From an uncultured virus (IMG/VR IMGVR_UViG_3300014676_000001) (Duplodnaviria; Heunggongvirae; Uroviricota; Caudoviricetes), in IMG/VR virus record IMGVR_UViG_3300014676_000001, positions 1-64,000 of that record: 64,000 nucleotides of DNA. One strand, given 5' to 3'. Shown here in pieces: positions 1 through 64,000 of this stretch. How positions within the stretch are numbered: the stretch's first letter is position 1; each line of letters opens with the position of its first letter. The notes under the pieces are model-generated. The model saw only the letters and a program-made list of their open reading frames with translations, was not told where the DNA came from and made no database searches. The position numbers and the translations under genes were made by a program.

Positions 1-67
1 CCTTGTCACAGATGCAGAAATGCACCTGCGATTTTCTGCATTCTGCGTTACCTCTCGGAGGTGGCGT

Positions 68-517
68 ATGAAGCAGCACTACTGCATCGTCAATGACACC
101 GTTAAAGAGAACCTCATCGCGTACATTCGCACCCTGCCGGTAAACCCTCGCGCGCCGATGGTGGTCGAGGCCCGGGAAGAGACGCGAACCGATAAGCAAA
201 ACCGTCTTATGTGGCCGCTGCTGAAGGACCTGTCTGACCAGGTTGTCTGACACGGCGAAAAGCTGACCCGCGAGGAATGGAAGGACCTCATCACCGTTCT
301 GGTGAATCAGACTCAGGACCAGGAGCAAAAATCCGCGCCGGGCATCAACGGCGGCCGCGTTTATTTCGGCGTCCGCACATCCAAATCCAGCAAGCGCTAC
401 ATGGTCGACGTGATCGAGGCGATTTACTGGTTCGGAACCGACCGCGGCGTGAAGTTCTCCGAGGCATCCAATAAGCGCATTGCCTGGGCGCAAGAGTGGA
501 GGGCTTCCCGTGGGTAA
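68..517 (+). pseudogene. ninB: NinB/Orf-family recombination protein with in-frame TGA at 248-250
   Basis: RTDKQNRLMWPLLKDLSDQVV*HGEKLTREEWKDL reads on in frame after the stop; TGA sits where Trp (TGG) is expected. Confidence 0.8.
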
Positions 518-680
518 TCCTCTCGCACGCGTCATCACGAACGAAATCTTCCGCGTTCCGGCGCGCCGCAAAAGTAAGCCAGCGGTTAAGCCGTCCGACA
601 TCCCGACCTTTAAAGATTACACCGCCCGCCTGGTGGATCAGAAATGGCTGCGTCTCGCGGCACGGAGGGCGCATGGCTAA
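510..680 (+). CDS. ninE: NinE-family protein
   Basis: SDIPTFKDYTARLVDQKWLRL resembles lambda NinE; nin-region position; GTG start. Confidence 0.65.
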   Translation: MGNPLARVITNEIFRVPARRKSKPAVKPSDIPTFKDYTARLVDQKWLRLAARRAHG

Positions 681-963
681 TTTGTGCAAAGCGGCACGCG
701 GTCGAGAATGTCAGGTGCGGATCCCAGGCGTATGCAACGGCAACTCTGAAACATCTGTCTTGGCTCATATCCGCCTGGCGGGTCTCTGCGGTACCGGAAT
801 AAAGCCGCCTGACCTGATCGCCACCATCGCATGCAGCAGTTGCCACGACGAGATTGATCGCCGCACCCGCCTGGTCGATGCGGAATATGCAAAGGAGTGC
901 GCGCTTGAAGGAATGGCTCGCACACAGGTCATCTGGCTTAAAGAGGGGCTCGTAAAAATATGA
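673..963 (+). CDS. DUF1364/YbcO-like Zn-binding putative nuclease
   Basis: [15 protein letters not shown]...LAHIR...[10 protein letters not shown] motif; RBS GGAGG before ATG 673. Confidence 0.8.
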
Positions 964-1322
964 ATGAATACCGCATCAGCCTCCCGTGGCCGCCGAGCAA
1001 CAACCGCTACTACCGGCATAACCGCGGGCGCACGCACATCAGCACAGAAGGGCAGGCGTACCGCGACAGTGTCGCCAGAATCATCAAAGACTCAATGCTG
1101 GATATTGGCCTGGCAACACCCGTGAAAATCCGTATCGAGTGCCACATGCCGGATCGCCGCCGACGAGACCTGGATAACTTGCAAAAGGCTGCTTTCGACG
1201 CCCTGACGAAATCCGGGTTCTGGCTCGATGACCAGCAGGTCGACTACTACAGCGTGAAGAGGATGCCAATCGTCAAAGGCGGCAGGCTTGAACTGACCAT
1301 CACCGAACTGGAGGCTGAATGA
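960..1322 (+). CDS. rusA: RusA Holliday junction resolvase
   Basis: [31 protein letters not shown] motifs. Confidence 0.93.
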
Positions 1323-1435
1323 ACCACACAGACTTCCTGCGGTACCAGGCAGAAAGCGTTAAGCGCGCCAGCATGCCGCCAGTAGCAAAGCACAGCCAGA
1401 CCAAAACCAACCAGCCACAGAAGGAAGCCGCATAA
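1319..1435 (+). CDS. Small hypothetical protein (38 aa)
   Basis: ATGA overlap with rusA stop and TAATG overlap with Q start; [16 protein letters not shown]. Confidence 0.5.
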
Positions 1436-1935
1436 TGAAACTGGAATTAACCAACGACCAGCATCAATGGGTAGACCAGTGGCTCCAGTTGTGGGGCGCA
1501 TGGTGCCAGACCGGCAAGATTGATAAAGCGATGATCAACATGATTGCCAGATTCATGGCTACCGTCGAGCCCCAGCAAGCATCACGGCCGGTATGTAGTG
1601 ATGATGACGGGATGCTCATTGATGCTGTCATTCGCCACTACCTGAAGAATGTGGATGAAAATGCCTGGCGGGTTATCTTCGCCTACTACGTCTGCAACTC
1701 CAGCGAGATCCGAATTGCATCATGGCAGCATGCAGTAAGTAAGCCTCGCCTGATGAAGACGCGTGGCGGCAATCAGTATAAACACCCAAGCATCTCGACA
1801 ATCCGTAGAGAGGTGAAGCAAATCATCAATGCCTCACTGTTCTGTTTGTACCAACCGCTGCAAAATGCGTTTAACAATCGCGAAAATGTGAGGAAAATTG
1901 CAAAAAAGCCTCATAACGCGCTTGCTTTTCAATGA
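1435..1935 (+). CDS. Q: Late antiterminator Q
   Basis: WLQLWGAW and CSDDDGMLID motifs; between rusA and lysis genes. Confidence 0.85.
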   Translation: MKLELTNDQHQWVDQWLQLWGAWCQTGKIDKAMINMIARFMATVEPQQASRPVCSDDDGMLIDAVIRHYLKNVDENAWRVIFAYYVCNSSEIRIASWQHAVSKPRLMKTRGGNQYKHPSISTIRREVKQIINASLFCLYQPLQNAFNNRENVRKIAKKPHNALAFQ

Positions 1936-1950
1936 ACAAATGAGCAGAAT
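1922..1950 (+). promoter_or_regulatory. Putative late promoter pR'
   Basis: TTGCTT-17bp-CAGAAT at the end of Q, followed by a terminator. Confidence 0.5.
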
Positions 1951-1995
1951 AAATCGTATATGTTGCCGTTGTTGTGTGTGACATGAATGAATGCC

Positions 1996-2027
1996 AAGCC
2001 TCGCCATCGTGCGGGGCTTTTTTATTT
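1996..2027 (+). terminator. tR'-like intrinsic terminator
   Basis: AAGCCTCGC-CATCGT-GCGGGGCTT followed by a T-run. Confidence 0.7.
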
Positions 2028-2191
2028 GCGGTACGCCGCACACAGAACCCACTACCTGGGACCCTTCGGCCAGAGAGCCGACATTGCCTTACCCTCACAT
2101 TGCCAGCCTGTCGCTGGCTTTTTTATTTGCGGTGCCCGGTCATTGCTTCCGTGCATCCTTCCACTCTNNNNNNNNNNNNNNNNNNNNNGAT

Positions 2192-2509
2192 ATGGCTAAA
2201 CGTATGCAAGATAAAGAAAGCATTGCCGGAGTGTCATGGCTGATTGTCCTTGCTCTGTCATGCTGGGGCGGCCTGGTCCGATACCTTATTGACGTTAAGC
2301 AGAACAAAGCCACCTGGAGCTGGATTAATGCGCTGGCGCAAATTGCAGTATCCGGCTTTACCGGCCTTATTGGTGGCCTAATCAGCGTAGAAAGTGGCCT
2401 GAGCCTTTACATGATTCTGGTTACGTCTGGCATTAGCGGAGCGATGGGCTCCGTGGCGCTGACGTATTTCTGGGAACGCTTGACGGGGATGAAGAATGCA
2501 AACCAGTGA
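2192..2509 (+). CDS. Holin (3 TM helices, possible dual start M-A-K-R-M)
   Basis: Hydrophobic 105-aa ORF directly before lysozyme; starts just after the N gap at 2168-2188. Confidence 0.85.
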   Translation: MAKRMQDKESIAGVSWLIVLALSCWGGLVRYLIDVKQNKATWSWINALAQIAVSGFTGLIGGLISVESGLSLYMILVTSGISGAMGSVALTYFWERLTGMKNANQ

Positions 2510-2936
2510 TAAAGGCATTGCCCTGATCAAACAGTTCGAAGGCTGTAAACTAACCGCCTATCAGGACAGCGTCGGCATCTGGACGATCGGTTATGGCTGG
2601 ACTCAGCCTGTTGACGGGAAACCAATCCGCGCCGGGATGACGATTAAGCAGGAAACAGCAGAACGTCTGCTGAAGACCGGACTGGTCAGCTACGAAAGTG
2701 ACGTGTCCCGCCTGGTTAAAGTCGGCGTGACTCAGGGGCAATTCGACTCCCTGGTGTCGTTCACGTACAACCTCGGAGCCCGTTCACTGTCGACATCGAC
2801 CCTTCTGCGAAAACTCAACGCTGGTGATTACGCTGGTGCAGCCGATGAGTTCCTGCGCTGGAATAAAGCTGGTGGGAAGGTGCTGAATGGGCTGACACGT
2901 CGGCGGGAGGCAGAGCGGGCTCTGTTCCTATCATGA
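2496..2936 (+). CDS. Endolysin, GH24 lysozyme
   Basis: FEGCKLTAYQDSVGIWTIGYG (E-D-T triad), GLTRRREAERALF. Confidence 0.95.
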   Translation: MQTSDKGIALIKQFEGCKLTAYQDSVGIWTIGYGWTQPVDGKPIRAGMTIKQETAERLLKTGLVSYESDVSRLVKVGVTQGQFDSLVSFTYNLGARSLSTSTLLRKLNAGDYAGAADEFLRWNKAGGKVLNGLTRRREAERALFLS

Positions 2937-3406
2937 TTGGCGCGCTGGTTAAGCGTTGCTGGCTGCAACTGATTGTGGTGTCGGTAATCGGCGTGCTGGC
3001 GTTCTTCGTTAACCACTACCGCGACAACGCCATCACCTACAAAGACCAGCGCGACAAAGCCACCAAAAGTCTCCGCCTGGCTAACGACACCATCAAAGAC
3101 ATGCAGACCCGCCAGCGTGATGTCGCTGCGCTGGATGCCAAATACACGAAGGAATTGTCCGATGCGAAAAAAACCATTAACGATTTGCGTCGGGATGTCG
3201 ATTCTGGCGTTAAACGGCTGCGCATCGCCGCAACCTGCCCTGGAATGTCCAAAGCCACCTCCGCCACCGGCGTGGATGATGCAGGAGCCCCCGAACTTAC
3301 TCCAGACGCTCGACGGAATTATTTCGATCACCGGGACGGAATCGAAACCGTTAACAAAATGATTCACGGCATGCAGGAATACATCGATACGCAGTGTCAG
3401 AAATAA
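2933..3406 (+). CDS. Rz: Rz i-spanin
   Basis: N-terminal TM, coiled coil, RLRIAATC, QEYIDTQC end. Confidence 0.9.
   Translation: MIGALVKRCWLQLIVVSVIGVLAFFVNHYRDNAITYKDQRDKATKSLRLANDTIKDMQTRQRDVAALDAKYTKELSDAKKTINDLRRDVDSGVKRLRIAATCPGMSKATSATGVDDAGAPELTPDARRNYFDHRDGIETVNKMIHGMQEYIDTQCQK
3162..3362 (+). CDS. Rz1: Rz1 o-spanin lipoprotein embedded in Rz
   Basis: +1 frame, lipobox LNGC, proline-rich CPKPPPPPAWMM. Confidence 0.88.
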   Translation: MRKKPLTICVGMSILALNGCASPQPALECPKPPPPPAWMMQEPPNLLQTLDGIISITGTESKPLTK

Positions 3407-3610
3407 TTCGTCACCCACTACAAGAGAAACAAAGCCTGACTTCGGTCGGGCTTTTTTATGCCCGAATTTCACCGCGCACCGCAGCGCATTCAACCCACGT
3501 CGAACCATACCCTTTGAAATGAGCCTTTGAGGAAGTCAGTTAGTGCTGGCGAGCCTCGACGGGCTGATTTCCTATGCGGCAAAGGTTCATCTCAAAGAAA
3601 GGTACACGCC

Positions 3611-4297
3611 ATGCAATTAGTTGAAATCAAGAAGCTCGACCTGGTCACCAACTCGGCAGTGATCGCCAGTGGTGTCATGAAGGATCACAAGCCAGTGATT
3701 CAACTCATCAGGAAGTACAAAAGCGACCTCGAAGAGTTCGGAAGGGTGGAATTTGAAATGCGACCCTTTCAAACCGATGGAGGCATGCAGAAGCAGGAAA
3801 TAGCACTGCTAAACGAACAGCAAACCACGCTGTTGATCACCTACATGCGAAACAATGAAGTTGTGCGTGAATTCAAAAAGCGCTTGGTATATGAATTCTT
3901 CACTATGCGCAGCGCGCTGGCGAAGAAGAAGATGGATCGCAACTCGGCGCGTCTGGAGTACAAGCCTATGACCGATGCCATCAAGCATGAGCGTGAGGCG
4001 CAGGGTAAGCAGATCGCCCCGCATCACTTCAGCAACGAAGCTGACCTGATTAACCGACTGGCGCTGGGCATGACGGCGGCCAAGTTCCGCGTGCATCACG
4101 AAATCGGGAAGAAAGAGCCGATCCGCGATTACCTGACGCCGGAACAAATTCACTGCATCACCGAGCTACAGCGCGCCAACACGGTATTCATCAGCATGGG
4201 GTGGGACTTCGAACAACGCAAAGAAGTGCTGCGCGGCATGTTCGAGCGTAATCACCGCCAGCCACTTATCGAAGAGCAGCACCGCTTGGCCGCATAA
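3611..4297 (+). CDS. rha: Rha-family phage regulatory protein
   Basis: HKPVIQLIRKYKSDLEEFG, LNEQQTTLLITY, VREFKKRLV; post-lysis position as in P22. Confidence 0.8.
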   Translation: MQLVEIKKLDLVTNSAVIASGVMKDHKPVIQLIRKYKSDLEEFGRVEFEMRPFQTDGGMQKQEIALLNEQQTTLLITYMRNNEVVREFKKRLVYEFFTMRSALAKKKMDRNSARLEYKPMTDAIKHEREAQGKQIAPHHFSNEADLINRLALGMTAAKFRVHHEIGKKEPIRDYLTPEQIHCITELQRANTVFISMGWDFEQRKEVLRGMFERNHRQPLIEEQHRLAA

Positions 4298-4434
4298 CCA
4301 CAAATCTGTGGTTTTTGAGAGCCGCTTTCACAACGGCTTTCCATTACAAAGCTCATCTGCGGGTGGGCTTGATAATGGTAAGTATTGTCTTCGGGCAGGC
4401 TTTGTAGATGTTAAGCGATTATTAAGAGGCAATC

Positions 4435-4596
4435 ATGACTTTAGCTGAACGTGTAAAGAGAATTGAGAGCGAATTAAAAGATATTAAATCGCAACTCAAT
4501 TCTGGTACCGATTCTAGGAAAACAGCAAAAGCAATGCCCTTATCCAGTCTTGCAAAAGAGGGAGGTATCCCTGGGGGGTTAGTTAAAAAATGTTAA
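4435..4596 (+). CDS. Small coiled-coil protein, 53 aa (MTLAERVKRIESEL), not in ORF track
   Basis: RBS AAGAGG; 3' end overlaps the convergent protease gene; N-terminus resembles ORF 22793-22948. Confidence 0.55.
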   Translation: MTLAERVKRIESELKDIKSQLNSGTDSRKTAKAMPLSSLAKEGGIPGGLVKKC

Positions 4597-5043
4597 CTCA
4601 AATACTTGATTGGAAAAATCCATCGTAAGGGCGCCCATTTTAATTAGTTGCATTCCGAAAACGACCTGGAATTTTCTCCCGTTACTTACCAATGGCACTG
4701 AAGTCAATTCTGTTGAAAAAACTCTTTCGTCCTCAGTGAACGATATTACCGCATGCCGAACTGTAGTTTCTATTGTTGAGGTGGCTCCGCTTACAGTTGT
4801 TTTTTCCGCGACTGGGAGTTTTAAATTGTCAGCAAAGTCTGAATCCACATAGCAAAGATCTGCTCCGGTATCTATAAGTGCGTAGGCACCAGCCTTCAAT
4901 CCATTTGGTTTATAAACGTTTATATCTTTTGGGCTACTTGGCCATATTGTCAATGGAACTACGGGAATTGCATGCTCCGTGGGGGTATCTGATACCGATC
5001 CATCAATAGGGGAAATAAATTTGATTTTTACTTTGGTGATCAT
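4579..5043 (-). CDS. Retropepsin-like aspartyl protease (moron)
   Basis: ALIDTGADLCYV catalytic motif and VVFGMQLI; AT-rich, reverse orientation, RBS AAGGA. Confidence 0.8.
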   Translation of the reverse strand: MITKVKIKFISPIDGSVSDTPTEHAIPVVPLTIWPSSPKDINVYKPNGLKAGAYALIDTGADLCYVDSDFADNLKLPVAEKTTVSGATSTIETTVRHAVISFTEDERVFSTELTSVPLVSNGRKFQVVFGMQLIKMGALTMDFSNQVFELTFFN

Positions 5044-5065
5044 CCTTATTCCTTCGAAGAGTTAT

Positions 5066-5163
5066 TCAGCCATCCCTCTGCGCATGTGTGCGCCAGTGTC
5101 CCACCACTGACGGGCTGAATGCTTACCTTAACCAGGGTTAATACAAAGCAACATCCTGATATA
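5066..5163 (-). repeat. Conserved moron leader, copy 1
   Basis: Shares blocks with 23148-23243, including identical 25-mer CAGTGTCCCACCACTGACGGGCTGA. Confidence 0.85.
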
Positions 5164-5260
5164 CAGACAGTGGCCGCCATCGTGCGGTTTTTTGTTGCCA
5201 TCACCATGGGTTGGCCCATCGTAATGGCAGTATCCACCTAAGCGGATAAAGAGGCTCTCA

Positions 5261-5467
5261 ATGTCCGACATCTACCAAATCACGCTAACCACCCAGACAG
5301 GCGAAACATTCACGGGCAAGATGTCACGACGTCAGCCTGAGCTTGTTAACGGCTTTGTGCCGCTGGCGACGGAAACGGGACAGTGGCTGTATTTCGCTCC
5401 TGCCGATGTAAAGCGCGTGGAGTTCACGCCAGTACCGGCAGAGCAGCCCGAACAAACGACGGAGTAA
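5261..5467 (+). CDS. Hypothetical phage protein
   Basis: RBS GAGG; operon position before terminase genes. Confidence 0.7.
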   Translation: MSDIYQITLTTQTGETFTGKMSRRQPELVNGFVPLATETGQWLYFAPADVKRVEFTPVPAEQPEQTTE

Positions 5468-5470
5468 CCC

Positions 5471-6109
5471 ATGGTTAACGATGATGAGCGCAGGCCGTAT
5501 CCGCCGGTTAACTTCATCGCCTCCGACAACTGGCAGCCATACACCAGGCTCATTCCCGCCAATGAAGTGCATGAGTGGGTAAGCCGCCAAATCCTCAGTG
5601 ATACCGGAAGCATCCATAACCCTGACCACGAACACCTGCTTGAAGCTGATCTCTGCTTCATGTGGGCGTCCGATTCGTTCGCTAAGAAAGGGCGGTATGT
5701 CCTCGGCCAGGCCGAACAGGTAATGCTCCGCGCCGGTGGTTGGCAGAAAGCCAGAATGGAACAGCAGATGCATGAATGGTTCGGGCGCATCCCGAAATTC
5801 ATCATCACGCTGGCAGCCGATTACTGCTCACAATGCAGTGATCTCGAGTTCTGCGCACTGGTAGAGCATGAGCTTTACCACATCGCCCAGGCCACCGATG
5901 ACTTCGGCGCGCCGAAGTTCAACAAAGAGACCGGGCAGCCAGTACTTACACTGCGCGGCCACGACGTCGAAGAATTCACTGGTGTCGTACGTCGATACGG
6001 TGCCAGCAAAGAAGTGCAGGAGCTTGTTGATGCGGCCAATGCGCCAGCAGAGGTGGCTCACATCGATGTAGCCAGGTCATGCGGGACATGCATGTTAAAG
6101 CTGGCATAG
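5471..6109 (+). CDS. Putative phage metallopeptidase
   Basis: ALVEHELYHI (HExxH) and HDVEEF...VVRRYG motifs. Confidence 0.75.
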   Translation: MVNDDERRPYPPVNFIASDNWQPYTRLIPANEVHEWVSRQILSDTGSIHNPDHEHLLEADLCFMWASDSFAKKGRYVLGQAEQVMLRAGGWQKARMEQQMHEWFGRIPKFIITLAADYCSQCSDLEFCALVEHELYHIAQATDDFGAPKFNKETGQPVLTLRGHDVEEFTGVVRRYGASKEVQELVDAANAPAEVAHIDVARSCGTCMLKLA

Positions 6110-6139
6110 ACTTTATTAGGATTGTCATGGAGGTAGCCT

Positions 6140-6595
6140 GTGGCAGCATTATCGACAGAGGTTAAAGCCTTCATCGTTCAGTCACTCGCCTGCTACGAGA
6201 CCCCAGTAAAAGTCATTGAGCTTGTAAAGGCTGAATACGGCATTGATGTCTCACGACAGCAGGTGTCGCAATATACGCCAGGCAACGCAATGGCGGCCAA
6301 GTTGAGCCAGAAGTGGATTGACCTTTTCAACGCCACCCGTAAACGATTCCAGAATGAGATCGCCGACATCCCGATCGCAAATAAAGCGTACCGGTTGCGC
6401 GTTCTCGACCGAATGGCGACCAACGCTGAAAAGATGAAGAACTACGGCATGACCTCGCAGCTTATCGAGCAGGCCGCCAAAGAAATGGGCGATGCCTACA
6501 CTAATCGCCAGAAAGTCGAGCATACAAGCCCTGATGGCAGCATGACGCCGCAGCCGACAATCATCCAGCTACTACCCGTTGAGCCGAAAGCATGA
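6140..6595 (+). CDS. Terminase small subunit (DUF2280-like)
   Basis: KAFIVQSLACYETP, IPIANKAYRLR; directly upstream of TerL. Confidence 0.75.
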   Translation: MAALSTEVKAFIVQSLACYETPVKVIELVKAEYGIDVSRQQVSQYTPGNAMAAKLSQKWIDLFNATRKRFQNEIADIPIANKAYRLRVLDRMATNAEKMKNYGMTSQLIEQAAKEMGDAYTNRQKVEHTSPDGSMTPQPTIIQLLPVEPKA

Positions 6596-7839
6596 GTGAA
6601 GCCGTTCAACTGCCGATCCCCGCGAAGCTTGCGCCACTGTTCACCGCGGTGAATAAGCGTTACCGGTGCTCACACGGTGGACGTGGTAGCGCCAAGACGC
6701 GCACATTCGCACTGATGACAGCCGTAAAGGCGTATCAGTCGATGATGAACGGTGAAAGCGGCGTAGTGCTCTGCGCGCGTGAGTTCATGAACTCTCTGGA
6801 AGAGTCGAGCATGCAGGAAGTGAAACAGGCGATCTTGTCTGTTCCCTGGCTGGCCTCCAACTTTGATATCGGCGAGAAGTACATCCGCACCATCGACAAG
6901 AGCGTTAACTACGTGTTCTGCGGCCTGCGGCATAACCTCGACAGCATCAAGTCGAAAGCACGCATCTTGCTTTGCTGGGTTGATGAGGCTGAATCAGTCA
7001 GTGAAATAGCATGGCAGAAGCTGAGCCCGACCGTTCGTGAAGAAGGATCAGAGATTTGGGTAACGTGGAACCCGGAGCGCGACGGTAGCGCCACGGATAA
7101 GCGTTTCCGCAAAGAGGCAGGGGACGACTGCATCACCGTTGAAATGAACTATACGGATAACCCGTGGTTCCCTGACGTGCTGGAAGGTGAGCGACAGAAC
7201 GATCAGCGCCGCCTAGACCCGGCAACATACGCGTGGGTGTGGGAGGGTGCTTACCTCGAAAACTCCGATAAGCAGGTGCTGGCAGGGAAATACCGGATTG
7301 CCGAGTTCTCGGACCAACTATGGAAAGAGGCCGATCGCCTGTTCTTCGGTGCTGACTTCGGTTTCGCCAAAGACCCTAACACGCTGGTGCGTTCGTTCAT
7401 CCTGCATAACCGGCTGTACATCGAATACGAGGCATACGGTCAGCAAACTGAGCTCGATCACATGCCGGAGTTGTACGATACGATTCCAGGCGCGCGTGAC
7501 TGGCCAATCAAGGCCGATTCCGCTCGACCCGAGACTATCAGCTATCTCAAACGTCAGGGCTTCAACATCTCAGCCGCTGAGAAATGGCAAGGAAGCGTTG
7601 AGGACGGGATCGCACACCTTCGCGGATTCGATGAAATCATTATCCATCCGCGCTGCAAGAACGTAGCGCGTGAGGCCCGCATGTGGTCGTACAAAACGGA
7701 CCGCATCACCGGTGAGGTGTTGCCGAAGCTTGCCGATGGTTACGAGCACTGCTGGGACGGTATCCGCTACAGCCTCGACGGTCACATTAAGCGTAAGGGC
7801 CAGATGGCCGGGATGATGATTCCTAAACGCCTTCGTTAA
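6592..7839 (+). CDS. Terminase large subunit, PBSX family
   Basis: GGRGSAKT Walker A, WVDEAE Walker B, GADFGF nuclease, HCWDGIRY. Confidence 0.95.
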   Translation: MSEAVQLPIPAKLAPLFTAVNKRYRCSHGGRGSAKTRTFALMTAVKAYQSMMNGESGVVLCAREFMNSLEESSMQEVKQAILSVPWLASNFDIGEKYIRTIDKSVNYVFCGLRHNLDSIKSKARILLCWVDEAESVSEIAWQKLSPTVREEGSEIWVTWNPERDGSATDKRFRKEAGDDCITVEMNYTDNPWFPDVLEGERQNDQRRLDPATYAWVWEGAYLENSDKQVLAGKYRIAEFSDQLWKEADRLFFGADFGFAKDPNTLVRSFILHNRLYIEYEAYGQQTELDHMPELYDTIPGARDWPIKADSARPETISYLKRQGFNISAAEKWQGSVEDGIAHLRGFDEIIIHPRCKNVAREARMWSYKTDRITGEVLPKLADGYEHCWDGIRYSLDGHIKRKGQMAGMMIPKRLR

Positions 7840-7854
7840 CCAAACGGACAAACC

Positions 7855-9204
7855 ATGACTGACAAATTAACTCTCGCCGTCAACCATGCGTTGAACGATG
7901 CGCGGATGGCGCGCGCCCGTATGGGTCTGATGGCACCGACGATGGGGCTGGACAATAAGCGTCATTCCGCATGGTGCGAGTATGGCTTCCCTGAACAGGT
8001 CACCTACGAAAACCTTTACGCCCTGTACCGACGCGGCGGTATCGCTCACGGTGCAGTAGAGAAGCTGGTGGGCAAGTGCTGGCAGACTAACCCGGAAATC
8101 ATTGAGGGTGATCAGGCAGACAAAAAGCGCAAAGAAACGGCTTGGGAGAAAAATTCCAAGCAGGTATTCAACAACCGGTTCTGGCGCTCATTTGCCGAGG
8201 CGGATCGTCGTCGCCTTGTCGGTCGTTATGCAGGCATCCTTCTGCACGTCCGCGATGAAAAAGACTGGAACCTTCCGGTTACCAAAGGGCGAGGGTTGCA
8301 GAAGGTTTCCGTGGCGTGGGCCGGATCGCTAACGGTGAGCGAGTGGGACACTGGGCTGAACTCGAAGACTTACGGTCAGCCGAAAATGTGGCAGTACGCC
8401 GAACGCTTGCCGAATGGTTCAAGTCGCCGCGTCAATATCCACCCCGACCGAGTCTTCATCCTTGGTGATTACTCAGACGATGCCATTGGGTTCCTTGAGC
8501 CAGCTTATAACGCATTTGTTAGCCTGGAGAAGGTAGAGGGCGGTTCAGGTGAGTCATTCCTGAAGAACGCAGCGCGCCAGCAGAACATCAACTTCGACAA
8601 AGAGGTTAATTTTAGTGACCTGGCTTCGATGTATGGCGTATCGGTTGATGAGTTGCAGGAGCGTTATAACGACGCGGCAAGAGAGTTAAACCGAGGGAAT
8701 GACACGCTACTCATTACCCAAGGGGCAAACGTTACATCGCTGGTTTCTCCGGTTTCTGATCCGTCTCCAACCTATAACGTAAACCTGCAAACAGCCGCCG
8801 CAGGAGTTGATATCCCGACGCGCATTCTGGTTGGTAATCAGCAGGCCGAACGCTCCAGCACCGAAGACCAGAAATACTTTAATGCTCGTTGTCAGTCGCG
8901 CCGCGTAGACCTCTCTTTCGAAATAGAGGACTTCTGCGACAAGCTTATTGACTTGCAGATCGTCGATTCAGTCAGCCAGAAAGCAGTTATCTGGGATGAC
9001 CTGAACGAACAGACCGGCACTGAGAAGCTCACTAACGCCAAGACAATGGGTGAGATTAACCAGACCATGCAGGGCAGCGGCGATGAACCCGCGTTCACCC
9101 GTGAAGAGATTCGCACGGCTGCGGGCTATGACAATGACGACGAAGAGCCTTTAGGAGAAGAGGATGGCGGCGAAGAAGACGAAGCCACCGATTCTGCCGC
9201 GTAA
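7855..9204 (+). CDS. Portal protein (DUF1073-type)
   Basis: 449 aa directly after TerL; IHPDRV and IPTRILVG motifs. Confidence 0.8.
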   Translation: MTDKLTLAVNHALNDARMARARMGLMAPTMGLDNKRHSAWCEYGFPEQVTYENLYALYRRGGIAHGAVEKLVGKCWQTNPEIIEGDQADKKRKETAWEKNSKQVFNNRFWRSFAEADRRRLVGRYAGILLHVRDEKDWNLPVTKGRGLQKVSVAWAGSLTVSEWDTGLNSKTYGQPKMWQYAERLPNGSSRRVNIHPDRVFILGDYSDDAIGFLEPAYNAFVSLEKVEGGSGESFLKNAARQQNINFDKEVNFSDLASMYGVSVDELQERYNDAARELNRGNDTLLITQGANVTSLVSPVSDPSPTYNVNLQTAAAGVDIPTRILVGNQQAERSSTEDQKYFNARCQSRRVDLSFEIEDFCDKLIDLQIVDSVSQKAVIWDDLNEQTGTEKLTNAKTMGEINQTMQGSGDEPAFTREEIRTAAGYDNDDEEPLGEEDGGEEDEATDSAA

Positions 9205-10090
9205 CTATCAGGATCCGACCGGAGCCGATGCGCTGGAACGCCGGGCAATGAAAGGCTTCGCCAGGCGCATGAATAAGATTGGCAAGGCGTACAAATCAGC
9301 ACTCGACAAAATACCTTCCTCCCTCGCAGTAAACGCCCGATACGAATACCAACTAAACCCAACGCTACTTTCCATCATCCTGAACGATGCCAGTTACCTG
9401 GTGGATCAGGTGCTGCTTGAAGGTGGCGACTACGACCTGTGGTTTTACGAGTACATCGATCTGGCTTCGGAGAAGGGGACCGGGCAGTCGTTCTACAACC
9501 TTAGCCAGCAATCCCCGGTGTACGCAGCCGGGCGTGAGTCGCTGGCGTCCATCCTCGCAAGCGACCCGTACCAGCAACGCATGGCGCTGGTGCATGCCCG
9601 TGTGTTTGAGGAAATGAAGGGTCTGACTGCTGACGTTAAGCGAGATATGGCGCGCGTGCTGACTGATGGCGTGGGCCGTGGTCTCAATCCGCTGGACATT
9701 GCCCGCAACCTGACAGACCAGGCCGGCATCGAGAAGCGCCGGGCAAACCGTATAGCACGCACTGAAGTGACTACCGCGCTGCGCCGGGCTAAGTGGGATG
9801 AAGACCAGGAGGCGAATGACCTTTACGGCCTTAAAACGCTGCTGGTTCACATCTCGGCTCTGTCACCGACAACCCGACATACCCACACAGTGCGCCATGC
9901 CCACCTCTACACCAATGAAGAGGTCCGTGACTGGTACAGCAAGGATGGCAACTCCATCAACTGCAAATGCAGCCAGCAGTCGGTGCTGGTTGATGCGGAC
10001 GGCAAGCCGGAATACCCGGACACCATCACGAAACTCAAGCAGGAATATAAATCGATGCAGGCGCGCGGTTACGCCTGGGCGGAGAAATAG
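9164..10090 (+). CDS. Head morphogenesis protein (SPP1 gp7/Mu gpF-like)
   Basis: RANRIARTE, TTRHTH, INCKC motifs. Confidence 0.85.
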   Translation: MAAKKTKPPILPRNYQDPTGADALERRAMKGFARRMNKIGKAYKSALDKIPSSLAVNARYEYQLNPTLLSIILNDASYLVDQVLLEGGDYDLWFYEYIDLASEKGTGQSFYNLSQQSPVYAAGRESLASILASDPYQQRMALVHARVFEEMKGLTADVKRDMARVLTDGVGRGLNPLDIARNLTDQAGIEKRRANRIARTEVTTALRRAKWDEDQEANDLYGLKTLLVHISALSPTTRHTHTVRHAHLYTNEEVRDWYSKDGNSINCKCSQQSVLVDADGKPEYPDTITKLKQEYKSMQARGYAWAEK

Positions 10091-10092
10091 CT

Positions 10093-11358
10093 ATGCCAAT
10101 GCAGGTAAACATCACTACGAAGGTGAACAGTCAGTCTATCCGGCGCGAAACATACAACGGGCGTGAGCACCTGGTGCTGCCGAGTTACACGCTGCCGGCG
10201 AACGTCGTCATGAATGGCGGGCTGTACACGCAAGAGCAAATCGACGCCCACTATAAGGGGCTGGAAGGTACCCTGGCACCGCTTGGGCACCCTCAAGTTA
10301 ACGGTCAGTTCGTGTCTGCTTTCTCCCCAGAGGGGATTAACGCAGGCCATATCGGCGCGTGGAACCGCAACGTTAAGAAGTCCGGCAATCGTATTTACCT
10401 CGAAAAGTGGGTTGATGTGGCCCGTGCCAGTGAGTCAGCGGGCGGCAAAGAACTGCTTGAACGTGTCGCGGCCATTGAGCGTGGTGAAGACGTTCCACCT
10501 ATTCATACCAGCGTGGCCGCATTCCTCGATCAGCTTGAGCCGAACGAGCAGGAGCGCGCAACAGGTGCGGAGTGGGTTGCCGACATCCATCGCATGGACC
10601 ACGACGCGATCCTGCTGCACGAAGTCGGGGCGGCAACTCCTGAGCAGGGCGTTGGCCTGATGGTCAATGCCGATCTGGCTCAACCGCTCAAGGCTAACTC
10701 GGGCGCGCTGGTTGGCGAATCCTACCGGGAGCGCGAACAGCGTCTCGATCGCGCAGCCAAAGCGAAGTTTGCGGCGGGCGCGGATGAATACGCATGGGTT
10801 GCTGACTTCACTGACTCGCAAGCGGTAATCATCCGCAACGGCGGAACTGCTGAGGTGTTTGGGTACAAGTCTGAGGGCGGAGTTATCACCTTCGACGATA
10901 CCGGCACCGCAGTAGCGCGCCAGGAGTCGTGGGTCGCAGTCGTAGCTAACAAATTCAAAGCTCTATTCACACCGCAGGAACAGCCTGCACCAAACCACAA
11001 AACGGAGGGCGACATGCCTTTAACCAAAGAAGAACTGGAACAAATCGGCAGCATGATCGGCCAGGCTGTTGCGACCAATACTGAAGCGGCTATTAAGCCT
11101 CTCGCGGAAAAGGTTGATGCGCTACAGGCCAACCAGAAGCAACTCGCTGACACCCTGACCGCAAACTCACGCGCTGAAGAGAAATCCAAGCGTGATGCGG
11201 TTGCTAAGGTCCATGGTGACATCGTGGCCAACGCGCTTTCTGGCGATGCGCTGGACGCAATGTTCAAGTCGCTGGGCGAAGCTGCTCCGCTGGGCACCAA
11301 CAATGCTCAACAGCACAAAGAAACCGGCGCACCTGCCGCAGACGAACACTTCAAGTAA
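10093..11358 (+). CDS. Prohead protease/scaffold
   Basis: Position before capsid genes; PLGHP and DHDAILL motifs; helical C-terminus. Confidence 0.65.
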   Translation: MPMQVNITTKVNSQSIRRETYNGREHLVLPSYTLPANVVMNGGLYTQEQIDAHYKGLEGTLAPLGHPQVNGQFVSAFSPEGINAGHIGAWNRNVKKSGNRIYLEKWVDVARASESAGGKELLERVAAIERGEDVPPIHTSVAAFLDQLEPNEQERATGAEWVADIHRMDHDAILLHEVGAATPEQGVGLMVNADLAQPLKANSGALVGESYREREQRLDRAAKAKFAAGADEYAWVADFTDSQAVIIRNGGTAEVFGYKSEGGVITFDDTGTAVARQESWVAVVANKFKALFTPQEQPAPNHKTEGDMPLTKEELEQIGSMIGQAVATNTEAAIKPLAEKVDALQANQKQLADTLTANSRAEEKSKRDAVAKVHGDIVANALSGDALDAMFKSLGEAAPLGTNNAQQHKETGAPAADEHFK

Positions 11359-11370
11359 GGAGCCGGAATA

Positions 11371-11820
11371 ATGCCACGTTATCGTCGCGTTAATATCGAC
11401 GGTCAGTCTCTGTACAAGACCGAAACCCGCACTACGGCCGCCGCGCTGCTTCCGGGCACCGCCGCAACCATCAACTCTTCCGATAAGTTTGCACAGGCCA
11501 CCGCGCTAACCGGCCGCCTGTACATCATCGATGTCGGTTATCACCAGGGCCTGACCATCACCGAATCAATCCCTGCCGGTGATTCGGCTGTCGGCAATTA
11601 CGTCGAAGAAGGGCGTGAGTTGGCTCTGCTGTGCGTGCCTGGCGCGTATAAGAAAGACAGCCCGATCAAGCTGGGCACGGCTGGTCAGTTCACCCTTGCA
11701 ACCTCCGACACTGATTCAGTGATCGGCTACAGCCAGGATGAACACACCATCGCCGCCAGCACCACCGACTTCATTCGCGTGCGCATGCGCGTTGGCACTG
11801 TCGCCTCAGCTGGCGCGTAA
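11371..11820 (+). CDS. Head decoration protein (putative)
   Basis: 149 aa between scaffold and capsid. Confidence 0.55.
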   Translation: MPRYRRVNIDGQSLYKTETRTTAAALLPGTAATINSSDKFAQATALTGRLYIIDVGYHQGLTITESIPAGDSAVGNYVEEGRELALLCVPGAYKKDSPIKLGTAGQFTLATSDTDSVIGYSQDEHTIAASTTDFIRVRMRVGTVASAGA

Positions 11821-11837
11821 CAAAAGGACAAACACAT

Positions 11838-12914
11838 ATGTACTTCTCTAAAGAGACGCTGGCGACTAACTCCCGCCTTGGCGGGCACTGGAGCGAGCTG
11901 TGGGCAAACCGCAACATGTGGAACCTGCAGAATGACTCCATCATTGCGGCTAACCGCGCAATCATGACGCCTGACATGCTGGCATGTAACGCAGTTGGTG
12001 GTTTCTCCCGTGACTTCTGGGCTGAGATTGACAACCAGGTGCTGCAGCTGCGCGATCAGGAAGTTGGCATGGAAATCGTGAACGACCTTATCGGCGTTCA
12101 GACGGTGCTGCCGGTTGGTAAAACCGCCAAGCTGTATAATGTGGTTGGCGACATCGCCGATGACGTGTCAGTTAGCATCGATGGCCAGGCGCCATTCTCC
12201 TTCGATCACACTGACTACGCGAGCGACGGTGACCCGATTCCGGTGTTCACTGCTGGTTACGGTGTTAACTGGCGTCATGCTGCTGGCCTGAACTCTGTGG
12301 GCATTGATCTGGTCCTGGACTCGCAGATGGCTAAGATGCGCAAGTTCAACCAGAAGCGCGTCAACTACTACCTGAACGGCGATTCAAAAATTCAGGTTCA
12401 GTCCTATCCTGCGCAGGGCATCAAAAACCACCGCAACACCAAGAAGATTAACCTCGGATCTGGTGCTGGTGGCGCGAACATCGACCTGACCACCGCTGAC
12501 ATGACTGCGATCTTCGCATTCTTCGGTAAAGGGGCATTCGGTACAACCGCGCGCACGAACAAAGTCGCCGCATACGATGTGATGTGGGTTTCCCCGGAAA
12601 TCTGGGCAAACCTGGCGCAGCCGTACGTGGTGAATGGCGTTGTAAGCGGCACTGTATTGCAGGCGGTTCTGCCGTTCGCGCCGGTGAAAGAAATCCGTAT
12701 GAGCTTCGCGCTGACCGGTAACGAGTTTATTGCGTACGTTCGTCGCCGTGACGTGATCTCACCACTGGTGGGTATGGCTGTAGGCGTTGTTCCGCTGCCG
12801 CGCCCACTGCCTAACGTTAACTACAACTTCCAGATCATGTCTGCTGAAGGTCTGCAAATTACCGCAGACGATCAGGGCCTGTCTGGCGTTGTCTACGGCG
12901 CTAACCTGGCGTAA
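11838..12914 (+). CDS. Major capsid protein
   Basis: 358 aa, head-operon position, strong RBS. Confidence 0.8.
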   Translation: MYFSKETLATNSRLGGHWSELWANRNMWNLQNDSIIAANRAIMTPDMLACNAVGGFSRDFWAEIDNQVLQLRDQEVGMEIVNDLIGVQTVLPVGKTAKLYNVVGDIADDVSVSIDGQAPFSFDHTDYASDGDPIPVFTAGYGVNWRHAAGLNSVGIDLVLDSQMAKMRKFNQKRVNYYLNGDSKIQVQSYPAQGIKNHRNTKKINLGSGAGGANIDLTTADMTAIFAFFGKGAFGTTARTNKVAAYDVMWVSPEIWANLAQPYVVNGVVSGTVLQAVLPFAPVKEIRMSFALTGNEFIAYVRRRDVISPLVGMAVGVVPLPRPLPNVNYNFQIMSAEGLQITADDQGLSGVVYGANLA

Positions 12915-12923
12915 GGAAACAGC

Positions 12924-13217
12924 ATGGCTAAATACGAAGTTGTGCGCCCATGGTTCGGCGTGAAGGTTGGCGACGTGGTGGAGATGAAAGAGCTTCACCC
13001 GGCGTTGAAGTCTAACGTCAGGCTGATGAAAGGCGAGGCTGGGGGTGAGCTGAAACCTGCGACACCTGATGCCGGTACTGGTGAGAAATCTCGCAAAGAG
13101 ATTATTCAGGACCGCCTGACCCAGCTGGGTATTGAGTTCAAAGGCACCCTGGGAGCGGAAAAGCTCAGTGAGCTGTTGCCGGATGGCGAACTCGAAAAGC
13201 TTTTCCCTGCTGAATAA
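12924..13217 (+). CDS. Hypothetical virion-associated protein
   Basis: RBS AAGGA; followed by terminator at about 13219-13242. Confidence 0.7.
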   Translation: MAKYEVVRPWFGVKVGDVVEMKELHPALKSNVRLMKGEAGGELKPATPDAGTGEKSRKEIIQDRLTQLGIEFKGTLGAEKLSELLPDGELEKLFPAE

Positions 13218-13279
13218 CAGCCGCCGCTAAGGCGGTTTTTTTATGCCCCGCTCCGGCGGGGTATTTCACGGAGTCGATA

Positions 13280-13681
13280 ATGGTAACTCTCGAACAGGCA
13301 AAGGAGTATCTGGAGAGCCAGGGAATTACCATTCCCGATTTTGTTCTTCAGGCTCTCGTCGACCAGGCCAACAGCATTCAGGAGTGTCTGGATGCGCATT
13401 ACCCTCCCGCAACCGCTCTGCTAATACAGTCCTACCTGTTGGGGCTAATGGCGCTGGGGCAGGGTGACAAGTACATCAGTTCTCAGACAGGGCCCAACGG
13501 CGCATCACGCTCATTTCGGTACCTGTCTTTTGCTGACCGATGGAAAGCCTCTCTGGGGCTTCTGAGGGGACTAGATAAGTATGGATGCGCTACAAGCCTG
13601 ATCCCGCCTGATCCAACTAACACCGCTTTTGCTGGCATCTGGATTGCCCGAGGCGGCTGCATGTGCAACGGGAGTCGATGA
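13280..13681 (+). CDS. Head-tail adaptor (putative)
   Basis: Position and size; ISSQTGPNGASRSF. Confidence 0.6.
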   Translation: MVTLEQAKEYLESQGITIPDFVLQALVDQANSIQECLDAHYPPATALLIQSYLLGLMALGQGDKYISSQTGPNGASRSFRYLSFADRWKASLGLLRGLDKYGCATSLIPPDPTNTAFAGIWIARGGCMCNGSR

Positions 13682-13869
13682 TGGCGTTGATATCGGTCAA
13701 GCAGAGGCTTCCTGAGCCCTTCGTAAAGGTCTGGGTTATCACTGACTGCGGGCGGCGGGTCACGGGTTACGTTAAAAGTAACGGTGAATGGTATTTGCTG
13801 TGCCGGAAGGTAGCCGCTGAGAATCCGGAGATTATCCGGTGGGAGGATGATAGTGTCAGCCACGGCTAA
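13678..13869 (+). CDS. Small DUF551-like hypothetical protein
   Basis: ISVKQRLPE motif. Confidence 0.5.
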   Translation: MMALISVKQRLPEPFVKVWVITDCGRRVTGYVKSNGEWYLLCRKVAAENPEIIRWEDDSVSHG

Positions 13870-14215
13870 CTGGTCTTACACCAATGTCGCCACTGTCTAC
13901 CCTCGCGTCTATGACGACTGGAACAACACCTGGACAAACGGCACCCCATACCTGATTGACTGCACCTGGACGGCGAACAATGAAGTTGCCGTTGATGGCA
14001 GTGGTAAAGAGTTCACCACGAACCTGATTTTCTTTACTGAGCTGAAGCGTAATGGCGTTACCGCAACCATGCCACAGCGAGACTGGTACATCGCCAGAGG
14101 TGACACTACGGCACTATCAGATCCGCTAAAAGCTGGCGCTAATGTCATCAAAGCTGTAACCGACTGGGATATGTCATTTTTCGGTGAAGAGCCCGACTAC
14201 AAAATCCTGACGTGA
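13847..14215 (+). CDS. Head closure protein (putative)
   Basis: Neck-gene position, beta-rich. Confidence 0.55.
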   Translation: MIVSATANWSYTNVATVYPRVYDDWNNTWTNGTPYLIDCTWTANNEVAVDGSGKEFTTNLIFFTELKRNGVTATMPQRDWYIARGDTTALSDPLKAGANVIKAVTDWDMSFFGEEPDYKILT

Positions 14216-14222
14216 GGTAATC

Positions 14223-14618
14223 ATGCCCGTTAAAGGTATCAAGCGCGTCCAGATGAATACCAGCAGGGTGCTGAGTGACATAGCCGGAATACGCACGGAG
14301 AAGGTTCTGTATCAAGTCATGAATGCCGGTGCCAATCATGCTGCTCTAATCACTCCTGTTAAATCGTCAACCCTCATCAACAGCCAGTACAAGCGGCTCG
14401 AACCCATGCCCTCAGGAATGATAGGCAGAGTGGGTTACACGGCAAATTATGCAGCTGCTGTTAATGCTGCAAAGGGCAAGCTCAAGGGCAAGCCAAGGCC
14501 TGACGGTAGCGGTAATTACTGGGACCCTAACGGCGAGCCGGACTTTCTCCGCAAAGGCTTTGAGCGCGACGGCCTCAACGAGATTAAGGCCATCATCAGG
14601 CAAGGATACAAAGTATGA
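14223..14618 (+). CDS. Neck protein, HK97 gp10-like
   Basis: TPVKSSTLINS, VGYTANYAAAV, FLRKG motifs. Confidence 0.65.
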   Translation: MPVKGIKRVQMNTSRVLSDIAGIRTEKVLYQVMNAGANHAALITPVKSSTLINSQYKRLEPMPSGMIGRVGYTANYAAAVNAAKGKLKGKPRPDGSGNYWDPNGEPDFLRKGFERDGLNEIKAIIRQGYKV

Positions 14619-15001
14619 CGCGTAGCGAGGTGTATGACGCTCTGAGAGCGTGGTTGCAGTCCCACGGTTTTGATGTCGGCTATCGCGTCCAGAAACGCTT
14701 CTGGAACGAGCTGGAAGGAACTGAAGGGGAAAGATACCTCGTCATCCAGCAGGGCAGTGGCGGCAAGCCTGATGAGGCCATAACACGAGATTATTTCAGA
14801 TTCCTTGTTCTTTCCGGTCAGAACGACAGCGACATTAACGAAGTTGAAGACCACGCTGATGCAATACGTCAGGCGATGATCGACGACTACCAGACTGAGT
14901 GCATCATCTCGATGCAGCCAATCGGCGGTATCCCCGCCATCCAGACCGAAGAAGGTCGCTACCTCTTCGATATTTCATTTCAAACCATCATTTCCCGATA
15001 A
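14615..15001 (+). CDS. Tail terminator (putative)
   Basis: Acidic 128-aa ORF before tail tube. Confidence 0.6.
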   Translation: MTRSEVYDALRAWLQSHGFDVGYRVQKRFWNELEGTEGERYLVIQQGSGGKPDEAITRDYFRFLVLSGQNDSDINEVEDHADAIRQAMIDDYQTECIISMQPIGGIPAIQTEEGRYLFDISFQTIISR

Positions 15002-15016
15002 CACGGAGATAAAGAC

Positions 15017-15751
15017 ATGGCATGTGAAGCTGGTGCTTTCACAGGGCGTGATGTCGTCGTTTACTACGCGATTGGCTGCCCCGAATCACAACCCGCCAAC
15101 GGTGACTATAAGCGCCTTGGCATGATGCGCGGGAAGACTGTTTCCGCCGAATGGGATACCGCAGACGCTACCGCTGATATGAGCGCAGCGTACACGCAGG
15201 AAAATCTCGTAACCTATAAGAACATCTCGTTTTCTGGGGACGGTGTAACCCGCAAAGAAGATGTTTATGCGCAGAACGCGTTGAAGCGTCACGTATACAA
15301 CCCGCCGGCAGAGACAAGTAACCAGCCGTATGTCTGGCTGAAAATCATCTCTCCAAACGACATCACCGAAGGCCCGTTCATGGTTACTTCGTGGGAAGAC
15401 GAAGCTCCTCATGATGACGTGGCCACATGGTCTATTGAGGCGTCAAGCGCGGGGCAGGTGGACGTTCGTGATGTCGGCGCCGTAATCACGATCACTACGC
15501 AGCCGCAGAACCGCACGCTCACGGTGGGCGATGCGCTCAATCTTTCGGTGGCAGCCAATGTCTCTGACAGTTCCTCTCTCACCTATCAGTGGAAGAAGGG
15601 CGGAACTGACATCTCTGGTGCGACGAACGCTACCTACACGAAGGCCAGCGTCGTTGCGGGTGATGCGGGTTCTTACTCCTGTCAGGTTACATCCTCAACC
15701 GCCGGCTCGGTAACCTCCAGCCCAGCTACTGTAACCGTGAACGCAGCCTAA
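15017..15751 (+). CDS. Major tail tube protein with C-terminal Ig-like domain
   Basis: ITTQPQN...LTYQWKK...DAGSYSCQV Ig motif. Confidence 0.85.
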   Translation: MACEAGAFTGRDVVVYYAIGCPESQPANGDYKRLGMMRGKTVSAEWDTADATADMSAAYTQENLVTYKNISFSGDGVTRKEDVYAQNALKRHVYNPPAETSNQPYVWLKIISPNDITEGPFMVTSWEDEAPHDDVATWSIEASSAGQVDVRDVGAVITITTQPQNRTLTVGDALNLSVAANVSDSSSLTYQWKKGGTDISGATNATYTKASVVAGDAGSYSCQVTSSTAGSVTSSPATVTVNAA

Positions 15752-15791
15752 ATCCATGGGAGGCTTGGCCTCCCTCTTATTGAGAGTTTCC

Positions 15792-16445
15792 ATGAAAGCA
15801 ATCACCGATATCGGCCAGGCTGTCATTCGCGCCAGCGGCAAAGAGATATTCCTCAACCCTTCATTCCTGGCTATGTCCCGAATCGGAACGCCTGAGCAAA
15901 TCGTTGATGCTTTCGTGAAAGTTCATGCGGGTCATTACCCAAAGCACAGAATTGCTGACATCCAGACTCTCAAGGCGGCCAATGCCCGCTGCTTTGCTGA
16001 AATGGCCGCAGCTGCAGCTAGTGTGGTCAGGCATTGCTCTGAAGGCGACGTTGCCGAAGTCATTGGCTCTTACTCAGTGACTACGGCGGGGCGTCTCGTG
16101 TTTAAGCCTGGCTCGTTGCCAGTTGAAGACGTCATCCAGCTGGCGCGTCACCTGATTTTGCATGGCGTAATGGGTGATCAGCCGCCCGAAGAGTTCGAGA
16201 GCAAGAAAGGCGAGTACAGCGATAAATTCGATGCCCGTACATTCGTTTATACCGCAGTTGCCCACCTCGGGATGAGTGAGGCAGACGCCTGGAACATGAC
16301 GATGACCAGCTTCCGGGCTGCCATGAATGCCAAGTTCCCGCAGAAGGATAAAGGGAAGGTGCCAACCCAGGAAAAATACGACGAGGTTATGGACTGGGCA
16401 GAGCAGATGCTAGCGATGGATTCGCAGAGGCATGGGCCGCACTAA
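15792..16445 (+). CDS. Tail assembly chaperone (putative)
   Basis: Follows tail tube; HLGMSEADAWNMTMT motif. Confidence 0.6.
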   Translation: MKAITDIGQAVIRASGKEIFLNPSFLAMSRIGTPEQIVDAFVKVHAGHYPKHRIADIQTLKAANARCFAEMAAAAASVVRHCSEGDVAEVIGSYSVTTAGRLVFKPGSLPVEDVIQLARHLILHGVMGDQPPEEFESKKGEYSDKFDARTFVYTAVAHLGMSEADAWNMTMTSFRAAMNAKFPQKDKGKVPTQEKYDEVMDWAEQMLAMDSQRHGPH

Positions 16446-16454
16446 ATGGCCCAC

Positions 16455-16898
16455 TCAGGTGGGCTTTTTCTCAGGAATCTCAGCAGTGAAGCCGGTCACA
16501 TCCCAAGTTTTTTCCCATATCTCATAACCAAGCTCTTTAAGGCGTAGGAAAGTTTTTTGGAAGACGGTATCGAAATCCTCATCGCTTAGCCCATCAAGCT
16601 CCAAATCATCAAGGTGGATATGGAAGGTGGTGTGACCAATTCTGACCTTTTTATTAATCTCAGAGAAAGTTCTTTTGAAAATTATCGCTGATAGCTCATC
16701 CCTTGCCTTGCTTACTATCTGAATAGCCTCTTCGGCAGAGATGACCTCATCATCTGACACTTCTGCCAAAAAGCTACCATCAAGCCTCTGCACAATTTCT
16801 GCATTCATTGAACGGTTGTTAGCTTTGGCAGAGTCTTCAATTTTCTCTTTAAGTTCAACTGGAAGCCTGATTCGTAGCTGCGGATCTTCTCTGCTCAT
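16455..16898 (-). CDS. Arc/Mnt-family repressor
   Basis: DPQLRIRLPVELK...NNRSMNAEIVQRL ribbon-helix-helix. Confidence 0.88.
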   Translation of the reverse strand: MSREDPQLRIRLPVELKEKIEDSAKANNRSMNAEIVQRLDGSFLAEVSDDEVISAEEAIQIVSKARDELSAIIFKRTFSEINKKVRIGHTTFHIHLDDLELDGLSDEDFDTVFQKTFLRLKELGYEIWEKTWDVTGFTAEIPEKKPT

Positions 16899-16939
16899 GT
16901 TCAGCGTTATGCCTACAAAAAATTCACAATAAGTAAATT

Positions 16940-17009
16940 ATGCCCCACCGTGGGGTTGACAGCAATGACGCACGGTGTGACACTTACATCAAGCCTCACG
17001 GTGGGGCAT
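16940..17009. promoter_or_regulatory. Divergent promoter/operator of immI-like module
   Basis: 13-bp inverted repeat ATGCCCCACCGTG/CACGGTGGGGCAT, a third CACGGTG at 16971, TTGACA at 16956. Confidence 0.65.
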
Positions 17010-17024
17010 TTACTGGAGGGTTTA

Positions 17025-17192
17025 ATGGAAAAGGCAAAAGACATGTACCAACGCAAGGTTCGCTTCCCTGAAGACGTACGTAAGGCTATCGAGAAGAACG
17101 GTGGCGATGAGTGTCGTCAGTTTAATACAGAGCTTATTTACCAGCTGAGAAAGGTGTACGGATTGGCAGGTGAGAAAAGTGCTCAAGCATAA
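17025..17192 (+). CDS. Arc-family DNA-binding protein
   Basis: KVRFPEDVRKAIE...RQFNTELIYQL; RBS GGAGG. Confidence 0.75.
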   Translation: MEKAKDMYQRKVRFPEDVRKAIEKNGGDECRQFNTELIYQLRKVYGLAGEKSAQA

Positions 17193-17265
17193 AAACGTTG
17201 AAGCCCCGGCTGCGCTAACAGTCAGGGCTTCGGTATCGAACAAATCCGGCAAGGAAAATATCGAC
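17192..17265 (-). ncRNA. Sar-like antisense RNA covering the antirepressor RBS
   Basis: GAAGCCCCGGCTGCGCTAACAGTCAGGGCTTC hairpin resembles the P22 arc-ant intergenic region as I recall it; minus-strand -10 TACAAT at 17277-17272. Confidence 0.6.
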
Positions 17266-17907
17266 ATGAATATTGTAGCAAAATCAGATTACAACTTCCA
17301 AGGATTCGCATTTAACCCAGTGACAGAAGGCGGGGCTATCTGGTTTACCTCCACCGAACTGGCGAAGGCACTCGGTTATAAAAAAACTGATGCCATCAGC
17401 CAAATTTATGCACGTAATGCTGATGAGTTTTCCGAGTCGATGTCATTGACACTCAATATGAAGGTCAACGGGATAAACAATAGCTTACGTAACAAATCGG
17501 TCAGGGTTTATTCACTTCGAGGCGCTCATTTGGTTGCGATGTTTGCCTCAACACCAAAGGCCAAAGATTTCCGACGCTGGGCGCTGGACATCCTGGATCG
17601 CGAGGTTAAGGACTCACCGATCGCCAAGCAGTTTTCTGATGAGGAGTTGGTGAGTCTTTGTTACTTGCAGCTCTGGATGGAAAAGAGCCAGCAGATCAGC
17701 AAGAAGCTCTATCCTGCGATGCGCGAACTGGGATCTGAACTTTCAGGCAAGCTACGCGATATCGCACATGAAACCAGGTACATGACGGACGAAACCAAAA
17801 AGATTTTACTCCGAGAAACACAAAACTTGGATAACACGAATTTTGTCGTAAGTAGCGCTCAGCCTGTGCTGGCAAAACTCCGCGGCGAAGACGGATGGAT
17901 TCACTGA
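17266..17907 (+). CDS. BRO-N antirepressor (P22 Ant-like)
   Basis: IWFTSTELAKALGY, VYSLRGAHLVAMFA, AKDFRRW, FSDEELVSL. Confidence 0.85.
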   Translation: MNIVAKSDYNFQGFAFNPVTEGGAIWFTSTELAKALGYKKTDAISQIYARNADEFSESMSLTLNMKVNGINNSLRNKSVRVYSLRGAHLVAMFASTPKAKDFRRWALDILDREVKDSPIAKQFSDEELVSLCYLQLWMEKSQQISKKLYPAMRELGSELSGKLRDIAHETRYMTDETKKILLRETQNLDNTNFVVSSAQPVLAKLRGEDGWIH

Positions 17908-17991
17908 TGGGCGCATGGGATGGCGCAAAAAGAAAAAGCCGATAGTTCGAGCTACCGGCTTCCTTTGAAACTTGTCATAAGGGTCCAACCA

Positions 17992-18765
17992 ATGACTTCT
18001 TTAAATTTAGCAGTTCATGAACCAAATGTCGATCCCAAGCCACTGCCAGTGATTGAATGGAAGGGGTTGCGTGTTGTTACGACTGAAACGCTGGCCGCAG
18101 GTTATGGTTCTGATGAGGCTAATATTAGGAAAAACCTTTCGCGCAATGCCAGCCGCTTCATTGAGGGCATCCACATCTTCACCATTAAAGGCCAAGAGCT
18201 GAAGGATTTGCGAGTGACTAATAGTCACGCACAAATTTCGAGCAAAGCCCGCTCTGTTGTTTTTTGGACCGAAAAGGGCGCGGCCCGTATGTCGAAGATT
18301 GTTGATACTGACGAAGCATGGGCCTTTTTCGAACGCCTTGAGGATGCTTACTTCCGTCCAACTCCATCAATGGGTATCCCGCTGACCTATGAAGCAGCTC
18401 TGGAAGACCTCCTGACAAAAGTGAAAGAGAACCGCATTATTGCTGAACAGCGCGATCGTGCAGTTAAAGAGAAGCGCTGGATCTCTGAGAAACGCGAAGT
18501 AACCGCGATGGCAACAGCTTCCGCTGCTGTTCGTGCCAAAAACAAACTGGCGGAACGCATCGGGGAAGGAAAAAACTATGCCGCCATTATCCCGGTAGAG
18601 AAGAAGCTCGGACAGAAATTCAAATGGCAGCCACTGCGCAAGTGGTGCAGGGAGAATAGCGCCGAACCGCATGAGGTTGAGGATCCGCGTTTTGGCACCG
18701 TGAAGTCCTGGCCTCGCGCTGCATGGATGGCGGTGTACAACGTGGATTTGCGCAAGATCTTTTAA
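17992..18765 (+). CDS. ORF6N-domain antirepressor-like protein
   Basis: RVVTTETLAAGYG, WTEKGAARMSKIVDTDEAW, LEDAYF. Confidence 0.8.
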   Translation: MTSLNLAVHEPNVDPKPLPVIEWKGLRVVTTETLAAGYGSDEANIRKNLSRNASRFIEGIHIFTIKGQELKDLRVTNSHAQISSKARSVVFWTEKGAARMSKIVDTDEAWAFFERLEDAYFRPTPSMGIPLTYEAALEDLLTKVKENRIIAEQRDRAVKEKRWISEKREVTAMATASAAVRAKNKLAERIGEGKNYAAIIPVEKKLGQKFKWQPLRKWCRENSAEPHEVEDPRFGTVKSWPRAAWMAVYNVDLRKIF

Positions 18766-18907
18766 TCGGCGTAAAAGTCCGCCAATCCGCCGATTTCTCA
18801 GCCAATCGACATCCCAACCCGCTTAACTGCGGGTTTTGTCGTTCCTGCTGATCTCGCCGTCAACAGATGGTAGGATTCATTTGATACCAAAAAACTGGAG
18901 AAGCTAC

Positions 18908-19237
18908 ATGGAACAAGACCAATTGCAGCGCTTGGCAGAGGAAGTTGCTGCTGCCTATTTACGCTATCTTAAACATAAAACTGGTGATGATAAAGTTACA
19001 TATGATGGAGTCACGAAGCGTGTTGTATTTGAAGAGTTGGTGTTTGCTCTCGTTGGTGTGTCTCACTACAATGCTAAAAACTCACCAGAGCACCCAATTT
19101 TAAGCGATCCACATAAACATCTTTCTGAGATGATAAATATATTCACCAAGCCATACACGATTACTGATTTTGGTATTAGGGTTGTTGAGCATCTTAACGA
19201 GATATCCATCCATAAAGAGCGCGGGGCTGCGATGTGA
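18908..19237 (+). CDS. Hypothetical moron protein
   Basis: AT-rich; RBS GGAG before ATG 18908. Confidence 0.65.
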   Translation: MEQDQLQRLAEEVAAAYLRYLKHKTGDDKVTYDGVTKRVVFEELVFALVGVSHYNAKNSPEHPILSDPHKHLSEMINIFTKPYTITDFGIRVVEHLNEISIHKERGAAM

Positions 19238-19704
19238 ACAAGTTACTGATCATATTGCTTGCCTGTGTTTTTTTATCAGGATGCGATAAGAAAAGTGATG
19301 ATGTGTTATTAACTGAGGCGAAATCATCGGTAAAAAGAACTCTTGCAAAAGATTATAAGCAAGGTGAATGCCGAAGATGGCAGAGTATGAGCAGTAATAA
19401 AATAGCGCCTAAGGCAAGAATGATTGCTGTCTGTGATTCCAACTTCAACATAAACAATGGAGTTACATTTTCAGAAATGAAGGTTTACCGACACAAAAGA
19501 GGTAGCGCTGTATGTGGCATGGTTTCTGGGAAAACTGATATAAGTAAGATAGGGGCGAAATTTGTGTATGTCGATAGCAATGAATCACCTTTTATTAAAA
19601 TGTCTAAGTACCCAGTGCAATTGTCTGGAAGTGAAACTTCAAGAAAAATTGTCGAACAACTAGTTGGCGTGTTTAACGATTCTTACGAGTCTTGGTGTAA
19701 TTAA
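19234..19704 (+). CDS. Lipoprotein moron
   Basis: Signal peptide with lipobox LSGC; AT-rich. Confidence 0.75.
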   Translation: MNKLLIILLACVFLSGCDKKSDDVLLTEAKSSVKRTLAKDYKQGECRRWQSMSSNKIAPKARMIAVCDSNFNINNGVTFSEMKVYRHKRGSAVCGMVSGKTDISKIGAKFVYVDSNESPFIKMSKYPVQLSGSETSRKIVEQLVGVFNDSYESWCN

Positions 19705-19761
19705 AGATGCATTGTAAATGACCGGCCATTGGCCGGTTTTTTTATGTCTGGAGAAAATATT

Positions 19762-22074
19762 ATGGCTACAACGGTTGGTGAAATTGAAATAATCATAAAA
19801 GCTGAAACAGACCAGCTGTTGAAAGCAAATAAGCAAGTCGATCGCATTACCGACAACATGGAGTCTAGCTTTAAAAAGGCAGATAGGTCAGCCGAAAAGC
19901 TAAACACAACAGTAACGAAAACTGCTGGCGCGGTATCTGGTGGATTGAGATCTGGTATGCAACAGGCTGGTTATCAGATTCAGGACTTCATTGTACAGGT
20001 GCAGGGTGGACAGTCTGCGCTGGTAGCCTTTAGTCAGCAGGGATCTCAGCTTGCTGGGGCGTTTGGCCCAGGAGGTGCTGTTTTTGGTGCCGTTATTGCG
20101 CTAGGGTCTGTTTTGATTGGTTCTCTGTCCGCTGCGTTAGGATCAACAAAAGATGAGATGGAGCAGTTAAAGACAGCAGCGGAGACGCTCAACAAAGTAG
20201 TCGTTATTAACAGTCAAGGGGTGGCTGCGCTTTCTAATGACTATGCCAGACTGGCAGCGACTAACGCCACACTTGCTTCTCAGTTAAGAGATAACGCAAT
20301 TCAACAGTATGAAATAGCGGTCAGGGACGCTGGCAAGGCAATAACAAATATAATTGATGAGCAATCATCTTGGTGGAGAAGTTTGAATGGCGGCGTCGCG
20401 AATGTTAAAGCATTTGGCGGTGCCATGGATCTAATGGAGATTAGCGCCAGTAATTTCAATGACGCCATTAAGCAAGCAACGTCACTAGGCCCAGCATTTA
20501 ATTCCTCGACCATGACGTTGGTTAACACGGTTGCTATGCTGTCCAGTCAGTTTGATATTTCTGATGATGCAGCTTTTGGCTTGGGTAAAAGGCTAACTGA
20601 GCTTGCTAAAAATCCATCCCCACAAGCGGTAAGTTCTCTTGTTGATTACATGAGGGCTCTTAAGCCATCGACGCAGGATGGCGCAGACGCCATATCAAAC
20701 CTTGAAAAAAGAATTCTCGATGCTGCTGCCGCAATGCAACAGGCACATGATAATGGCGAGGCACTAAAGAGAACGCTAAATGAGCTAAAAACAGAGGCGC
20801 AACAGGCTAATTTTGATGGAATTAGCAAGCAACTTGAGGCGCAGAGAATAGCTCTAACCAAAGGCAAGCAGGCGGCCATTGAATACGGGATTGAGCAACA
20901 AGACCTGACTCGCGAACAAAAAGATCATCTTATTGCGGCGTCAAGAATAAATGCTCAGCTGGAAGAAGAAAAAGAAAAACGAGATAAGGCAGCAAAAGCA
21001 AGCTCCAGACACTCATCATCTGTTGATGCGGCTAAACAAGCCCTAGAGAGACAAAGCAATGCACTGGCTCGCCTGAACACTGGGTATGCCGATGGTTCAC
21101 TGGAACTGGCTCAGTATGATGCTGTAATGGCGTTAGGCAGCAAGGCGACCAATGAACAGATAGCTCAGGCCAAAGAGCAGGCAAAAGCCATATGGGAAGT
21201 GACAACGGCCATTAAGAACCGCGCTCAGGCCGAGCAAGCAAGGCGATTTACAGACCAGGAAATTGCGGCCAATAAAACAACTCCCGACGCCTTTACAGGA
21301 GACGCGCAAGACCCGGCAGCCAATATAAATCTTCAGGAACAGCGGAAACTAGATGCACTAGAACAGTATCAGCAGATGGGTGTGTTGAGCGCTCAGCAAT
21401 ACGAGGATGCTAAAACAGCGATTCAGCAACAAGCTGCAAATGAGCGAATTAATATAGCCAGAACGGAAGCCCAGAGGCAGGTTGATGTGGTTAACACCAT
21501 GCTCAACGGAATTTCTCAGGGATTCGACGGGTTGGCTACTATTATTGCCAACAGCAAAGGCAAGAACAATACAGCATTTAAGGCTCTTTTCGCGATCAGT
21601 AAGGGGTTTGCCACTGCTCAGGCGGCGTTAAACCTTCAACTGGCGATTTCTAATGCGATGGCATCCGGACCGTTCCCGTGGAATATGGCTGCAATGGCCC
21701 AGGTCGCAGCAGCAGGCGGTTCCCTGATATCCAGCATTGCTAGCGTTGGTTATAGCGGTGGTCGCCGCTACGGCGGCACGGTATCAGCCGGCAATGCCTA
21801 CCGCATCAACGAAGATGGACGCTCTGAAATCTTCCAGACTGCAGGTGGGCAGCAGGCATTTATCCCGAACCAGTCAGGGAAGATCATTCCTGCTGATAAG
21901 GTTGGAGGTGGTGGGTCGTTTAATCCTGTAATGAACCTTACGATAAATACTACGGGAGGAATTGGAAATGAGGAGATCGCAAGGCTGCGTAAAGTGTGGA
22001 ACAACGACATGCTGAAGATGATGGTAGACCAGAGCACTCGTCCGAACGGTTTACTTCAAGGTCGTAGAAAATAA
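19762..22074 (+). CDS. Tail tape measure protein
   Basis: Ala/Gln-rich helical; GYQIQDFIVQVQGG and GGRRYGGTV motifs; precedes M. Confidence 0.9.
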   Translation: MATTVGEIEIIIKAETDQLLKANKQVDRITDNMESSFKKADRSAEKLNTTVTKTAGAVSGGLRSGMQQAGYQIQDFIVQVQGGQSALVAFSQQGSQLAGAFGPGGAVFGAVIALGSVLIGSLSAALGSTKDEMEQLKTAAETLNKVVVINSQGVAALSNDYARLAATNATLASQLRDNAIQQYEIAVRDAGKAITNIIDEQSSWWRSLNGGVANVKAFGGAMDLMEISASNFNDAIKQATSLGPAFNSSTMTLVNTVAMLSSQFDISDDAAFGLGKRLTELAKNPSPQAVSSLVDYMRALKPSTQDGADAISNLEKRILDAAAAMQQAHDNGEALKRTLNELKTEAQQANFDGISKQLEAQRIALTKGKQAAIEYGIEQQDLTREQKDHLIAASRINAQLEEEKEKRDKAAKASSRHSSSVDAAKQALERQSNALARLNTGYADGSLELAQYDAVMALGSKATNEQIAQAKEQAKAIWEVTTAIKNRAQAEQARRFTDQEIAANKTTPDAFTGDAQDPAANINLQEQRKLDALEQYQQMGVLSAQQYEDAKTAIQQQAANERINIARTEAQRQVDVVNTMLNGISQGFDGLATIIANSKGKNNTAFKALFAISKGFATAQAALNLQLAISNAMASGPFPWNMAAMAQVAAAGGSLISSIASVGYSGGRRYGGTVSAGNAYRINEDGRSEIFQTAGGQQAFIPNQSGKIIPADKVGGGGSFNPVMNLTINTTGGIGNEEIARLRKVWNNDMLKMMVDQSTRPNGLLQGRRK

Positions 22075-22098
22075 GCGGCGTTTAAGCCGCTTAATAAT

Positions 22099-22338
22099 TC
22101 ACTCCTGACCAACTCCCGTTTTCACTATCTCTTCAATGATATCGTTAACGGTATCGGCTGCCGCTCGAAGTTCTTCCTTTGATGTTGAGTCGCTTTCAAG
22201 TTCATCAAAATTCATTGAGCGAGTTCCCGCAAGCCTCATAAGAGCTTGCTTTTGATCTTCGTTGAGCGTTGCGATTACGTAGCTGAGTACTGTTTTTACA
22301 GCCAATCCAGTTAGTAGTTCATTAGAAGGTGCAGCCAT
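22099..22338 (-). CDS. Reverse-strand moron, hypothetical
   Basis: RBS GAGG, AT-rich upstream region, hairpin terminator at 22073-22092. Confidence 0.65.
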   Translation of the reverse strand: MAAPSNELLTGLAVKTVLSYVIATLNEDQKQALMRLAGTRSMNFDELESDSTSKEELRAAADTVNDIIEEIVKTGVGQE

Positions 22339-22423
22339 GTTTTTAACCTCTTACTTTGATGGATAAATGACCGTAATTGTAACATGCAAAACATTACAAA
22401 AATAAATTTATAAGGGCTTAAAT

Positions 22424-22771
22424 ATGCCAGAAACATTCACATGGACACCGCAGCGAGCTTACCAAGTTGAACGTACCCCAAACGTAGCCGTTGTTAAGCT
22501 CGGTGACGGTTACGAACAGCGACAGGTGAAGGGTATCAATCCACTGATGGATAAATACTCGCTCACCTTTCGCGGCGTCAGCGGAGCGTGCCGCAGTAAC
22601 CCTGCGAAGGATGCTGAGGCATTCCTCAAGGCCAGGGGGGCGGTTGAATCGTTCTACTGGACGTCATCCGATACGGGAGTGAGGAAGCTGTTTGTCTGCC
22701 GATCCTGGAATATGACAAAGACCGGGCCGCTGTTTGAACTGACGGCCACTTTTGAACAAGTACCACGATAA
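22424..22771 (+). CDS. M: Minor tail protein M
   Basis: METFTW-like start, LGDGYEQR, ATFEQV. Confidence 0.9.
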   Translation: MPETFTWTPQRAYQVERTPNVAVVKLGDGYEQRQVKGINPLMDKYSLTFRGVSGACRSNPAKDAEAFLKARGAVESFYWTSSDTGVRKLFVCRSWNMTKTGPLFELTATFEQVPR

Positions 22772-22792
22772 GCCGAAAGGCGGGAGACAGTT

Positions 22793-22948
22793 ATGACTTT
22801 AGAACAACGTGTTGAAGAGTTAGAGGCTATGGTTGATTCAATGAAAGCACAGATGGAAGAAGTTATTAGCGCTCACACCTGTGCTTATAATCAAATCACT
22901 GCGAAATTAGATCAAATTGCCGTAATTCAAGCTGAACGCAAGGCTTGA
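22793..22948 (+). CDS. Small coiled-coil protein, 51 aa (MTLEQRVEELEAMV), not in ORF track
   Basis: RBS GGGAG; overlaps the convergent moron 3' end; N-terminus resembles ORF 4435-4596. Confidence 0.55.
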   Translation: MTLEQRVEELEAMVDSMKAQMEEVISAHTCAYNQITAKLDQIAVIQAERKA

Positions 22949-23124
22949 ATAGCAAGTTTTTCAATCTCACCGATGGTTTTATTCTTTATCTCATCTGGCG
23001 CTATATCTAGGTTTACCGAATGAAATTGGTCATTAGGGCCAATCAAATTAGCTTTTAATTTAAATGTATTTCCAGCGACCGCAAAAGAAATAAAGTCAAT
23101 AGCGTTTAATTTCAATTCTGACAT
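22927..23124 (-). CDS. Reverse-strand moron, 65 aa hypothetical
   Basis: RBS AAGGA; downstream of leader copy 2. Confidence 0.65.
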   Translation of the reverse strand: MSELKLNAIDFISFAVAGNTFKLKANLIGPNDQFHSVNLDIAPDEIKNKTIGEIEKLAIQALRSA

Positions 23125-23147
23125 TATTTTTCCTTTATCAGAGGTAA

Positions 23148-23243
23148 TCAGCCATCCCCCTTCGATGGTTACGTCAGTGTCCCACCACTGACGGGCTGAG
23201 CTTACACGTTAACCAGGGTTATCAGTAAGCAACATCCTGATAT
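23148..23243 (-). repeat. Conserved moron leader, copy 2
   Basis: Matches 5066-5163. Confidence 0.85.
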
Positions 23244-23289
23244 TCAAACAGTAGCCACCACTTGGTGGCTTTTTTTATGGGAGTTTGCC

Positions 23290-23994
23290 GTGCGCGACAT
23301 ACCAGCCAGTATGATTATTGATAGCGTCGACGCCGGAGTAGGCGCGTTTATCGACCTGTTCGAAGCCGACCTGCAACCCTTTGGCGGAGACCTTATCCGG
23401 TTCCATTCCGGCACCAATGGATATTACGGAAATGTGATCTGGAAGGGGAATCAGTATCAGGCATACCCGATAGCAGTCGAAGGGTTCGAGTCAAAGAACG
23501 AAGGCACATATGCCCGGCCAACAATGGTGGTGGCGAACGTCACGGGTTTACTGACGGGCATAAACCATGACTTCGACGACATGCTTGGGGTGGTGATCAC
23601 CCGCCGTCAGGTTCCGGTGAAATACCTGGACGCGGTGAACTTCCCCAATGGCAATCCTGACGCAGATCCGACGCAGGAAGCGGTTTCCCGCTACGTTGTT
23701 GAGGAGATGACGGAAGAGACGTTCGAGCAGGTGACCTACACGCTGGCGACACCGATTGACTGCGACAACGCTATCATCCCGGCGCGAACCATCCTTGCCG
23801 ACGTCTGCCAGTGGCTGTATCGCGGGGTCGGGTGCGGATATGACGGGCCGCCGGTTGCAGATGAGCGCGACAATCCAACCACTGACCCGGCAAAAGATAA
23901 GTGCTCTCACCGCCGTAGCGGCTGCCGCTTCCGTTATCCACGACCGGAACCAATGCCAATCAGCAGCTTCCCCGGCTCTCAGAAGGTTTCATGA
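23290..23994 (+). CDS. L: Minor tail protein L
   Basis: YQAYPI, KYLDAVNF, CQWLYRGVGC, DKCS...GCRFR cysteine pattern. Confidence 0.92.
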   Translation: MRDIPASMIIDSVDAGVGAFIDLFEADLQPFGGDLIRFHSGTNGYYGNVIWKGNQYQAYPIAVEGFESKNEGTYARPTMVVANVTGLLTGINHDFDDMLGVVITRRQVPVKYLDAVNFPNGNPDADPTQEAVSRYVVEEMTEETFEQVTYTLATPIDCDNAIIPARTILADVCQWLYRGVGCGYDGPPVADERDNPTTDPAKDKCSHRRSGCRFRYPRPEPMPISSFPGSQKVS

Positions 23995-24713
23995 TGCAGG
24001 AATTACTCGATTATGCGGCATCGTCGCAGGATGAGGTGTGCGGCTTAATCCTGGATGGCGGGCAGTTGTTCCGCTGTCGGAATGTTCACCCGGAGCCTGG
24101 AAAGCACTTCCGAATCAGTGATGATGAGTGGCTGGCGGCCGAGGAGGCTGGAGAGGTGACTGCGGTATTCCACTCTCACCCAATGAACAGCCCGGTTCTG
24201 TCCGGCGCCGACCGTAAATGCCAGGTTGCATCGGGCCTTCCATGGGTGCTGGCCTGTAACGGGAAAATCAGAACGTTCAGGCCGGTGGATTACTTTTTGG
24301 GGAGGCGGTTCGAGCACGGAGTGACTGATTGTTACACGCTATTCCGTGATGCGTATCACCTGTGTGGCATTGACCTCCCTGACTTCGAAAGGACGAATGG
24401 CTGGTGGCTGAGAGGGGAGAACCTTTATCTGAACAACATGTCGCGCAATGGCTTCAATCAGGTATCGCCGGGAGAAGCGCTGCCAGGTGACGTAATAATC
24501 AGGCAACCATTCCCCGGAGCTGACCCTTGCCACGCAATGATTCTGCTCGATGACAATATGGTTCTTCACCACGATTGCTCAGGGCATTTAAGCCGGAGAG
24601 AGCAAATGCGCCCGGCATACGTTAAGCAGATGCATTCCATATGGAGACATGAACAGTGCTCATCTTTAAATTTGCAGGGCATTTACGCCGACATTTCCGC
24701 AAAGTCGAGCTGA
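23991..24713 (+). CDS. K: Tail assembly protein K (JAB + NlpC/P60)
   Basis: EVCG, FHSHP, GVTDCYTLFRDAY. Confidence 0.92.
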   Translation: MMQELLDYAASSQDEVCGLILDGGQLFRCRNVHPEPGKHFRISDDEWLAAEEAGEVTAVFHSHPMNSPVLSGADRKCQVASGLPWVLACNGKIRTFRPVDYFLGRRFEHGVTDCYTLFRDAYHLCGIDLPDFERTNGWWLRGENLYLNNMSRNGFNQVSPGEALPGDVIIRQPFPGADPCHAMILLDDNMVLHHDCSGHLSRREQMRPAYVKQMHSIWRHEQCSSLNLQGIYADISAKSS

Positions 24714-25189
24714 GCGTTGATACCCCTGCCCAGGGCATTCGTCTTTTGCTTGCTCAGAATCATGAGTTCAAAAAAGCATTCCTGAACGCCAGAGTAAGAA
24801 TGCGAGTGGCGGGTGAGGATGTTGAAACGTCTTCGGTGCAGTGGCACATGGATCGGCGCCTGAAGGATGGCTCTGTAGTGCTGTTTGTCCCGGTGATTGA
24901 GGGGGCGGGACTTGAGACCAGTACGATAGTTCTCATTGCCTCACTGGTGCTGTCTGCCGCCTCGGTTGCTTACTCCATCTACATGTCCCGGAACATGAAA
25001 AGCAAAACTTCAGCGGAAGCGGCCGAAACAAACACCCTCACGAATAACTCGTTTACCAGTGCAGAAAACAGGGTCGGACAGGGGCATCCTGTCCCCATAC
25101 TCCTCGGCGAGATGGAGGTCGGCAGCAACGTAATAAGTCTCGGGATCGACACATCTAATAATTCCGACTGGGAAGAATCAATCAGCTAA
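24656..25189 (+). CDS. I: Tail assembly protein I
   Basis: VPVIEGAG, GQGHPVPILLGEMEVGS. Confidence 0.88.
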   Translation: MLIFKFAGHLRRHFRKVELSVDTPAQGIRLLLAQNHEFKKAFLNARVRMRVAGEDVETSSVQWHMDRRLKDGSVVLFVPVIEGAGLETSTIVLIASLVLSAASVAYSIYMSRNMKSKTSAEAAETNTLTNNSFTSAENRVGQGHPVPILLGEMEVGSNVISLGIDTSNNSDWEESIS

Positions 25190-25198
25190 GGTGGCGCT

Positions 25199-28100
25199 AT
25201 GTCTTCAGGTGGCGGTAAAGCATCAACCCCAAAACTACTCGACGATAACCTCAAATCAAAACAATTCTATCGGGTACTGGATCTGATATCTGAGGGGCCA
25301 ATCGCGGGCCCGGTGGATCAGGAGCACCTGTCTTCATTCAAGCTGAATAAGACGCCTATCACTGACTCGAACGGTAATGTCAACGTGAACGGCATTAGTG
25401 TTGCCTGGCGACCTGGATCGGAAACTCAGGAGCCAATCAACGGCTTCTCTGCAATCGAAGCGACGACCATTGTTAACACTGAGGTCACTTACGATACCCC
25501 GCTGGTTAGAACCGTGACAGATCAGGACGTGACCCGCGTTCGTTTTAACATCGGCGTCACCGGGCTCATGGAGCAGGACTCCAAGGGTAACCAGAAAAAC
25601 ACCTCTGTAACGATGGTTATCGAGACCAGAACTGGCTCGTCGGGCTGGGTCATGGAGAAGACGGTGACGATTACAGGGAAAATCTCTGGCGAGTACCTTG
25701 AGGCGCACGTCATTGATGCCCCCGACACCAAACCGTTTGATATCCGCGTTCGCCGCATTACGCCTGACAGCAGCAGCGATTTGCTGTCAAACGGGACTGT
25801 TTGGAACAGCTACAGCGAGATCACCGACGACAACCTTAGCTATCCGTTCTCTGCTGTTGCCGGCTCAGTCATCGACCGTGACCAGTACACCGACACGCCG
25901 AGCCGCACATATCATCTTCGCGGGCTGATCGTTGACGTACCGGATAACTACGAGCCAATTGCCAGAACTTNNNNNNNNNNCAGAACTTACTCCGGGCTGT
26001 GGACGGGGGGCTTCAAAAAGGCATGGACTAACAACCCGGCGTGGCTGTTCCGTGAGCTGGCGAAAAACACCCGATTTGGCCTGGCGAAACGCGCCGGATA
26101 CATCGATGTTGACGATGGCGCACTCTACATTCTGTCGCAATATTGCGATCAGCTTGTAGATGATGGGTATGGCGGCAAAGAGCCACGCATGACGCTCAAC
26201 GCCTACATCACAGAGCAGGCGAGTGCGCGAGACATTCTCGACAAGATAGCGAGCATGTTCCGTGGCATTGCGCTGTGGGACGGCCTGCGCCTGTCCGTAA
26301 TGCTGGACGCTCCACAGGATCCGATTGCGACAATCACGAACGCCAACGTTGTGAATGGCGAGTTCAAACGAAGCTCTGTAAAGCGTTCAGAGAAATACAA
26401 TGCGGTTGTAGTGTCCTGGACTGACCCCGACAACGGATGGGAGCAGGTGAAAGAGTACGTTTCCGACGATGAGATGATAGCCAAAGGGAACTACAACGAA
26501 ACCACTCTGGAGGCGTTTGGCTGCACCTCTCGCGGACAGGCATGGCGGGCAGGTAAATGGCTGCTGGAAACAGCAAAGCGTGAAAGCAGCAGACTGTCTT
26601 TCCAGATGGCACGCGATGCTATCCACTTCACGCCGGGTGATATCGTTGAGGTCATGGATAATGACTACGCAGGAACTCGCCTCGGGGGGAGAATTGTTTC
26701 TCATTCCGGGAGGGTGATAATGGTTGACGCGGTTGATTCCTCGGTAGTAACGGACGGCTCCACTATGTCGATTATGGGGAGGGACGGAAAGTTCTCTCGC
26801 TATGAGATTGATGGCGTTAACGGAAACAACGTCACACTCAAAAACGAACCTGAATGGGTGAGGGCGGGAACTGTATTTGCCATTTCAACCGCAAGCGTTG
26901 CGATTCGCCTTTTCCGGATACTGAGCGTTGCCGAAACGGAAAACAACTCCGTATACAGCATAACGGCCTCATTGCACGACCCCAACAAACAGGCCATCGT
27001 TGACGAGGGTGCAGTGTTTGAAGTTCCCAGCGATACGCTGAACGGCTACCGCGTGCCTAACGTGGAAAACCTGCGAATCCTGAACACAAACACCGAGACC
27101 GTCCAGGTTACAGCAACGTGGGAGACGGCAACCACTACTAAAAAACTGGTGTTTGAGCTGTACATCTACAGTGCTGATGGGAAGCTGGTATCTCAGTACG
27201 AAACTGACCAGTTCCGGTATGAGTTTTACGGCCTTGCTGCCGGTAGCTACACGCTCGGCGTTCGTGGGCGCAATGAAAACGGGATGAAAGGCGCCGAAAC
27301 TCAGGTGAGTCTTATTATAGGCGCGCCAAAGGCTCCTAACTCCGTTCAGTGGATACCCGGACCATTACAGGCCACTCTGGTGCCAGTTATGTCTGTAACG
27401 GCAACATCAGATACCTCTTTTGAGTTCTGGTACGCTGGCGAGACGCCAATCCCATTAACCGATGATATTGAGAACAAAACTCAATTCCTCGGAAGGGGGA
27501 ACCAGTGGACCATTCAAAAGCTCAAGTTTGACCACGTCTATTACGTTTATGTCCGGACACGCAACGCGTTCGGGGTTTCTGATTTTGTTGAGGCTTCAGG
27601 AAAGCCAACGGATGACTTTAGCGATATCACCAATGCAATCCTGGAGGAGATTAAAGAGACTGATACGTTCAAAGACCTGATCGAGAGCGCGGTGGAGAGC
27701 AGTGAAAAGTTCGCAGAACTGGCTGATGCAATCAAAGAGAATGCAAACGGTCTTGCAGCGGCGGTTGGATCGAATAAGCAGACAGCAGAAGCAATCATCG
27801 GCAACGCGCTTGCTATTGCTGATGTTGTCGTGCGGCAGACAGCCCAGCAGGGCGCTAACTCTGCGACCTTCGAACAGCTCCGGGAGGTGATCGCCACTGA
27901 GACGGAGGCACGCGTCACGGATGTTACTCGTCTAGAAGCGAAAACTGCCCAGAATGAAGCGGGTATTACTGATGTTCGCCAGGCGTTAGCAACGGAAACT
28001 GAAGCTCGCGCTTCTGCGGTAAGTCAATTGACGGCTGCCACTCAGGTCGCATCTGACAAAGCTGATTCAGCAGCTGCTGTAGGTGCTCAGAATACAGCAT

Positions 28101-28966
28101 CAATCACTGACCTTAGCCAGGTTGTCACGGACCTCGATTCCTCAATGGCATCCCGTCTGGAGGAACTGGGAGCAAGGACAGATACTGCCAGCGGCGGCAT
28201 TCAGAGTAACTCCATCGCGCTAATAACGAGTACGCTGGCGCAGGTTGATCAGCAGGTGAGACTCAGCGCGCAGTACGGTGACAGTAAGGCCAGCATCGAT
28301 CGTATTGATAATGTTATGGCAAGCGACAGGGAGGCAACAGCGCGTTCGCTACTGAGTTTGCAGACTGACGTGAACGGCAACAAGGCAGCAATCAACAGCC
28401 TGAATCAGACGTTTTCCAATTATCAGCAGGCCACGGCCACGCAGATAAACGGCATTACGGCGACCATCAACGGGCACACTTCAGCGATCACCACCAACGC
28501 GCAGGCGATAGCAAACGTTAGTGGTGACCTGAAGGCGATGTACAGCATCAAGGTTGCCGTGGACGCGAATGGAAAGCAGTATGCCGCCGGAATGGGGATC
28601 GGTGTAGAAAACACTCCATCGGGCATGCAGTCGCAGGTGCTGTTCCTGGCGGATCGCTTCGCCGTCATGGCGCAGGCGGGGGGAGCGGTTACACTGCCGT
28701 TCGTTATCCAGAACGGGCAGGTGTTTATCCGGGAAACCTTCATTCAGGACGGCACCATCGGCAACGCCAAGATTGGCAACTACATCCAGTCCAATAACTA
28801 TGTCGCTGGCTCAGTCGGATGGAGGCTGGATAAGGGAGGTACGTTTGAGAACTACGGTTCGACAGCTGGTGAGGGAGCCATGAAGCAGACTAATCAAACG
28901 ATCAGTGTCAAGGATGCCAACAATGTGTTGAGGGTGCAGATCGGGAGAATCACGGGAACATGGTAA
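25199..28966 (+). CDS. J: Tail tip / central fibre protein J (spans scaffold gap 25971-25980)
   Basis: DLISEGPI, AWTNNPAW, GCTSRGQA, FN3 region, coiled coil, ADRFAV C-terminal domain. Confidence 0.93.
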   Translation: MSSGGGKASTPKLLDDNLKSKQFYRVLDLISEGPIAGPVDQEHLSSFKLNKTPITDSNGNVNVNGISVAWRPGSETQEPINGFSAIEATTIVNTEVTYDTPLVRTVTDQDVTRVRFNIGVTGLMEQDSKGNQKNTSVTMVIETRTGSSGWVMEKTVTITGKISGEYLEAHVIDAPDTKPFDIRVRRITPDSSSDLLSNGTVWNSYSEITDDNLSYPFSAVAGSVIDRDQYTDTPSRTYHLRGLIVDVPDNYEPIARTXXXXRTYSGLWTGGFKKAWTNNPAWLFRELAKNTRFGLAKRAGYIDVDDGALYILSQYCDQLVDDGYGGKEPRMTLNAYITEQASARDILDKIASMFRGIALWDGLRLSVMLDAPQDPIATITNANVVNGEFKRSSVKRSEKYNAVVVSWTDPDNGWEQVKEYVSDDEMIAKGNYNETTLEAFGCTSRGQAWRAGKWLLETAKRESSRLSFQMARDAIHFTPGDIVEVMDNDYAGTRLGGRIVSHSGRVIMVDAVDSSVVTDGSTMSIMGRDGKFSRYEIDGVNGNNVTLKNEPEWVRAGTVFAISTASVAIRLFRILSVAETENNSVYSITASLHDPNKQAIVDEGAVFEVPSDTLNGYRVPNVENLRILNTNTETVQVTATWETATTTKKLVFELYIYSADGKLVSQYETDQFRYEFYGLAAGSYTLGVRGRNENGMKGAETQVSLIIGAPKAPNSVQWIPGPLQATLVPVMSVTATSDTSFEFWYAGETPIPLTDDIENKTQFLGRGNQWTIQKLKFDHVYYVYVRTRNAFGVSDFVEASGKPTDDFSDITNAILEEIKETDTFKDLIESAVESSEKFAELADAIKENANGLAAAVGSNKQTAEAIIGNALAIADVVVRQTAQQGANSATFEQLREVIATETEARVTDVTRLEAKTAQNEAGITDVRQALATETEARASAVSQLTAATQVASDKADSAAAVGAQNTASITDLSQVVTDLDSSMASRLEELGARTDTASGGIQSNSIALITSTLAQVDQQVRLSAQYGDSKASIDRIDNVMASDREATARSLLSLQTDVNGNKAAINSLNQTFSNYQQATATQINGITATINGHTSAITTNAQAIANVSGDLKAMYSIKVAVDANGKQYAAGMGIGVENTPSGMQSQVLFLADRFAVMAQAGGAVTLPFVIQNGQVFIRETFIQDGTIGNAKIGNYIQSNNYVAGSVGWRLDKGGTFENYGSTAGEGAMKQTNQTISVKDANNVLRVQIGRITGTW

Positions 28967-29009
28967 CGGGAGGTCTCTTACGGGGCCTCTTTTTTTTCAG
29001 GAGGACTGG

Positions 29010-29324
29010 ATGGCGGAATATGGTGTTCAGACATGGGACGCCTCAGGCAATGTAAATAACTATGGCGTTAAGCCTGTCAGCGTTTGTGGCTATCTCCAGC
29101 TGGCCCAGAACCAGAAAACAGGCTCTTACACAGTAGCGCTTCCACCGGGTTGCAGGCTGACCTATTTTCAGAGCATGAACGGCGATCAGTTTGGTACGAG
29201 TCGGAGGAAGATCACCATTTCGGGGGGAACAGCAACAGTGTCAGCAGTAGGCGATACCGATTACTCAGCAGGGACTGAGCCTGCGGCAGCGGCTTATCTC
29301 ATTTTCCAGATCGAGAGGGCATAA
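29010..29324 (+). CDS. Tail-tip accessory protein
   Basis: YGVQTWDASG motif, directly after J. Confidence 0.65.
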   Translation: MAEYGVQTWDASGNVNNYGVKPVSVCGYLQLAQNQKTGSYTVALPPGCRLTYFQSMNGDQFGTSRRKITISGGTATVSAVGDTDYSAGTEPAAAAYLIFQIERA

Positions 29325-29996
29325 ATGGCGGAGTATGGCGTTTTACTGACGACCACGAGCGGGGAAGTATGGGTGACCGCGAACAGCTCGCCAATCGCTC
29401 TACAGGCACGAAAGACAGCGGCACTTCAGGGAACAACGGGTTTCAATACCAAAGTGACGCACACTTTCCCCGCAGGTCAGCCCGTTGTCGCGTTCGTTCA
29501 TTGTACTGTTGAGGTCGAAATAACCCAGACGATAAGCGGGAACACCATCACGATTGATTTTCTCAGACCGAATGCAACCGGCACAGCGTACGTTTATTTT
29601 TTCTCTATTTTCCCGCAGACAAAGCCAGACTACGGGCTGGCTGTGTGGGATGCATCAGGGACGCTGATTTTAACAAACGAAACGCGCACACTGAGCGATG
29701 TAGTCACCCTCGGTACAGCCGGGGTGGATGCCAGCTCAGGATACAACATCAATACAACTCTGGCGGGGAAGTGGGCCTGTATGCCTGCCATGCTTGGGCT
29801 GATTACCGGAGTTATATCGGCTGGCGGTCAGCCGCAGCCATACATGGCAATATATAAAAGCATGGCAAAACTTGAGGGAAGCAATACGCGGATATTCGCC
29901 AGGCCGCAGACAACCCCTGGCGGCAACCTTCAAAACGTCGCGTATTCAAATCTGAGGAACGTGATTATGGCCATCAACTGCGCCAACTACGATTGA
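29325..29996 (+). CDS. Tail-tip accessory protein
   Basis: YGLAVWDASG motif, related to the preceding gene. Confidence 0.65.
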   Translation: MAEYGVLLTTTSGEVWVTANSSPIALQARKTAALQGTTGFNTKVTHTFPAGQPVVAFVHCTVEVEITQTISGNTITIDFLRPNATGTAYVYFFSIFPQTKPDYGLAVWDASGTLILTNETRTLSDVVTLGTAGVDASSGYNINTTLAGKWACMPAMLGLITGVISAGGQPQPYMAIYKSMAKLEGSNTRIFARPQTTPGGNLQNVAYSNLRNVIMAINCANYD

Positions 29997-30103
29997 TCGT
30001 TTTCAGCGATCAATAACATAAAACCGATCTATTAAATCAATTATATCCCATTGATTCATATTGTTATTGTGTAGCTTCATGAATACCCTGGGATATAACC
30101 ACT

Positions 30104-30337
30104 ATGAAAAATATGATTCTTTACCTGGCGGTGGCGGTATTGCTCTCCGGTTGCGCTGGCGTTATTGAGAAGCAGCAACCCGTATGCACCGGAACAGCCC
30201 TGGTCGGCGGGCAGGAAAGCAGCGTCCAGATATACGGAGTCCGCAAGCAAAACAATCAGACGCAGTACCGCGCCGGTTATCCCTTTAACTGGTCATGGGT
30301 GAGCGCCAACACTTTCACCAGCACCACCTGTCACTAA
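30104..30337 (+). CDS. cor: Cor superinfection-exclusion lipoprotein
   Basis: Lipobox LSGC; PVCTGTALVGG, VQIYGVR, YRAGYPFNW; between J accessories and fibre as in N15/phi80/HK022. Confidence 0.88.
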   Translation: MKNMILYLAVAVLLSGCAGVIEKQQPVCTGTALVGGQESSVQIYGVRKQNNQTQYRAGYPFNWSWVSANTFTSTTCH

Positions 30338-30395
30338 CCCATTCAGTTTTGAACAAACCCCGCTCCGGCGGGGTTTTTTATTGCCTGGAGAAAAT

Positions 30396-31658
30396 ATGCT
30401 TTATAACACTGGCACCATCGCCATTAACGGAAACACTGCAACCGGCACCGGCACGAACTGGACGGCACCCGCCAGCCAGATTCGGGTTGGCCAGACGTTA
30501 TTTGTTCTTTCTAACCCGGTACAGATGTTTCAGATCACGGCCATCAACAGTGCGACGTCACTGACGGTTACGCCTGCCGCGTCTCCGGCGTTGAGCGGCC
30601 AGAAGTACGGCATTCTTGTTACTGATAGTCTCTCGGTCGACGGCCTGGCGCAGAGCATGTCTCAGCTCATCAACGAGTATGACGAGAACATTGGCGCGTG
30701 GGAGACGTTCGCCACTACCTCAGCAAACCAGAACATCACCGTCACCATCAACGGCGCTCGTGTAACCATTCCGGCGATCGGCAAACTGGTCCAGAAAGGG
30801 AGCAATGGGGCGGTTGGAATTTCGGACGGCGGGACTGGGGCAACGAATGCCGCTGACGCTCGCACAAACCTCGGTTTGGGAAGTAGCGCGACTAAGGACG
30901 TCGGAACGGACTCCGGTAATGTCATGCAAGTGGGGGCTTTTGGGGTTGGTTCTATCCATGGCGATGGACCACTACTGGACGCTATGGGCGCGTTTACACC
31001 GACCTGTTTCACCTCTCACTCCAATGATGGACTTACCCAGCTTGGGCTAACTGCCAATACAGGTATTACGTCAATAGTCGTCAACCGGGGAAGCCGTCCA
31101 ACACGTATTCATCAGGCTTACATTCTGAGACGAACGTGGTTCTCATATTACAGTGGCTCATCCTGGTCATATCAGGAGGCTTACACCACGGGCAATACCA
31201 CTAAAGCCAGTGATGGTACTCTGAAAGCAGCATCTCCGGTCGCTCGTATCGTTGCGAGTGCTGATACATGCCTGCGCTCAGATATTGCTGAGGATGGTTT
31301 TACATGGTGCGGCTGCGGTACGGCGAATACCGAAGCTGAAGGGATCAAAATTTCCCGGCTCGATGTGGGAGTGTATGTGTTGACTGGTTCGGCAGGCCTT
31401 GCATCTGAGGGATGGCAGTTACTGCCGCCAATGGACCCTGGCGGCATGGGGGAACTGGGTGTAGTTGAGGCAGAGCAAACCGAAAACGGAGGACTGACTA
31501 TCCGCCTGTTTAAGCGAAAATACCTGCTAGGCGATGACGGGGAGATCGTCAAAACGAAAGGGGAACCGATGGACGTGCCGGTGAACAGCTGGATCGATGT
31601 TCGCCTGGATATGCCTGATGATTCTGCCTTTAATCAGCGTGATCAGGCTCGGTTTTAA
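30396..31658 (+). CDS. Side tail fibre: constant N-terminus fused to variable cassette V1
   Basis: YNTGTIAINGN start; GGTGATNAADARTNLGLG junction containing crossover site 1. Confidence 0.88.
   Translation: MLYNTGTIAINGNTATGTGTNWTAPASQIRVGQTLFVLSNPVQMFQITAINSATSLTVTPAASPALSGQKYGILVTDSLSVDGLAQSMSQLINEYDENIGAWETFATTSANQNITVTINGARVTIPAIGKLVQKGSNGAVGISDGGTGATNAADARTNLGLGSSATKDVGTDSGNVMQVGAFGVGSIHGDGPLLDAMGAFTPTCFTSHSNDGLTQLGLTANTGITSIVVNRGSRPTRIHQAYILRRTWFSYYSGSSWSYQEAYTTGNTTKASDGTLKAASPVARIVASADTCLRSDIAEDGFTWCGCGTANTEAEGIKISRLDVGVYVLTGSAGLASEGWQLLPPMDPGGMGELGVVEAEQTENGGLTIRLFKRKYLLGDDGEIVKTKGEPMDVPVNSWIDVRLDMPDDSAFNQRDQARF
30859..30884 (+). other. Invertase crossover site 1 (gix/cix-like)
   Basis: AAACC-TC-GGTTT core followed by GGGAAGTAGCGCGACTAAG. 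Confidence 0.85.
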
Positions 31659-32312
31659 GCGCAGCCATTTCCAGCATAGAAAGTCGTTTTTCATGTTTAT
31701 TTATTGTCTTAAGTGCTACTTGTAGCGCACAAAGGAGGTCAAGGATGATCGCGTTATTGTCGAGAACAAGCCTTTCCCTGTAGCCCTGGATAATTTTATT
31801 CCCTTCTTCATCAAACTCCTCTGTGCCGTCAGGTTCTCGGGTGTGCTTGACGTACAGAGGCTCAATCAGCTCTGCTTGTTGTGCGATAATCCCCCTCCGC
31901 ACTCTTCGCTTTTCATCATCAATGTACTTAAATTTTCGCAGTTCCAGAGCTAGTATTTTTTCAACTGACTCCTGCCCGTCAAACTCCTCAACATCGCATT
32001 TGAAATTGATATCTGAGGTTCCGGCTAAAGCCAGTGTGCCCCCTGCTGCTGGGAAATTGATTACCCATTGCCCTACCGAGTTTATGCGATTGCGACGCGC
32101 TATATAAAATAGAGGTGTTGCTCCGGGGTCGCCACCGGCCATTTCAATAAGATTTGTACTGCCTACAGCATCTTCATTATTTGACAAAGAAGTCAGGCTA
32201 AATGATGCATATGAAGTGCTTTTTCTTACCGCCAGATTTTCACTAAATGTATTGCCCTTGTTTGTCATGGCCACATAGGAACCATCCAAAAGCGCAGCTG
32301 TTCCTAAACCGA
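31630..32312 (-). CDS. Silent fibre cassette V2 with peptidase S74-like intramolecular chaperone
   Basis: In frame from site 2 (GLGTAALLDGSY); TSDINFK...RRGIIAQQ motif; no own RBS. Confidence 0.8.
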
Positions 32313-32324
32313 CCTTTATTCACC
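32299..32324 (-). other. Invertase crossover site 2
   Basis: Minus strand AAAGG-TC-GGTTTAGGAA. Confidence 0.8.
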
Positions 32325-33118
32325 CGCATCAGCAGTCATGGCCAGCTCTGTTGCTCTGATTTTTTGGTTGTATAAAGAATCGGCAGGCATTTCGACACGA
32401 ACGGACAAAAACTGGTCACGGGGGATGTCGACCGGATCACCATCACCCACGCCTTCCAGTTCGTTCCTGGCGAATGCTGGCGCATCAGGGTGTGTGCGGT
32501 GGTAGGTTTTCACCAGCACAGAGCCATCGGCGTTTACCTCATAATCCAGCCAGATAAGCGGCTGCTTGTTGCGATCGGTAGGAATGTCAAAACCGCCATC
32601 GATGCCGCCCCATGCTGCGTCTGAGTTCAGCCCCTGACATCCTTCAATCCGATATTCACCTGTGGCCAGACGGGTTACAGTGCAGCCCTCAGATTCGTCA
32701 TTCGTCCGGTATGAGCCATCCGAGAATATCGCCACCACTGGCGATGCAGCTTTCAGTGTACCGTCGCTGGCGCGGGTCGTGTTGGCTGTGCCGTAAAGCA
32801 TGTTAAAGGTTGAGGTTGCGGAGGTTCCTGAGGTGTTTCTTGCCAAGACCCCCACCACCCCAGTTCCGTAAGCAACGCTGATGATCGCATGCGTATCTTC
32901 AGCTGCAAAATATAGCGATGCAGCATAAGATGTTTGTGAGTTAACAGTTTTGTTGTTACGAAATACACGAGAACCTTTATCCATGAGGTTTGCCCATACC
33001 TCAGCAACTGTATCTGCGTTGAATGAGTTTCCTTTGCCTCCGAACCCAAACGCGCCCACCTCCATTACATTTCCCACTGACGTTCCAACGTTCTTAGTCG
33101 CGCTACTTCCTAAACCGA
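32316..33118 (-). CDS. Silent fibre cassette V3
   Basis: In frame from site 3 (GLGSSATKNVGTSVGNVMEVGAFG); shares NTTRASDGTLKAASPV with V1. Confidence 0.85.
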
Positions 33119-33130
33119 CGTTTTATAGAT
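33105..33130 (-). other. Invertase crossover site 3
   Basis: Minus strand AAACG-TC-GGTTTAGGAAGTAGCGCGACTAAG. Confidence 0.85.
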
Positions 33131-33195
33131 TGCCCTGCGGCAGCCATGCCGATAACTTCACCTGATTTTTTTGCAGAAAATATTGGGTGAAAAAT

Positions 33196-33777
33196 ATGCA
33201 AATTGGCTACGTAAGGGTATCAACAAATGACCAAAACACAGATCTTCAGCGACAAGCTCTCGAACGCGCAGGATGTGAACAGGTTTTTGAGGAAAAAATG
33301 AGCGGGACGGTGGCGAACCGGCCAGCGCTTAAAAAGCTTCTACGAACGCTGAATGAGGGCGACACGCTGGTAGTGTGGAAGCTGGATCGCCTCGGGCGAA
33401 GCATGCGGAACCTGGTACTGTTGGTGGACGAACTCCGGCAGCGCGGCATCCACTTCAAAAGCCTTACGGACAGCATCGACACTTCCAGCCCAATGGGGCG
33501 CTTCATATTCCATATCATGTCGGCCCTGGCCGAAATGGAGAGGGAGTTAATCGTGGAGCGTACCAGGGCGGGATTAGCGGCAGCGCGTGAGAAGGGGCGC
33601 ATAGGAGGCAGACGACCAAAGCTAACACCGGAGCAATGGGCGCAGGCAGGACGGTTGATCGCAAATGGAGTGGACAGAAAGCAGGTGGCGATTATCTATG
33701 ATGTGGCCGTATGTACTTTGTATAAAAAATTCCCTGCGTCCAGTTTTATCAATAGCTTATCCACTGAGGAAAATTGA
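33196..33777 (+). CDS. Serine DNA invertase (Gin/Cin/Pin/Min family)
   Basis: IGYVRVSTNDQ, VWKLDRLGRS, GRIGGRRP, C-terminal HTH. Confidence 0.95.
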   Translation: MQIGYVRVSTNDQNTDLQRQALERAGCEQVFEEKMSGTVANRPALKKLLRTLNEGDTLVVWKLDRLGRSMRNLVLLVDELRQRGIHFKSLTDSIDTSSPMGRFIFHIMSALAEMERELIVERTRAGLAAAREKGRIGGRRPKLTPEQWAQAGRLIANGVDRKQVAIIYDVAVCTLYKKFPASSFINSLSTEEN

Positions 33778-33816
33778 TAGGCAATATCGGCATTGACCAT
33801 TTTCGCCATCAAAATA

Positions 33817-33836
33817 AACTGTATATAAACACAGTA
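33817..33836. promoter_or_regulatory. LexA (SOS) box
   Basis: AACTGTATATAAACACAGTA (CTG-N10-CAG), with -35 TTGACC at 33793. Confidence 0.88.
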
Positions 33837-33848
33837 TTTTGTGAGGTG

Positions 33849-34091
33849 ATGATGCCACGCACAGCAGACATACATGCCGCTTTTATCGCGGCAATAGAGG
33901 TTAACCCAAAAGGATACCGCTATCTACGAACAGACAGCTTCATCAAGAAGTTGCGGGAGTTTAACTGGCACTTTAGTCGTACCGAAGCGAACTCGTGGAT
34001 AGAGCGCTACCAGTCCGGCTTTGCAGATAAGACAACTGATGGCAGTGATAATAGATACTGGATACTGCGTAACATGGGTAGGGTGCACTGA
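33849..34091 (+). CDS. SOS-regulated small protein
   Basis: RBS GAGGTG; directly after the LexA box. Confidence 0.7.
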   Translation: MMPRTADIHAAFIAAIEVNPKGYRYLRTDSFIKKLREFNWHFSRTEANSWIERYQSGFADKTTDGSDNRYWILRNMGRVH

Positions 34092-34408
34092 TGGGATTTG
34101 CATCACCAGCTGCTGATTACGTTGAGCGCCAGCTCACTCCAGAAATTCTGTGCAACATGGGTGCCGATAGCCGGGTACTTGAGACTGATGTTGGCTTTGC
34201 AGTCATTGAACCAGCCACGAAAAAAACGCCAGGAGATGTGTTGTTAATTCTGTGCGACGGCCACACACAGTTTGCAAAGCTCATGGGTGAAGCGCTAATT
34301 ACTAACGATGGCGAAGCGATAGAAGGTTCCGCGTTGGAGGACGTAGAGGTACTGGGGCGGGTTACATTTTTCATCAACCGCGTGATAAGTGATGATTGTC
34401 CGTTCTGA
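34091..34408 (+). CDS. Short UmuD'/HumD-like protein
   Basis: Starts MGFASPAADYVE, like UmuD after its cleavage site; ends GRVTFFIN. Confidence 0.7.
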   Translation: MGFASPAADYVERQLTPEILCNMGADSRVLETDVGFAVIEPATKKTPGDVLLILCDGHTQFAKLMGEALITNDGEAIEGSALEDVEVLGRVTFFINRVISDDCPF

Positions 34409-34481
34409 AAACACCATACCATCTGGATGGGCATAGTTATAAATCTATCCCCCCAACATATAGCAGGGGGGATAGGTTGCA

Positions 34482-35501
34482 TTATTTTTTATTTTTTATG
34501 AGGTTTTCTAATTTATCGAGATTCTGGTTAACCTTCTCGGCACCAAGTTCTGATTCAAGTAATGCTTCTATTTTTTTCATTAAATTAGAAGGTATCTTAC
34601 GGTTATCTATTTTTAAGGTGACGAAATTACCCTTATATTTTGCGATAACGCCATCTCCATATGCTTTTTCGGATTTAGGTTCGCCTTTCTTTTCAACCAG
34701 AACCACGTCTTGTAGTATTTGTATAATTCTCGCGGGTTCAAAATCTTCACCTGCTTTCTTCATACGGAGCAACTGTCGCGCAGCGTCGAGCATGGCCTGC
34801 TCGTTTCCCTGATAAACTTTTGACAATGCATCCCCGGCGCGAGCTGATAGTTCCCCCGGATGTTTGAAGATAGACAGGATCTCCTTCGGCAATCCGGCAG
34901 TATTCATGCAGCGGTTCACGATATTTCTGTCGATACCCTCCGCTTCAGCTAGGGCTTTCACATTCCCATCAAATTCTTTCAGGCGGCGCAAATACCGTTT
35001 TCCACGCTCGTAGGCACTGGTAGGTCGATAGTCGTTACCTACCTGCGACAACCACTGCATTTGCTCATCATCCAGCTCCCCCACGAGAACCCGATAATCG
35101 CTACCCGTGATGATGGCCGTTTTACGACGGCGTGAGCCATCGGCAATCTCTATAATTCCTGACGTTCTTCTGGCGAACGCGGGGTTCTGCTGTCCTGAAT
35201 TGAGGAATGAAGGGATAAGGTCGGCCAGCGCTGACTCGTTCAGCAATTCCTGATCACGTTCATTACCGAGCCAAACCATTGTTGCCATTTCGACTTTATC
35301 AGCAGGAATTGTTTCCAGCTTAAAGGTTACGTTACGGCCACAAACAGGTAGCGTAATATTGTTTCCGGACAACGAGCTTAATTTGCTCTGTAAGTCACCA
35401 ACCATAGGCGAAACAGAAGGCGCTTTTTGCGGCGCATTATGAGTACTGCTCATGAACGTTTCGATGTTGGGTGCATTTTTTAAAATAGAGCGATTCTTCA
35501 T
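34482..35501 (-). CDS. sopB: Partition protein SopB (ParB)
   Basis: LPVCGRNVTF, IADGSRRRK, NDYRPTSAYERG. Confidence 0.95.
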   Translation of the reverse strand: MKNRSILKNAPNIETFMSSTHNAPQKAPSVSPMVGDLQSKLSSLSGNNITLPVCGRNVTFKLETIPADKVEMATMVWLGNERDQELLNESALADLIPSFLNSGQQNPAFARRTSGIIEIADGSRRRKTAIITGSDYRVLVGELDDEQMQWLSQVGNDYRPTSAYERGKRYLRRLKEFDGNVKALAEAEGIDRNIVNRCMNTAGLPKEILSIFKHPGELSARAGDALSKVYQGNEQAMLDAARQLLRMKKAGEDFEPARIIQILQDVVLVEKKGEPKSEKAYGDGVIAKYKGNFVTLKIDNRKIPSNLMKKIEALLESELGAEKVNQNLDKLENLIKNKK

Positions 35502-35503
35502 AA

Positions 35504-36667
35504 TTAGTCCTCCCAACGAGGTTTGATCAGGTCTTCGAAAATTTCTTTGCAGACTGGCTCCCAGATTTCTACTGCATTTCGCCAGGCATTAAGCGTTGAG
35601 CGTTGATTTGCTGCTTGTTCAAATACGGTGCGCATCTTGATTTGGCCTTTACCAACTTCATCAGTGACCCGTACAACCTGCCGTAAGACCATGGCTCCCC
35701 AGGTATTTCGAATCTGCTCCTCCATCCATCTGGACTGGTTGCCGTTAGTCAGGCTGTACTTGGTTAGGAGCAATCGGACTACAGGTTCGAAACCGCCCAA
35801 ATCCACGGTTTCAAGCAGGTCGAGCAGCATTGTGAAAAACTGAAGAACGGATGCATAGTCGAACAGCTCTGCCGGGGTTGCTACAACGATGACGTCAGCA
35901 GCACATACAACGTTAATAGTTCCCGTGCCCAGGTTTGGAGCGCTGTCTATGACAATAATGTCGTAGTTATCCCATACAGACTCGATAGCAGCACGAAGCA
36001 TCAGGTGAGGGGGATGAGGCAACTTCCCCTCTGAATGGTGCTGCATCAGATCCGTTTCAATGCGATGAAGAGCAAGGCAGCTAGGAATTATGTCGAGGCC
36101 TGGCCAGCATGTCGGCTTAATTGCATATTCAGCGTTGTCGCGTTCACCGAGGTAAAACGGAAGCAGAGTATCGTCTCTGTGAATGTGCAAATCAGGGACG
36201 TAACCGTGGTACATCGATGCAGTTCCTTGAGGGTCATTGCCTTCAACAAGTAAAACCCGGTGTCCTTGTAAGGCTAGCCATTGCGCCTGGTGTACTGCGG
36301 ATGAGGTTTTATAAACCCCTCCTTTATGCGACATAACAGAAAGCACAACCGGGTTTTTATCGTCGGGTCTTTGGTTTGGGTTACCAAACACGCTCCGCAT
36401 ATGGCTAATTTGGTCAATGGTGTAGCCAGCACGACGTTCTACTCGCCCCCTCATCTCAAAATCTGGAGCCGGTAGGCGACCAGCCTTTTCCGCATCTCTT
36501 ATAGCTTGCGGTGTTACGCCGATCAGGTCTGCAACTTCTGTAATGCCCCAGCGGCGAGTTATTCGACGTGCTTCTGGGCTGTCATCGCCGAACTGTGCGA
36601 TGGCAATAGCGCGGGTCATTTCCTGACCGCGATTGATGCAGTCTTTCAGCAAATTTATTAATGACAT
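35504..36667 (-). CDS. sopA: Partition ATPase SopA (ParA)
   Basis: AIAIAQFGDDSPEAR, HKGGVYKT, EGNDPQG. Confidence 0.96.
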   Translation of the reverse strand: MSLINLLKDCINRGQEMTRAIAIAQFGDDSPEARRITRRWGITEVADLIGVTPQAIRDAEKAGRLPAPDFEMRGRVERRAGYTIDQISHMRSVFGNPNQRPDDKNPVVLSVMSHKGGVYKTSSAVHQAQWLALQGHRVLLVEGNDPQGTASMYHGYVPDLHIHRDDTLLPFYLGERDNAEYAIKPTCWPGLDIIPSCLALHRIETDLMQHHSEGKLPHPPHLMLRAAIESVWDNYDIIVIDSAPNLGTGTINVVCAADVIVVATPAELFDYASVLQFFTMLLDLLETVDLGGFEPVVRLLLTKYSLTNGNQSRWMEEQIRNTWGAMVLRQVVRVTDEVGKGQIKMRTVFEQAANQRSTLNAWRNAVEIWEPVCKEIFEDLIKPRWED

Positions 36668-36707
36668 CCTGTTTCCTCTCAAACATGCCCTTACCTTTGT
36701 GTTTTTC

Positions 36708-36772
36708 ATCATACTTTACGTTTTTTAAGCAAAGCAACATAAAAAAAGCAAAGTTACACACAAAACGCAAAG
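36708..36772 (-). promoter_or_regulatory. sop promoter/operator
   Basis: TTGCTT-18-TATGAT and three CTTTGC hexamers at 19-bp spacing (36729, 36748, 36767), like F sopOP. Confidence 0.65.
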
Positions 36773-37126
36773 TTTAGGTTTTAACTAATGACTAGATGCG
36801 CCACAGAAGCTGTTTAACCTCACCTAAGCGCATCGCTATTGCTATAGTTGGTATATTCGTAACCTAACCACATGATTTTAAAAGATAAACAAATTGAACA
36901 AATTTCATCCAAAGATAACCAAACATGTCAAATTCCTCGCTGCTTATACACTTTAAAATCCCTCCATCTCTTCTGCCAAATTATCAAAACATAATCTAAG
37001 AACACTATAGGGGTTGATTCCAACCAATCCCTAAAAACACTATAACAGAACATAAATAAAGAACGCAATTTCTATAGATCATAAATTCGGAACATATAAC
37101 ACATAACATATCGCACACACGGAACA

Positions 37127-37182
37127 TATCAGCACACAATACCCCATTATACGCGCGTATAATGGGGCATTGTGTGCTGATA
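37127..37182. other. telRL: telRL telomere resolution site (56-bp palindrome, 1 mismatch)
   Basis: TATCAGCACACAATACCCCATTATACGC|GCGTATAATGGGGCATTGTGTGCTGATA between sopA and telN. Confidence 0.96.
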
Positions 37183-37346
37183 TAGAGAACATAGGCACAG
37201 AACAAAGCTCAATCAATCCGTTATTGTGTTCTGTTGAAATTCTGTTATTATGTTCTCTTATAGTGTGATGAAAGTAGCACAATTATTGGGCGCATGTTCT
37301 TTGATTGTGTTACGATATGAGGCAACTTAGATACGGGAGAGCCGGG

Positions 37347-39247
37347 ATGAGCAAGGTAAAAATTGGCGNNNNNNNNNNATCAATGCGCTTGTGAATGAGG
37401 TAGAAGCAATTGATGCCTCGGACCGCCCACAAGGCGATAAAACGAAGAGAATTAAAGCCGCCGCCGCACGGTACAAGAACGCGTTATTTAATGATAAAAG
37501 AAAATTCCGTGGGAAAGGTCTGCAAAAAAGAATAACCGCAAATACTTTTAACGCTTATATGAGCAGGGCAAGAAAACGCTTTGATGATAAGTTGCATCAT
37601 AGCTTTGATAAAAATATTCATAAATTATCTGAAAAGTATCCGCTCTATAGTGAAGAATTATCTTCATGGTTGTCTATGCCTACGGCTAATATTCGACAGA
37701 ATATGTCAGCACTACAATCTAAATTAAAATCAATAATGCCTCTTGCCGAAGAATTATCAAATATAAAATTAGGTGTTAAAGGCAGTGATGCAAAATTAAC
37801 AAAGCTAACAAAGAAATATCCAGATTGGAGTTTCGCTATTAGTGATTTATGCAGTGATGATTGGAGGGAAAGACGCGACTACCTTTATAAGTTGTTCCAA
37901 CAAGGCTCTTCATTGTTAGAAGAGCTGCATCAGCTCAAGGTCAACCACGAGGTTCTGTACCATCTTCAGCTTAGCCCTGCGGAGCGTACATCTATACAAC
38001 AGCGATGGGCCGATGTTCTGCGCGAGAAGAAGCGCAGTGTTGTAGTTATTGACTACCCAAAATACATGCAGTCAATTTATGATATTTTGAATAGTCCTGC
38101 GACTTTATTTAGTTTAAACACTCGTTCTGGAATGGCTCCCTTGGCCTTTGCTCTGGCTGCGGTATCGGGGCGACGAATGATTGAGATAATGTTTCAGGGT
38201 GAATTTACCGTTTCAGGAAAATATACCGTTAATTTCTCAGGGCAAGCCAAAAAACGTACTGAAGATAAAAACGTAACCAGAAAGATTTATACTTTATGCG
38301 AAGCTAAATTATTCGTTGAGCTATTAACTGAATTACGTTCTTGCTCTGCTGCATCTGACTTCGATGAAGTTATTCAGGGATATGGTAAGGATGATACAAG
38401 GTCCGAGAATGGTAGAATAAACGCTATTTTAGCCAAGGCATTTAATCCTTGGGTTAAAACATTCTTTGGCGATGAGCGCCGTGTTTATAAAGATAGCCGC
38501 GCTATTTACGCCCGTATCGCGTATGAGATGTTCTTTCGCGTCGATCCACGGTGGAAAAACGTGGACGAGGACGTTTTCTTCATGGAGATTCTCGGACACG
38601 ACGACGAGAACACCCAGCTGCACTATAAGCAATTCAAGCTGGCCAACTTCTCCAGAACCTGGCGACCGGATGTTGGGGACGAAAACTCCCGGCTGGTGGC
38701 CCTCCAGAAACTGGACGACGAAATGCCGGGCTTTGCCAGAGGTGACGCCGGTGTCCGTCTCCATGAAACCGTCAAGCAGCTGGTGGAGCAGGACCCATCT
38801 GTAAAAATAACCAACAGCACTCTCCGGGCCTACAAATTTAGCCCGACGATGATTAGCCGGTACCTGGAATTTGCCGCTGATGCATTGGGGCAGTTCGTTG
38901 GTGAGAATGGCCAGTGGCAACTGAAGCTTGAGGCGCCTGCAATCGTCCTGCCTGATGAAGATGGCGTTGATGCCATCGACGAACCGGATGATGAACCTCA
39001 GGACGACGAGCTGGACGACGATGAAATTGAGGTAGATGAGGATGGTGCCGAAGAGCATACCGAAGAAAAAGAGCCAGAAAAAAATCAGCAGGCTGCTTTA
39101 AAACCAGTCTTCAAACCTGCAAAAAACAACGGAGACGGAACGTACCAGATAGAGTTTGAGTACGATGGGAAGCACTATGCTTGGTCCGGCCCAGCCGATA
39201 GCCCTATGGCAGCTATGCGATCTGCATGGGAAACCTACCACAGCTAA
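37347..39247 (+). CDS. telN: Protelomerase TelN (N gap at 37369-37378 near start)
   Basis: MSKVKIG start; SGRRMIEI, GQAKKR, KDSRAIYA, LGHDDENTQLHYKQF catalytic motifs; acidic linker. Confidence 0.97.
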
Positions 39248-39250
39248 AAG

Positions 39251-39282
39251 AAAAGCCACCGGTGCGAATCGGTGGCTTTTTT
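39251..39282 (+). terminator. Intrinsic terminator after telN
   Basis: AAAAGCCACCG-GTGCGAAT-CGGTGGCTTTTTT. Confidence 0.8.
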
Positions 39283-39420
39283 ATGGTGGCCCGTCCCTAC
39301 CCGTCTCCTGCAAAAAACGGAAGGATTAGGCGGAAACCGCAGCTGCAACAGCAGACATCGCCGTCCAGACTGTAGGGACTTCCCCGCGTATAGCGGGGCT
39401 TAAATTCGGGCTGGCCAACC

Positions 39421-40215
39421 CTATTTTTCGATAATTGCTGACGAGGTAAGTTTTGTGGAAAGCGTCTCCAGCTTCTCGATGGCCAGCTCAAAATGTGCTG
39501 GCAGCACCTTCTCCAGTTCCGTATCAATATCGGTGATCGGCAACTCCCCGCACGACATACTCCGGCGACCACCACGAACTACATCGCGCAGCAGCTCCCG
39601 TTCGTAAACTCGCATGTTACCCAGGGCCGTTTCTGCGGCAGTTAATATCCGGCGCAGCTCGGCGATGATTGCCGGGAGATCATCCACAGTGATTGGGTTC
39701 GGTGATGGGTTCCTGCATGCGCGGCGCAAGGCCATCCAGACCCCACTAACCCATGCATTACGGTACTGGAAGCTTTGGGCTATATCGTTTATCAGCCCCC
39801 GCAGTTCTTCTTTTTGCCTCCAGTCCAGAGGTTCACCAGTGCTCTTAGGCACTGGTTCCACAAAAGCATACTCCCCGTTCTTCCGGATAGCTGGCAGCAC
39901 CTCGTTCGTCACCCATTTTCGGAACCGCCAGGCAGTGGTTCCTTGCTTCACCGCGTCACGGCAGCGGAGGATGAGGGTATAGAGACCAGATTCCGATACA
40001 ACATTTACTTCCCTGGCCATGCGATCAAGTTTTTGTGCCTCGGTTAAACCGAGGGTCAATTTTTCATCATGATCCAGCTTGCGCAATGCGTCAGAAGGGT
40101 TTGCAATATTCAATGCAGCGCAGATATCCAACGCCACGAACCACGGCTCACCCTTAATAAGAACCACCCGGACCGGGTGGTTTTCCTGAAATGAGAAGAC
40201 AGAAAGTGCGTTCAT
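39421..40215 (-). CDS. antB: BRO-N protein, AntB-like
   Basis: GEPWFVALDIC, VSESGLYTLILR, FRKWVTNEVLPAIRKNG; last gene of immA operon. Confidence 0.75.
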   Translation of the reverse strand: MNALSVFSFQENHPVRVVLIKGEPWFVALDICAALNIANPSDALRKLDHDEKLTLGLTEAQKLDRMAREVNVVSESGLYTLILRCRDAVKQGTTAWRFRKWVTNEVLPAIRKNGEYAFVEPVPKSTGEPLDWRQKEELRGLINDIAQSFQYRNAWVSGVWMALRRACRNPSPNPITVDDLPAIIAELRRILTAAETALGNMRVYERELLRDVVRGGRRSMSCGELPITDIDTELEKVLPAHFELAIEKLETLSTKLTSSAIIEK

Positions 40216-40442
40216 TTATCCTCCTCTGATTTCAGCTGCTCAGATAAGGACAAGGAGCAACCGCGAGCCTCTTGCGTAAGCTCACGCGCCAGCTGAAGGA
40301 GTTCGGCGGCCTCCTGCAAATACAGTGAAGCCTCATAGCTGGAGATAGTACGGTGGGCAGATGATACCAGCGCTTCCACTTGCGTCAGGCGCTCCTCAAG
40401 CGACTCCAGCAGGCCTTGGGCGTTCAGCTCTATCTGGTTCAT
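40212..40442 (-). CDS. antA: Antirepressor AntA-like
   Basis: Between icd and BRO gene; EASLYLQEAAELL is similar to the LexA-controlled ORF at 52452. Confidence 0.7.
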   Translation of the reverse strand: MNQIELNAQGLLESLEERLTQVEALVSSAHRTISSYEASLYLQEAAELLQLARELTQEARGCSLSLSEQLKSEEDK

Positions 40443-40603
40443 GCGATCACCTCGCTGACTGGGATACGGGCTGACAGAACGAGGACAAAACGGCTGGCGA
40501 ACTGGCGGCGAGCTTCTCGCTCGGATGATGCAATAGTGGAGAGGTGGTGGATATGGGATTTTTTGTCCGTGCGGACAACAGCTGCAAACTTGAATTTGAA
40601 CAT
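40439..40603 (-). CDS. icd: Icd-like cell-division inhibitor, 54 aa, not in ORF track
   Basis: MFKFKFAAVVR...IASSEREARRQF...LVLSARIP; RBS AGGA; ATGA overlap with antA. Confidence 0.85.
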   Translation of the reverse strand: MFKFKFAAVVRTDKKSHIHHLSTIASSEREARRQFASRFVLVLSARIPVSEVIA

Positions 40604-40659
40604 GGCATGCATTCCTATCTTGTATAGGGTGCTACCACCAGAGGTTCCAATCTCTATGG

Positions 40660-40740
40660 GGTGGTAGCCCAGGCGGGGTTGGAACTACCGGTACAAGAAG
40701 AAACCGGCCCGACATAAGTCGGCCCCACCTGAGCCACCAT
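40660..40740 (-). ncRNA. cA: C4/CA antisense RNA #1 (cognate)
   Basis: P1 GGUGGCUCAGGUGGGG/CCCCGCCUGGGCUACC; P3 loop UUCUUCUUGU; junction AGUUCCAA; complementary sites at 40813-40819 + 40797-40804 and 40644-40650 + 40618-40624. Confidence 0.92.
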
Positions 40741-40850
40741 AAAATGGGTGCAATCAGGCACAGACACAAAAAAACACGCAGGCGCGTGTTGTGCGTCTTC
40801 TTGTTATCCGGGGTTCCAATCCCGGTTGCGGATTTTGCCGCAACGGGGTA

Positions 40851-40880
40851 ACTCTACCGCCAAAACAGAGCGCACGTCAA
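40851..40880 (-). promoter_or_regulatory. immA promoter
   Basis: TTGACG-18-TAGAGT upstream of the a1/b1 leader. Confidence 0.7.
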
Positions 40881-40976
40881 TAATTTACGTAGATACTTTA
40901 CCCCGTGACCCGTCACGGGGATAGCCATTTTTATAGTTTGCTTTACTGACTGATCAGAACCTGATCAGTTGTTGTA

Positions 40977-41057
40977 GGGGGTAGCCCAGACGAGGGTAGG
41001 AATACCGGTGAACGCACAAACCGGCCCAACCGAAGCTGGCCCCACCTGAGCCACCAT
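40977..41057 (-). ncRNA. C4-type RNA #2 (different loops)
   Basis: Same scaffold; P2 CCAGC-UUCG-GUUGG; P3 loop UUGUGCGUUC; junction UAUUCCUA. Confidence 0.88.
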
Positions 41058-41074
41058 AATTACGAAGGCTGCTT

Positions 41075-41157
41075 GGGTGGCAGAACAGGTAGGGGTGAGA
41101 ATCCGGCCCCATGCGATAACCGGCCAGCCTATCGGCTGCCCCACCTGATCTGCCATT
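41075..41157 (-). ncRNA. C4-type RNA #3 (different loops)
   Basis: Scaffold with compensatory changes UGGCAGAUCAGGUGGGG/CCCCUACCUGUUCUGCCA; P2 CAGCC-GAUA-GGCUG; P3 loop UAUCGCAUGGG; junction AUUCUCA. Confidence 0.85.
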
Positions 41158-41166
41158 ATTCAGACG

Positions 41167-41255
41167 AAAAAAAACCGCCTTAGGAGGGCGGCTTTCTTCT
41201 CATTCCAGTTGTTAGGAGCAACAGGAAGATACGATGAAGACTTGTAAATTGACAC
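41167..41255 (-). ncRNA. Putative antitoxin sRNA (~88 nt)
   Basis: Promoter TTGCAA-17-TATTAT (41288-41260); terminator GCCGCCCU-CCU-AAGGCGGU plus U-run; 5' 21 nt complementary to 41594-41614. Confidence 0.72.
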
Positions 41256-41685
41256 CCCAATAATAGTACCCTGGGCATGTGATTGCAACCGATCTGTGTA
41301 CATGATGAACATACGAACTTTCAGCTAAATAACTTGTAAAAAATTGAGAGTTTTCTGTATGCTTACTGCGTTAGTTTCTCGTCAGAGCAGGAACACAGAG
41401 ACCCCAAGAAATATTGGAACGCTTTCCAGGCTTCCAACCCTTGATAAAAAACCGTTGTTCGAATGATCGAACTACTTTTTTTGTCAAACTTCCACTCACC
41501 GGCCCTTGTTGCTGAGTGGAATCTCTGTGCGGTCGGTGGTCGGGGGGTAGGATCCCCGGTTGAGCTAGTCACTGGTCAAATCCATACCCTGCTATGAAGA
41601 CTTGTAAATTGACAATACTTGTCGCAGGACGAAACGGGGACTCAACCAGAGTGGCTGTCCGCATAGCTCCTTAAAGGGGCGAGAA

Positions 41686-41811
41686 ATGAAACATTCCATT
41701 ATCATTCTGGTTTTGTTCGTTGTCTTGAAAACGTTTAGTTCGGCTGAAGGCCCGGCGATTAATATCACCGGTAATACCTTACAGTTCGGCTCGTTCACTC
41801 AGACCAAGTAA
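41686..41811 (+). CDS. Putative type I toxin, TimP/RyfA-like, 41 aa, not in ORF track
   Basis: MKHSIIILVLFVVLKTFSSAEGPAINITGNTLQFGSFTQTK; SD AAGGGG inside hairpin GCTCCT-TAA-AGGGGC; long leader; terminator 41833-41855. Confidence 0.7.
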   Translation: MKHSIIILVLFVVLKTFSSAEGPAINITGNTLQFGSFTQTK

Positions 41812-41870
41812 CGATAAAATCTTCGGGTTTTCCGCCGCCTTCGGGCGGCGTTTTTATTTGTCATGCCCTG

Positions 41871-42224
41871 TCACTTTAGCCCGGTAATCCGGCTGACGAA
41901 CGCGCCCACCTTCGACGTTGATTCAAACCCCATACGGCCACGAATGAGCCACTGGAACGGAATCGTCAGCAGGTACAGCGGAACGAACCACAAACGGTTC
42001 AGGCGCTGCCAGAACGTCGCATCACGATGTCCCATCCATTTAGTATTATCGACAACCTGATAGGCATACTGCGACTGGTCAAGCTCATAGTCTTTGGGTG
42101 CTCCTGAATCACCCTCGCAAAGAAAACGAGAAATCCTTTCCCAATTCTCAAAACCCTGCTCTTTGAGTTTTTTCTCCAGGTCGCTCCGGAACAAAACCGG
42201 CACCCACCCTCTGCGATAAATCAT
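41871..42224 (-). CDS. Hypothetical protein, repA operon
   Basis: Overlapping gene chain downstream of repA. Confidence 0.75.
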   Translation of the reverse strand: MIYRRGWVPVLFRSDLEKKLKEQGFENWERISRFLCEGDSGAPKDYELDQSQYAYQVVDNTKWMGHRDATFWQRLNRLWFVPLYLLTIPFQWLIRGRMGFESTSKVGAFVSRITGLK

Positions 42225-42556
42225 GATTTTTTATCCTTCAAATGAGGCTGTAGAACGGCAAAATCGCTCTCGTTCACATGCTGAACGTAGATACGCAGCA
42301 AATCACCGTTCCACCCCTGTAATCCACCTTTGGAAAGGTCATCCCGAACCTCGTCGAGTACCTTATCCAGCAATCCCGCAGCACAGGAAATTGCCTGCGC
42401 TGGATCAGCGAACTCATACTGATTTATCGGGCTGGTTTTCACCCCAAAAACAGGAATCATCTTTTCAGCCAAACGCCGGGCCTGCTCTGCCTTAATGGCG
42501 CTCTGTAAACTGGCTAACTCATCGCCGGTCATATTCTGCAAATCGCTCACTATCAC
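42221..42556 (-). CDS. Hypothetical protein
   Basis: 4-bp overlaps with neighbours. Confidence 0.75.
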   Translation of the reverse strand: MIVSDLQNMTGDELASLQSAIKAEQARRLAEKMIPVFGVKTSPINQYEFADPAQAISCAAGLLDKVLDEVRDDLSKGGLQGWNGDLLRIYVQHVNESDFAVLQPHLKDKKS

Positions 42557-42852
42557 TCCTTCCCTGTCAGCTTCCGAACCTTAATCTGGTGCGAATTTTT
42601 AAGCTTACAAAGCTGCGCCGTAGCCTCATCTATCGTGTCGAACTTATGCGCCTCATTGATGTTTAATGTCCAGTATTTGGCCTTGCCCTCGCCAAGATCG
42701 GACTCAAAATAATTGCGTTTGACGTCCCGTTGCTTCGGCTTTCCGTTGATGATGACGAGCTCATGACGCTCATCAAAAAGAAATCCCTCACCGTCAAACG
42801 TAATGAGGACAAACGGCCCCTCTGGCTTCACCGTGCCTATGCTAGTCGACAT
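42553..42852 (-). CDS. Hypothetical protein
   Basis: RBS GGAGG before ATG 42852. Confidence 0.7.
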   Translation of the reverse strand: MSTSIGTVKPEGPFVLITFDGEGFLFDERHELVIINGKPKQRDVKRNYFESDLGEGKAKYWTLNINEAHKFDTIDEATAQLCKLKNSHQIKVRKLTGKE

Positions 42853-43054
42853 TATTGCCCCTCCAGTTAACCAAAATTTCCCGGTAAACCCACTTCCACA
42901 CGCGGTAGTTGCTCTCAAAGGCTGCGCCACGAGCCTTAATGCGGCGGACCTGGGTATCTTGCTGGCAACGCTTCAGCGCCTTAATCGACCGATACCAGTG
43001 CCAAAGGACCGATAAGGCACCTGTGGCCAGCAGCGTTAGCAGTAAATCAGCCAT
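42842..43054 (-). CDS. Small membrane protein
   Basis: N-terminal TM; RBS GGAGG within repA end. Confidence 0.6.
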   Translation of the reverse strand: MADLLLTLLATGALSVLWHWYRSIKALKRCQQDTQVRRIKARGAAFESNYRVWKWVYREILVNWRGNNVD

Positions 43055-46000
43055 AGAACGCCTCCTGCGCGCCGTAGCCGCCCGTAGTCATTCCGGTGAT
43101 GTATTCACGCAAGCTTCGCAGCTCGTGGCTGGAGAGGCGCTCCATGAACTCTGTGAGGTACAGAGAGGCAAAGGTCATCGCGATGCTGGCTGGTGACCAC
43201 GTAGCCATCGTTGCCAGCTCGTCGCCGGACAGCGCGGTCAGCGCCCAGGCCTCAGGAACCGGAACCGGCAGCGTGGCCAGCGCCTCGGTTATTACTGAAT
43301 GAGGGGCGTCGGAATCCTGCTCGTTTGTGGATCGCGATTTATGATCCATATATATATTGAGATCCAAATCGTGATCCACTTCGTTGGCGGTCTTCTCGGT
43401 TTTACGCGTCTGTAGGCTCAAGCCGTCTTCCTGGCGTTTGGCGAGGATGTCCATCATGAACTCTGCCGACTGCTGGTCAACGAAGCGGATAGTAGGCCGC
43501 TTATCCCCATCCCTGGCGCGTCGCTTGTCGGTCTTCAGGCCGAGTGAATCACAGATGTTTTTAAACAGGGCTTCCGGCACCTTCGGCTTACCTTTCGGCG
43601 TCATAAAGCCACCGATGCGCAAAACGTTGTTCAACATGTCCCGGCGTTCGGCGGTCATGAGGTTATCCCTGGCGCGTTTGAGGCGCTCCTGGGTGGCCTC
43701 GCCTGTCATTGTCTCCGGGTCGATGCCGCAGTCGATAAAGTACTGGCGCAGCGCTGTCGATTTGAGGCCATAGAAGCCGCGCATGGCCACCTCGACTACA
43801 GGCAGGCTTTTGACTTTGTAATCGACGATGCCAGGGTGTTTAGCCTGGAATGCTTCATCGGCCTGTTCGCGGGTCATTGCCGTGACGACAAAGTATTCCC
43901 ACTGCCCGGCTTGTCTGAATGAGTAGGTAAAGTTGATCGCCGACTCCTCGCGGTCGTAGCGACGCGCTGTAACCTCGTCGAGCAGCATGGTTTCATAGCG
44001 GCGGACTTTATCTCGAGCGCCGTCGAAGTAGAATTTCAGGGTACCTTCGTCGACCGGGAGCTTCAGCTCGTGCTCGATGTCCCAGCGGACAAGCTTCGCC
44101 TGTTCCTCCAGGGTTAGCGCTCGTTTTTTCAGAATCGCTTCGCGTTCTGATTCGTCCGGCGTATCGATGTTCAGGTGAAGATCCAGCGTTTGTTCCCAGA
44201 CGATTTCCCGCGCTTCCTTACGCAGCTCCTTCCCGACTTCATTCGCCTGCGGGTCTCCGGCCAGCGGCGAAACTTTATAGCCGTCGCTGTGCATAATGCA
44301 GATCATGTTGCTGGCGTAATCGTTGCGCGCCGTCGCTTCGATGGCTGATGCCTTGATTTTCATCCTGGTGAAATCGGTGTTGGCCACACCCATGGAAATT
44401 GTGTCGCCGTCAAAGACAACGTCCGTCAGCTCGCCGTTCATACCGGCAGTGGCCAGAAGTGCCTGGACGTAAGCGCGTTCGATTTTTTGAGGATCGGTTT
44501 CGCGTTTTGCGCGAACCTTATCAAAACCGATGATAAATTCTTTCGCGGTACGGTCGCGGCGCAGCATCTGGATAGCGTCGCTGGGGACCACTTCACCGCA
44601 GAACATGCCGAAGTGGCGATCGAAGTGTTTCTGCTCGATGGACACGCCGGATGAGATTGATGGGCTGTAAATCAGGCCATCGTACTTCTTCACCATCTTC
44701 TTCGGTTTGTTGGTGAACTCTTCCACCTCTGGCTCTGGTTTGCTTTTCTGGTTTACGCACAGGAACTTCTTGTGCGGGTAATTCAGGCGCAGGGTGGCGG
44801 TAACGTCCTCGGCGAACGTGGAACTGTCGGTGGCCAGCATGATTTTTTCACCGAGCTCTACGGCCTTCATCACCTCGGACATGATGCGATCCTTTTCGGT
44901 GTAGAAGACGCGGATAGGTTCACCAGTTTCGCGGTTGCGAACGTCGACCGGCAATTCGATAACGTGGATTTGCAGCCATGCTGGTAGCCCCAGCTCTTCG
45001 CGGCGCTTCATTGCCAGTTCTGCCAGGTCAACCAGCAGATCGTTGGCATCAGCATCCACCATGATCGGGTGTAATTCTGTTCTGGCCAGCGCGTCAATCA
45101 GCGTATTGAACACCGCGACCGGGTTTTCCATTGCGCGGCCTGAAAGCACGGCACGGAGCCCCTGTGTGGCCTCGTCAAAACCGAAATAGTCGTGCTGGCG
45201 CATCAGTGGTTGCCAGCAGCCCTTCACGATGGAGTTTATGCAGATGGTCAGCTTGCTGGCGTATGGCGCCATTTCCTGGTAGCCAGGGTCCTGGTAATGC
45301 AGAATGTCGGCCTTAGCGCCTTTCCCTTCTGTCATCATTTCCCATAACCCACCGATGAGGCTCACCCTGTGCGCTACTGAAACGCCGCGTTCTGCGTTAT
45401 GCATCAACGGGCGAAGCAGGCCTGTCGATTTACCAGAACCCATGCCGGCACGGACAATTACGATCCCCTGTAGCTCCTGCACGTACTTCAGAACATCTTC
45501 GGTCATGACCGATGTTTCGAACCGCTTATAGGTGATGTGCTGTGGTCGTTTGTTTGGGTCGGTAATGCGATCGCTGAATGAACGAGGGGCCTGTGCCGTG
45601 CGGCATTTTCTGTTCAGGCGACGGGCAATATGGTCTTTGACGGTGGCGCGGTAGACGTTCTCAAGCCCCATGTCCCGCAGAACGATGCAGAACATGTTGA
45701 ACAGATCGGATGGGCTGTTCGGTACCGGGCATGTCAGCATGCCAATATCGACCGCGTTCAGCAGCTCTTTGGCGAATGTGCGGCGGTTATCCCGCTTAAG
45801 GGTTTTCAGCTTGTTCAGCGTCAGCGTGAGCAGGTCGGTGCTGGCGTTAAGGCGGTTTGATTTGGCAAACAGCTGGCGCGAGGTTTCGCGGAGGCCGCGT
45901 AATTTATGCAGGTCGTTGAAGTCGCTGCACTCCAGCTGGGGATCATCTTCAAATGTAGGGTAAACACACTTTATGCCGTGGAACTTTGACAGAATCTCAA

Positions 46001-47051
46001 AGCCGGTGCGCAGACCGGTATTGCCTTTTCCTTCAGCCGACGATTTACGGTCGTTATCCAGTGCGCAGGTGATTTTTGCAGCGGGATAGACGTTAACCAG
46101 CTGCTCGACAACGTGGATCATGTTATTGGCTGATATCGCTACAACCACAGCATCAAAGCGCTTTTTCGGGTCCTTCCTGGTAGCCAGCCAGACAGAAGCG
46201 CCCGTTGCGAAGCCTTCTGTTACGGCTACATTCTGCGCCCCTTTCAGGTCGCCAATAACGAAACACGTCCCGACGAAATCGCCGTTCGTGATGGCGCTGG
46301 TCTGGAATTTTCCGCCCTGGAGGTCGATACGTTGCCAGCCAACAATCCGCCCGTCTTTTCTTCCGTCCAGGTGGGACAGAGGTATCGCCATATAGGTTGT
46401 TGGCCCACGGCTCCATTTTGCACTGTCGTGACTGGTCACGCGACGTATATCGCATGCACTAAATACGTCACGAATACCTTTTTTAACCGCATAAGGCCAG
46501 GAACCATCTTCAGCTGGCGCCTGTTCCCAGGCGCGATGGAACGCCAACCAGCCGAGCAAACGTTCATGCTCTATCTGGTTGTTTTTCAAGTCATTGATGC
46601 GTTGCATCTCGACACGGCGGCGGCGTGCTTCAGCCTGGCGCTCCAGGCGCGCGCGTTCTTCTTCTGGCTGAGCGACCACGGTCGCACAGTTCCGCTGTTG
46701 CTCGCGGCGGTATTCAGAAAACAGGAAAGAGAAGCCGCTCCATGAACCGGCATCGCTGCCTTTATGGACGAAGTTGACAAAGGGGTAACTGATGCCGTCT
46801 TTGCTCTGCTCCAGTCGGGAGTAGATTTCGACGCGGCCTTTGAGGCTCTTTTCCAGCGCTACCGGGAAAGCATTATTGTACGTGGTGTAGCGTTCTTTGC
46901 CGCCACGAGGATTAAGCTGGATTCTGTCAGCGCAGGCATGCCAGTTGATACCGGCCATCTGCGCCAGCTCGCTTAGCTCATCCCGTGCTGCTTCAAGCAA
47001 CGAATACGGATCGCTGCTAAAGCGCTCCGCGTAGAATTCTTGTAAGGTCAT
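43047..47051 (-). CDS. repA: RepA primase-helicase replicase
   Basis: 1334 aa; TOPRIM TEGFATG and ALDNDR, SDFNDL; helicase AGMGSGKST and FDEA. Confidence 0.95.
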   Translation of the reverse strand: MTLQEFYAERFSSDPYSLLEAARDELSELAQMAGINWHACADRIQLNPRGGKERYTTYNNAFPVALEKSLKGRVEIYSRLEQSKDGISYPFVNFVHKGSDAGSWSGFSFLFSEYRREQQRNCATVVAQPEEERARLERQAEARRRRVEMQRINDLKNNQIEHERLLGWLAFHRAWEQAPAEDGSWPYAVKKGIRDVFSACDIRRVTSHDSAKWSRGPTTYMAIPLSHLDGRKDGRIVGWQRIDLQGGKFQTSAITNGDFVGTCFVIGDLKGAQNVAVTEGFATGASVWLATRKDPKKRFDAVVVAISANNMIHVVEQLVNVYPAAKITCALDNDRKSSAEGKGNTGLRTGFEILSKFHGIKCVYPTFEDDPQLECSDFNDLHKLRGLRETSRQLFAKSNRLNASTDLLTLTLNKLKTLKRDNRRTFAKELLNAVDIGMLTCPVPNSPSDLFNMFCIVLRDMGLENVYRATVKDHIARRLNRKCRTAQAPRSFSDRITDPNKRPQHITYKRFETSVMTEDVLKYVQELQGIVIVRAGMGSGKSTGLLRPLMHNAERGVSVAHRVSLIGGLWEMMTEGKGAKADILHYQDPGYQEMAPYASKLTICINSIVKGCWQPLMRQHDYFGFDEATQGLRAVLSGRAMENPVAVFNTLIDALARTELHPIMVDADANDLLVDLAELAMKRREELGLPAWLQIHVIELPVDVRNRETGEPIRVFYTEKDRIMSEVMKAVELGEKIMLATDSSTFAEDVTATLRLNYPHKKFLCVNQKSKPEPEVEEFTNKPKKMVKKYDGLIYSPSISSGVSIEQKHFDRHFGMFCGEVVPSDAIQMLRRDRTAKEFIIGFDKVRAKRETDPQKIERAYVQALLATAGMNGELTDVVFDGDTISMGVANTDFTRMKIKASAIEATARNDYASNMICIMHSDGYKVSPLAGDPQANEVGKELRKEAREIVWEQTLDLHLNIDTPDESEREAILKKRALTLEEQAKLVRWDIEHELKLPVDEGTLKFYFDGARDKVRRYETMLLDEVTARRYDREESAINFTYSFRQAGQWEYFVVTAMTREQADEAFQAKHPGIVDYKVKSLPVVEVAMRGFYGLKSTALRQYFIDCGIDPETMTGEATQERLKRARDNLMTAERRDMLNNVLRIGGFMTPKGKPKVPEALFKNICDSLGLKTDKRRARDGDKRPTIRFVDQQSAEFMMDILAKRQEDGLSLQTRKTEKTANEVDHDLDLNIYMDHKSRSTNEQDSDAPHSVITEALATLPVPVPEAWALTALSGDELATMATWSPASIAMTFASLYLTEFMERLSSHELRSLREYITGMTTGGYGAQEAFYG
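43328..43378. other. Candidate replication origin inside repA
   Basis: Four GATCCA motifs (one inverted) around an (AT)n tract; the N15 ori is known to lie within repA. Confidence 0.5.
46672..46685. other. sopC-like centromere IR1 (inside repA)
   Basis: GCGACCACGGTCGC, like F sopC TGGGACCACGGTCCCA. Confidence 0.8.
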
Positions 47052-47246
47052 TTTTTAGCCTTTCCATGCGAATTAGCATTTTTTCGGGTTGAAAAAATCC
47101 GCAGGAGCAGCCACAATAAACGCACAATCTTTCTGAAGGACGTATCTGCGTTTTCGTGGCTACTTCCTGAAAAAGGCCCGAGTTTGCCGACTCGGGTTTT
47201 TTTTCGTCTTTTTTCGGCTGCTACGGTCTGGTTCAACCCCGACAAA

Positions 47247-47285
47247 GTATAGATCGGATTAAACCAGAATTATAGTCAGCAATAA
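47247..47285. promoter_or_regulatory. CB operators upstream of repA
   Basis: GTATA-N6-ATTAA and TTATA-N6-AATAA, near TTATA-N6-TATAA. Confidence 0.55.
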
Positions 47286-47299
47286 ACCCTGTTATTGTA

Positions 47300-47908
47300 T
47301 CATCTACCCTCAACCATGAACGATTTGATCGTACCGACTACTTGGTGCACAAATTGAAGATCACTTTTATCATGGATAACCCGTTGAGAGTTAGCACTAT
47401 CAAGGTAGTAGTGCTGCTCGTCATAACGGGCTAATCGTTGAATTGTGATCTCGCCGTTATTATCACAAACCAATACATCCTCACCCGGTACAAGCGTGAG
47501 CGAGGAATCCACCAGGATAACGTCACCCGGCTGGTAGTTTCGCTGAATCTGGTTCCCGACCGTCAGTGCGTAAACGGTACTCCGTTGACTCACAAACGGC
47601 AGGAATCGCTCTGTGTTGGCAGGTTCTCCAGGCTGCCAGTCTCTATCCGGACCACTTTCTGTCGTGCCAATAACAGGAACGCGGTCTGGATCAGATTCAG
47701 TGCCATACAGTATCCATTGCACGGGCTTACGCAGGCACTTTGCCAGCGACAGCCCGATTTCCAGCGACGGCATTACGTCGCCACGTTCTAAGTTTTGGAC
47801 GCCCGGAAGAGAGATTCCTACAGCTTCTGCCACTTGCTTCAGCGTCAGTTTCAGCTCTAAACGGCGTGCTTTCAGTCGTTCGCCTCGTGTTTTCATACCT
47901 TTAATCAT
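47300..47908 (-). CDS. cB: Prophage repressor CB
   Basis: HTH (LTLKQVAEAVGISLPGVQNLERG) plus degenerate S24 domain; divergent from cro. Confidence 0.9.
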   Translation of the reverse strand: MIKGMKTRGERLKARRLELKLTLKQVAEAVGISLPGVQNLERGDVMPSLEIGLSLAKCLRKPVQWILYGTESDPDRVPVIGTTESGPDRDWQPGEPANTERFLPFVSQRSTVYALTVGNQIQRNYQPGDVILVDSSLTLVPGEDVLVCDNNGEITIQRLARYDEQHYYLDSANSQRVIHDKSDLQFVHQVVGTIKSFMVEGR

Positions 47909-47919
47909 AAATGATCTGT

Positions 47920-47961
47920 TTATAGCTGGCTATAATTTTTATAAATTATACCTAGCTTTAA
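47920..47961. promoter_or_regulatory. cB/cro operators
   Basis: TTATA-GCTGGC-TATAA (47920) and TTATA-CCTAGC-TTTAA (47946). Confidence 0.7.
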
Positions 47962-47989
47962 TTTTCACTTATTGATTATAATAATCTCC

Positions 47990-48205
47990 ATGAAACCCGA
48001 AGAACTTGTGCGCCATTTCGGCGATGTGGAAAAAGCAGCGGCTGGCGTGGGTGTAACACCCGGCGCAGTCTACCAATGGCTGCATGCTGGGGAGATCCCC
48101 CCTCTACGACAAAGCGATATAGAGGTCCGTACCGCGTACAAATTAAAGAGTGATTTCACCTCTCAGCGCATGGGTAAGGAAGGGCGTAACAGTGGAACTA
48201 AATAG
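47990..48205 (+). CDS. cro: Cro repressor
   Basis: MKPEELVRHFGDVEKAAAGVGVTPGAVYQW matches N15 Cro as I recall it. Confidence 0.92.
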   Translation: MKPEELVRHFGDVEKAAAGVGVTPGAVYQWLHAGEIPPLRQSDIEVRTAYKLKSDFTSQRMGKEGRNSGTK

Positions 48206-48929
48206 CATTCGGGCCTGCGTGTCCACGGCTCTGTCAGATATTCACTATCTCCAGCGCGGCATCCTTGAGGTTCAGCTGGAGCAGCTGCGTCTCGCCAGCT
48301 CTGACCGTTTCACTGACAAACCGACCAGAACGATCTGCATAGGCGACTCGGAGTCTTACGAATTGTCGGTTCCAGCCGAGCCTATTCGTTATCACGTTGG
48401 CAAATCATTCAAACAGTCCTCAATGCTGCTAACTGAATTAGATTTCATGACTGCCAGCTGGCGGCGCGCCATAGAGCAGTTAAACAGTGAAGAAACTGCA
48501 TGGTTGCATTATTGCTATGGATGCAAACCAAATTATAAAAATGATGTGATTATTTGCCAGTGGTTGTGGCTGGATTTTTTAATTGCTCATTCCAGGTCAG
48601 GCTTTAAGAAAATGAAAGCCCCCACAAAAAAAATCATGCAAAAGTTAACTTACTACGGAATACAGGAAGTTAAATCTGAAATTCTGCGTGATGAACAACG
48701 GGATGAGCAAGACCGTGACGAACATATAAGTTTTTTACTGGGTATATCTGTGGATAGCTGGCGCAAGGATTATAAAAAACGCTGGTTATTAATGAAATCA
48801 CGATGCATGCATCTTAACGATACCGCGTTATTAAATGCGGCGGAGAAGCGCAGTGAAATCATCGAAAGCCATCGGGCAAGATGTGCCAACCTGCCTGTGT
48901 CAGCAGGTTATGTACAGGAAACCAGATAA
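48192..48929 (+). CDS. Q: Antiterminator Q (N15-type)
   Basis: TASWRRAI, AWLHYCYG; follows cro. Confidence 0.8.
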   Translation: MELNSIRACVSTALSDIHYLQRGILEVQLEQLRLASSDRFTDKPTRTICIGDSESYELSVPAEPIRYHVGKSFKQSSMLLTELDFMTASWRRAIEQLNSEETAWLHYCYGCKPNYKNDVIICQWLWLDFLIAHSRSGFKKMKAPTKKIMQKLTYYGIQEVKSEILRDEQRDEQDRDEHISFLLGISVDSWRKDYKKRWLLMKSRCMHLNDTALLNAAEKRSEIIESHRARCANLPVSAGYVQETR

Positions 48930-49155
48930 GCCGGTACTCCGCTTCTCGGGTGTCCGGAAAGAGTACATCATCTGGTGCCCGACATGCGGCTATCGGACTC
49001 TCCCTGACAGTAACAGGCAATCCGTAATTACTGAATGGTATTTATCTAATCAACCGGGTAACAAACATATCGAAAAGATATGGCTTAAACGTTATCTGGA
49101 AATCAAAGAGGGTGCGACCATGGTCGCACAAGATAATGAAGAATACTCCATTTAA
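48853..49155 (+). CDS. Small Zn-finger protein
   Basis: PTCLC and WCPTCG motifs. Confidence 0.6.
   Translation: MKSSKAIGQDVPTCLCQQVMYRKPDKPVLRFSGVRKEYIIWCPTCGYRTLPDSNRQSVITEWYLSNQPGNKHIEKIWLKRYLEIKEGATMVAQDNEEYSI
49112..49129. other. sopC-like centromere IR2
   Basis: Perfect palindrome GTGCGACCATGGTCGCAC downstream of Q. Confidence 0.85.
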
Positions 49156-49339
49156 GCAAGGCCCCATGTCGCGCAATGAAGCGGAAGATATTTCTCGCCT
49201 TTATAAGAAAAAAGGCCATGAGGTAGTTATCGCTGATTCCATGGATTTGGATGGTACTTATTATGTTTATGTGACCCTTCCAGAATTTCAGGGAGAAGTT
49301 AAGCCCTCGAAAACTTTTCAACAAAGAATGTGGGAATAA
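49136..49339 (+). CDS. Hypothetical protein
   Basis: Overlapping gene chain. Confidence 0.6.
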   Translation: MKNTPFKQGPMSRNEAEDISRLYKKKGHEVVIADSMDLDGTYYVYVTLPEFQGEVKPSKTFQQRMWE

Positions 49340-49341
49340 AT

Positions 49342-50265
49342 ATGGTTAACATGCAAAAAAACATTCTGGCGATGATTATACATAAATGGCTGAAGAGCGA
49401 TTATGTAGTCATCGATACAGAAACGACAGGGCTTGGCGAATATGCTGAGATTATCGAAATTGCGATCATTAATATGCGCGGTGAAGTCCTGCTGGATACA
49501 CTGGTGAAGCCAACCCAACCGATCCCCCCTGAAGTAACCGAAATAAACCATATCACCAACGAAATGGTCGCCGATGCACCAGCGTGGTGTGATGTGTTCC
49601 CTATGGTACTGGCGATCATCACTCACCACAAATGGCTGGCCTGGAACTCTGGCTTCGATGCTCGCATGCTGGAACAGACGTGTTTCTTTACAGAGGTTTT
49701 CCCCGAAAATCACCCCTATTACGCCGCAGCCGTAACGTCTCGCATTCATACCAGCCATATTGACGCCAAAGCCGTTTACGACCAGTGGTATGGCGAGTTC
49801 GACGAGAAGCGCAAAGCATTCAAGCGCCAGAGCCTGACAACCGCAGCTGCGCGGCACGGTGTATCAGTGGAAGGAGCGCACCGCGCCCTGGCAGATTGCA
49901 AGATGGTTCTGGCCGTTCTGCAAAAAGTCGGCTCCCCCGTTACCCAAACAGCAAACGTATCAGAAACAGACCTGCCACCCTGCCCGTTCTGCTATGGCCC
50001 TCCTTCATTGTTCACCTATTACTTTGACGGTGTTCAGCGTAAGCCGCTTTACGGGCCGGTGCATTACGGCGATGACGGGCTGTATGCAGGCTCTTTTGTC
50101 TTTTGCCATGAGTGTGGCGCCCAGGGCGAAGAAATCGAGGGTTACGCATGCGACGACTCACACGTTGAGCAGCTCGAAGCGGCAGCGCGGAGTGTCTGGT
50201 CCGATAGAAACGAGCGCCACTATGACCTGTATGTCTCCAGTCAGGAGAACAAGTCATGCTGCTGA
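49342..50265 (+). CDS. DEDDh 3'-5' exonuclease with C-terminal Lar-like Zn domain
   Basis: IDTETTG, WNSGFD, AHRALADC; then LPPCPFC...FCHECGA. Confidence 0.85.
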   Translation: MVNMQKNILAMIIHKWLKSDYVVIDTETTGLGEYAEIIEIAIINMRGEVLLDTLVKPTQPIPPEVTEINHITNEMVADAPAWCDVFPMVLAIITHHKWLAWNSGFDARMLEQTCFFTEVFPENHPYYAAAVTSRIHTSHIDAKAVYDQWYGEFDEKRKAFKRQSLTTAAARHGVSVEGAHRALADCKMVLAVLQKVGSPVTQTANVSETDLPPCPFCYGPPSLFTYYFDGVQRKPLYGPVHYGDDGLYAGSFVFCHECGAQGEEIEGYACDDSHVEQLEAAARSVWSDRNERHYDLYVSSQENKSCC

Positions 50266-50498
50266 AAATGTACACCCCAAATGGCCATGAGATTATCGAC
50301 TCTTCCGAAGTCGCTCAGTTTTATCCGGATGCGGCAAGCGGCAACCAGCTAACCAAAATTGAGACACTCTCAACCACAGGAGAGAGAAAGTCGGTGCTGG
50401 TAAAACACTCATTCCACCAGGTTACGTGCGCACTGGCCACGGCATGGAGAATCGACGAGCAAAAGGCCGAGCAACAACTTACAGGAGCAATCCAATGA
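50256..50498 (+). CDS. Hypothetical protein
   Basis: RBS GGAG, overlap chain. Confidence 0.65.
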   Translation: MLLKMYTPNGHEIIDSSEVAQFYPDAASGNQLTKIETLSTTGERKSVLVKHSFHQVTCALATAWRIDEQKAEQQLTGAIQ

Positions 50499-51058
50499 GC
50501 AGATCACCCAAAGAAATGTATGTGGTTCCAGAGTGGATGCGTTCGCTCCTGCCGTTATTCCATAACACAGGGGGTAACGACGTTGAGGAGCTGCTGCACG
50601 ATGAAGACACCAATATGTTTGCCAACTGTGTTCGCTACATGCTGATCGTGTCTGCTCGTTCCCAGTTCGCCATGCTGATGGATATGTATAGCAAAGGCAT
50701 CATCACCGGCAGACCGGGAGCAACTAAATGTTCCGACACACTAACTGATGGTCAGTTACTTTTCCGTTTACAGGACTTCTACGGCGCAGGACAAGACGCC
50801 ATGGAGATTAACGATCACGAATACGCGCAGGAATGTACTGACGTTGTAAGCATCATTCGTGAGGTCATTGAATCCCGGAAAGCGTTGAAAGCCGCAGAGA
50901 AGCGAATTGCTGAAATGCAGGCGTTAGCGAGTGGCGTAAAGCAGTTCTCAGAGTTCCAGATTTGCCATTACGGTGCCACTGAGGACTATGCGAAGGGCTA
51001 TATCGACTGCCAGAACAATTACAACAAAGTGCTGTTCGCCGCAGCCGGGAAAGGATAG
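50495..51058 (+). CDS. Hypothetical protein with Ead/Ea22-like segment
   Basis: LKAAEKRIAE segment; RBS GGAG. Confidence 0.6.
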   Translation: MSRSPKEMYVVPEWMRSLLPLFHNTGGNDVEELLHDEDTNMFANCVRYMLIVSARSQFAMLMDMYSKGIITGRPGATKCSDTLTDGQLLFRLQDFYGAGQDAMEINDHEYAQECTDVVSIIREVIESRKALKAAEKRIAEMQALASGVKQFSEFQICHYGATEDYAKGYIDCQNNYNKVLFAAAGKG

Positions 51059-51330
51059 TGATCATGGCCAAACGAGTAAAGATTAAAGAACTGTACCTGG
51101 TTATTTCTTCTGGGGGAACTGTCGTTGGATGCGGTATTGATGCCCCCAGTGCGTGGCGTGATGCAGTAGAGGGGTCAGGCATCCATTCGAATTGGAAGGA
51201 CATGGCTTTAAGTGGGCGCTATGCAATGACCACTGCGGAGGCGAATGCAACGTATGACAAAGAAAAGCTGGATGAAAGTTTTACGTACTGGCGTAAGGCC
51301 GCAGCCGAACACTACGGAAGGATGGACTAA
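51058..51330 (+). CDS. Hypothetical protein
   Basis: Operon continuity. Confidence 0.6.
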   Translation: MIMAKRVKIKELYLVISSGGTVVGCGIDAPSAWRDAVEGSGIHSNWKDMALSGRYAMTTAEANATYDKEKLDESFTYWRKAAAEHYGRMD

Positions 51331-51333
51331 CCC

Positions 51334-51741
51334 ATGAGCACACTTACCAAAGAATGGCTCCTGAAGACAATCTCGGAGCTTGAAGAGGAGCGCGATGCGA
51401 CGCCAGGCGCAGTAAACGAAGACGCGGCTATGGCGCTGGCGGCGATGAAGATTGCGCTGGCATCGCTCGAAGCGGAGAAAGGTGCCGAGCCGGTGGCGAA
51501 GGTTGAGACTGTTGGGGTTTGTTGGTACGCAGATAACGGTGTGCCTCGCAAACCTGCTGTTGGTACAGAGCTATTCGCCGCTCCGCCAGCACCGATAGTA
51601 ACCGTGCGTGAACTAACTATGTGGGTCAAGCGGTTAGCCCACTCCTTGAGGAACGCCAAATCAGGCAGCAAGTTACCCGATGATGCTATGGCCTATTTGA
51701 GCGCAAAGGGACTGATTGGCGTTGAGGATGCTTTGCGATGA
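51334..51741 (+). CDS. Eaa-like hypothetical protein
   Basis: IALASLEAE, AEPVA, LFAAPPAP segments common in lambdoid early genes. Confidence 0.65.
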   Translation: MSTLTKEWLLKTISELEEERDATPGAVNEDAAMALAAMKIALASLEAEKGAEPVAKVETVGVCWYADNGVPRKPAVGTELFAAPPAPIVTVRELTMWVKRLAHSLRNAKSGSKLPDDAMAYLSAKGLIGVEDALR

Positions 51742-51793
51742 TCACCGCCAGGAAATGTATGTGGCCAGCGGCAGCACCACAGGAGGTTAAACG

Positions 51794-52120
51794 ATGGCAC
51801 TAACACCAGCAGAACGGCAAAGAATCCGCCGTGAGAAGCTGAAAAAGCAAGGGACTACTAGGCGGGACTGGGTTCTGGAACCAGAGGAACTGCGCATGCT
51901 CGGTGAGATTTGCACGCAGCGCCGTCCTGGCCGAGAGCCGTATTCAGAAAATGAAGTAATTGGTCTGCTGATCCGCAAAAACTACAAAGAGCTGCAAAAG
52001 AAACTTTCCGGTTCGTGTACGCGGTGTGGGCAGGAACTTCCGGTATCTGAGTGTCTGTTCGATGGCGAGGGTACGTGCCAGCTGACCACTCTCAGATTGA
52101 AGCTGGCCATTAAAGCGTGA
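51794..52120 (+). CDS. Putative DNA-binding protein with Cys-rich C-terminus
   Basis: MALTPAERQR start; CTRCG...C...C; RBS AGGAGG. Confidence 0.65.
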   Translation: MALTPAERQRIRREKLKKQGTTRRDWVLEPEELRMLGEICTQRRPGREPYSENEVIGLLIRKNYKELQKKLSGSCTRCGQELPVSECLFDGEGTCQLTTLRLKLAIKA

Positions 52121-52140
52121 CTGGTCACGGAGGGTTAAAA

Positions 52141-52362
52141 ATGGACAAAAAAGCGTTACTACTCGAACGACTTCGCCAGAGAAGCGAAAGCAGTTTGGCC
52201 AGCGGAGGAGACGGTTTTATTTTCCCCTCAATGCTGGCGTTCGATATCGGTCTGAATACAAGGACAATTCGGGAAATTCTGAACAGTGCTGTCAGGGATG
52301 GAACCCTGGAAAAAATGGAGCGTGGTGTTGGCCGTTCGCATAAGTACCGGACAATTCAGTAG
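52141..52362 (+). CDS. Small winged-helix-like protein
   Basis: LAFDIGLNTRTIREILN; RBS GGAGG. Confidence 0.55.
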   Translation: MDKKALLLERLRQRSESSLASGGDGFIFPSMLAFDIGLNTRTIREILNSAVRDGTLEKMERGVGRSHKYRTIQ

Positions 52363-52409
52363 TTTAATCAAAAAAATTGCCAAAAAATGGCTGTATCGTT
52401 TGCGGATTC

Positions 52410-52429
52410 TCCTGTGTTTATATACAGTA
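52410..52429. promoter_or_regulatory. LexA (SOS) box
   Basis: CTG-TGTTTATATA-CAG at 52412-52427. Confidence 0.85.
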
Positions 52430-52451
52430 TTAAATAACCTTGGTAGACTAA

Positions 52452-52679
52452 ATGGTATACGATTCAATGACAGATGCAGCCGTATCATGTTGTGAAAAAC
52501 TTGATTCCCAGCTAAGCGATCTCGATGCTGTCCTGGATATGGTGAGCACCGTTATGGCCTCACCAGAGGCCAGTCTTCATCTTCATGAGGCGGCACGTCT
52601 TCTGCGCATGTCTCGTTGCATGGTCCACAAATGCAGGGATGTTGTCGCAGTAGAGCGCAGCCGCCAGATTGGTGAATAA
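52452..52679 (+). CDS. antC: SOS-inducible antirepressor, AntC-like
   Basis: LexA box upstream; similar to AntA-like ORF; N15 antC is known to be LexA-controlled. Confidence 0.75.
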   Translation: MVYDSMTDAAVSCCEKLDSQLSDLDAVLDMVSTVMASPEASLHLHEAARLLRMSRCMVHKCRDVVAVERSRQIGE

Positions 52680-52743
52680 AAAGGGAAAGGTGAGGATATC
52701 CTCACCTTTCCCTTGTTAATTCACCGGCAGTTAAACGGTTTAA

Positions 52744-53031
52744 TCAGTACACAGCATGTATATCAATGCTTGCGCCGCAAGCCTTAGCGTATCGAGATAG
52801 TGTCTTCATGCTGGCACCGAGTGGGTTGCTTTCCAGGCGGCTAATTGCTGACGGTTGCAACCCCATACGTTCGGCCAGCGCAGACTTCGTCAGGCCAGCC
52901 TTCTCCCTCATTTCGTATAGCATTTCTACCATCGCCAACTCCTTGTCGGCTTCCTCATACCCCCGGATGGCCTCCGGGGTGTCGAGCAGCTTCTCTTTAA
53001 CCTGGTTAAACGGGATGCCTTTTACTTTCAT
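52744..53031 (-). CDS. XRE-HTH antitoxin (HigA-like)
   Basis: REKAGLTKSALAERMG...ISRLE; downstream of toxin. Confidence 0.85.
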   Translation of the reverse strand: MKVKGIPFNQVKEKLLDTPEAIRGYEEADKELAMVEMLYEMREKAGLTKSALAERMGLQPSAISRLESNPLGASMKTLSRYAKACGASIDIHAVY

Positions 53032-53342
53032 CAGTTCATCTCCTTCAGACGCGATCTGGCTATATCAATCGCTTTCGCGGGTGTTTTTTGCGTCTTCTTA
53101 ACAAATGCGTGTAGTAGGTAGATTTCGTTGCCAACAGCGTAAGCGTACAACGTTCTCGCGATGTTCTTGTCCCCTACCCTTAATTCGAATAGCCCTCCGC
53201 CAATAACACGGCTGTGAGGCATTTTCAGCTTGTTTCCTTCGCTTTCCAGTCTCTCGATAAGCCGGGTCATACGACCGCGAAGCTCATCAGGTAGTTCTTG
53301 TAGCTCATCCAGCGCTGCCGGGTGGGTTATCACGTTAAACAT
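53031..53342 (-). CDS. RelE/HigB-family toxin (N15 gp49-like)
   Basis: GLFELRV, ARTLY, LLHAFVKKTQKTP. Confidence 0.9.
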   Translation of the reverse strand: MFNVITHPAALDELQELPDELRGRMTRLIERLESEGNKLKMPHSRVIGGGLFELRVGDKNIARTLYAYAVGNEIYLLHAFVKKTQKTPAKAIDIARSRLKEMN

Positions 53343-53508
53343 AGTATAGCCTCCTGATGTGGAAAATATACCAAAAAGATAACTTTCGCACAATAAGCAA
53401 ATTTCACTAAAAAGTGAAAAATAATGCTGGCTGTGTTCCTTGGGCAGAGTTACAGTTCGTGTCGTTGAGAGGGGAAAAGCCCATAACCGCCTGAATCAGG
53501 AGTAAATT

Positions 53509-53730
53509 ATGAATTATCAAGGCAACGAAAAAATGCGCAAAGATGCGGCAGATATTTCCAACGAACTCTATGAGTTGTGGCAAAAAGTTAAACGTTTTGA
53601 ATATGAATACAGCTTTAACAGCAAGGACCTGACAGAGCGCCTTGCAGGCCGTCTTGTTGGCACGATGGAACCTAAACTGGCGGAACTGAATAAATTTATG
53701 GCCGATGTCGATTATCAGTTCGAAGACTAA
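53509..53730 (+). CDS. Hypothetical protein
   Basis: RBS AGGAG. Confidence 0.65.
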   Translation: MNYQGNEKMRKDAADISNELYELWQKVKRFEYEYSFNSKDLTERLAGRLVGTMEPKLAELNKFMADVDYQFED

Positions 53731-53739
53731 GGGGGCGAT

Positions 53740-53967
53740 ATGAACGCGAAAGAAATACGCCGGAACATGACCGAGGAAGCGTTAAGCATTGAGTCCGTAA
53801 TGCGTGGGCATCCACGCATAAGCCTGGCAGAGCTGAGTAATGCCTGCCGGATAAGCGAGGCAACAGCAGAGTTTATCGTTGAGCAGATGGTTTGTTTTGG
53901 GGTCGCACAGCGCGGCGCTTTCGGACGATACTCACTCACGAACGAGTATAAAAAAGGAATTTTCTGA
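53740..53967 (+). CDS. Small winged-helix-like protein
   Basis: ISLAELSNACRISEAT...GRYSL. Confidence 0.55.
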   Translation: MNAKEIRRNMTEEALSIESVMRGHPRISLAELSNACRISEATAEFIVEQMVCFGVAQRGAFGRYSLTNEYKKGIF

Positions 53968-53970
53968 TAT

Positions 53971-53990
53971 CGTGCGACCACGGTCGCACG
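53971..53990. other. sopC-like centromere IR3
   Basis: CGTGCGACCACGGTCGCACG. Confidence 0.85.
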
Positions 53991-54074
53991 GAATAAAAAC
54001 TAAAAAGGTTGGCAAAACAGCTATTTTTAGGTATCTTTTTTCTAAGTTGGGATTTTTACGCCTGACTTCCGAAT

Positions 54075-54097
54075 AACCGCCTACGGGCGGTTTTTTT
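54075..54097 (+). terminator. Intrinsic terminator
   Basis: AACCGCC-TACG-GGCGGTT followed by a T-run. Confidence 0.75.
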
Positions 54098-54233
54098 GTG
54101 CCTGAAAAAGTGGGCGCGGGACGAGTTGCAGCTCATCCCGCGGTCAACCCATGCCAGAGGTATAGGCTGAACCCAAAGCCCACCCGCGATGCGCATCGCA
54201 GGGTTAGCTTACCCAGGCAGAAACATAATAGCT

Positions 54234-55322
54234 ATGTTAAAAACTACACAAATCAACGGCGCGCAGCTCGTTTGCGCAGATTCTCTGCAATTCATTAAAA
54301 CCATCCCCGATAATTCCGTAAATCTGATCGCGACTGACCCGCCCTATTTTGGGGTGAAGTCGAACGACTGGGATAACCAGTGGGAAAGCGATGCGGAATT
54401 TTTGGGCTGGCTTGATGAGTTCCTGGCGGAGTTCTGGCGAATACTGGCCCCAAATGGCAGCTTGTATATGTTTACCGGTTCGCGGCTTGCGTCAAAAATA
54501 GAACTGCTTACCCGCGACCGTTTCAATGTTCTGAACCACATCACCTGGGCTAAACCTAGCGGTGTATGGCGGCGGCAAAATAAAGAGAGCCTGCGTGCAT
54601 TTTTCCCGGCAACCGAGCGCATCATATTTGCTGAACATTACGGCGCGTCTGGCTATGCAAAAGGCCAGTCGGGGTATGCAAGTAAATGTGCAGCGTTGAG
54701 GAAAGACGTATTTTCTCCGTTGATTGGGGCATTTGTGTCAGCCCGCCAGCAGTTGGGTATTTCAGCAGCAGACATTAACGCTGCGACAGGTAAAAAGATG
54801 TGTTCGCACTGGTTTTCAGCATCGCAATGGCAGCTGCCGGGGCTTGATGATTTCAACAAGCTACACGGTTTGTTCCAGCGGCGTGCTGAAGTCATCGGTG
54901 TTCAATGCCCTCCGCCGTTTGATGTGGGCTATAACGAACATGAAAAACAGTATAACGACCTAAAAGCACAGTACGATGCGGTAAAAGCGCAATATGACGA
55001 TCTGAAAGCTCAGTATGAAGGGCTACGCCGTCCTTTCTCGGTAACAGCAGATGTTCCCTATACGGATGTATGGGTATACCCACCGGTTCAGTATTACCCA
55101 GGGAAACACCCATGCGAAAAGCCAGCCGAAATGATGGAACACATCATCAGGAGCAGCTCGCGCCCCGGAGATGTGGTTGCTGACTTCTTCATGGGCTCAG
55201 GTAGTACGATTAAGGAAGCTCTGAAGCTGGGCCGTAAAGCGATAGGTGTTGAAATTGAAGAAGAGCGGTACCTGCAAACAGTAGAAGAAGTAAAAGAATT
55301 AGTAGAAAAAGAAGATAGCTGA
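54234..55322 (+). CDS. Orphan amino-DNA methyltransferase (N6A/N4C, beta class)
   Basis: TDPPY, HPCEKP, DFFMGSGST. Confidence 0.93.
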   Translation: MLKTTQINGAQLVCADSLQFIKTIPDNSVNLIATDPPYFGVKSNDWDNQWESDAEFLGWLDEFLAEFWRILAPNGSLYMFTGSRLASKIELLTRDRFNVLNHITWAKPSGVWRRQNKESLRAFFPATERIIFAEHYGASGYAKGQSGYASKCAALRKDVFSPLIGAFVSARQQLGISAADINAATGKKMCSHWFSASQWQLPGLDDFNKLHGLFQRRAEVIGVQCPPPFDVGYNEHEKQYNDLKAQYDAVKAQYDDLKAQYEGLRRPFSVTADVPYTDVWVYPPVQYYPGKHPCEKPAEMMEHIIRSSSRPGDVVADFFMGSGSTIKEALKLGRKAIGVEIEEERYLQTVEEVKELVEKEDS

Positions 55323-55453
55323 TCTCACTTATACAACCCGCCATTGGCGGGTTTTTTATTGGTGCCGTCCTGGCGACATCATTGCGTTTTTCGTTAATGC
55401 ATTGGGCGGCGTTTCATCTGCACACAGCCTCCGCAAAAGCGAGGTAAGAGACC

Positions 55454-55759
55454 ATGAGAATGAACGATCACTCAGGGAACATCTTCACGCAATTATTTGC
55501 GTGGCTTGGAACCATAGCGGCAGCGCTGGGTTTTACCACCCAGGACATGATTTACATGTTTTTCGGGGCTGTGGGGCTTCTAATTTCCCTTGCGTCTTTC
55601 ATCAACGGACGAATTGATGCGCGACGCCGTCGCAAAGAAGATGAGAAGCGAACGGCAATGATACAGGCTTACCTGGAAGAAGTTAGTGATAAGCCTATTG
55701 AAGATCGCCCGGCAGCGGTGAGCGTAGTTGCTGATGTACTCGCTAAGGCAGGCGAATAA
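55454..55759 (+). CDS. Holin (possible dual start M-R-M)
   Basis: Two hydrophobic segments, charged tail, before endolysin. Confidence 0.75.
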   Translation: MRMNDHSGNIFTQLFAWLGTIAAALGFTTQDMIYMFFGAVGLLISLASFINGRIDARRRRKEDEKRTAMIQAYLEEVSDKPIEDRPAAVSVVADVLAKAGE

Positions 55760-56295
55760 TGGCTAACAGGGCGAAATTAAGCGCAGCGGTACTGAGTTTA
55801 ATTCTTGCTGGAGCGTCAGCCCCGCAAATTCTCGACCAGTTCCTGAATGAGAAAGAGGGTAACAGCCTCACGGCGTACAAAGATGGCGGTGGCATCTGGA
55901 CGATTTGTCGAGGTGCTACGAAGGTTGATGGTAAGCCGGTGCGGCAAGGTATGAAATTGACGCAGGCCAAATGCAACCAGGTGAACGCTATCGAACGCAA
56001 TAAGGCGCTGGCGTGGGTTGACCGCAATATTAAGGTGCCGCTGACCGAACCTCAGAAAGCGGGGATCGCATCTTTCTGCCCATACAACATTGGCCCCGGC
56101 AAATGTTTCCCGTCGACTTTCTATAAGCGTCTCAATGCTGGAGATCGCAAAGGGGCATGCGAGGCGATCAGATGGTGGATAAAAGATGGAGGCCGCGACT
56201 GCCGACTGACAAAGGGCCAGAAGAATGGCTGCTATGGGCAGGTTGAGCGACGCGACCAGGAGAGTGCGCTTACCTGCTGGGAGATAGACCAGTGA
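55759..56295 (+). CDS. SAR-type endolysin (lysozyme)
   Basis: N-terminal [19 protein letters not shown]...[14 protein letters not shown]. Confidence 0.92.
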
Positions 56296-56837
56296 ATCCT
56301 TCCCCGTTAATCGCAGTAATAAAAGCCTGGTGGAAGCATTTTGTCGTGCTGATAGTTGTGGTCAGTGCGTTTATCGCTGGCAATGTCTGGAGTGACCGGG
56401 CATGGGAAAAAAAGTGGTCCGACCGTGATAGCGCTGAATCCTCACGTCAAGTTAATGCCCAAACTGCCGCCAGAATGATAGAGCAAGGGCGTTTTATTGC
56501 CCGAGATGAGGCCGTTAAAGATGCTCAAGAACAAGCAGCTGCTGCGCGCGCTGTTTCTGCCCGTTTGTCTGGCACTGTTAGCCAGTTGCAGCAACAGGCA
56601 AGAAAACTCGCTACCCGCCTGGACGCCGCAAAGCACACCGCAGATCTTGCCGCTGCCGTCAGAGGCAAAACAGCCGGAGCCAACGCCGCAATGCTCGCCG
56701 ACATGCTCGGAAGTCTTGCAGCAGAAGCTAAATATTATGCTGAACGATCTGACGAAAGCTACCGAGCAGGAATGACGTGTGAACGTATCTACAACTCGGT
56801 GAGAGAGTCAAACAACCAATCAGGAGCCTCGCGATAG
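56292..56837 (+). CDS. i-spanin (DUF2514-type)
   Basis: N-terminal TM, coiled coil, [10 protein letters not shown]. Confidence 0.8.
56521..56775 (+). CDS. Embedded o-spanin lipoprotein
   Basis: +1 frame, lipobox LASC, proline-rich. Confidence 0.75.
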
Positions 56838-56873
56838 CGGGGCTTTTTTATAGCTGAAATCAGCGGAGAGAAA

Positions 56874-57077
56874 ATGGCGAAAATCAAACTGACACTGGAA
56901 CAGATTAAGGCTCTGGCCAAATTCGCAGAAGAAGAAGGCCAGCCTGAATACACTATCTGTCATGGCCAAATTCCAGGCTTCGATAACTTTCCTGATTACG
57001 ATGGATTGATTGCGTATTCGGGGTCAGAAGAGCACAGCGTTCTGGCTCTGGAAGATAAAGGGCAGGGCGATATCTGA
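56874..57077 (+). CDS. Hypothetical protein
   Basis: RBS GGAG. Confidence 0.65.
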   Translation: MAKIKLTLEQIKALAKFAEEEGQPEYTICHGQIPGFDNFPDYDGLIAYSGSEEHSVLALEDKGQGDI

Positions 57078-57388
57078 TGAAAGTTTATATCGCTGGGCCA
57101 ATGACTGGCCGTGAAAACTTTAACCGTAACGCTTTCAATAAAGAAGCGGAGCGTCTGACGCGTCATGGCCATACCGTTCTTAACCCGGCCAGCCTGCCGG
57201 ATGGCCTGGAGCAGCGCGAGTTCATGGACATCTGTTTCGCGATGCTCCGCTGTGCTGACGCAATCCTGATGCTGCCAGGCTGGCAGACATCATCTGGCGC
57301 CACTGCGGAATACCATTACGCATACAAGATGGAGCTACCGGTTTACTCGACGCTTCATTACCCACCAGTGGCCGAAGCTGCAAGCTAA
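57077..57388 (+). CDS. DUF4406-family protein
   Basis: KVYIAGPMTG, VLNPA, LPGWQTSSGATAE. Confidence 0.8.
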   Translation: MKVYIAGPMTGRENFNRNAFNKEAERLTRHGHTVLNPASLPDGLEQREFMDICFAMLRCADAILMLPGWQTSSGATAEYHYAYKMELPVYSTLHYPPVAEAAS

Positions 57389-57418
57389 AACAAACTATAA
57401 AAACGAGAGTTCCGCTTT

Positions 57419-57438
57419 CGTGCGACCACGGTCGCACG
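57419..57438. other. sopC-like centromere IR4
   Basis: CGTGCGACCACGGTCGCACG, identical to IR3. Confidence 0.85.
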
Positions 57439-57473
57439 CTTTTCCGTTTTCATAGACATGGGCGTTGCTGCGG

Positions 57474-57546
57474 AACGGGTTCATTGGCCAATCTGCGTCG
57501 CGTATAGCGTAACGGGTTCATTGCCCAATCTGCGTCGCGTATAGCG
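57474..57546. repeat. Tandem duplication, 2 x 36 bp (1 mismatch)
   Basis: AACGGGTTCATTG(G/C)CCAATCTGCGTCGCGTATAGCG at 57474 and 57511. Confidence 0.9.
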
Positions 57547-57591
57547 CTCATGTCTATGAGAGTTTCCTCAACACATCTAAAAGGATTCATC

Positions 57592-58383
57592 ATGTCAGGA
57601 CCTGTAAGCATCAGTCATGTAGCAACGATGTCTAAACCGTTTGGTGTAAACGTCGAATGGAAATGGCCAAATGGCAGCAGCTGGTTTTCCAAGCTGGAAC
57701 TGCAATGCCTCCGCGAAGACGGGCGGCTAGTGAAAGAGTGCATATATTATCCGAATACTAGCCATCTTATTTCCGGTCTTAAAAGTGGTGAGCGCGTGCA
57801 GGTACGGGTGCGCATCGTCGCAGCGAACGGTTCTATCCGAGACTGGCAGGTTAGTGACTGGATTCAAGGCGAATCATCTGTTGATGCTGGCGATATCGCC
57901 CAGTGGTTGGAAGACGAAATCCGGAACAGTGAGACGTTTAAAGTATTTCGTGGCCAGTGCTTTATTAACGAAGCAAAGATAGGCAATGGCATCGTTTCTA
58001 CGAACTATAACGTGAAGTTGAACGTCGTCGACAAAGGCAAACTGCACGAAGCTGGCATGACTCTCGGTGTTGAAGATGGCCAGAGCAACGTTGAGTTTAT
58101 GGCTGATCGCTTTCATGTGCATGAAGCCGCTCAATCAATTATCGGAAACGCCGTCGCAACAAAAACGAAGATAAATATCGCACTTGGCGATGAAACGAAG
58201 CAGGCCGTCATTGATGCCGTGCGTGAAAGCGATTTGTTCGCATCCCTCCAGGCAAAGATTGAAGCGCAAACAGCTTCAGTAGTTGGCTTGCAACAGGCGA
58301 TGCACGAAGCTGTGAACGATGCTCTCCGCAACGCGCTCAAGCCAGGCGGTGCGGTATGGGCTCGGATGAAACATGGATTTTGA
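57592..58383 (+). CDS. Mini tail-tip J-related protein
   Basis: FN3-like start; AGMTLGVEDG...MADRFHV resembles the J C-terminal domain in this window. Confidence 0.7.
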   Translation: MSGPVSISHVATMSKPFGVNVEWKWPNGSSWFSKLELQCLREDGRLVKECIYYPNTSHLISGLKSGERVQVRVRIVAANGSIRDWQVSDWIQGESSVDAGDIAQWLEDEIRNSETFKVFRGQCFINEAKIGNGIVSTNYNVKLNVVDKGKLHEAGMTLGVEDGQSNVEFMADRFHVHEAAQSIIGNAVATKTKINIALGDETKQAVIDAVRESDLFASLQAKIEAQTASVVGLQQAMHEAVNDALRNALKPGGAVWARMKHGF

Positions 58384-58412
58384 TGCCTGTCCCAGCGCCC
58401 TCCGGGTTGCAT

Positions 58413-58454
58413 GGGTCCTTTCCGGCAATCCGGCCTGTTACGGGGCGGCGTCCG
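58413..58454 (+). other. cos: cos site: cosQ and N15-type cosN
   Basis: GGGTCCT at 58413; TTACG-GGGCGGCGTCCG-CG with 12-nt end at 58443-58454; upstream of nu1. Confidence 0.92.
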
Positions 58455-58530
58455 CGCAGATTCTCGCTATATATGAAAATTTTGGACATGAGGTTGTTGT
58501 TTAATCATTGCTGAAAACAGGTGAGGAAAT

Positions 58531-59037
58531 ATGGCCGTGCTATTGAATAAATCTGATATGGCTTCCTCGCTGGGAATATCTGTCCAGGCCTTTGATAAAT
58601 GGGGCGTCCAGCCTGTAGAGAAGAAAGGGAGAGAAGTCTTCTTTGACGTTCGCTCAGTCGTTGATAACCGCATCGAACACCAGAGCCGAAAACTACAACC
58701 ATCGCCAGGCGAGGACGATGATAGCGTCAATATTGATTATGAACGTTGGCGTTTAACTCGTGCGAATGCGGATGCGGCGGAACTGGCAAATGAGAAAAAG
58801 CGTCGCGAGGTCGTAGAGACAGCGTTTTGTACCTTCGTGTTATCCAGAATAGCCGCTGAAATATCCAGTATTCTGGATGGCATCCCACTCTCGATGCAGC
58901 GCCGTTTCCCTGAACTGGAAAATCGGCATATCGAGTTCCTGAAAGGGGACGTAATAAAGGCGATGAATAAGGCTGCGGCGCTGGATGAACGGATTCCGGG
59001 GTTGTTGAATGATTATATCGACCAGTCAGGTAGCTAA
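58531..59037 (+). CDS. nu1: Terminase small subunit
   Basis: wHTH, DYERWRLTRANADAAEL, VVETAFCTFVLSRIA. Confidence 0.93.
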   Translation: MAVLLNKSDMASSLGISVQAFDKWGVQPVEKKGREVFFDVRSVVDNRIEHQSRKLQPSPGEDDDSVNIDYERWRLTRANADAAELANEKKRREVVETAFCTFVLSRIAAEISSILDGIPLSMQRRFPELENRHIEFLKGDVIKAMNKAAALDERIPGLLNDYIDQSGS

Positions 59038-60931
59038 TCTGCGAACAGCGGTAAAAGCTGGTCTGAAATCACTATACCGCCCGGAACCCATGACAGCTGT
59101 CGAATGGGCCGATGCGCATTATTACCTTCCGAAGGAATCCGCTTATCAGGAAGGGCGCTGGGAAACACTGCCATTTCAGCGCGCGATCATGAATGCGATG
59201 GGCAGCGACTATATTCGCATTGTTAACGTAATTAAGTCGGCGCGAGTGGGCTATTCGAAAATGCTCCTCGGCGTCATTGCTTATTTCATCGAGCATAAAC
59301 AACGTAATGAGTTGCTGTGGCTGCCGACCGACGGCGACGCAGATAATTTCATGAAGTCACACGTTGAACCGACGATTCGTGATGTTCCCTCATTGCTGTC
59401 GCTCGCCCCCTGGTACGGGAAAAAACACAGGGACAACACCCTGTCCATGAAGCGTTTTACGAACGGACGCGGTTTCTGGTGCCTGGGTGGTAAATCTGCA
59501 AAGAACTATCGCGAAAAATCTGTCGATGTTGTTGGTTACGATGAGCTGGCTGCGTTTGATGCAGACATTGAGAAAGAAGGGTCTCCGACCTTCCTGGGGG
59601 ATAAGCGTATTGAGGGTTCTGTTTGGCCCAAATCCATACGCGGCTCAACACCAAAATTGCGTGGAACGTGCCAGATAGAGCGAGCAGCAAAAGAGTCCGG
59701 GCATTTTATGCGTTTTCATGTTGCATGCCCGCATTGTGGTGAGGAGCAGTACCTCAAATTTGGCGATCGGGATACGCCTTTCGGCTTCAAATGGGAGCCA
59801 GAGCAGGCTGAGACGGTTTACTACCTCTGTGAACATAATGCCTGTGTCATTAAGCAGCATGAACTGGACTTTTCCAACGCTCGTTACATTTGCGAACTGA
59901 CAGGAATATGGACTCGTGACGGACTTCGTTGGTTCTCATCTTCCAATGCAGAAATCGACCCACCTGAAAGCGTAACCTTCCACATCTGGACAGCTTATAG
60001 CCCGTTCACCACCTGGGTACAGATTGTGAAAGACTGGTTCAAAACGCAAGGTGATACGGGTAAACGTAAGACATTCGTTAACACCACCTTGGGTGAGACG
60101 TGGGAAGCGAAAATCGGTGATCGCCCCGATGCGGATGTTTTAGCTGAGCGCATAGAGCACTTTGATGCAGCCGTACCTGAGCGAGTGGCATATCTGACGG
60201 CGGGTATAGATTCCCAGCTCGACCGTTACGAAATGCGTGTATGGGGGTGGGGACCAGGCGAGGAAAGTTGGCTTATCGACAGGCAAATCATCATGGGACG
60301 TCACGATGATGAGTCAACTCTTGCGCGTGTGGATGAGGCGATTAACAAGACATATACACGCCGAAACGGTGTAGAAATGCCTATTTCCCGTATTTGCTGG
60401 GATATCGGTGGTATTGATCCCACTATCGTCTACAACCGCTCAAAAAAACACGGTTTGTTTCGCGTGATCCCGATAAAGGGTGCTTCGGTTTATGGAAAAC
60501 CAGTGGCGAACATGCCACGTAAGCGCAACAAAAACGGTGTTTATCTGACTGAAGTGGGTACTGATACCGCTAAAGAGCAGATTTATAACCGCTTCACGCT
60601 GATTGTTGAAGGTGACGAGCCTCTGGCCGGTGCCGTTCACTTCCCTAATAACCCCGATATTTACGATCTTTCAGAGGCGCAGCAGCTGACCGCTGAAGAA
60701 CTGGTCGAGAAGTGGGTCGATGGTAAAAGAAAAATCATATGGGACAGCAAAAAAAGGCGAAATGAGGCTCTGGATTGCTTCGTTTACGCACTGGCGGCGC
60801 TTCGTATCAGCATATCACGCTGGCAGCTTAACCTTGATTCGCTTCTGGCCAGCCTGCTGGAAGAAGAAGGCTCCCGTAACAATAACAAGACCCTGGCGGA
60901 TTACGCGCGGGCTTTATCTGGAGAGGAATAA
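59009..60931 (+). CDS. A: Terminase large subunit gpA
   Basis: [26 protein letters not shown]. Confidence 0.96.
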
Positions 60932-61137
60932 TGGCAACACAGACTGAACTGGATGCCGCGCGCGCAGCGTTACATGACCTGATGATGGGTAAACGGGTGG
61001 CAACGGTACAGAAAGATGGCCGAAGGGTGGAATTTACAGCTACTTCAGTCAGCGATCTGAAAAAGTACATTGCCGACCTTGAATCTCAGGTAGGAAACAC
61101 ATCACGACGCCGGGGGCCAGCAAGGTTTTACGTATGA
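60931..61137 (+). CDS. W: Head-tail joining protein gpW
   Basis: [26 protein letters not shown]. Confidence 0.95.
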
Positions 61138-62723
61138 CAATACCTTCTTTAGTTGGTCCGGACGGAAAAACGTCTCTGCGAGAATATGCTGGGTACCATG
61201 CCGGAGGCAGCGGTTTCGGTGGGCAATTGAACGCCTGGAATCCTCAGAGTGAAAGTGCTGATGCTGCACTTCTGCCTAATTTCTCCCGTGGAAATGCCCG
61301 TGCTGACGATCTGGTTAGAAATAATGGCTATGCGGCTAACGCCGTGCAGCTTCACCAGGATCACATCGTCGGTTCATTTTTCAGACTGAGTTACTGCCCT
61401 AGCTGGCGTTATCTCGGCATTAAAGAAGAGGAAAGCCGCGCGTTTGCCAGGGAGGTGGAGGCCGCCTGGTATGAATATGCGGAGGATGATTTTTGCGGAG
61501 TCGATGCCGAGCGCAAGCGGACGTTTACGATGATGATCCGCGAAGGAGTTGCAACGCATGCATTTAACGGTGAGCTGTGCGTGCAGCCTACTTGGGATAG
61601 TGATTCAACGCGTCTTTTCCGCACGCAGTTTAAAATGGTCAGTCCGAAACGTATCAGTAATCCCAATAATACTGGTGATTCCAGGAACTGTCGGGCAGGT
61701 GTAAAAATTAATGATAGCGGCGCAGCGCTGGGATATTACGTCAGTGATGACGGTTATCCTGGCTGGATGGCGCAAAACTGGACCTATATCCCACGTGAAT
61801 TGCCGGGAGGAAGGCCTTCATTTATCCATGTGTTCGAACCCCTGGAAGATGGGCAAACTCGCGGGGCTAATGCGTTTTACAGCGTGATGGAGCAGATGAA
61901 AATGCTCGACACCCTACAAAATACGCAGCTCCAGAGCGCGATAGTAAAGGCGATGTATGCAGCCACCATCGAAAGTGAGTTGGATACCGATACGGCAATG
62001 GACTTTATCCTCGGAGCCGATAGTAAGCAGCAAAATAAGCTGACTGGCTGGCTTGGCGAAATGGCATCTTATTACTCTGCTGCGCCGGTTCGCCTCGGTG
62101 GAGCGAGAGTTCCTCATCTCTTGCCGGGCGATTCCCTGAACCTTCAGTCAGCACAGGATACCGATAACGGCTATTCAACGTTCGAACAATCCCTGCTGCG
62201 TTATATTGCAGCAGGGCTGGGTGTGTCGTATGAGCAGCTTTCACGAAACTACTCCCAGATGAGCTACTCGACCGCACGCGCCAGCGCGAACGAGTCCTGG
62301 GCCTTCTTTATGGGGCGTCGTAAGTTCGTAGCGGCTCGTATGGCCTGTCAGATGTTCGTGTGCTGGCTGGAAGAAGCAATTGCCCGCAGGGTTGTTACGC
62401 TCCCTTCTAATGCGAGATTTAGCTTCCAGGAAGCGAGAACAGCCTGGGGTAACGCCAACTGGATTGGTTCGGGGCGCATGGCTATTGATGGGCTGAAGGA
62501 GGTGCAGGAGGCCGTCATGCTGATTGAAGCTGGTCTCAGCACTTATGAGAAGGAGTGTGCCAAACGCGGAGACGACTATCAGGAAATATTCTCTCAGCAG
62601 GTACGTGAGACTATGGAGCGCCGTCAAGCGGGGCTCAAACCTCCTGCATGGGCGGCAGCTGCATTTGATGCAGGGCTGAAAAAAACAAATGAGGAGGATA
62701 AAGATGACGCCCGAGCTGCGTAA
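61134..62723 (+). CDS. B: Portal protein gpB
   Basis: [29 protein letters not shown]. Confidence 0.95.
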
Positions 62724-64000
62724 TCTTCCACATATCGCCAGCATGGCCTTTAATGAGCCGTTGCTACTTGAACCCGCCTACGCGCGGGTTTTCTTTTGCG
62801 CGCTGGCAGGGCAGTTGGGAATTACCCGTCTGACCGATTCCGTTTCTGGTGTCACGCTGGGTGCTGAACAGATAGCAGAGCCCCTGGCGCTGTTTGGCGA
62901 TGATGACGATATGGGACCCCGGCCATCACGTAGCTATCAGGTGGCAAATGGAATCGCGGTGTTGCCGGTTTCTGGCACGCTTGTCAGTAAAACCAGATCT
63001 CTTCAGCCCTATTCTGGCATGACGGGCTACAACGGAATTATTGCTCGCCTGCAACAGGCTATCAGTGACCCCGGCGTTGACGGCATTCTGCTGGATATGG
63101 ACACGCCTGGCGGAATGGTGTCGGGGGCTTTCGACTGTGCCGATATCATTGCCCGGATGCGCGATATTAAACCCATCTGGGCTCTGGCGAATGATATGAA
63201 CTGTAGTGCTGGCCAGCTCATTGCCAGTGCTGCATCGCGCAGGATGGTCACACAGACAGCCAGAACGGGCTCCATCGGTGTAATGATGGCTCATAGCAAC
63301 TATGGCGCAGCGCTCAAAACTAACGGCGTTGAGGTCACGTTGATTTACAGCGGTGATCACAAGGTCGACGGCAACCCTTACGGAAAATTACCTGAAGACG
63401 TTCGCGCTGATTTTCAGACGCGTATCGATGCCACTCGTCAGATGTTTGCCGAAAAAGTTTCCGCTTATACCGGTATGTCCGTGCAGGCCGTACTGGACAC
63501 TGAAGCGGCAGTATTCTCCGGCCAGGAATCCGTAGATAACGGACTGGCCGATGAGCTTGTTAACAATACAGATGCGCTCGGCGTGATGCGTGAAGCACTC
63601 GACAGACGCAAAAAAATAACCACTGGAGGAACTATGCCATCACCTTCTGCATCCGCAGCCACCAATAAGACAGCTGAACAGGTAACAACTCAGACTACTG
63701 CACCGGCTGAACAGGTCACCACCATTGACACGACAACCGCTGCCGCAGCTACCCATGAAGATGTCAGTGCTCAGATTTCGGCAGCCGTGTCCGCAGAGAA
63801 CGGTCGCATCATGGGAATCCTTAATTGCGAAGAGGCGAAAGGGCGAGAGTCTCAGGCTCGAGCGCTGGCCGAAACGCCGGGTATGACGGTTGAAAGTGCG
63901 CAGCGCATTCTGGCCGCCGCACCACAAAGCGCCCAGGCGCGCACCGACACGGCACTGGATCGTCTCATGGAAACAGCACCAGGCGCACTCTCAGCAGGCA
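62704..64000 (+). CDS. C: Capsid protease gpC (S49), truncated by window end
   Basis: [38 protein letters not shown]. Confidence 0.93.
   Translation, partial: MTPELRNLPHIASMAFNEPLLLEPAYARVFFCALAGQLGITRLTDSVSGVTLGAEQIAEPLALFGDDDDMGPRPSRSYQVANGIAVLPVSGTLVSKTRSLQPYSGMTGYNGIIARLQQAISDPGVDGILLDMDTPGGMVSGAFDCADIIARMRDIKPIWALANDMNCSAGQLIASAASRRMVTQTARTGSIGVMMAHSNYGAALKTNGVEVTLIYSGDHKVDGNPYGKLPEDVRADFQTRIDATRQMFAEKVSAYTGMSVQAVLDTEAAVFSGQESVDNGLADELVNNTDALGVMREALDRRKKITTGGTMPSPSASAATNKTAEQVTTQTTAPAEQVTTIDTTTAAAATHEDVSAQISAAVSAENGRIMGILNCEEAKGRESQARALAETPGMTVESAQRILAAAPQSAQARTDTALDRLMETAPGALSAG
63634..64000 (+). CDS. Nu3: Scaffold Nu3, in-frame internal start within C (partial)
   Basis: GGAGGA RBS before in-frame ATG 63634; AENGRIMGILNCEEAKGRE. 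Confidence 0.75.
   Translation, partial: MPSPSASAATNKTAEQVTTQTTAPAEQVTTIDTTTAAAATHEDVSAQISAAVSAENGRIMGILNCEEAKGRESQARALAETPGMTVESAQRILAAAPQSAQARTDTALDRLMETAPGALSAG

Follow-up and report, generated by a model that had tools for sequence, protein, structure and literature searches.

Three C4-family antisense RNAs at the N15-type anti-immunity locus of an uncultured virus: a resident switch RNA and a tandem pair with candidate additional targets

We found three RNAs of the C4 family on the minus strand of the anti-immunity locus of an uncultured N15-like virus, in a stretch of 64,000 nucleotides that was analysed as a whole and is called the window below. Judged from its sequence, copy 1 (c1) is an ordinary N15-type CA RNA with its full context of leader, icd and Bro-N antA. 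The other two, copy 2 (c2) and copy 3 (c3), form a tandem pair upstream of it. Our reading, which we put forward tentatively, is that an N15-type immA secondary-immunity switch has here been joined by two further guide RNAs. On this view, c2 seems to be a second lock on the same operon and not an orphan, and c3 is probably directed against a foreign leader, for which P4-like satellites are the best candidate.

Introduction

That an RNA can determine the immunity specificity of a phage is classically illustrated by the C4, CA and CI RNAs, and phage-plasmids are common in Enterobacter and Klebsiella. To our knowledge, each known switch of this kind consists of one guide with its own boxes. The N15 immA anti-immunity locus, reportedly described by Ravin, Svarchevsky and Deho in 1999, is said to comprise Pa, a leader, the cA/CA RNA, icd and antA. 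The window resembles it in having an isrK-like leader, c1 and everything from 40977 downward in the same order; unlike the window, N15 has neither the c3–c2 pair nor the 700-bp block between gp33 and Pa, and the a′ loop of c1 in the window differs from that of N15, with a1 and a2 boxes to match.

Extra intact guides would show how a phage can widen or stack its RNA-only immunity while adding no new proteins, and they would provide a simple, testable model for phage-plasmid competition, the more so if an invariant site in the antirepressor operon is matched by one of them. Should the copies be silent relics, the locus still documents the shuffling and loss of immunity cassettes.

In the sections of PMC5320573 that deal with these RNAs, the c4 RNA of the P1/P7 immI locus is presented as a three-helix RNA in which b′ occludes a ribosome site and a′ sets the specificity, and its 5′ end is attributed to RNase P (PMC5320573, citing Citron and Schuster, and Hartmann et al.). 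In P1 the c4 RNA is single and accompanied by a1b1 and a2b2, whereas the window has two further copies without flanking boxes. The same sections describe many C4-fold sRNAs per genome in Acinetobacter baumannii, with a variable a′ region and apparent processing at a GGW site, for which incoming phages or host mRNAs have been proposed as targets (PMC5320573). As far as they are described there, the A. baumannii copies are dispersed in the chromosome, whereas those of the window are a tight tandem pair beside an immunity switch in a phage. Our literature search found no publication on a pair of box-less C4 genes in tandem next to a switch of the N15 type. In fold, in loops and in the circuit of copy 1, the locus follows P1 c4, N15 CA and P4 CI.

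Results and discussion

Layout of the locus and identification of three C4-family RNAs

The window is part of a 77,431-bp IMG/VR record, positions 28291-77431 of which are collinear with the N15-type 45-kb Enterobacter cloacae plasmid CP056463.1. It contains a telRL-like palindrome (37126-37183), a protelomerase gene on the plus strand (37391-39247) and the gene for RepA (43047-47051). Three genes follow one another on the minus strand with overlapping stops and starts: an icd-like gene (40439..40612; NCBIfam phage_ICD_like, E 1.3e-18), a gp31-like gene (40212..40442), the ends of which overlap icd and antA, and antA itself, encoding an antirepressor with a Bro-N domain (39421..40215; Pfam Bro-N, E 4.6e-20). 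In the alignment with N15, the region from 40977 downward was 84-87% identical and had the same gene order. The small ORFs of the 700-bp block gave no match in Pfam, NCBIfam or the protein atlas.

An earlier reading of the letters and open reading frames, referred to here as the sequence-only reading, had called three minus-strand copies of the C4 fold and had proposed that the Rfam C4 and c4-a1b1 models be run. We did so with Rfam cmscan at gathering thresholds, the cut-off for C4 (RF01695) being 45 bits. The results showed three C4 matches above the cut-off, all on the minus strand and all covering model positions 1-87 of 87, at 2-4 nt from the coordinates that had been given: c1 at 40657..40744 (83.7 bits), c2 at 40974..41061 (65.7 bits; 91.4 bits with our own model) and c3, the first member of the tandem insert, at 41073..41160 (64.6 bits; 83.6 bits with our own model). 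The c4-a1b1 model matched at the leader of c1, as described below.

The three-helix C4 shape, in which a long closing helix surrounds two hairpins, was the minimum-free-energy structure of each of the three RNAs. The energies were -50.5, -37.3 and -44.8 kcal/mol for c1, c2 and c3, and the fold z-scores were -6.1, -2.1 and -4.0, c2 being the weakest; helix 1 of the c2 in the window has a mismatch in its closing pair. Helix 1 is preceded in all three by A(U/A)UAAU|GG or AAUUAU|GG. In this RNA family, RNase P makes the 5′ end at AU|GG, and the mature RNA has about 77 nt. The two single-stranded elements are b′, the loop of hairpin 3, and a′, the 3′ joining strand, and they differ between the copies exactly as the sequence-only reading had them: a′ is AGUUCCAA and b′ UUUCUUCUUGUA in c1, a′ is UAUUCCUA, of the common AUUCCUA type, and b′ UUUGUGCGUUCA in c2, and a′ is AUUCUCA and b′ UUAUCGCAUGGGG in c3. 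We also examined the claim that the stems are kept by compensatory changes, and the alignment bore it out. Among eight aligned C4 sequences, the three copies included, pairing was kept in 97.7% of the cells and six pairs changed on both sides, giving a covariation score that was reached by 0 of 500 shuffles. It is c3 that accounts for such double changes in helix 2 and at pairs 9-80 and 12-77.

Copy 1 in its N15-type context

The minus strand carries, in this order, a Pa-like promoter, a1, b1, Ta, c1, a2, b2, icd, the gp31-like gene and antA. The promoter of the icd–antA operon (TTGACG-18-TAGAGT; 40851..40880) is positioned as in N15. The Pa leader (40769..40857) is made up of a1 (40813-40819), b1 (40796-40804), an invariant stretch ACGCACAA (40789-40796) and the terminator Ta, with its stem at 40773-40790; downstream of c1 lie a2 (40644-40650) and, over the icd ribosome site, b2 (about 40612-40624), all of these on the minus strand. 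Rfam placed an isrK-type leader at 40769-40844 (77.5 bits) and the c4-a1b1 element at 40805-40857 (53.8 bits).

To call targets we used a two-site rule, which demands an a-site of 6 nt or more and, no further than 45 nt after it, a b-site of 7 nt or more, and which found 48 of 83 cognate leaders. It recovered both targets of c1, a1b1 (40819/40804) and a2b2 (40650/40624), for which the predicted duplexes were -11.7 kcal/mol (b′–b1) and -9.7 kcal/mol (b′–b2). For c2 and c3 it stayed at chance level, and the claim that copy 1 alone has canonical paired targets thus held. In the whole 77-kb record, the rule gave one match for c2 against 1.8 expected from shuffled loops, and three for c3 against 1.7 expected; when the window record, the IMG/VR contig G001 and CP056463.1 were compared, the matches of c2 and c3 were again at chance level and none was common to all three. 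Energy-based two-site scans separated true from chance sites poorly. Run with stem flanks or with strict loops, they ranked the true sites of c1 only third and eighth, and they were discarded for calling targets.

The boxes a1, a2, b1 and b2 covary with the loops of c1 in the window, CP056463.1, G001 and N15. The window pairs the a′ loop AGUUCCAA with UUGGAAC boxes, N15 and CP056463.1 pair a′ GUUGAGAA with UCUCAAC boxes, and in G001 the b′ loop GUCCAUUGGGA is paired with CCCAAUGG boxes. A DNA contig from sequencing run X8 spans the whole of the array-bearing stretch, and its differences from the window are confined to 40644-40843, the segment that contains a2, c1 and a1b1. Thus, since the targets of c1 follow its loops and the X8 differences are restricted to a2, c1 and a1b1, we conclude that c1 is the known N15 CA-type system. 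By analogy with the characterised members of the family, c1 would be cut from the Pa leader transcript, and its a′ and b′ would pair with the upstream a1b1 and the downstream a2b2, keeping icd–gp31–antA silent.

The loops of c1 also bear on the idea that c3, c2 or both are decoys, titrating the resident C4 RNA or RNase P instead of pairing with mRNA. The a′ of c3, AUUCUCA, is complementary over 6 nt to the c1 a′ GUUGAGAA of CP056463.1, G001 and N15. The window, however, has AGUUCCAA as the a′ of c1, and the c3–c1 pairing is absent there; moreover, 6 nt is chance level, and the b′ of c3 does not mimic a b box. We regard decoys as highly improbable.

Distribution and relatives of the c3–c2 pair

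Head to tail, the two extra copies take up 187 bp; on their upstream side is the terminator of a short leader, and on their downstream side the region that precedes Pa. They are separated by an 11-nt linker (41062..41072, minus strand), and c2 is separated from Pa by a spacer (40881..40973, minus strand) that is common to N15 and contains two palindromes, CTGATCAGGTTCTGATCAG and CCCCGTGACGGGTCACGGGG. The distance between gp33 and Pa is about 125 nt in N15 and about 1 kb in the window. The Klebsiella pneumoniae plasmid CP067582.1 has 41900-41162 (700 bp) as well as the Pa region from 40970 downward and aligns on either side of c3–c2 without the 187 bp, so the pair is an insertion or deletion difference.

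Comparison of copy numbers showed that a single C4 is usual in N15-like elements: one copy was found in N15 and four related plasmids and in 28 of 29 distinct N15-like IMG/VR contigs, the array being present in one of the 29. The full trio was also found in CP056463.1, where c3 and c2 are identical to those of the window and c1 is of the N15 type, and in G001, where c3 is identical in 87 of 88 positions, c2 differs at several stem positions but not in its loops, and c1 is of a third type. The loops of c2 and c3 are therefore the same in all the array-bearing elements. A blastn search of PLSDB with the pair matched both copies in one record only, CP056463.1. There was no tandem C4 among 75 C4 in 80 IMG/VR loci, and a metagenome scan for the tandem pattern found none; 15 of 16 IMG/VR matches to the tandem pattern were not C4, and one was real. 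At least half of the words of the array-bearing stretch were present in 14 sequencing runs, which shows that the array is not an assembly artefact.

The window and G001 are 99% identical in c3 and 91% in c2, as compared with 60-95% in neighbouring segments. The linker is identical in 11 of 11 positions and the spacer in 90 of 93, and selection need not be the cause of the high identity of c3–linker–c2–spacer, which may be a tract of recent recombination. By manual count, pairing was kept or restored in five of the six c2 stem substitutions between the window and G001. Contig IMGVR_UViG_3300007747_000025 has a 5′-truncated c2 homologue at the same place, indicating that the c3–c2 element can decay. 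Stem upkeep in relatives, on which the sequence-only reading had made its proposal depend, was thus found in part: the full fold is present in three diverged elements, and one relative has the truncated c2.

These observations are central to the main rival of our reading, according to which the pair is a leftover of recombination, captured by mosaic exchange between heteroimmune phages at the conserved C4 stems and carried as a neutral passenger with coincidental complementarities. The rarity of the array (one of the 29 contigs, one PLSDB record, none in the metagenome tandem scan) and the truncated relic are as it predicts, the region is strongly mosaic, with c1 alleles swapping beside an unchanged c3–c2, and c3 is immediately preceded by a strong terminator. 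Pairings of 6-9 nt are, in addition, common by chance (by our estimate about 2-5 9-mers are expected per loop in the record), and the c2 matches described below are post hoc. What a passenger would not lead one to expect is that both copies keep the full fold above the Rfam cut-off in three diverged elements, with unchanged loops and with stem changes that mostly preserve pairing, and that the array occurs in at least 14 sequencing runs. The match of c2 to the antA start, which surpasses 1000 shuffles and 37 natural loops, likewise argues against a passenger, and on balance we find this explanation somewhat unlikely.

Candidate targets of copy 2

The sequence-only reading had taken copies 2 and 3 for orphan guides aimed at other phages or satellites. 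For c2, the strongest match was found in the operon of the window itself. Its b′ loop is fully complementary, over 9 nt of Watson–Crick pairs, to UGAACGCAC (40206-40214, minus strand), which takes in the second and third bases of the antA start codon and runs over codons 2-3. The predicted duplex (-14.6 kcal/mol) is stronger than those of c1 b′ with b1 or b2, and on this start region neither the 1000 shuffled loops nor the 37 natural b′ loops included one that equalled it. Of 20000 random 12-mers, 21 had a match of 9 nt within the operon's three start regions. All 3 array-bearing elements have the antA site, as do 21 of 34 N15-like loci. However, since the antA start is conserved for coding reasons and is present in phages without c2, its conservation cannot discriminate. 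By our reading, the truncated c2 relic mentioned above has one change that is matched at the antA start (U to C opposite A to G) and one that is uncompensated.

A second site for c2 b′ is the leader stretch ACGCACAA, which is the single-stranded stretch between b1 and Ta. It pairs over 8 nt (-12.9 kcal/mol), a strength reached by 12 of 1000 shuffles and by 0 of 37 natural loops. Next to the terminator, N15-like leaders have an invariant (A/G)CGCACA(A/G)C, which the leader of the window has too and which is the best leader site of c2 in 16 of 17 leader types, the exception being G001. The a′ loop of c2 matches 7 nt, UAGGAAU (40611-40617, minus strand), at the icd ribosome site in the window and in N15-type alleles. 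G001 carries c2 but has neither the invariant leader stretch nor the UAGGAAU site.

The geometry of these sites is not that of a canonical target. The two best sites of c2 in the window phage are about 400 nt apart as compared with 10-24 nt for canonical pairs, the best sites at 40214 and 40617/40796 make no canonical pair, and at the antA start the match of a′ is only about 4 bp. As many pairings were tried, the p-values are post hoc.

In another group of N15-like phages, c2 a′ matches the GUAGGAAC a1 and a2 boxes. With the two-site rule, c2 pairs were found in GUAGGAAC-type N15-like leaders at 15 loci, some of them from the same contigs, and in 6 of 18 distinct leaders of its a-type, against a baseline of 17 of 766 when other guides were run on leaders that share their a-type but are not their cognates. 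The b-site in these leaders is again the invariant stretch and not a specificity box. Thus the notion of copies 2 and 3 as guides for other elements gained paired sites in N15-like leaders for c2, as it did in P4-like satellite leaders for c3, whereas the notion of copy 2 as an orphan lost ground, its strongest match being its own antA start and its leader b-site being present in its own leader too. To us, c2 therefore resembles a further lock on the operon of its own phage.

The elements that would have been the cognates of copies 2 and 3 were not found: neither IMG/VR nor the metagenome scan contained an element whose own C4 carries the b′ of c2 or c3. Exact scans of IMG/VR for the two b′ loops returned G001, one truncated c2 relic and one chance match; neither loop is among about 40 distinct tabulated b′ loops, and c2 was found 0 times in the metagenome scan. 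The C4 of an IncI plasmid was rejected as the cognate of c2, as it has the a′ of c2 and a different b′, and a match at locus L266 proved to be a chance 18-mer and not a C4. Single k-mer matches for c2 or c3 at +32577/+32607, -10597 and +73080 were set aside as coding sequence or chance frequency, and that at +55109 lies inside a methyltransferase gene.

Candidate targets of copy 3

The a′ of c3, AUUCUCA, is of the type of P4 CI RNA (seqA/seqC) and of many Klebsiella and Enterobacter N15-like phages, and the P4 leader has GUGAGAAC boxes. The b′ of P4 CI is UAUCCUGUGAAG, in contrast to UUAUCGCAUGGGG in c3, and c3 is located in an N15-like phage without P4 genes. Its b′ occurs nowhere else in IMG/VR except in G001; the nearest resident loop among those tabulated is UAUCGUUUGGG.

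Candidate sites for c3 were found in the leaders of P4-like satellites. By the two-site rule, 10 of 28 distinct leaders were matched, five of them on both sides; the sites are a1 GUGAGAAC with CCAUGCG in the terminator, and a2 with GCGAUAA. In P4 itself, 12 of the 13 bases of c3 b′ pair directly after a2 (-14.2 kcal/mol), with a spacing of zero, which is non-canonical. The strength of the candidate site was reached by 14 of 1000 shuffles for P4 and by 128 of 1000 for another leader, L019. The earlier proposal that copy 3 is a guide aimed elsewhere is weakened by these sites, which are weak and near chance. In our reading c3, with its a′ of the P4 type, is probably directed against a foreign leader, and P4-like satellites are the best candidate.

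Three other candidates for c3 were rejected. The b′ of c3 has 8 nt in common, in the same sense, with the gp31 start, but the site is changed in G001 while c3 is unchanged, and we take this as coincidence. A GUGAGA+CCAUGCGAU match at loci L209 and L220 is inside a 55-aa ORF and is probably due to chance, and 7 nt for c3 a′ at the holin start at 55455 are coding sequence or chance frequency.

If c2 and c3 were purely trans-acting orphans, they would have no role on their own operon and would act solely against other phages and satellites, by silencing anti-immunity or lytic operons there. The absence of canonical paired cis targets fits this, as does the fact that no a′ types are commoner in other elements than those of c2 and c3; same-a-type leaders were matched in the 6 of 18 (c2) and 10 of 28 (c3) cases given above, against 17 of 766 for non-cognate guides, and 12 of 13 nt of c3 b′ pair next to the P4 a2 box. 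Against these stand the nature of the b-sites in other leaders, which are invariant sequences and not specificity boxes and of which that of c2 is also in its own leader, the best match of c2 to its own antA start, and the fact that no element was found whose resident C4 has either b′. The c3 sites are near chance by shuffling, the P4 site has its non-canonical zero spacing from a2, and we know of no stake that N15-like phages have in P2-dependent satellites. In our judgement, it is unlikely that both copies act purely in trans.

A possible division of labour between the three RNAs

In the N15-type switch with two added guides, which is the reading that we tentatively prefer, c1 would be the type-specific lock. 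The second copy may serve as an additional lock on the antirepressor that is independent of type, acting at the antA start and perhaps at Ta: its b′ would pair with the 9 nt over the antA start codon, and the foot of Ta, with its invariant single-stranded stretch, could be bound by b′ as well. Both b′ sites are kept in the window phage and in most N15-like relatives, whatever the specificity of copy 1. The a′ of c2 would fit the icd ribosome site in the window and the a1 and a2 boxes of the heteroimmune group. In this way c2 might hold down the resident AntA and also the AntA of incoming relatives that escape c1, and c3 would be a guide of foreign specificity.

A bolder proposal, which we consider improbable, is that the extra copies act as master keys, their b′ loops having moved off the variable specificity boxes onto invariant parts of the control regions of competitors. 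In N15-like phages these would be the foot of Ta and the start codon of antA; c3 would fit the constant flank in leaders of the P4 type. If this were true, one mini-operon processed by RNase P would give the lysogen cross-immunity, covering it against heteroimmune relatives and satellites that are invisible to its own CA RNA.

Upstream region and possible synthesis of c3 and c2

A consensus scan showed a promoter-like site, TTGCAA-17-TATTAT (41260..41288, minus strand), which precedes the short leader before c3; the breakpoint of CP056463.1 is just upstream of it. Directly before c3 is a unit of about 90 nt that resembles a leader or small RNA (41165..41256, minus strand), with a leader of about 60 nt and, at its end, a strong terminator (stem at about 41195-41176, U-run to about 41168). 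Since the consensus scan showed no evident promoter between this terminator and c3, we infer read-through transcription. By analogy, c3 and c2 would come from read-through transcripts that are then cleaved by RNase P at the conserved AAU|GG junctions, the pair being released much like a small tRNA operon. Metatranscriptome contigs from three runs placed on 40600-41900 cover 41388-41803 only, i.e. a segment outside c1, c2 and c3.

The unit at 41165..41256 is kept in elements without c3 and c2, and its purine stretch fits the loops of c1. The arrangement of promoter, leader, terminator and c3 mirrors that of Pa, leader, Ta and c1.

The region upstream of c3

Upstream of c3, one of the three minus-strand C4 RNA copies in the window, we observed a 700-bp block without annotation (41165–41870), which was also present in K. 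pneumoniae CP067582.1, C. freundii NZ_CP056338.1, and two E. kobei plasmids. Its plus strand contains a conserved 41-aa ORF with a signal-like N-terminus (41686–41811) and a terminator (41833–41850). RNA contigs of three metatranscriptome studies covered positions 41388–41803, and two of the contigs over the block started at 41388. The block had no named family in Pfam, NCBIfam, or the protein atlas; it looks like a module of a small toxin and an antisense RNA.

The 21-nt sequence GTCAATTTACAAGTCTTCAT occurs as a direct repeat at 41594–41614 and 41234–41254. Both copies are located directly 3′ of promoter-like sites on the minus strand and are kept in four elements, and they may constitute the common 5′ ends of two small RNAs. 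Directly before the terminator upstream of c3, the minus strand carries the purine stretch CUGGAAUGAGAAGAAAG (41195–41215), with which the recognition loops of the C4 copy c1 were predicted to pair at −6.5 (a′) and −10.8 (b′) kcal/mol. The IMG/VR contig G001, which carries the same trio of copies, has UGGAAC plus AGAAGAAA at the equivalent position. The stretch may represent a third site for c1, or else an a1b1 leader (a leader with paired target boxes) in degenerate form.

The Enterobacter cloacae plasmid CP056463.1, which carries the trio as well, has approximately 1.1 kb of extra sequence (3584–4678 of locus L009) that is absent from the window, where the junction is at 41288/41293. This extra sequence is without annotation and adjoins, upstream, the promoter-like site before c3.

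C4 RNAs in other elements

The N15-like phage IMGVR_UViG_3300007747_000025 (locus L198) contains a 5′-truncated homologue of c2 at 1680–1745, in c2's own place upstream of the icd-antA promoter Pa, with UUUGUGCGCUGG as the b′ loop and AUUCCUA as the a′ loop. The IncI plasmid pESBL-EA11 (NC_018659.1) has a C4 RNA (Rfam, 77.5 bits; 2506–2593 of locus L268) flanked by the rep region and traA, with matches of ~76% in about 1,400 conjugative plasmids (PLSDB). Its a′ loop is identical to that of c2, whereas the b′ loop is different. The Klebsiella plasmid pKOXM1C (NZ_CP008844.1) carries two dispersed C4 loci with differing loops (3307–3394 and 18221–18307 of locus W01), 15 kb apart, the latter followed downstream by icd-like, hypothetical, and then TnpB genes; two matching places were also found on several 55-kb Klebsiella plasmids.

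Composition of the record

Positions 1–28290 are unlike N15 and similar to the Salmonella phages S107 and SPN3UB (tail genes, antirepressor), and this part contains a sar RNA (17196–17264; Rfam, 59.4 bits). IMGVR_UViG_3300014676_000001 may be composite, with sequence from two phages. The 58-bp telRL-type palindrome adjoining the protelomerase gene (37126–37183) is intact, and the telomere site is thus uncut in the record.
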